DNA of 32,000 nucleotides from Candidatus Harpocratesius repetitus (GTDB lineage Archaea; Asgardarchaeota; Lokiarchaeia; Sigyniarchaeales; Promethearchaeaceae), in contig JAIZWK010000001.1 in the NCBI GenBank assembly GCA_021498095.1, positions 240,001-272,000 on the forward strand, written 5' to 3'. The notes beneath the pieces are model-generated. The model was not told the origin of the DNA. It saw only the letters and a list, made by a program, of their open reading frames with translations, and made no database searches. Made by a program: the position numbers and the translations under genes. Every line of letters begins with the position of its first letter. Position 1 is the first letter of the stretch. Positions 1 through 32,000 of this stretch are shown piece by piece.

Positions 1-172
1 AGAATCAGAAATATCATTTGACTGCTCCCAAGAGGGAAAAAATAGATAATAAGTATAAGGATCAAAATAATAATCAGGACTAGAATCATTATATTGCATA
101 TCAAACCAATTTATCTTTTTATAGGAAATAAAATTATCTTGATTCTTTCTTAGATAAACATTTTTTTTAAGA

Positions 173-946
173 TCAAGCATCATATTTCATCTCAACACGT
201 AAATTATTAGTTATAAGTGATTCAAATTCATTAATTATATTTGCATGTAATATTTCAAGCATTTTTTCAAATAAATTTGGTTGGATTTTTATCACAAATG
301 AGTCAAAATCAAGGAAAAATAAATCAAATTGCTGTTTATCAGGTCTGCTATATTGAAATGCATATTGAATTGTTAAAATTGTATTATCTGTACATTTTTT
401 TCGTATTCGAATTCGATTTTCGACTAATTCTTCGATGGGATATTTTTTTATGTTAAAAATTGGAATAAAAAACCTTTCAAAAGATGAACTGCTAATATTA
501 TCAATAAATTCCTTTTTATTTATATATCTCAACCCAATTCTCTCAAATCGAGGAATTCGCCATATTTTCTTAAAATTATCTATTAATCTGATTATTTTTG
601 ATTTAAATCCAATTCTGTTTTGATGATTTTTCCATGAATGGTAATTGGATATTTTTAAAGTGATTTTATTTGAAAAAATACTTACTTCATCTTCATCATC
701 ATTTGAAAACCGCCAAATTATTTCAGATTCAAGAGGATTAGTTTCAAAACCGTCAGAATCACTTTTTCCTTGAAATAGAAGGATTTGTGAAATGAATTCT
801 TTATGAGCATATGGATATTGATCTTGGATTCTTTCCTGAAATTGTGCAATTTTATTATTTATATTCAATATCAAAGGATAACGAGCTTCAAAAATAACTT
901 CATGCAAAATTGATTTTTGATAAACACGATTTGATTCATTGCTCAT
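173..946 (-). CDS. TIGR04255-family protein (sporadically distributed, function unknown)
   Basis: N-terminal VYQKSILHEVIFEARYP, a central WRF and RIGLRYINK match the family pattern as I recall it. The start is moved from the ORF-track 1042 to ATG 946 (or 952) because the first ~30 codons read like AT-rich intergenic DNA. Confidence 0.7.
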   Translation of the reverse strand: MSNESNRVYQKSILHEVIFEARYPLILNINNKIAQFQERIQDQYPYAHKEFISQILLFQGKSDSDGFETNPLESEIIWRFSNDDEDEVSIFSNKITLKISNYHSWKNHQNRIGFKSKIIRLIDNFKKIWRIPRFERIGLRYINKKEFIDNISSSSFERFFIPIFNIKKYPIEELVENRIRIRKKCTDNTILTIQYAFQYSRPDKQQFDLFFLDFDSFVIKIQPNLFEKMLEILHANIINEFESLITNNLRVEMKYDA

Positions 947-1362
947 AATCATTATCCTTAATAAAATATATAAAGTGTAGGAAGAAAAAAGTTTTGCATT
1001 ATAATTTTTTAAATGTATTAATATATAAAACTTTATTAACATTTAATAGAGTGATAGAAAATTGGAAATCATGCATAGATTACACATTTACTATTATTCT
1101 ATCCAAATTTGAAACATGTAGATCAGAAATTTAGACCTCTTATTATCAAATTCAACAATTTTTTAACTAAAAATGATCAAAAATCGAACCATAATTATAT
1201 TTTTTTTTGCCAATTGATAATAATTCTTGGATAGATTTGATTATTGTAGGAAAAAGAAAGATAGAAATTGTAATTCAGTCAGAAATAAAGAAGTTGATAT
1301 AACTTTATATAATATATTTTTTTAATAATAAAAGAGTTAAAGACTAGTAAAATAAAATAATT

Positions 1363-1460
1363 TGGAGCCAGGTATGAGATTTGCACTCATGTAAAGAGGA
1401 TATCCGCAATACATACACGTATCCTGCAGTCCCCCGCCTTAACTACTTGGCTAACCTGGC
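1363..1460 (-). tRNA. tRNA-Cys(GCA), intron-containing, CCA encoded
   Basis: The reverse complement folds as a cloverleaf: acceptor GCCAGGT/ACCTGGC, D-arm GCC..GGC, anticodon stem GGGGA/TCCTC, loop CT-GCA-G|A, T-arm ATGAG-TGCAAAT-CTCAT, discriminator U73 and CCA. Mature length is 76 nt after removing the 22-nt intron. Confidence 0.95.
1402..1423 (-). other. tRNA intron at canonical position 37/38 (22 nt)
   Basis: GATACGTGTATGTATTGCGGAT interrupts the anticodon loop. CTGC pairs with GCGG as the central 4-bp helix, and the 3' splice site lies in a 3-nt bulge (AT|A). Confidence 0.9.
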
Positions 1461-1532
1461 TTGTAATGAAAAAAGTTTGAAACTCATACTGATACAAAGT
1501 GGCGTGGATTTAAAATTTTATGAATTTGATGC

Positions 1533-1551
1533 TTGATAATAAACTTATCAA
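1533..1551. promoter_or_regulatory. Palindrome TTGATAA-N5-TTATCAA, candidate operator between the divergent tRNA-Cys and cysS
   Basis: Perfect 7-bp inverted repeat in the 145-bp divergent intergenic gap; function is inferred only. Confidence 0.3.
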
Positions 1552-1605
1552 CACGAATCTTCGCAGAGCGTAAACTTCAATTAAGATATCGTACTAGTCC
1601 ACCTA

Positions 1606-3051
1606 ATGATAACCATCTATGACGATCTCATGAATGATTTTCGGGAATTTCACACAATTCGCAACGGTTTCGTCACTATGTATGTTTGCGGGATTACAGC
1701 TTACGATTCTCCCCATATTGGGCATGCTAGGTCTGCTGTAGCATTTGATATAATTCGTCGATATTTGGAATTCCATGGTTATGAAGTGAAGTATGTGATG
1801 AATTATACAGATGTGGACGATAAAATGATTCAACGAGCAAACGAAGCTGGAACAACTATTTATGAAATTGCTGAAAAATACATTCAAGAATATGAACGCA
1901 TGCAAAAAGCACTTAGAATAAAGACACCTACAGTTCGACCCCGTGCCACACAAGAAATTCCTGACATGATAAAAATGATCCAAACTTTAGAAGAAAAAGG
2001 ATATACATACGTTTCTGAAGGCAGTGTTTATTTTGACACATCAAAAATGGAAGGATATAAATCGCTGTTTCGAAAAAAAGAAGCGGAAGGGGATGAATCT
2101 GAATTTACACAATCAGAATTTGCCGAACAAAAGCGAAATATTGAAGATTTTGTACTTTGGAAAAAGGAAAAACCAGGAGAACCATCATGGGATTCTCCAT
2201 GGGGTAAAGGTCGACCAGGATGGCACCTTGAATGTTCAGTAATGGCTCAGAAATATTTAGGCTCAACTATTGATATTCATGGCGGAGGTAAAGATCTTAA
2301 GCGCCCTCATCACCAAAATGAGATTGCCCAATCAGAATGTGCAAACAACCAGAAATTCGTTAATTATTGGATGCATAACGGCTTTTTAAACATTAATAAC
2401 GAAAAGATGTCAAAATCATTGGGGAATTTTATTCCATTAATGGAGATGCTTGAAAAATTCCCCGGAACTTTAATCCGTTATTATTTTGCCACATCTTACT
2501 ATAAACGACCTATGGATTTCAGCATGGATAAGTTGGAAGAAGCAAAGAAAAATTTGGAGAAGATCCAAAAATTCTATCAGCAATTGAAATCTTATCCAAA
2601 TATAAAAGATCTTCCTGGAGATGATCCAGAATTAGTCCTTCAACAAGAGGAGTTAAAAAAATTTGAGGATAATTTCTTGGATGCTATGGATTATGATTTT
2701 AACACAGCAAAGGCTATGGGATTTTTCTTTTCCATGATGAACTTCTTCCAAAGAAAGATAATAAACGCAGGAAAAGTATTAAGTGCGAGTGTTCAAGAAG
2801 ATTTAATCCGATTTCTAAATGACATCGACCAAGTTTTTCAATTTATAGTGGTTGAAGATCAATACGGCCCCGAATCTTCAGAATGGAAAGATAAAATGGA
2901 TGAATTAGTCGAGAGTATTCTGCAATTACGTAAAACAATGAAAAAGGAAAAAAAATATGATATTGCAGATAAATTGCGCGATCTATTAGTAAAAAATGGA
3001 ATAAAAGTCGATGACAAGGGTATGGATTACAGTTGGGAATACTTAAATTAA
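1606..3051 (+). CDS. cysS: Cysteinyl-tRNA synthetase (class I)
   Basis: MYVCGITAYDSPHIGH (HIGH motif), NYTDVDDK, DFVLWK, WGKGRPGWHLECS, DIHGGG..PHHQNE, KMSKS and a C-terminal ADKLRD anticodon-binding tail. Confidence 0.97.
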   Translation: MITIYDDLMNDFREFHTIRNGFVTMYVCGITAYDSPHIGHARSAVAFDIIRRYLEFHGYEVKYVMNYTDVDDKMIQRANEAGTTIYEIAEKYIQEYERMQKALRIKTPTVRPRATQEIPDMIKMIQTLEEKGYTYVSEGSVYFDTSKMEGYKSLFRKKEAEGDESEFTQSEFAEQKRNIEDFVLWKKEKPGEPSWDSPWGKGRPGWHLECSVMAQKYLGSTIDIHGGGKDLKRPHHQNEIAQSECANNQKFVNYWMHNGFLNINNEKMSKSLGNFIPLMEMLEKFPGTLIRYYFATSYYKRPMDFSMDKLEEAKKNLEKIQKFYQQLKSYPNIKDLPGDDPELVLQQEELKKFEDNFLDAMDYDFNTAKAMGFFFSMMNFFQRKIINAGKVLSASVQEDLIRFLNDIDQVFQFIVVEDQYGPESSEWKDKMDELVESILQLRKTMKKEKKYDIADKLRDLLVKNGIKVDDKGMDYSWEYLN

Positions 3052-3079
3052 ACGATATTAAGAAATCTACCCAATGATT

Positions 3080-3124
3080 TCCTTTTTTCTTTATTCTTCT
3101 ACTTTTTTTATTCTACTTTTTTTT
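3080..3124 (+). terminator. U-rich archaeal terminator after cysS
   Basis: Pyrimidine tracts including a tandem TTCTACTTTTTTT repeat (3097-3109 and 3111-3123) about 30-70 nt after the stop codon. Confidence 0.5.
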
Positions 3125-3197
3125 AATCAATCATTTATTCTTTATTGAATCCTTAAATGAATATTTTTAGAATCTTTTACTGAATTATGTATTGGAA

Positions 3198-3836
3198 TCA
3201 TTTTTTGGATTTCTTTTTCGGTTTTTTTTTCGATTTGGATTCATTAAATAACCGTTTGGCTTCTTCTAGTTTTGTTTTTGCTTCTTCATGAGATGGTGAA
3301 ATATCTAATACTTTTTTAAAACTCAAAATTGCAGGTTCATAACGGCCTAATTCAATATTTATCAAACCAATAAAGAACCATGGTTCTGTGGCATCTTCTT
3401 TTAATTTTAATGAGTGGATGAAGAAATCTCTTGCTTTATCGAATTTCTTTTCTTTGAAATACATTTTTCCATAAGATATATCATTTAAATAGCGCCCTTG
3501 TAAATCTTGCTTTTTTTCTTCTTCTTTCTTGTAATCAATTGTAGCAGGTTTTCCTTTTAATAAACCTTCTTGTAAATTTTTCCGATATACCAAGAATGCT
3601 AAAAAGAGAAGAATAAAAAAAGGAACTAATAAGTTTCTCCATTCACGTTTTACTAATGAAAGAATTAAAAATATTAATGATAATCCCATTAAAGAGAGAG
3701 CAACTATTTTATTTTGCTTTGAAGTTAAGTAAATTCGGATTTGAGAATATATAACCCATAGTATAATTCCGCCTAAGAGACTAATTACATTTATCCAATT
3801 TAAAGAATTAAAATCGATGAGAATCATAAAGGTCAT
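3198..3836 (-). CDS. Membrane protein with C-terminal TPR repeats
   Basis: Three N-terminal hydrophobic segments, then TPR-like helices (YGKMYFKEKKFDKARDFF..; PWFFIGLINIELGRYEPAILSFKKVLDISP) and a Lys-rich tail. Confidence 0.75.
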   Translation of the reverse strand: MTFMILIDFNSLNWINVISLLGGIILWVIYSQIRIYLTSKQNKIVALSLMGLSLIFLILSLVKREWRNLLVPFFILLFLAFLVYRKNLQEGLLKGKPATIDYKKEEEKKQDLQGRYLNDISYGKMYFKEKKFDKARDFFIHSLKLKEDATEPWFFIGLINIELGRYEPAILSFKKVLDISPSHEEAKTKLEEAKRLFNESKSKKKPKKKSKK

Positions 3837-3922
3837 AAAAAATAATGTGTGTTAAACTAAAAATTTGGCTAAATTATAAGAATGATTTTGGCGCAAAGAT
3901 GAAATAATTAACAATTCTATAC

Positions 3923-3938
3923 TGATCAAAGTTGATCA
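3923..3938. promoter_or_regulatory. Palindrome TGATCAA-AG-TTGATCA, candidate operator upstream of the P-type ATPase
   Basis: Perfect 7-bp inverted repeat in the divergent gap between the TPR gene and the ATPase. Confidence 0.3.
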
Positions 3939-4055
3939 AAAATTTTTTTTAAGTTAATAAGATTAATCATTATCAAATCAGAACTCACAAAATCGAACAA
4001 AATTCTTATAAGGATCAGCTACAGATATTATTACAATGAATGCTGGAGGAGAAAC

Positions 4056-6929
4056 GTGGCAATCGCATACTATTTGAACGATGATACTGATACTCCCGCC
4101 CATATGCAGACAGTTGAAGGTATATTTAAACGCTTTCATAGCTCATCGGAGGGACTATCAACAGAAACAGCAAATTTACGATTAAAGAAAGCGGGATCGA
4201 ATAAAATACCCAAACGGAAAAAAAGTTTTTATCAGAAATATGTAAAACCCGTTGTAAATTTGATGATGTTGATTCTGTTTATTGCCGCACTGGTTCAAAT
4301 TTTCTTCTATTACAAGTATAATGAAGGATCACTATTTGGACCCGTGGTTATTATATTTATTTTACTTCTTAATTTAATTATCGGAATGCGACAGCAATAT
4401 AAAGCTGAAAAGACGTTAGATGCTTTAGAAAAATTAACTGCATTCAAAGCTAAAGTATTAAGAGACGGACATATCATAGAAATATCTACCGATCGAATAG
4501 TTCCTGGAGACATAATGATTCTTTCTCAAGGAGATTTCATTTCAGCTGACGGTAGATTAATTGAAGTGAATGATTTTTCTGTAAATGAATCAATTTTAAC
4601 AGGAGAAATAAATCCAGTAAATAAAATTGTAGAAAGGTTGGAGAAACGAGATTTATCACTTCAAGAACAAGTAAACATGGTATTCAATTCGACATTTGTT
4701 GCTTCTGGAAATGCGAGAGCAGTAATAACTGCTACTGGGATACATACTGAAATTGGAAAAATATCGAAAGGTATTGTTCAAAAAGAGAAACGAGATATCC
4801 CATTACAGCACCAAATGAATAAATTGGCAACAGGTTTAGGACTGCTTGTTTTAGGAATTGTAGTTCTTCTATTTTTAGTTCAATATTTGCAACACGGAAT
4901 AACAGATTTGATTTCTGAGTTAAGTTGGCTTATTTATTTAGCAGTTGCTGCGATTCCTCTCAATTTTCCAATTATTACGACATTAATTTTATTAACTGGG
5001 GTTATTCAATTAGCTCGAAAACAAGCAATCGTTAGAAACCTAAATTCTGTAGAAACTATGGGGAGATTAACCTACATCTGTACTGATAAAACTGGAACTT
5101 TAACAAAAAATGAAATGACTGTTCAACAGATTTATCATGATGGAAAAATCTATCATGTTGATGGGATTGGGTATAAAGCAGAAGGAAAAATCACCTTAGA
5201 CAAGAAACCTATAGATATTATGCAAGAGTTATATCTATGGAAATTAATCAGTATTGGAGCGGTTAATAACAACGCTCAATTTCAAGAAGAAACAATTAAA
5301 CTCAAGAAAGGAAAAACAACTCAATTAAAAGTTCTTGGTATGCCTACAGAAGGTGCCTTATTAATTTTAGCAGAAAAAGCAGGGATAAAACCAGAAGTAG
5401 AAAGATCAAATCATGAAATGCTCCGAGAAATTAGTTTTAGTTCAGAAAGAAAACGTATGACCAAGATAATTAAACAAGAAGATCAAGTTCAAGCAATAAC
5501 CAAAGGAGCTGTTGAAGTATTACTTACTTTAAGTTCTTATACTATTGTTAATGGAGAAATTCAACCTTTAACTGGAGAAAAAAGACAAGAAATACTTAAA
5601 TGGACCCAAAATTTCGCTAAAAGTGGACTACGAACTCTTGGTTTTGCCTATTCGACATTACATGATATAACAAATTATAAAGAAATAAAACCAGAATTAA
5701 TTGAAAAAGATTTAATATTTCTTGGATTTGTTGGTATTTTAGATCCACCCCGTGAAGGTGTTCCAGAGGCAGTAAAAATTTGTCAAGAAGCCGGAATAAA
5801 GGTTGCAATGATTACTGGAGATCATCCAATGACTGCATTAGCTATCGCAAAGAAGACTAATATTTACCATGATGGTGATTTAATCGCTAGTGGTCATGAG
5901 ATTAGAAATATGGATGCTAATGATATCCTAAAAACTACAGTATTTTCAAGAGTAGCACCTGAGGATAAAGAAATAATTGTGAAATCGCTTCAATCAAAAA
6001 ATCAAATTGTTGCAATGACAGGTGATGGTGTAAATGATGCATTAGCTCTTGAAAACGCAGATGTTGGAATCGCCATGGGATTAAAGGGAACTGATGTAGC
6101 AAAAAATGCTGCTGATTTAATCCTAACAGATGATTCATTTAAGACAATTGAAACTGCACTTTATCACGGTCGAGGTTTATTTAACAATATTAGATCAACA
6201 ATTGTATTTCTGTTAATAATCGATTTGATGGAATTATCTGTTTTAACCACAGTTTCCTTATTATTTGGTGGGGAATTTCTTAATTCATTCCAATTATTAA
6301 TCTTATACGCATCTATACACTTTTTCCCTCCAATTGGATTAATTTTTGATAAATATTCTTTAGATTTAATGAAAGAACCACCAAAAAAGGTAGGAGATCC
6401 CCTTATCACACGTTCCTATAAGTTTATAATGTTTGTTCAAATTATATTTATTGCTTTACTTCTTATCGGAATTTGGCATGCTGTTTATAAAGGTGTAATA
6501 TCATTAAATCCAGAAAATTTAACAGATGTTGTATTTACAAATCCAATTACAAACGAAGTTATTACTGGATATACATACAAAGGTGATAGGATAATATTTG
6601 AACCTGGAATAAATGATGAACTCTTTCGTGTATTTAAAGCACAATCCATGTGTTTTGTTACACTATTCATTTGTGAAATTTGGGTAGCGTTAGAATGTCG
6701 TTCAAATAAACGGAGTTTAATTAAAAATCAATTTAACATGGTTATGAGCATTTTACTTTGGTTTTCTGTTGCTATTCTAATCTTTTTAACCCAGAATCCT
6801 GTTGCACGTGCTTATCTAAATATAGTACCTTTAAGCACTATGGATTGGATTATTTCAATAGGAGCATCTTTTCTATTTTTAATTTTTGTTGAAATTATGA
6901 AATCATTTTTACGAAAAAATCAAAAATAA
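4056..6929 (+). CDS. P-type ATPase, P2 (SERCA/PMR1-like) scaffold with a non-canonical transport site
   Basis: Cation-ATPase N-terminal region, LTGE (A domain), ICTDKTGTLT phosphorylation site, FSSERKRM, KGA, DPPR, MITGD, MTGDGVND and about 10 TM segments. GTG start with GGAGGAG at 4045-4051. M4 reads AVAAIPLNFP instead of AVAAIPEGLP. Confidence 0.95.
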   Translation: MAIAYYLNDDTDTPAHMQTVEGIFKRFHSSSEGLSTETANLRLKKAGSNKIPKRKKSFYQKYVKPVVNLMMLILFIAALVQIFFYYKYNEGSLFGPVVIIFILLLNLIIGMRQQYKAEKTLDALEKLTAFKAKVLRDGHIIEISTDRIVPGDIMILSQGDFISADGRLIEVNDFSVNESILTGEINPVNKIVERLEKRDLSLQEQVNMVFNSTFVASGNARAVITATGIHTEIGKISKGIVQKEKRDIPLQHQMNKLATGLGLLVLGIVVLLFLVQYLQHGITDLISELSWLIYLAVAAIPLNFPIITTLILLTGVIQLARKQAIVRNLNSVETMGRLTYICTDKTGTLTKNEMTVQQIYHDGKIYHVDGIGYKAEGKITLDKKPIDIMQELYLWKLISIGAVNNNAQFQEETIKLKKGKTTQLKVLGMPTEGALLILAEKAGIKPEVERSNHEMLREISFSSERKRMTKIIKQEDQVQAITKGAVEVLLTLSSYTIVNGEIQPLTGEKRQEILKWTQNFAKSGLRTLGFAYSTLHDITNYKEIKPELIEKDLIFLGFVGILDPPREGVPEAVKICQEAGIKVAMITGDHPMTALAIAKKTNIYHDGDLIASGHEIRNMDANDILKTTVFSRVAPEDKEIIVKSLQSKNQIVAMTGDGVNDALALENADVGIAMGLKGTDVAKNAADLILTDDSFKTIETALYHGRGLFNNIRSTIVFLLIIDLMELSVLTTVSLLFGGEFLNSFQLLILYASIHFFPPIGLIFDKYSLDLMKEPPKKVGDPLITRSYKFIMFVQIIFIALLLIGIWHAVYKGVISLNPENLTDVVFTNPITNEVITGYTYKGDRIIFEPGINDELFRVFKAQSMCFVTLFICEIWVALECRSNKRSLIKNQFNMVMSILLWFSVAILIFLTQNPVARAYLNIVPLSTMDWIISIGASFLFLIFVEIMKSFLRKNQK

Positions 6930-7223
6930 AAACAAAACACCAATGTCTTGGATCTAATCCAAACAATTTTTTTATTTCGTTTTTCCGACGAAAATTATTC
7001 TTCCTCGATGAAATAGATATTAAAAGATAGATTTCCCAAGCAATCCAAATGGAGAAATTAACTGAAAGGGAAAAATCTCTACGAAGTTCAATCACAATTT
7101 TGGATGGTACTTAAAGTAATCAAAAGATGAGTTATGTTAAAAATTTGAATCCGAAATGGAATCTTGGGTAAATTTTGGAATTTTATTTTCAAAACATTTA
7201 CAAAGGAGGGGGACAATTATTTA

Positions 7224-8494
7224 ATCGCCAAACCAAATAACCACCCTAAAGGTGAACCATGAAGTTTGTCCCCAATACATAAAAATAAACGCCAAAATAA
7301 AAAGAAATCGAATTTTTATCAGCGTTTTATTCTTGATTTGAAAATTAAAGGTTTATCGTTAAACGAAATCCAGGATCATTTACGAGTATGTCATAATTAC
7401 AACAGCTCTATTAGAAGTATTAGAAATATTTTATGTGATTTAGGTGCAAAAGCTAAAATTATCAATCGATTTTACGATAACAAAGTTCTGCCTAAAATTA
7501 AAGTAGCTGAAGCCGATGAAATCTACCTGGGTCGCAATGGTATGTATGTAGGAATTGCTGATAAAAATTCCAACTATTTAGTTTCTCTAACTCAGTTAAA
7601 TTCTAAAAATACGGAATCTTTTCAAAAATTTTTTAGCCAATTTTCAAATAACTTAACTTCTCTGGTTGCATGGGTGACTGACGGGCTGCACACCTATAAT
7701 CCTGTGTTAAATTCGACGTATCCAGATATTACTCATATAATTTGCCACGTGCATACGTATCGGGAAGTAAAAAAAGAACAAGAAGTCTACAATCGGAAAG
7801 CGCGTCGGAAATATAAAAAGCTGAAGAAAATACGAGAAAATTTAAAAAATGCAGAAAAACACCTAAAAAGTAACCAAAAGACCGTCAGTGCTGCAATAAT
7901 TTCCATGAATGCGGCTGAATCTGAGCGAGATCAATTCTATTTGAAACACGGAATTAAAAAATACAGCATAACAAAAAAATTAAAAGCACAGCGTGCAAAA
8001 TATGCAATATATTAAATCTAAAATCATTGCTCTTCAAAGTGGACGACTTGTAAAGGAATTTAAAGATTTGTTAGACAGCAAATGGGATGAATTTGAGAAA
8101 AAAGAGCGTCGTTTACTGAAAATTTACTCTGATTCACCATATCCAATTGCTAAAAAACTAGCAAAAATTATTTCAAATAAGAAAAAGGTATTTAACGATA
8201 AAGTTGAGAAGATTCAAAGCATAATTCTACCCAATCGAGCTAATACCAACACAATTGAATCAATTTTCGGTAGATATCGACTTTTTTTTAAGAAATATCG
8301 AAAAATGAAAGATACTAAATACTCTAAGGCTGTATTTGAAATATTAAGATTGCACCATAATCTTTCTCCACCTTATACAGGTTCAAATCAGGATAGATCT
8401 CCTATAATTAGAGTCGGAATCAAAACTAAATATATAAATTCTATAGATCGATTATGTGGAATGATTTCGTGATTTCAGTAATTAGTTTGGCGAT
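7224..8494 (+). mobile_element. Insertion sequence (~1.27 kb) with imperfect 16-bp terminal inverted repeats
   Basis: ATCGCCAAACCAAATA (7224-7239) versus the reverse complement of 8479-8494, ATCGCCAAACTAATTA: 14/16 match, flanking a DDE transposase. No target-site duplication is visible. Confidence 0.7.
7259..8472 (+). pseudogene. DDE transposase with two frameshifts (IS6/ISH6/IS256-like architecture)
   Basis: HTH-like N-terminus (GLSLNEIQDHL..SIRSIRNIL), ADEIY (D), VTDG (D), CHVH, a helical insertion, and NTIESIFG (E) in the second ORF 7993-8472. ATG 7259 with upstream GGTGA is out of frame with ORF 7266-8015. Confidence 0.75.
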
Positions 8495-8962
8495 CGTTTC
8501 CTTCTTAAATTCCAAATTCTAAATTAAATTTGAGCCAATAAATTGATGATATTTGTAGAATCTTTGAATTAGTGCAATGAAATCCATGTAAAAATATCAA
8601 ATTTTTGATAAAAGATTAAAAAAAGAAAGATTTTTTATTGATTAAGATCCAATGTCTTTTATTTTTTTCCTTAATCTTTATGAGGTTATACAGAATTCGA
8701 AAAATTGAAGAAAATTCGGAAATCTTGCATCATTTATCCATAAACTCCAAATCTATCCCAATTTTAAATTTGTCGAAAAATCGTTTAAGAAAAATATATA
8801 TAATTAAGTTAATAATTCAAAGAAAAATGATGGAAATGTGAAATTCTTGAATGCATTTAATGTTTTAAAAATGCCGACTCAAATAGTAATTGGATGCATG
8901 GGAATATTGTCGAAAATATTGATCCAAAAGATAGAATTTGATTAAGATAAAAAAAATTGCTA

Positions 8963-9141
8963 GAGCCTGGAACGTTTTTCTTATATAAAATATATTTTTC
9001 TTCGAATTTTGGAATTAACATTTTTTCTTCTTCAACAACTCCATTAATAGATTGAATTATAACTAAAATTATCCCAATACAGAGAAAAATTAAAGATCCT
9101 GTAATGCTCCCGAATAATAATCCGTTTATCATAAACATTCC
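8963..9141 (-). pseudogene. 3' remnant of an ICMT/PEMT-family methyltransferase paralogous to 10286-10897
   Basis: GMFMING..YKKNVP is 44/58 aa identical to the C-terminal part of the intact gene. The 5' part, including RHPMY, is absent. Confidence 0.85.
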
Positions 9142-18124: not shown

Positions 18125-19183
18125 TTAATCTTTTTTAATTGCTTCTGTAATAACTTTTTGAATAATAGGAATACTCTCCTTAATATCTTCGGCACTTAAG
18201 CCATAATGAGTAACAAAACGCAGTCGTTGTCCTATATCATGTTGCAATATACCGTTTTTTTTCAAATCTTGAGATAATTTAACAGGATTGATGTTTGTAG
18301 GAACAGGAAACATAACAATATTTGTCTGAGGTGTATTTATGTTAAGGTTGGGTGATATTTCTTTTAATCCATTAGCCAACAATTGAGCATTTTGATGATC
18401 TTCTTGCAGTCGATTTATCCATTTTTCTTCAGTAGCAACTAATCCCATCGCAGCCAATATTCCAGCCTGACGCCAGCCTCCACCCAACATTTTTCTCACC
18501 TTACGAGCTTTATTAATAAATTCTTGAGAACCCGCAATAATCGATCCGACAGGACATGCCAGTCCCTTTGAAAGGCAAAATTGTACAGAATCAACATATT
18601 TGGTATATTCAGAAACTGGAATTCCAGATGATACAGAAGCATTAAAAATACGAGCACCATCAAGATGAACTTTTAATTTATTCTTATCTGCAAACTTTCG
18701 AGTTTTTTCAAATAATTCAACAGGAAGAACCACTCCGCCATGGTAATTATGAGTATTTTCCAAACAAATCATAGATGTTGGAACTTCATGCACATCATCT
18801 GCATAATGAATAAGAGATTGCAGATTTTTTGGACCAAATATCCCTTTGTCTGAAGGAAAAGTCCGCATAACTAATCCACCGATACGAGCTGCACCTCCAA
18901 CTTCCCATTTATAGATGTGCGCATTCTCTTCAATTAAAATTTCTTCGCCAGGATGAGTTTGAGTGAGGATTGATACTAGATTGCCTTGAGTGCCAGATGT
19001 AACAAAAAGAGCGGCTTCTTTTCCAACCAACTTAGCACATTTAGATTCTAACCTATTGATGGTAGGATCTTCAAGTTCAACATCATCGCCTAAATCTGCG
19101 TTGGTTAATTTTTTTACTGCTTCCCACATTGCAGGCGAAGGTTTTGTAACAGTATCAGATCGATAATCAAATATTCGGTGCAT
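18125..19183 (-). CDS. ltaE: Low-specificity L-threonine aldolase
   Basis: DYRSDTVTKPS, GDDV..EDPT, SGTQGN, LENTHN, HLDGARIFNA and FCLSKGL (PLP lysine). Confidence 0.93.
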   Translation of the reverse strand: MHRIFDYRSDTVTKPSPAMWEAVKKLTNADLGDDVELEDPTINRLESKCAKLVGKEAALFVTSGTQGNLVSILTQTHPGEEILIEENAHIYKWEVGGAARIGGLVMRTFPSDKGIFGPKNLQSLIHYADDVHEVPTSMICLENTHNYHGGVVLPVELFEKTRKFADKNKLKVHLDGARIFNASVSSGIPVSEYTKYVDSVQFCLSKGLACPVGSIIAGSQEFINKARKVRKMLGGGWRQAGILAAMGLVATEEKWINRLQEDHQNAQLLANGLKEISPNLNINTPQTNIVMFPVPTNINPVKLSQDLKKNGILQHDIGQRLRFVTHYGLSAEDIKESIPIIQKVITEAIKKD

Positions 19184-19475
19184 ATAGGAAGAAAAGGGAG
19201 AAAATTATTTGATTATTTCGCTTTCTAATTTCAATTTGATTTTTTTGGATCTTTTTCACAAATCTTTTAGTGCTGATAAGTTTCTTTCTAATATATACAA
19301 CATAAATGTACTACATTTTCTTTAATAATCCATTTTAGCAAAGCTATTAGACAAGTGCATAAAAAGAATAATTTTGTTCGAGAAACTTACTATTTCTTTC
19401 TAGACCATTAAAACAAGCAGTAAAATACATAAAAAAGGAAAAAATACAAATTAATAGAATAATAGTGGAGAAATG

Positions 19476-21266
19476 TTATTCTTGAGCCTTTTTGAACAAA
19501 GGATCTGCTTCTTGAAGTGTTCGGCGCATGATTTTTCCAACATTGCTTTTTGGAATTTCATCAATAATTTCCACATATTTAGGAGCTTTCCAATGCGTTA
19601 TGTTCTGCAGTGCCCATTCTCGAATTTCATCTGCTGTAATTGTACCCCGTGCTTCTGGTTTAAGTGCAACCCAAGCTTTTACAGCTTCACCAGTCTTTTC
19701 ATCGGGTAATCCTGCAACAGCCACTTCTAAAACTTTAGGATGCTCTCCTATTAAAGATTCTACTTCTTTTGGAAATACTGAATGTCCAGCCATTTTAATT
19801 AACTGTTTCTTTCGATCACGAATGGCAATACGTCCATGTTCATCCATAAAACCAATGTCACCAGTCAATAACCACTTTCGTCCACCCCATTCTCGAATAT
19901 GGGTAGCAGTTTGTTCAGGATTCCGCCAATATCCTTTCATAACTTGGGGACCGCAGCAACAAATTTCGCCAGTACCTTCTTCACCGACTTTATCGATTGG
20001 TCCTTTAGAGAAATCTTCAGCATCAAAAATCATCCAATCAGTCCCTGGTGCAGGTACTCCAATATAACCTGGTTCACGAATTCCATAGAAATTATTACAT
20101 GATACTACAGGACTTGCTTCTGATAAGCCATATCCTTCAGTAATCTTTGCACCTGTTTTTTCTTCAAATGGTTTACGAACATATTCATGTAGAGGTCCTG
20201 CTCCACTAATACATAATCGTAATTTACCAGATAATGGATATTTATCAAGTACTTCTTGGGGAAGTTGGGCAATGCGTTGGAAGAGAATTTCAGCCGCACA
20301 ATAAATAAATCCATTATAGTCTGGAAGTGTGGTAATTGTTTTAATCAAATCTTCTGTTGGTGGGGGTTTTGGAAAAAGCATCATCCATGCACCGCATGCA
20401 ATAGCTGTATTCATTACAGTAGTCATAGCAAAACTGTGATAAAGTGGAAGAACACCAACCATTCCAGTTTTATGCCCTAATCGAGGTAATGTACTACCTT
20501 CTGGTTTTTGATTGACCAAAATCTCTAAACATTGGATTGCATTAGCAACTACATTTTGATGAGAGAGATCAGCTGCTTTAGGAACTCCAGTAGTTCCCCC
20601 TGTCATAATCAATGTGGCACTATCCTTTTCTGGATCTATCTCTACTTTAGGAACATTTGGAGATGTTTTCAAAACATCTATAAACATTACTGCATTTTCG
20701 CGCTCAATTTTTGCAGATGGTATTTTTTTAAGCAGTTTTCCTAAGAATTTTTTAAATCCAGATAGACCAGTTGCTTGGTCTACTAAATTTGTGATGATTA
20801 TCTTTTCAAAGGAATATTGATCCTCTATTTTAGTGATATAGTGGAAGTAGAGTGCATCTAACGCCACTAAAACCTTCGGTCCACAGATTTTAAACTGATG
20901 TAATATTTCCAACGATTGATATGTTGGATTAATCCCAGTTGGTACGGCTCCAATTTTAGCTGCCCCATAAAAAGCAACCACATATTGAATACAATTCGGT
21001 AAATGGATAGCTACTACGTCTCCCTTCTTTATACCAATTGAATTTAAATAGGTCGCAAATCGATCAACCATATCTTTCAATTCTGCATAACTGACCCACG
21101 AATCTAAAAACCAAATTGCTGGATCATTGGGATATTTAGCCGCCGTCTCATCAAGCATCCGGCCCAAAGTAAGAGAATAATCATAATCCAATTGATGGGG
21201 CACACCTTTCGGCCAAAACTTACCATAAAAGGGCCGATCTTCACTAACTTCATATTTTAATGTCAT
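19476..21266 (-). CDS. fadD: Long-chain fatty acid-CoA ligase (ANL superfamily)
   Basis: TGGTTGVPKA, LPLYHSFA, EGYGLSE, TGDIG, DRKKQLIK and GKIMRR. The start is set at ATG 21266 (MTLKY) with GGGTG upstream. Confidence 0.9.
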   Translation of the reverse strand: MTLKYEVSEDRPFYGKFWPKGVPHQLDYDYSLTLGRMLDETAAKYPNDPAIWFLDSWVSYAELKDMVDRFATYLNSIGIKKGDVVAIHLPNCIQYVVAFYGAAKIGAVPTGINPTYQSLEILHQFKICGPKVLVALDALYFHYITKIEDQYSFEKIIITNLVDQATGLSGFKKFLGKLLKKIPSAKIERENAVMFIDVLKTSPNVPKVEIDPEKDSATLIMTGGTTGVPKAADLSHQNVVANAIQCLEILVNQKPEGSTLPRLGHKTGMVGVLPLYHSFAMTTVMNTAIACGAWMMLFPKPPPTEDLIKTITTLPDYNGFIYCAAEILFQRIAQLPQEVLDKYPLSGKLRLCISGAGPLHEYVRKPFEEKTGAKITEGYGLSEASPVVSCNNFYGIREPGYIGVPAPGTDWMIFDAEDFSKGPIDKVGEEGTGEICCCGPQVMKGYWRNPEQTATHIREWGGRKWLLTGDIGFMDEHGRIAIRDRKKQLIKMAGHSVFPKEVESLIGEHPKVLEVAVAGLPDEKTGEAVKAWVALKPEARGTITADEIREWALQNITHWKAPKYVEIIDEIPKSNVGKIMRRTLQEADPLFKKAQE

Positions 21267-21650
21267 CTTATTTACACCCAACCATATTTAGTTGATTTTA
21301 GTGCAATACATCGATTTTTGAATTTAGTTTTATTATATGGATTTTTCTGTATAAATTTTGAAACGAAATGATCCATTAATCCAAAGAAGAATAACCCTTG
21401 TTCTTCGTTTTTCACTAAATTCTAAAATACGATGAATTATTTCATCTTTCTCTTTGAAATTTATAAATGTTCATCTTTTGAAAGTATAAGCTCCTTTGTG
21501 ATCAATTACATCAGCTATCTGTCCACCTTAATTATTTTTAAACTCAATATAATTTACTCCAAATATAAAAGAGGATTACAAGAGCAAATTTCTATTAAAA
21601 AAAGCCACAATCTTGAAATTCTTTCCCCCGTTAGTAAAATGTGACTTTTT

Positions 21651-22853
21651 ATGATTATTTTAGAAGAACCTTATGTATCCGGTTTTCTACAAGATACGTT
21701 AAAAAGAATGCAAATTCCAGTACTTTACAATAATGCCGTACAAAATATGAATCTATCTCCTGAATTGAATTATTTTCCTCCTGAAAAATTTATTACCGAG
21801 TATAAAAACAAAGCAAATATTCCTTTATATAGTTCTTCCGAAAATGCACTAGATTGGATTATTAAGAATCTCGGCAGTGCTTCAAATCTTCATCATAGCA
21901 ACCTTTCTAGGCAAATCAAATTGTTCAAGGATAAATTTTTATTCCGTTCAATCATGCAAGCTCAATTCCCAAATTTTCATTTTACTAAAGTTGCATATTC
22001 AGAATTATTAAATTTTGATATTTCTTCTCTTTCTTTTCCAGTAATTATCAAACCAAATATCGGTTTTTTCAGTGTGGCTGTGTATCGCATAAATTCTGCA
22101 GACGAATGGAATTCGACAGTTTCTGCAATTATATCAGAAATGAAAAATCTCGAAGGTGTTTTTCCCTCTACAGTAGTTAATGCTGCGGAGTTTATTATTG
22201 AAGATGTAATAGAAGGTGACGAATTTGCTGTAGATGTGTATTTTGATCAGCATTCTCAACCTGTAATTTTGAATATTATGAAGCATATATTTGCCAACCC
22301 GAAAGATACTAGCGATCGTTTATATATTACTTCTAAAGAGATAATTGAATCCACACATGATTCTTTAAGTTCAATTCTTCAAGAAATCGGAAAACGTACC
22401 CAAATAAAATTATTTCCATTACATATTGAAGTTCGAATAAATAGTCAAGGTGATATTGGTATCATTGAAGCAAATCCAATGAGATTTGCAGGTCTTTGTG
22501 TAACTGATTTAGCATATTATGCTTATGGAAGTAATAATTATGAATTATTTTTTAAGCAACAAAAACCTGATTGGAAACATTTATTGAATGGAAAAGATGG
22601 AAAGATTTATGCAATGATTGTAGGAACACTCCCTCGGGATCTTCCTTTAGAGCATATTGAATATGTTGATTACCAGGCATTTTGCAGTAAATTATCTCAT
22701 GTACTTGAATGTCGAGAAATGGATGTTCATAAATTTCCATTATTTACCATAACTTTTGCAGAATTTGATAAATATGATAAATCCAGCATGGATGAAATGA
22801 ATTGGGCGCTTCATTCAGATTTTGGAGAATTTTTCATTTTAAAAAATAAGTAA
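21651..22853 (+). CDS. ATP-grasp domain protein
   Basis: FKDKFLFR, FPVIIKPNIGFFS, FIIEDVIEGDEFAVD, HIEVR and IIEANPMRFAG. Confidence 0.85.
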   Translation: MIILEEPYVSGFLQDTLKRMQIPVLYNNAVQNMNLSPELNYFPPEKFITEYKNKANIPLYSSSENALDWIIKNLGSASNLHHSNLSRQIKLFKDKFLFRSIMQAQFPNFHFTKVAYSELLNFDISSLSFPVIIKPNIGFFSVAVYRINSADEWNSTVSAIISEMKNLEGVFPSTVVNAAEFIIEDVIEGDEFAVDVYFDQHSQPVILNIMKHIFANPKDTSDRLYITSKEIIESTHDSLSSILQEIGKRTQIKLFPLHIEVRINSQGDIGIIEANPMRFAGLCVTDLAYYAYGSNNYELFFKQQKPDWKHLLNGKDGKIYAMIVGTLPRDLPLEHIEYVDYQAFCSKLSHVLECREMDVHKFPLFTITFAEFDKYDKSSMDEMNWALHSDFGEFFILKNK

Positions 22854-23003
22854 AAGATTAGAATCAAGAGCAACAGAAATTAACATCAATTATGATTCTG
22901 ACAGCATCCTTGAGTACAAAATAAAGACATTTCATCCATTTAGTTAATATTCATTTGATTTAATAAAAAAAATGGATATTCTCCATTTTTTTATTCTTTT
23001 TCT

Positions 23004-23981
23004 CTATTCAATGTTTGGAATCTCAACTGGAATTCTTATCAGATGAACTTGCCGCTCTCGATGAACTGCCACTACATGACGACTAATTATAACAACTCCA
23101 ATGATATTTAGGAACAAACCAAACAAGGATAAAATTGTCATATGATATGTTGAATCAATTATTAAGTATAAAAGAACAGGGAATGAAAGATAAAATGTAT
23201 TGTAAAAGCTTATCATTAAAGGAGCCTTTGCGTCAAGAGAATAAGCCCATTGAGTAATAAAAAAGGAAAATGAGCCCATAAGTAAAGAAATAAGAAAGAT
23301 AATCCAACCCATCGTTGTTATTGGAAAGAAAGAAGAGACTTGAGATATTTGAGATACTCCATATTCTTGACTTATATCCTTCAATATAGGATCTAAAGAA
23401 CCCATTACACCACCAATTGCACCAAAAACGATACCAATTAATGCAGGTGTTCCAATTTTAGTTGAAATGAAGATCCCAACCAATGCAAAAAAGAAAAATA
23501 TGCAAATAACAATCCAAGCAGCATTATAGTTCAATTCATTGCTACGATAAGGTTTTAATATATTCTCTAATCCGATTAGAACCGTTCCAGCAAGAATAGC
23601 AGTTATTCCATAAAGCTGCAGCTTAGGAATATGATCATGCATTACTTTTTTCGAATAAATAAATAATACGAGCATTCCTAAAGGAAATACACTAGTAAAG
23701 TAAGGCGCACGACCATATCTTGTTGCAATGGTACCCCAAATAATAGGTGTTTGGTTTAAAATAACCCCAATCAAATAAATCCACATATAAATATGTGACT
23801 TTTTACTAAATAATCCCCGCATATCATGAGCAAAACTATAGGTATAACCTCTTTCTATAACACGATCTCGATTTTTTTTAAATAATCGAATTCCATGATC
23901 TTGCATTGCTTTGGATAAATGAATAGCAATAGAATTAATAACCCCATACAAAACAGTCAGCCAAGCTAGTGAACCGCTCAT
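23004..23981 (-). CDS. DMT-superfamily (NIPA/EamA-like) membrane transporter
   Basis: About 9 TM segments with a two-repeat DMT pattern (..TSVFPLGMLVLFIYSKKVMHD..YGITAILAGTVLIG; ..NIIGVVII). Confidence 0.65.
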   Translation of the reverse strand: MSGSLAWLTVLYGVINSIAIHLSKAMQDHGIRLFKKNRDRVIERGYTYSFAHDMRGLFSKKSHIYMWIYLIGVILNQTPIIWGTIATRYGRAPYFTSVFPLGMLVLFIYSKKVMHDHIPKLQLYGITAILAGTVLIGLENILKPYRSNELNYNAAWIVICIFFFFALVGIFISTKIGTPALIGIVFGAIGGVMGSLDPILKDISQEYGVSQISQVSSFFPITTMGWIIFLISLLMGSFSFFITQWAYSLDAKAPLMISFYNTFYLSFPVLLYLIIDSTYHMTILSLFGLFLNIIGVVIISRHVVAVHRERQVHLIRIPVEIPNIE

Positions 23982-24795
23982 ACCCCACTATTTTCACCTA
24001 AGTATCTTTTAATATTTGAAAGTGATCTTTAAGGAAAAAAAAAAAATTTTTTTCGAATTTTCATGATATTTCATTTTATTCTATGATATTTTTGGATTTA
24101 TAATTTAATTATCGTAATAATTTGAATATTTCTTGAAATAAATAGAATTATTAATTTATATATCAAAATAATCGGTAGAAATCAAATATTTGATTAATAT
24201 GAATTTGGTCCAACAACACATATTATCGCTAAAAATATTACTCGGTTATATATTTTAATTTACCATTTGTAAAAATAAATTGAAAATTCCATAAAATTCA
24301 TATTTTTACCATAGAAATCATGAATTTTTACAGAATTATCAAGTATATCAACTTTTCGATTGTTGTAAAATTTTTTCTGATAAAATACTCGAGATCCTTG
24401 GACAGACGTATAAATTTTTTTAGGAATTTCATTTATCAAATATTTTTTTTCTGCTCTCTCCAAATATATAGAACTAAAAAGCCAAAATTGCAAAAATTTC
24501 CAATTCATAATATTATTAAAAACAACTCTATCTTTTCAAGCGGTTAAAAAATTATACAAGATAGAGATTATGCCAGTTGCATTATTTGAGGGAATTCCCA
24601 ACCACGGTATGCTCTAAAATAAAGTAATTCAAATAATTCGGCAACCACTTTAATTTAATTGAAAGAAATATAATTTATTCTCTTTTTTTTAATCCTTAAA
24701 AATCCCACAAAACAATTAAAAATACATGCGTTATTATATCAAATACTTAAAATAAACATAAAGATCTCTTTTTTTGAAATTATTGAAATTACTGT

Positions 24796-25821
24796 TTGAT
24801 AGGAGGCGAAAAAAAAATATCATTTTCAACATCAACACCTGGTACACCTTCAAATGCTTATTACAGATTTGGAAAAGCGATGAAAAATTATGCTATTGCT
24901 CAATGGATATCTCTTGGTGCAGGTTTGCTTTATGTTGTATTTATTAATATATTTGCCGTTGTAAGTTTAAATTCAGATTTTTTTGACATATTGCCAAATG
25001 GGTATTATGGAATGGTTAATTCATATATTCTTTTCTCAATTATCATGATTGGTAGTTCATTACTCATGCTGGGAGTTGCAATTTTAGTATTTGTTCGTTA
25101 TATTCAATATTTAATGAGATTAAAAGAAGCTTGTAATGCATCCCAAAATCCAAAATTACTTGGTCATTATAAATATGAAATTAGAGTTCTAATCCTTAGT
25201 ATAATTTTTCCAGTTGTTGCAATTATAGCGTTATTTACTGCATTCTTTCCATTAACCACAAATATATCACTTATGATTCAACCCATCTATGTAACAGAAC
25301 CTGATATGATTCAAACAATGTATGGGTTTATGATTGGAATAATTATACTAATTCTATTATTAGTGGTGTTTGCGATTGTTATCTTTATTTTTAGAATACT
25401 GAGTGTTCTAAGACTTGATGAATGGGCTGAAGAATTGCAACTACAATCTCCTGTTTCTATGACAGCGATAAAGGAAGGTACTAATTTAATCAAGTGGGGT
25501 GTCATTATTGCAATAATTCCATTTTTGAGTTCATTTTCTACTATTGTTCTTTTAATTGGATATACAAAAGCTGGTAATGCTATTGCAAATACTTTTGCTG
25601 CACAAGATATTGCGATTGGTTCAGGACCAAGCTTTACATCCTATACAACACCATCCACACCCACTTTCGGAACAACATCTATGCCTAATGCAGGACAGAC
25701 ATACACCAGATCACCCCCTAGAACAAAACCTTTAGGAAGCAATCTTTGTCCATTCTGTGGGGCACCATTACCTTCAGAAGATGCTAAATTTTGCGGTACA
25801 TGTGGAAACGCAGTCAGATAG
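24796..25821 (+). CDS. Polytopic membrane protein with a C-terminal S/T/P linker and zinc ribbon
   Basis: About 5 TM segments and CPFCGAPL....KFCGTCG at the C-terminus. The start is uncertain (TTG 24796, ATA 24817 or a later ATG). Confidence 0.75.
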   Translation: MIGGEKKISFSTSTPGTPSNAYYRFGKAMKNYAIAQWISLGAGLLYVVFINIFAVVSLNSDFFDILPNGYYGMVNSYILFSIIMIGSSLLMLGVAILVFVRYIQYLMRLKEACNASQNPKLLGHYKYEIRVLILSIIFPVVAIIALFTAFFPLTTNISLMIQPIYVTEPDMIQTMYGFMIGIIILILLLVVFAIVIFIFRILSVLRLDEWAEELQLQSPVSMTAIKEGTNLIKWGVIIAIIPFLSSFSTIVLLIGYTKAGNAIANTFAAQDIAIGSGPSFTSYTTPSTPTFGTTSMPNAGQTYTRSPPRTKPLGSNLCPFCGAPLPSEDAKFCGTCGNAVR

Positions 25822-26060
25822 TTATATTTCCTTTTTTTTTACTCATTTTTCAATTAAAATTTTAAAAAAATAGTGAACATTATTATTTTTAACACTAACT
25901 AACTATTTATTATTAAATTTTATACCAAAATATGAATATTTTTTTTTACATGAATTCCCATAAAAATAATAAGGATGTAAATAACAATCTTTAAAATAAT
26001 ATTTCATAAATAAAAAAGTATAAAATAATACTCTATAATAAATTAGGAGCATTAACAAAA

Positions 26061-26258
26061 ATGTCTGATGATAATGCCATTTTTCGGAAACAAGTCATTT
26101 CTTATTACAGAAAAAATATTTATGATTATGAGGGGGAAGTTTTAGAATGGATCCCGCGCAATAAAACGCGCATTTTGGATTTAATGCAAGAAAAATTCAA
26201 AGATCACCCCGTCACTGAAATAGAACGCATCTTAAACGAATATTATTCTGAAATGTAA
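26061..26258 (+). CDS. Small hypothetical protein
   Basis: 65-aa ORF with an ATG start, GGAG upstream and a soluble-protein composition. Confidence 0.6.
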   Translation: MSDDNAIFRKQVISYYRKNIYDYEGEVLEWIPRNKTRILDLMQEKFKDHPVTEIERILNEYYSEM

Positions 26259-26365
26259 TGATTGATTTGAAATCGAAATGTAATTGTAATTAATAATAGA
26301 TATATTCGAAATCCACTTAATATTATACAATTTTAATTTTTGATCAAATCATAGATTATACATTC

Positions 26366-26692
26366 TTATGCTAATCTCATTCCAGGTTTAATTTTTTCAC
26401 GATATCTTTCATCGGGTTTTAATAATACCGCTGAATTATCTGCATCGATGGCTAAAAGAAAACCTTCTGATTTTAGATTGCCTAATTGCAAATTTAAAGC
26501 TACTAAAACGTATTCGCCTAAAAGATCTTCAGCAGAATACCATTCTTTAATTGCAGTAACAATTGTTCGATTATCTTTTTCCCCAATATCCACTTTTAAC
26601 TCTAAAAGTGAATCTGAATCGGAAATTGATTTACACTGCACTACTTTTCCTAATCGAATATCTAAACTTTTAAAATCCTTAAAGGACGGCAT
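26366..26692 (-). CDS. tRNA-binding OB-fold protein (Trbp111/CsaA/MetRS C-terminal-like)
   Basis: F.DFKSLDIRLGKV, LLELKVDIGE..RTIV, Y..EDLLG..V....NL and KSEGFLLA. Confidence 0.85.
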   Translation of the reverse strand: MPSFKDFKSLDIRLGKVVQCKSISDSDSLLELKVDIGEKDNRTIVTAIKEWYSAEDLLGEYVLVALNLQLGNLKSEGFLLAIDADNSAVLLKPDERYREKIKPGMRLA

Positions 26693-26904
26693 GTTACTCT
26701 CTTCAAAATAATTGTTGAATCAAATTCTTGATTACTTACAATATTAATAGGCAAATTAAGCAATTTTAAATTTTTGCCTTAACACAGTATTTTAAAATCA
26801 TCTCACATTTGAAATAAAAAAACTATGCATTCAATTCTTTAATTCTTGATTAAAATTAAGATTTTTTTGTTTTCCACCTATACAGCAATATACACCGAGA
26901 TCCC

Positions 26905-26947
26905 AAAAGAAAGAAAAAAAATTCACGCCCAACTTTTAAAGTGGGGC
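26905..26947 (-). terminator. Hairpin plus U-tract after the histone pair
   Basis: Minus-strand GCCCCACTTTAAAAGTTGGGC (8 bp with one mismatch, 26947-26927) followed by TTTTTTTTTCTTTCTTTT. Confidence 0.6.
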
Positions 26948-26977
26948 TACTTTCCTAATAAATAACTAATACTACAA

Positions 26978-27196
26978 TTAGTAATTTTCAATTGCCAATT
27001 CCATATCAGAAGCTGAAACCTTTTTCCGCTTCGAATGTTTTGCAAAAACTATGGCTGACTCAGTCAGTGCTTTTGCACGTTTCTCTAAATAATCCAATAA
27101 TACCTCGACCGCATCTCTGCTGACAATTTCAGCACCCGCATCCGCCATTAAAGCCCTAAGAGGCGACCAGGCAAATAGACGTCTTTTTTTTGCCAT
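26978..27196 (-). CDS. Archaeal histone (HMf-like fold), copy 2
   Basis: AGAEIVSRDAV..AKHSKRKKVSASDMELA histone-fold pattern. Start ATG 27196 (MAKKRR) with GGAGTGA upstream. Confidence 0.93.
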   Translation of the reverse strand: MAKKRRLFAWSPLRALMADAGAEIVSRDAVEVLLDYLEKRAKALTESAIVFAKHSKRKKVSASDMELAIENY

Positions 27197-27250
27197 TATC
27201 TTCACTCCAATTTAATTTAAAAAAAAATTTGATTTATCTTAAAATACGAA

Positions 27251-27472
27251 TTAGTGATAATATTCGATTGCCAAGCCCATATCTTCTTTGGTAACTTTCT
27301 TTCGTTTAGCGTGTTTGGCAAATTTTAAGGACATTTCGGTTAATTTTTTCGCTCGATCTTCTAAATAGAAGAGTAAAGATTCAACAGCTTCCCGGGATAC
27401 GATTTCAGCACCGGCCGATTTCATAAGAGCCCGTAATGGACTCCACGCAAAAATTCTACGTTTTTTCGCCAT
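27251..27472 (-). CDS. Archaeal histone (HMf-like fold), copy 1
   Basis: AGAEIVSREAV..AKHAKRKKVTKEDMGLA; 54/72 aa identical to copy 2. Start ATG 27472 with GGAG upstream. Confidence 0.93.
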   Translation of the reverse strand: MAKKRRIFAWSPLRALMKSAGAEIVSREAVESLLFYLEDRAKKLTEMSLKFAKHAKRKKVTKEDMGLAIEYYH

Positions 27473-27500
27473 AATAATCATTCTCCGCAATTTTCAGAGT

Positions 27501-27567
27501 GATTGTGGCTACGTTTTAGCCGATTACACCTTTTTTTTGAGGTGTTAACGGATTGACGATCACAATC
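27501..27567 (-). other. Structured 5' leader of the histone genes
   Basis: Outer stem GATTGTG/CACAATC enclosing the hairpins ACACCT/AGGTGT and GGCTA/TAGCC, downstream of a TATA box. Confidence 0.45.
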
Positions 27568-27590
27568 TAAATAATATATGGTAAAGTATG

Positions 27591-27600
27591 TATATAAAGG
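27591..27600 (-). promoter_or_regulatory. TATA box for the histone genes
   Basis: Minus-strand CCTTTATATA preceded by an A-rich BRE-like CACAAA, implying a TSS near 27568. Confidence 0.55.
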
Positions 27601-27985
27601 TTTGTGATGATTTAACTGTTTGGGGTAAAATTTGCATCCAAATTTGATGGATCGATTGGTATTACGACAAAAATAAAGATCTGAGCAAATCGAGATCTAG
27701 TGATTTCCTCGATGGTGGCAAAAAAAATAAAGGCTTAATGCAGAGATTTAAGAGTAAGACATAGATGAAAAGCGATGATCTCAATATAATTCTGCGATCT
27801 TTTCAACTCAACTCAGAATAATTAGAGTATATATGTTGAAAAATGGAATTTTACACCAAAACTTGCATTAATCCAATGATCCATTAGATTATCTATTGAT
27901 TTTCTTCATAAGAATATTCAAATTAACATCAAGATAATAAAGAAATTAAGGAAAAAAGATAAAGAAGACATAGATTTTTCTCGAT

Positions 27986-30900
27986 TTAGGAAATTAGCTG
28001 ATAATTAAATTCCAAGTACCCAGAGGATCCTAAAGATTGAATTTTAATCAGATAATAATCTTCAGGACCTTGTGGATCAAAATGCACACTAAAGCTTCCA
28101 TCAGAATACTCATTTAAATCTATAAAATTAGTTCCATTTTCTATCAGCCAAACACTTGCATTAAGCTGAGTGTGGAAAAATTGCCAGTTAAAAGCATTCT
28201 GAATTAAATTCAAAATATATGTATTTCCCCATACTACAGATGTTAAATTCAGCCATATTGCTTGATCATATCCTCCGAAATAAGAATCAGCATAAGTAGG
28301 CAAAAACCATTGTAAAGTCTCTCCTTCACTTACTGGTAAGGGATTATAAACCGATCCTAATGGGGCTTCAAGGAATTCCAATGGGATGGGTTCCACAAAT
28401 AGTGAAACATTCGCAAAACCTTCGTTGAAAATCGAATTTATCAGAATACTTATTGAATTTATTTCTTCGCCATTTATGGCAATCGGCTGTGGTAATCCAG
28501 GTAAATCAGAACGCATCATATAGGATTTGTTTTCGCTTGATTGGTAATGGTAAATTAACGTTAAGAAAATGGTTTGATTAACTTCAACATTCAAATCTAT
28601 TTGAGTATGATTGCTTATTTCGATCTTCCAAACATAGTTTTCAAATTCATTAAGTAAAATTGATTCAGTTAATGTCTCCCCTGTAAACTGAAGAAAAGTA
28701 TTAGCTTCTGCTTGATCATTAACATTAGGAAGTCCTGGTGTAGGTTGAGTTTCAAACCAATTCTCTCCACTATCTTTGTCTTCCCCAAAGCGACTTATTG
28801 TATTATGAGGATCTGTACAATAGGGAGCAGGAAACTCTGGATCCCATCCAAAGTCCTCAATAATTTGTGGGTCAGAATCTTGCATCCATAATACTGAATC
28901 AAGAATTTGACTTTCATTATCAAGTAATTCTATTCCACCAAATGTTTCATCTAAATCTACAGCTGCATGCAAGAAAATATATTTTGAGAGAGATGTATTA
29001 CATAATTCTATTCCTAAATTACTTGGTATTTCTTGTAAAAAGATACATAAATATTGATAGGGATCAATTGTAATGTTTGGTAATGGAATAATCTCACCTG
29101 ATCCAAAAGCTAAATGTAAAAGCCAGCCATTTGTTGAAACTGGTACATCTTCTGCGTTATAAATTTCCACATACTTATTCATAACATCGAAATCTATGAA
29201 ATTAACTTCAGTAAATGTTACGTTCTGCAGTGGGAGAAGAAACATAGTATCCAATTCTACAAGTGTACTATTTTCCAAATTTGGATTAAATTTAATTACC
29301 TGCACTTTTGTTACTTCTGAACTATCAATTACTATAGAGCTTTCATTATTATCCGGTGGTGTGAGGATGAAGCTTATTTTTTCTTTCGTACCGTCTTTTT
29401 TATGGAGAATCACTGTTATATACATCTTCCCATCTGCTTTCACAGTTAAATTAAATCTACCGGTTGCCTTTGAACAATCGATTTCTTCCAATAAAGCTTC
29501 AGTAGGACCTGCAAATGCAGAATCTGAAACACTATGAGTATCATTATGAATTAATATTTCATCAGGAGTAACTTGAGGAGCGCCATTTGCTGTTGGGGCT
29601 TCTGTTACCCGCCATACATTCATTTCATTCAAAATTTCTTCAAATGGTTTTCCTAATACTTTTTCAATTGCCTTTTTTGCACTAACCTTTTGGGTACCAT
29701 TCTTATACTGCTCAATGGCTTCATGTATTTGCTTTAATTTGTCTTCTCCGTATTTTTCCTTAATGAATTTAATTAGAAAGAAAGAAGCAATATATTCATC
29801 ATATCCCCCTTCCCACTCTCCAAAAGGAGAATCACTAAGATATTTTGCATGATCATACCAATTGTGGTCATTTACTCTTTCAAATTCTTTCATTACTTCA
29901 ACCATAGATTTTTTGAAATTTTTCATAGTAGATAAAATCCCAAACCAAACAGCCATTCCTTCGTCAAACCACCATTCGGGTTCTTCTGTTTCATGTGCCG
30001 TGCCATTTCCGCCAGCATGCTTAATTTGTAAAGTATGAAACATTTCATGCTCTACGGTATATTTAAGTGAGACGTCTGATTTCTTTTTTCCGATATCTAT
30101 TTTGATATCTCCTGTTTCTGGGTCGCAAGATCCTGAACTTTCATCACTCGTACCGTTAGCAAAGGTAATATTAACATAACCATCACCCCCTGTCTCAGGG
30201 TATCCATAACCTAATTTATGATAAAGATCGATGGAATATGTCGCATATTCTGTTATTTTCTTCTTAGCTTCCTTTACAGTCGGATGTCCATCCTTTTTAG
30301 GGGTTTTTCCTATGTAATATGTCCCTTCATTGGGGATATAATTAATTCGACCATTTTGGGCGCTTACAGTTTGGTTCGTATTTGGAACTGGAATCAAGAA
30401 TACATTTGGTAAAGCGGGTGTAGGAATGCTAGAAAACCAATTTGCAGATGTATTGTCATTATAACCCCAAATACTTAAACTCTCATTATCTAATGCAACC
30501 AACGAACTATTTACTAAGCTCCAAAAGGGAAAATTAGCAGTTATTGAAGTGCCCCATGCTAATGTATCGATTATTTTGCCTTCATTATCTCGAAGAATGA
30601 TTCCACCTTCAGTATTGTCCAAAAACTCTGAAGAATAATTCAGAAACACATCAATTGAGTGTTTTTCACGATTAACTTCAGATGGCCACTTATCTGAGGA
30701 TCCTATATGAAGTGCGATGTAATCAAATTCTTGGATGTTTAAAGCAGGTAATTCAATGATTTCACCATTAGTAGATTCAATTTTCCATCCTTCTATCGAT
30801 AATGTAGTATTGCCAAAGTAATAAAGTTCAATCCACTCCAGTCCAGGAGTATCAGCATGATAACTTACTTCATTAAATTGAAATGGAACGAACTTGAATT

Positions 30901-31012
30901 TTTCTTCAGTTTCTACAAGTTTAGGCCAATAATAATACCAACCTGCGAATCCTCCACCAATTAACGCAATAAATATAGCAACAATTATTATATTTTTTCC
31001 TTTTTTTACCAT
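27986..31012 (-). CDS. Membrane-anchored extracellular protein: lamin-tail domain + gluzincin metallopeptidase + lamin-tail domain + C-terminal beta-rich region
   Basis: N-terminal signal anchor; LTD1 (FNEV..EWIELY..GWKI..DTLAWG..PTPALPN); HEMFH (30035-30049) with downstream WFDEG; LTD2 (FTEV..YVEIYN..NGW..DSVLW..PTPGLPN). Confidence 0.8.
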   Translation of the reverse strand: MVKKGKNIIIVAIFIALIGGGFAGWYYYWPKLVETEEKFKFVPFQFNEVSYHADTPGLEWIELYYFGNTTLSIEGWKIESTNGEIIELPALNIQEFDYIALHIGSSDKWPSEVNREKHSIDVFLNYSSEFLDNTEGGIILRDNEGKIIDTLAWGTSITANFPFWSLVNSSLVALDNESLSIWGYNDNTSANWFSSIPTPALPNVFLIPVPNTNQTVSAQNGRINYIPNEGTYYIGKTPKKDGHPTVKEAKKKITEYATYSIDLYHKLGYGYPETGGDGYVNITFANGTSDESSGSCDPETGDIKIDIGKKKSDVSLKYTVEHEMFHTLQIKHAGGNGTAHETEEPEWWFDEGMAVWFGILSTMKNFKKSMVEVMKEFERVNDHNWYDHAKYLSDSPFGEWEGGYDEYIASFFLIKFIKEKYGEDKLKQIHEAIEQYKNGTQKVSAKKAIEKVLGKPFEEILNEMNVWRVTEAPTANGAPQVTPDEILIHNDTHSVSDSAFAGPTEALLEEIDCSKATGRFNLTVKADGKMYITVILHKKDGTKEKISFILTPPDNNESSIVIDSSEVTKVQVIKFNPNLENSTLVELDTMFLLPLQNVTFTEVNFIDFDVMNKYVEIYNAEDVPVSTNGWLLHLAFGSGEIIPLPNITIDPYQYLCIFLQEIPSNLGIELCNTSLSKYIFLHAAVDLDETFGGIELLDNESQILDSVLWMQDSDPQIIEDFGWDPEFPAPYCTDPHNTISRFGEDKDSGENWFETQPTPGLPNVNDQAEANTFLQFTGETLTESILLNEFENYVWKIEISNHTQIDLNVEVNQTIFLTLIYHYQSSENKSYMMRSDLPGLPQPIAINGEEINSISILINSIFNEGFANVSLFVEPIPLEFLEAPLGSVYNPLPVSEGETLQWFLPTYADSYFGGYDQAIWLNLTSVVWGNTYILNLIQNAFNWQFFHTQLNASVWLIENGTNFIDLNEYSDGSFSVHFDPQGPEDYYLIKIQSLGSSGYLEFNYQLIS

Positions 31013-31564
31013 ATTTTTTACACTTTCTAAAAAAATAAATTATATCAATATTAAAGAATAAATGTTAAAAGGTTACTTAGTTTCCTTTTTCAATACTTAT
31101 TTGCTTATTTCCATAATAATTGTTCTTCAATCTACTACTGAATTTACCATTAAAAGCTGTAATAATGAATTTGTTGTTTGATAATTTTAAGGAAAATGAA
31201 ATGTGGAAAAAAGTAGGTTCACCCGAAACGAAAATGTCGAAAACAAACCATTTTTATAGGTGGATTGATATTATTCTTTATAGTAGAAAATATGTCTTAT
31301 TTTTAAATGCACAAAACATTTTATTATAAGATATATTTATTAATTAATTAATTTCTTATCATTCTTTTTTAAAGCATGTTGTATTATTATTTTAAAACCA
31401 ACATATATTAAATTAAAAAAATTATGATATAATGCCAAAACCATGAAAAAGAACTGCGAGAAATAATCTTTCTCCAAAATAATTGCATATAAAACAAACA
31501 AATTCAGTATAAATAAATTCAATACTGAAGAGCTGCGTTAAACAAGAGGGAATAGTGGAAAAGA

Positions 31565-32000
31565 ATGTCAATAACGAAAAAACAAAACAAATCACCAGAA
31601 GAACAAGAATTGGAAGATTTTTTTAAGAAAAGTTTATTTAAAGAAGGGTTAGCTCGATGCCATGAAATGAAGGATAATCCATTTGTTTCAGAGAAGACAA
31701 AACTGAAAATAGGGATCTTTCAATTGCGCTTTATGGAAAAACTTGAAAAATTTGAAGAAGGCATCAAACATGCGGACTCATTGCTGAAATCAGAACCAAT
31801 TCGACTCTCTTCTATTCTAAAGGTAGAAGTTCTAACAGAATTGACTAAAATTTATTTTTCAAAAAGTGATTTAAATCTTGTTATTAAAACCATTCAACAA
31901 GCAGAAGAACTACTTTACCATGACAAATCTTTATCTAATGAAGAATTGGAGCAAAAAATGGCAGATTTAGTTCTACTTCGAGGGGGGTATGAATGGCATC
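31565..32000 (+). CDS. TPR-like helical-repeat protein, 5' part only (runs off the window)
   Basis: My translation from ATG 31565 is open to the window end: MSITKKQNKSPEEQELEDFFKKSLFKEGLARC..KFEEGIKHADSLL..LTELTKIYFSKSDLNLVIKTIQQAEELL..ADLVLLRGGYEWH. Confidence 0.7.
   Translation, partial: MSITKKQNKSPEEQELEDFFKKSLFKEGLARCHEMKDNPFVSEKTKLKIGIFQLRFMEKLEKFEEGIKHADSLLKSEPIRLSSILKVEVLTELTKIYFSKSDLNLVIKTIQQAEELLYHDKSLSNEELEQKMADLVLLRGGYEWH

Follow-up and report, generated by a model that had tools for sequence, protein, structure and literature searches.

An Asgard clade of P2-type ATPases with a rewritten transport site and a probable specificity other than Ca2+

The window, that is the whole stretch of 32,000 nucleotides analysed here from contig JAIZWK010000001.1 of Candidatus Harpocratesius repetitus, carries a gene for a P-type ATPase, P0001, preceded by a ribosome-binding-like site (Table 1). 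[quoted passage not shown] With all the motifs and both the E1-E2_ATPase and Hydrolase domains, P0001 belongs to this superfamily (HAD-IC), and it belongs to the P2 type by its N- and C-terminal cation-ATPase domains and by its top HMM, PDB-sequence and fold matches, all of which are P2A or P2C. An earlier note, made on this DNA from the letters alone, had described the catalytic motifs TGE, DKTGT, KGA, TGD and GDGVND as intact, and all of them, KGA included, are present (Table 1); the M4 and M6 segments lie at the positions that it gave. P0001 is a complete P2-type ATPase and looks catalytically competent.

Table 1. Features of the P-type ATPase gene and of its catalytic and transport-site motifs, in positions of the window.
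Feature	Position	Strand	Remark
GGAGG, ribosome-binding-like site	4045–4049	+	6 nt 5′ of the GTG start; read in the sequence
P-type ATPase gene (P0001)	4056–6929	+	GTG start, 957 aa
A-domain TGE(I), dephosphorylation motif	4599–4610	+	
M4 AVAAIPLNFP	4941–4970	+	Invariant Pro301; Leu302 at SERCA E309 position; Asn303 at G310 position
Asn303 codon	4962–4964	+	
DKTGT phosphorylation motif	5085–5099	+	Asp344
KGA nucleotide-binding motif	5502–5510	+	
TGD, P domain	5814–5822	+	
GDGVND hinge motif	6021–6038	+	Followed by Ala-Leu
M5 IIDLME	6216–6233	+	Asp723 at SERCA N768 position
Glu726 codon	6231–6233	+	SERCA E771 position; invariant in the family
M6 QLLILYASIHFFP	6291–6329	+	Tyr751 at N796 position; His755 at D800 position
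His755 codon	6318–6320	+	
M8 ICEIW	6669–6683	+	Glu874 at SERCA E908 position
Glu874 codon	6675–6677	+	

The substrate class of P-type ATPases, which are well understood, is read from a few residues in M4, M5, M6 and M8, and Ca2+ binding by SERCA depends on its residues E309, N796 and D800. In P0001, the PEGLP of calcium pumps is replaced in M4 by AIPLNFP, and their NLVTDGLP in M6 by LYASIHFFP. In a HMMER alignment to LMCA1, the solved Ca2+-ATPase of Listeria, AVAAIPLNFP stands opposite AVAAIPEALS and QLLILYASIHFFPPIGL opposite QLLFINLVNDSLPAIAL, and this pairing confirms the gapless correspondence that the earlier note had proposed for the two helices, with E309 replaced by Leu, N796 by Tyr and D800 by His. 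The acidic residues of M5 (IIDLME) and the Glu of M8 (ICEIW), which the same note had listed as kept, are also in place. The AF2 model of P0001 (pLDDT 84.7, pTM 0.77) predicts unwound stretches at residues 300–303 of M4 and 753–756 of M6, so that the helix breaks fall exactly at Asn303 and His755, as they do at the ligand positions of solved pumps. Three marks of a P2A Ca2+-ATPase are missing from P0001, namely the gating Glu of PEGL(P), the M6 Asn and Asp, and a score above the equivalog cut-off. Together, these sequence comparisons support the view that its transport site cannot be the canonical Ca2+ site.

P0001 is a member of a family that we defined as a clade by the M4 motif P-(I/F/L/V/W)-N-x-P, an invariant M5 Glu, an invariant M6 His, an M8 Glu, monophyly and a score of at least about 1090 bits on a profile made from alignment A1. 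The window gene scores 1269 bits, has all four residues and falls inside the clade. In a tree of 97 rows (LG+C20) the family is set apart by a branch with an SH-aLRT support of 98, and the support is 100/100 in a careful search with 50 rows; on the family profile, no member falls below 1092 bits and no PEGL pump exceeds 937 bits, a gap that was verified on 10 loci.

The site was compared in a residue table of 51 family members and 111 PEGL-type pumps. At the SERCA E309 position every family member (51/51) has a hydrophobic residue (I, F, V, L or W), where the PEGL-type relatives have Glu (111/111), and at the neighbouring G310 position 49 of the 51 have Asn. Asn is absent from the N796 position in the whole family (0/51; Y, S, F or similar instead), and the D800 position is always His (51/51), while 102 of the 111 PEGL-type relatives retain the Asp. 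Retained in the family are the Glu of E771 (51/51) and that of E908 (50/51), and the N768 position is usually Asn or Asp. Since the same replacements recur in every member while the PEGL-type relatives keep their Glu and Asp at these frequencies, the changes at the site are far beyond chance. In M1 and M2, E109 is Gln in 46/51 members and Q56 is Pro in 47/51, both being polar residues of what we take to be the cytoplasmic entry path; E109 and D59, presumably positions of the entry funnel, have both lost their negative charge in the family.

The motifs P-[FLIV]-N-F-P and H-F-F-P are common to all orthologues in the identity range from 93% to 42%, a wider sister clade has P-I-N-I-P with the same M6 His, and the replacement residues are invariant over a deep clade, to about 33% identity. 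Relatives with the same motif thus exist, and the outcome that the earlier note had set against its own proposal, orthologues that all have PEGL, was not what we found. Lone decay and a sequencing error were both rejected, since all orthologues and paralogs carry the rewritten site. The residues that serve as side-chain ligands in the canonical Ca2+ site II (E309, N796 and D800) have all three been replaced in the clade, and a different polar set is fixed, consisting of an Asn in the unwound part of M4, a Glu in M5, a His in the unwound part of M6 and a Glu in M8. The window's own subclade has, beside acidic residues, an aromatic-rich pocket (F302, F304, Y751, F756, F757 and W876); within the family these aromatics vary, unlike the two Glu and the His.

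The family was found in at least 90 of 151 sampled Asgard genomes, often with two to five copies per genome and sometimes in tandem. Family-level scores were absent from four other archaeal phyla (0/43, 0/301, 0/301 and 0/201; 846 genomes). The 80 non-Asgard loci listed by a search of genome contigs held no family member either, a count with no bearing on distribution. The clade is large, rich in paralogs and essentially confined to Asgard among the archaea surveyed, with one cluster labelled Korarchaeota (P0182). The nearest named relative of P0001 is from Candidatus Harpocratesius (Promethearchaeaceae), at 93% identity. The window's own genome encodes four family paralogs, all with the same four core residues, in addition to one canonical PEGLP/NLVTDG Ca2+ pump and one CPC copper pump (L007, P1B); the HMM search of this genome returned no P3A or P3B pump above cut-off.

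Around the family genes, conservation of the neighbourhood does not extend beyond close relatives, and the neighbourhoods examined contained no conserved metal regulator, chaperone or other telling gene and no candidate for a Cdc50/TMEM30 beta-subunit. Upstream of the family gene there is a CysRS-TPR gene in the genus and in its closest relatives, and RNase PH with a 95-aa ORF in two cultured Lokis; tandem paralogs or S8-peptidase/UFL1-like genes occur in other neighbourhoods. A gene for a VTT/DedA-domain membrane protein is located 3–4 kb downstream in the window and in one 66%-identical relative; it occurs there in close relatives only, on the opposite strand and not adjacent to the pump gene.

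Against curated models, P0001 scores best on the PMR1-type TIGR01522 (491 bits, cut-off 798) and on the SERCA-type TIGR01116 (485 bits, cut-off 703), on which the canonical Ca2+ pump of the same genome reaches 714 and 702 bits, respectively, and no family member reaches the curated cut-off of any Ca2+ or Mg2+ pump model. The best sequence matches of P0001 among solved structures are LMCA1 (3e-121), then SPCA1 and SERCA, and the best fold matches of the AF2 model are SPCA1, SERCA and LMCA1, with TM-scores of 0.7–0.8; P2A and P2C pumps fill the whole of the top 50 structural matches, with no P4 among them, and the look-alikes in the ESM Atlas are generic P-type ATPase clusters only. The family scores 396–521 bits on P2A models and 346–376 bits on the P3A model. 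On the P4 model it scores 89–126 bits, compared to 93 for the canonical Ca2+ pump of the window's genome, and on the P5 model 216–265 bits, compared to 258 for the same pump. As judged by HMM scores and predicted fold, the family is nearest to P2A and resembles P4 or P5 no more than an ordinary calcium pump does, so that the link to the origin of flippases raised in the earlier note is unsupported, and a specific P4 or P5 kinship was rejected on HMM scores, motifs and fold matches. Motifs, HMMs, fold and residue table do bear out the core of that note, a P2-derived pump with an intact engine and a non-canonical transport site.

With the P2A pumps (SERCA, SPCA1/PMR1 and LMCA1) the family shares the domain architecture, the ten-helix fold, the TGE/DKTGT/KGA/TGD/GDGVND motifs and the residues E771 and E908. 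It differs from them by P-(hydrophobic)-N-x-P instead of PEGLP in M4; by the loss of N796 and the His at D800 in M6, through which Ca2+ site II would be abolished; by the changes of E109 to Gln and Q56 to Pro; by the Ala-Leu typical of the family, in place of the Ala-Pro of P2 pumps, after GDGVND; and by its standing as a separate clade (100/100) with scores 200–300 bits under the curated P2A cut-offs. The P3A H+-ATPases (AHA2, Pma1 and the archaeal MJ1226-type) resemble the family in having few charged residues in the membrane core, and their M4 motif, PIAMP, has a hydrophobic residue after the proline. However, their essential M6 Asp (AHA2 D684) aligns with His in the family, P0001 scores 354 bits on TIGR01647 against a cut-off of 615, and family proteins carry, at either end, the cation-ATPase domains that are typical of P2.

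A hydrophobic residue at the E309 position is also found in P4 flippases (ATP8A1/2, Drs2p), whose M4 motif is PISL, and the M4 motif of P5B is PPALP. P4 flippases differ from the family in having DGET instead of TGE(S) and GDGANDV instead of GDGVNDA, and the family keeps two buried Glu and the His; the match of P0001 to TIGR01652 (126 bits, cut-off 431) covers the N and P domains only. The absence of DGET, on which the earlier note had denied a P4 assignment, extends from P0001 (TGEI) to its relatives, which have TGES, TGET or TGEP. The P5 pumps (Spf1/ATP13A2) have PP(E/A)LP where P0001 has AIPLNFP, and their model TIGR01657 gives 216 bits for P0001 (cut-off 618). In P1B-4 pumps (CoaT/CzcP/PfeT type) a His-Glu pair in M6 (HEGxT) ligates Co2+, Zn2+ or Fe2+. 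They offer a precedent for an M6 histidine ligand in a P-type pump, with no common descent of the site: they have 6–8 helices and SPC in M4, whereas P0001 has no Cys beside the M4 Pro and scores 221 bits on the P1B heavy-metal model TIGR01525 (cut-off 346). To our knowledge, the ligand set of the family matches no described subfamily (P1A/B, P2A-D, P3A/B, P4, P5). ERMA/TMEM94, a eukaryotic Mg2+ pump of the ER, has P-I-L-P in M4 and is reported to bind Mg2+ through the backbone carbonyls of M4 and a Gln of TM5 (PMC13322241). It is like the Asgard family in carrying a hydrophobic residue where P2 pumps carry Glu, and unlike it in having DKQGI and lacking TGES and GDGVND, all the canonical motifs being present in the family; its TM5 Gln also differs from the Asn/Glu/His/Glu set.

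All this makes it very probable that the family members are functional pumps of a separate clade with a specificity other than Ca2+; Ca2+ is served in the same genome by a canonical PEGLP/NLVTDG pump, which argues that P0001 would not be a Ca2+ pump. It would run a normal E1/E2 phospho-enzyme cycle, would bind a single substrate in a site-I-like pocket of His, two Glu and Asn among M4, M5, M6 and M8, and would export it from the cytoplasm, the two glutamates returning counter-protons. The strict conservation of two buried Glu and a His within the membrane core favours a cation or a proton over a lipid, and none of the results points to a lipid or an amine. Our best guess for the substrate is a transition-metal cation, or else H+. 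The guess of a metal comes from the combination of His, carboxylates and an amide, the classic ligand set of transition metals, and from the abundance of such ions in anoxic sediments; the leading candidates would be the borderline divalent ions Fe2+, Mn2+, Zn2+, Co2+ or Ni2+. The best explanation as a whole, a non-Ca2+ pump of its own clade moving a borderline divalent transition metal, is put forward tentatively, and the assignment of the substrate to the transition metals is, taken by itself, possible but rather doubtful. Some observations go against a metal: none of 147 family members has His- or Cys-rich metal-binding tails or loops, no telling gene is conserved beside the family genes, the charge loss at E109/D59 is unexpected for a divalent cation, four paralogs with the same core residues would make it hard to invoke four different metals, and His/Glu networks are found just as typically in proton relays.

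An electrogenic proton pump, or an H+/monovalent-cation exchanger, with Glu726, His755 and Glu874 as a proton acceptor/donor relay, is unlikely but deserves weight. In such a pump the site would be closed off, as in P3A, by the hydrophobic residue that follows the M4 proline, and the role of the pump would be to energise the membrane or to control cytoplasmic pH in a fermentative Asgard cell. It is favoured by the hydrophobic residue at the E309 position throughout the 51 members, by the lowered net charge in the site and at E109/D59, by the lack of metal-binding accessory domains in the family, by a genome with no P3A pump above cut-off and by several paralogs per genome; plant and fungal H+ pumps are also multi-paralog, and Glu/His pairs are classic proton relays (LacY, V-ATPase a subunit). 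However, the P3A scores are lower than the P2A scores, the essential M6 Asp of P3A is the very residue that has been replaced, and proton pumping in Asgard is already served by A/V-type ATPases, which do it with a more favourable H+/ATP ratio. A hard divalent cation, Ca2+ or Mg2+, held by backbone carbonyls of the unwound M4 and by the site-I residues N768, E771 and E908, is improbable. The site-I-like residues are kept, ERMA/TMEM94 is a precedent, and databases and papers name these proteins Ca2+-ATPases, but the database names are automatic, every member is under the curated cut-offs of all Ca2+/Mg2+ pump models, a canonical Ca2+ pump is already in the genome, and D800 has become His in all 51 members. 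D800 of SERCA bridges both Ca2+ sites and its loss abolishes binding, and His is a poor ligand of both Ca2+ and Mg2+.

We see little chance, too, for a large or organic substrate (a polyamine, another amine or an archaeal lipid head group), the direction taken by the earlier note, which would give the family a role in prokaryotes analogous to that of P5B or P4. In its favour are the hydrophobic residue that follows the M4 Pro, as in PISL and PPALP, the aromatic-rich pocket beside acidic residues, a combination that resembles amine-binding sites, and the VTT/DedA gene downstream in the window and in one relative. Yet the P4 and P5 scores are not above those of the canonical Ca2+ pump, the family has TGE(S) and GDGVNDA and no PP(E/A)LP, the 50 top folds are all P2 ion pumps, the aromatics vary where the two Glu and the His do not, and the VTT gene is limited to close relatives and is neither adjacent nor on the same strand. 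It is equally improbable, in our judgement, that the family is a new functional class whose His/two Glu/Asn pocket takes no inorganic metal ion but an amine, a polyamine or a lipid head group; if it were so, the step from ion pump to large-substrate pump, which we know only from eukaryotic P4 and P5 ATPases, would also have happened, or begun, in the archaeal lineage ancestral to eukaryotes. The loss of the canonical ligands could finally reflect a non-transporting relic or regulator that has kept the ATPase engine for a role such as sensing, but this is highly improbable: the invariant replacement residues, the fully kept catalytic motifs and the paralogs maintained in at least 90 genomes point to selection on a new site and not to decay.

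At least two papers treat Asgard pumps as Ca2+-ATPases and take them as support for Ca2+ signalling, or as the archaeal forebears of Ca2+ pumps in plants (PMC7997004, PMC13554806). For the PxNxP/His family the annotation as "Ca2+-ATPase" is probably wrong; we found no description of this family in the literature searched, which was that open without subscription. With its substrate identified, the P-type ATPases would gain a new specificity class, and the question is directly testable, since orthologues were found in the cultured Promethearchaeum syntrophicum and Lokiarchaeum ossiferum.

The pump gene of the window (G+C content low, about 30%) encodes a protein with the full type-II architecture (Pfam Cation_ATPase_N, E1-E2_ATPase, Hydrolase, Cation_ATPase and Cation_ATPase_C), and all the motifs that the earlier note had named in it were found in place. 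The altered M4/M6 transport site that the note had proposed was confirmed when HMMER aligned the protein with the Listeria Ca2+-ATPase, whose structure is solved: AVAAIPLNFP of M4 lies opposite AVAAIPEALS and QLLILYASIHFFPPIGL of M6 opposite QLLFINLVNDSLPAIAL. From this alignment it follows, in SERCA numbering, that E309 is Leu, G310 Asn, N796 Tyr, T799 Ile and D800 His, with Asp at N768 and unchanged Glu at E771 and E908. In the AlphaFold2 model (pLDDT 84.7, pTM 0.77) the unwound stretches are M4 residues 300-303 and M6 residues 753-756, thus placing Asn303 and His755 exactly at the ligand places of solved pumps.

The altered site is not a peculiarity of one gene: it is kept in graded relatives from 93% down to about 36% identity. 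A search among 5.8 billion proteins gave a series at 93% (Candidatus Harpocratesius sp.), 77, 66, 57 and down to 42% identity, which takes in two cultured species, Lokiarchaeum ossiferum (PINFP with LYVLPHFFPPWG in aligned orthologues of its type) and Promethearchaeum syntrophicum (PFNFP with ILYGSIHFFPP in those of its type); all carry M4 A-I-P-[FLIV]-N-F-P and M6 L-Y-x-x-x-H-F-F-P. A far bigger set at about 36% identity, with named members from Loki-, Thor-, Hod- and Hermodarchaeota, has M4 L-L-P-I-N-I-P-L-L and M6 F-L-S-I-T-L-H-x-F-P-G. PEGLP occurred in only 2 of the 120 best matches, and when 1.84 billion cluster representatives were searched exhaustively with HMMER, about 35 more 50%-identity clusters among the best 150 had the same signature.

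We compared 51 members of this PxNxP/His family (M4 P-hydrophobic-N-x-P, M6 His) with 111 PEGL-type relatives, which carry the canonical M4 Glu. Judged from the aligned residues, the family has lost each of the three side-chain ligands of Ca2+ site II; it keeps the site-I residues and has a new, fixed Asn in M4 and His in M6. Outside the ion site, E109 is Gln in 46/51, Q56 is Pro in 47/51, and Leu replaces Pro after GDGVNDA.

Ion-site residues (SERCA numbering) in the family and in PEGL-type relatives
Position	Family (n=51)	PEGL-type (n=111)
E309	I33 F7 V5 L4 W2	E111
G310	N49	G98
N768	N40 D5	N105
E771	E51	E99
N796	Y23 S10 F7 and others, never N	N108
T799	V, L, I, T, A or S	T99
D800	H51	D102
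E908	E50	Q55 E51

The window's own genome, a single 4.36-Mb contig, contains, besides the window gene (PLNFP, M6 His), the family loci L003 (PINLP), L004 (PVNIP) and L005 (PINIP), all with the M6 His, a canonical Ca2+ pump (L002; M4 AIPEGLPAVVTT, M6 WINLVTDG) and a copper pump (L007; M4 CPC, M6 not applicable); no P3A or P3B pump scored above cut-off. Since the genome has the canonical Ca2+ pump as well as the family genes, the family is an addition to it and not a replacement. The query aligned with the paralog L005/L006 as two segments (residues 21-188 and 193-954), both inside one 1018-aa open frame; this paralog therefore carries inserted sequence close to where the A-domain begins and is not broken.

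With a profile built from 40 diverse members (alignment A1), family sequences (at least 1092 bits) stood apart from canonical pumps (at most 937 bits), and none scored between; among ten loci checked across this gap, the six low ones had PEGL, PEAL or PESL with NLVTDG and the four high ones PINIP with His. In the genomes sampled, with the best few candidates per genome scored in the large searches, we found the family by profile score in at least 90 of 151 Asgard-phylum genomes, and a family-level score in 0/43, 0/301, 0/301 and 0/201 genomes of four other archaeal phyla. Family clusters carry the source names Promethearchaeota and Hel-, Thor-, Hod-, Hermod-, Odin- and Sigynarchaeota. One cluster, P0182 (MPINIVLL, M6 His), is labelled Candidatus Korarchaeota at NCBI; none of the genomes searched in the phylum containing Korarchaeota reached a family-level score, and the label reflects either a mislabelled MAG or lateral transfer.

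The family is real and conserved, and apparently undescribed: the full-text literature searched held no description of it. It makes up a new subfamily within a very familiar type of machine. Asgard goes unmentioned in a 2023 review on what is still open about P-type ATPases (PMC10654040). A study of the Asgard transportome enters the pumps among orthologues of a putative Ca2+-ATPase and reads them as backing Ca2+ signalling (PMC7997004), and in a plant study Lokiarchaeum sequences serve as ancestral Ca2+-ATPases (PMC13554806).

In a tree of 97 sequences (IQ-TREE, LG+C20, outgroup the own genome's P1B pump) all PxNxP sequences fell on one side of a branch (SH-aLRT 98), and a careful search with 25 + 25 sequences gave the same split with support 100/100. 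The clade may be nested within prokaryotic P2A-like pumps or sister to them, as the root leaves both. The window protein stayed below the curated cut-off on each of the following NCBIfam models: PMR1-type 491 bits (four other family members 453-521, L002 714), SERCA-type 485 (396-496, 702), PMCA 415, P2D 388, P2C 384, P3A 354 (346-376 in the four), P3B 325, P5 216 (226-265, 258) and P4 126 (89-123, 93). The first 50 places of a Foldseek search against PDB went to SPCA1, SERCA, LMCA1 and Na,K- and H,K-ATPases. The family has TGE(S/T/I/P) in the A-domain and GDGVNDA at the hinge, whereas P4 flippases have DGET and GDGANDV. Because the P4 and P5 scores are ordinary, the structural matches are ion pumps and the flippase motifs are missing, the suggested relevance to flippase origins is unsupported; the family is without special affinity to P4 or P5, and an organic cation or lipid as substrate we hold improbable.

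By its motifs, the phosphorylation and dephosphorylation machinery of the window pump is intact, and the putative ligand set of the family, new and strictly conserved, lies where M4 and M6 are unwound, as well as on M5 and M8. If the pump works by the known P-type cycle, one single substrate would enter a site-I-like pocket from the cytoplasm in E1, become occluded on phosphorylation at Asp344 and be let go outside in E2P, and the two glutamates, perhaps also the histidine, would pick up protons for the return stroke. We tentatively favour a transition metal of the borderline class (Fe2+, Mn2+ or Zn2+, for instance), because His, two Glu and Asn form the classic ligand set of such metals; a metal site made of His and Glu in M6 has a precedent in P1B-4 pumps. 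A H+ pump or exchanger is a rather unlikely reading. In its favour are a hydrophobic residue at E309, which P3A pumps also have, the Glu/His relay, charge lost at SERCA E109 and D59 (which we take to be entry-path residues) and the lack of metal-binding domains; His- or Cys-rich accessory segments occurred in none of 147 family members. There is a slight chance that Ca2+ or Mg2+ is held by backbone carbonyls, as reported for the PILP motif of ERMA/TMEM94 (PMC13322241), and what is left of the probability goes to a monovalent cation or something else.

Locations of the pump gene, its neighbours and related loci
Feature	Location	Strand	Remark
Pump gene	window 4056-6929	+	GTG start, GGAGG 6 bases 5' of it, 957 residues
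Two overlapping ORFs directly 3' of pump	window 7266-8472	+	first: weak IS66/MULE transposase similarity
VTT/DedA-domain membrane protein	window 10982-12031	-	3-4 kb downstream of pump
508-aa protein	window 13363-14889	+	IFT52 GIFT domain (PF23355, 57.7 bits)
1008-aa protein	window 27986-31012	-	Lamin Tail Domain (PF00932, 50 bits)
VTT/DedA gene in the 66%-identical relative	L103:12562-13614		
Own-genome paralog L005/L006	G000:C1:839829-842795		
95-aa ORF	L099:6534-6821, L101:6614-6901	as pump	no Pfam family
Tandem paralog pairs	L089:5970-11860, L090:5898-11872, L091:5208-11182, L092:1232-7495, L093:6103-12033		
S8/UFL1-like flanking genes	L095:6084-8048; L096:4683-6638, 9762-11729; L097:4162-6135, 9237-11210		

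Nothing in the neighbourhoods examined indicated the pump substrate. Upstream of the pump, this genus and the 66%-identical relative have a divergent TPR gene and the gene for cysteinyl-tRNA synthetase; both cultured Lokis instead have RNase PH there, and with it a soluble, conserved ORF of 95 aa. The Lokiarchaeum ossiferum and Promethearchaeum syntrophicum copies of this ORF lie about 100-180 bp upstream of the pump and share 56% identity; the window's pump gene has no such ORF upstream. In the same-genus genome L094 a minus-strand 373-aa gene directly follows the pump, so that about 4-5 kb, including the transposase pieces, looks inserted in the window's genome. The VTT/DedA gene is followed by an NTP-transferase and then by the protein with the GIFT domain, familiar from eukaryotic intraflagellar transport; the 66%-identical relative has the same order, which is probably synteny by descent and not a functional link. 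Another order of this phylum has two family paralogs head to tail with gaps of only about 60-470 bp, one with M4 DIMPINIPLL and its partner with NIMPINLPLL or NVIPINLPIL; the two may be expressed jointly or act together. A subtilase (Peptidase_S8) of about 655 aa flanks a family pump (TIMPINIPLL) in three genomes from another Asgard family, and two of the three also have a flanking protein of about 655 aa with a weak match to the N-terminal part of E3 UFM1-ligase (UFL1).
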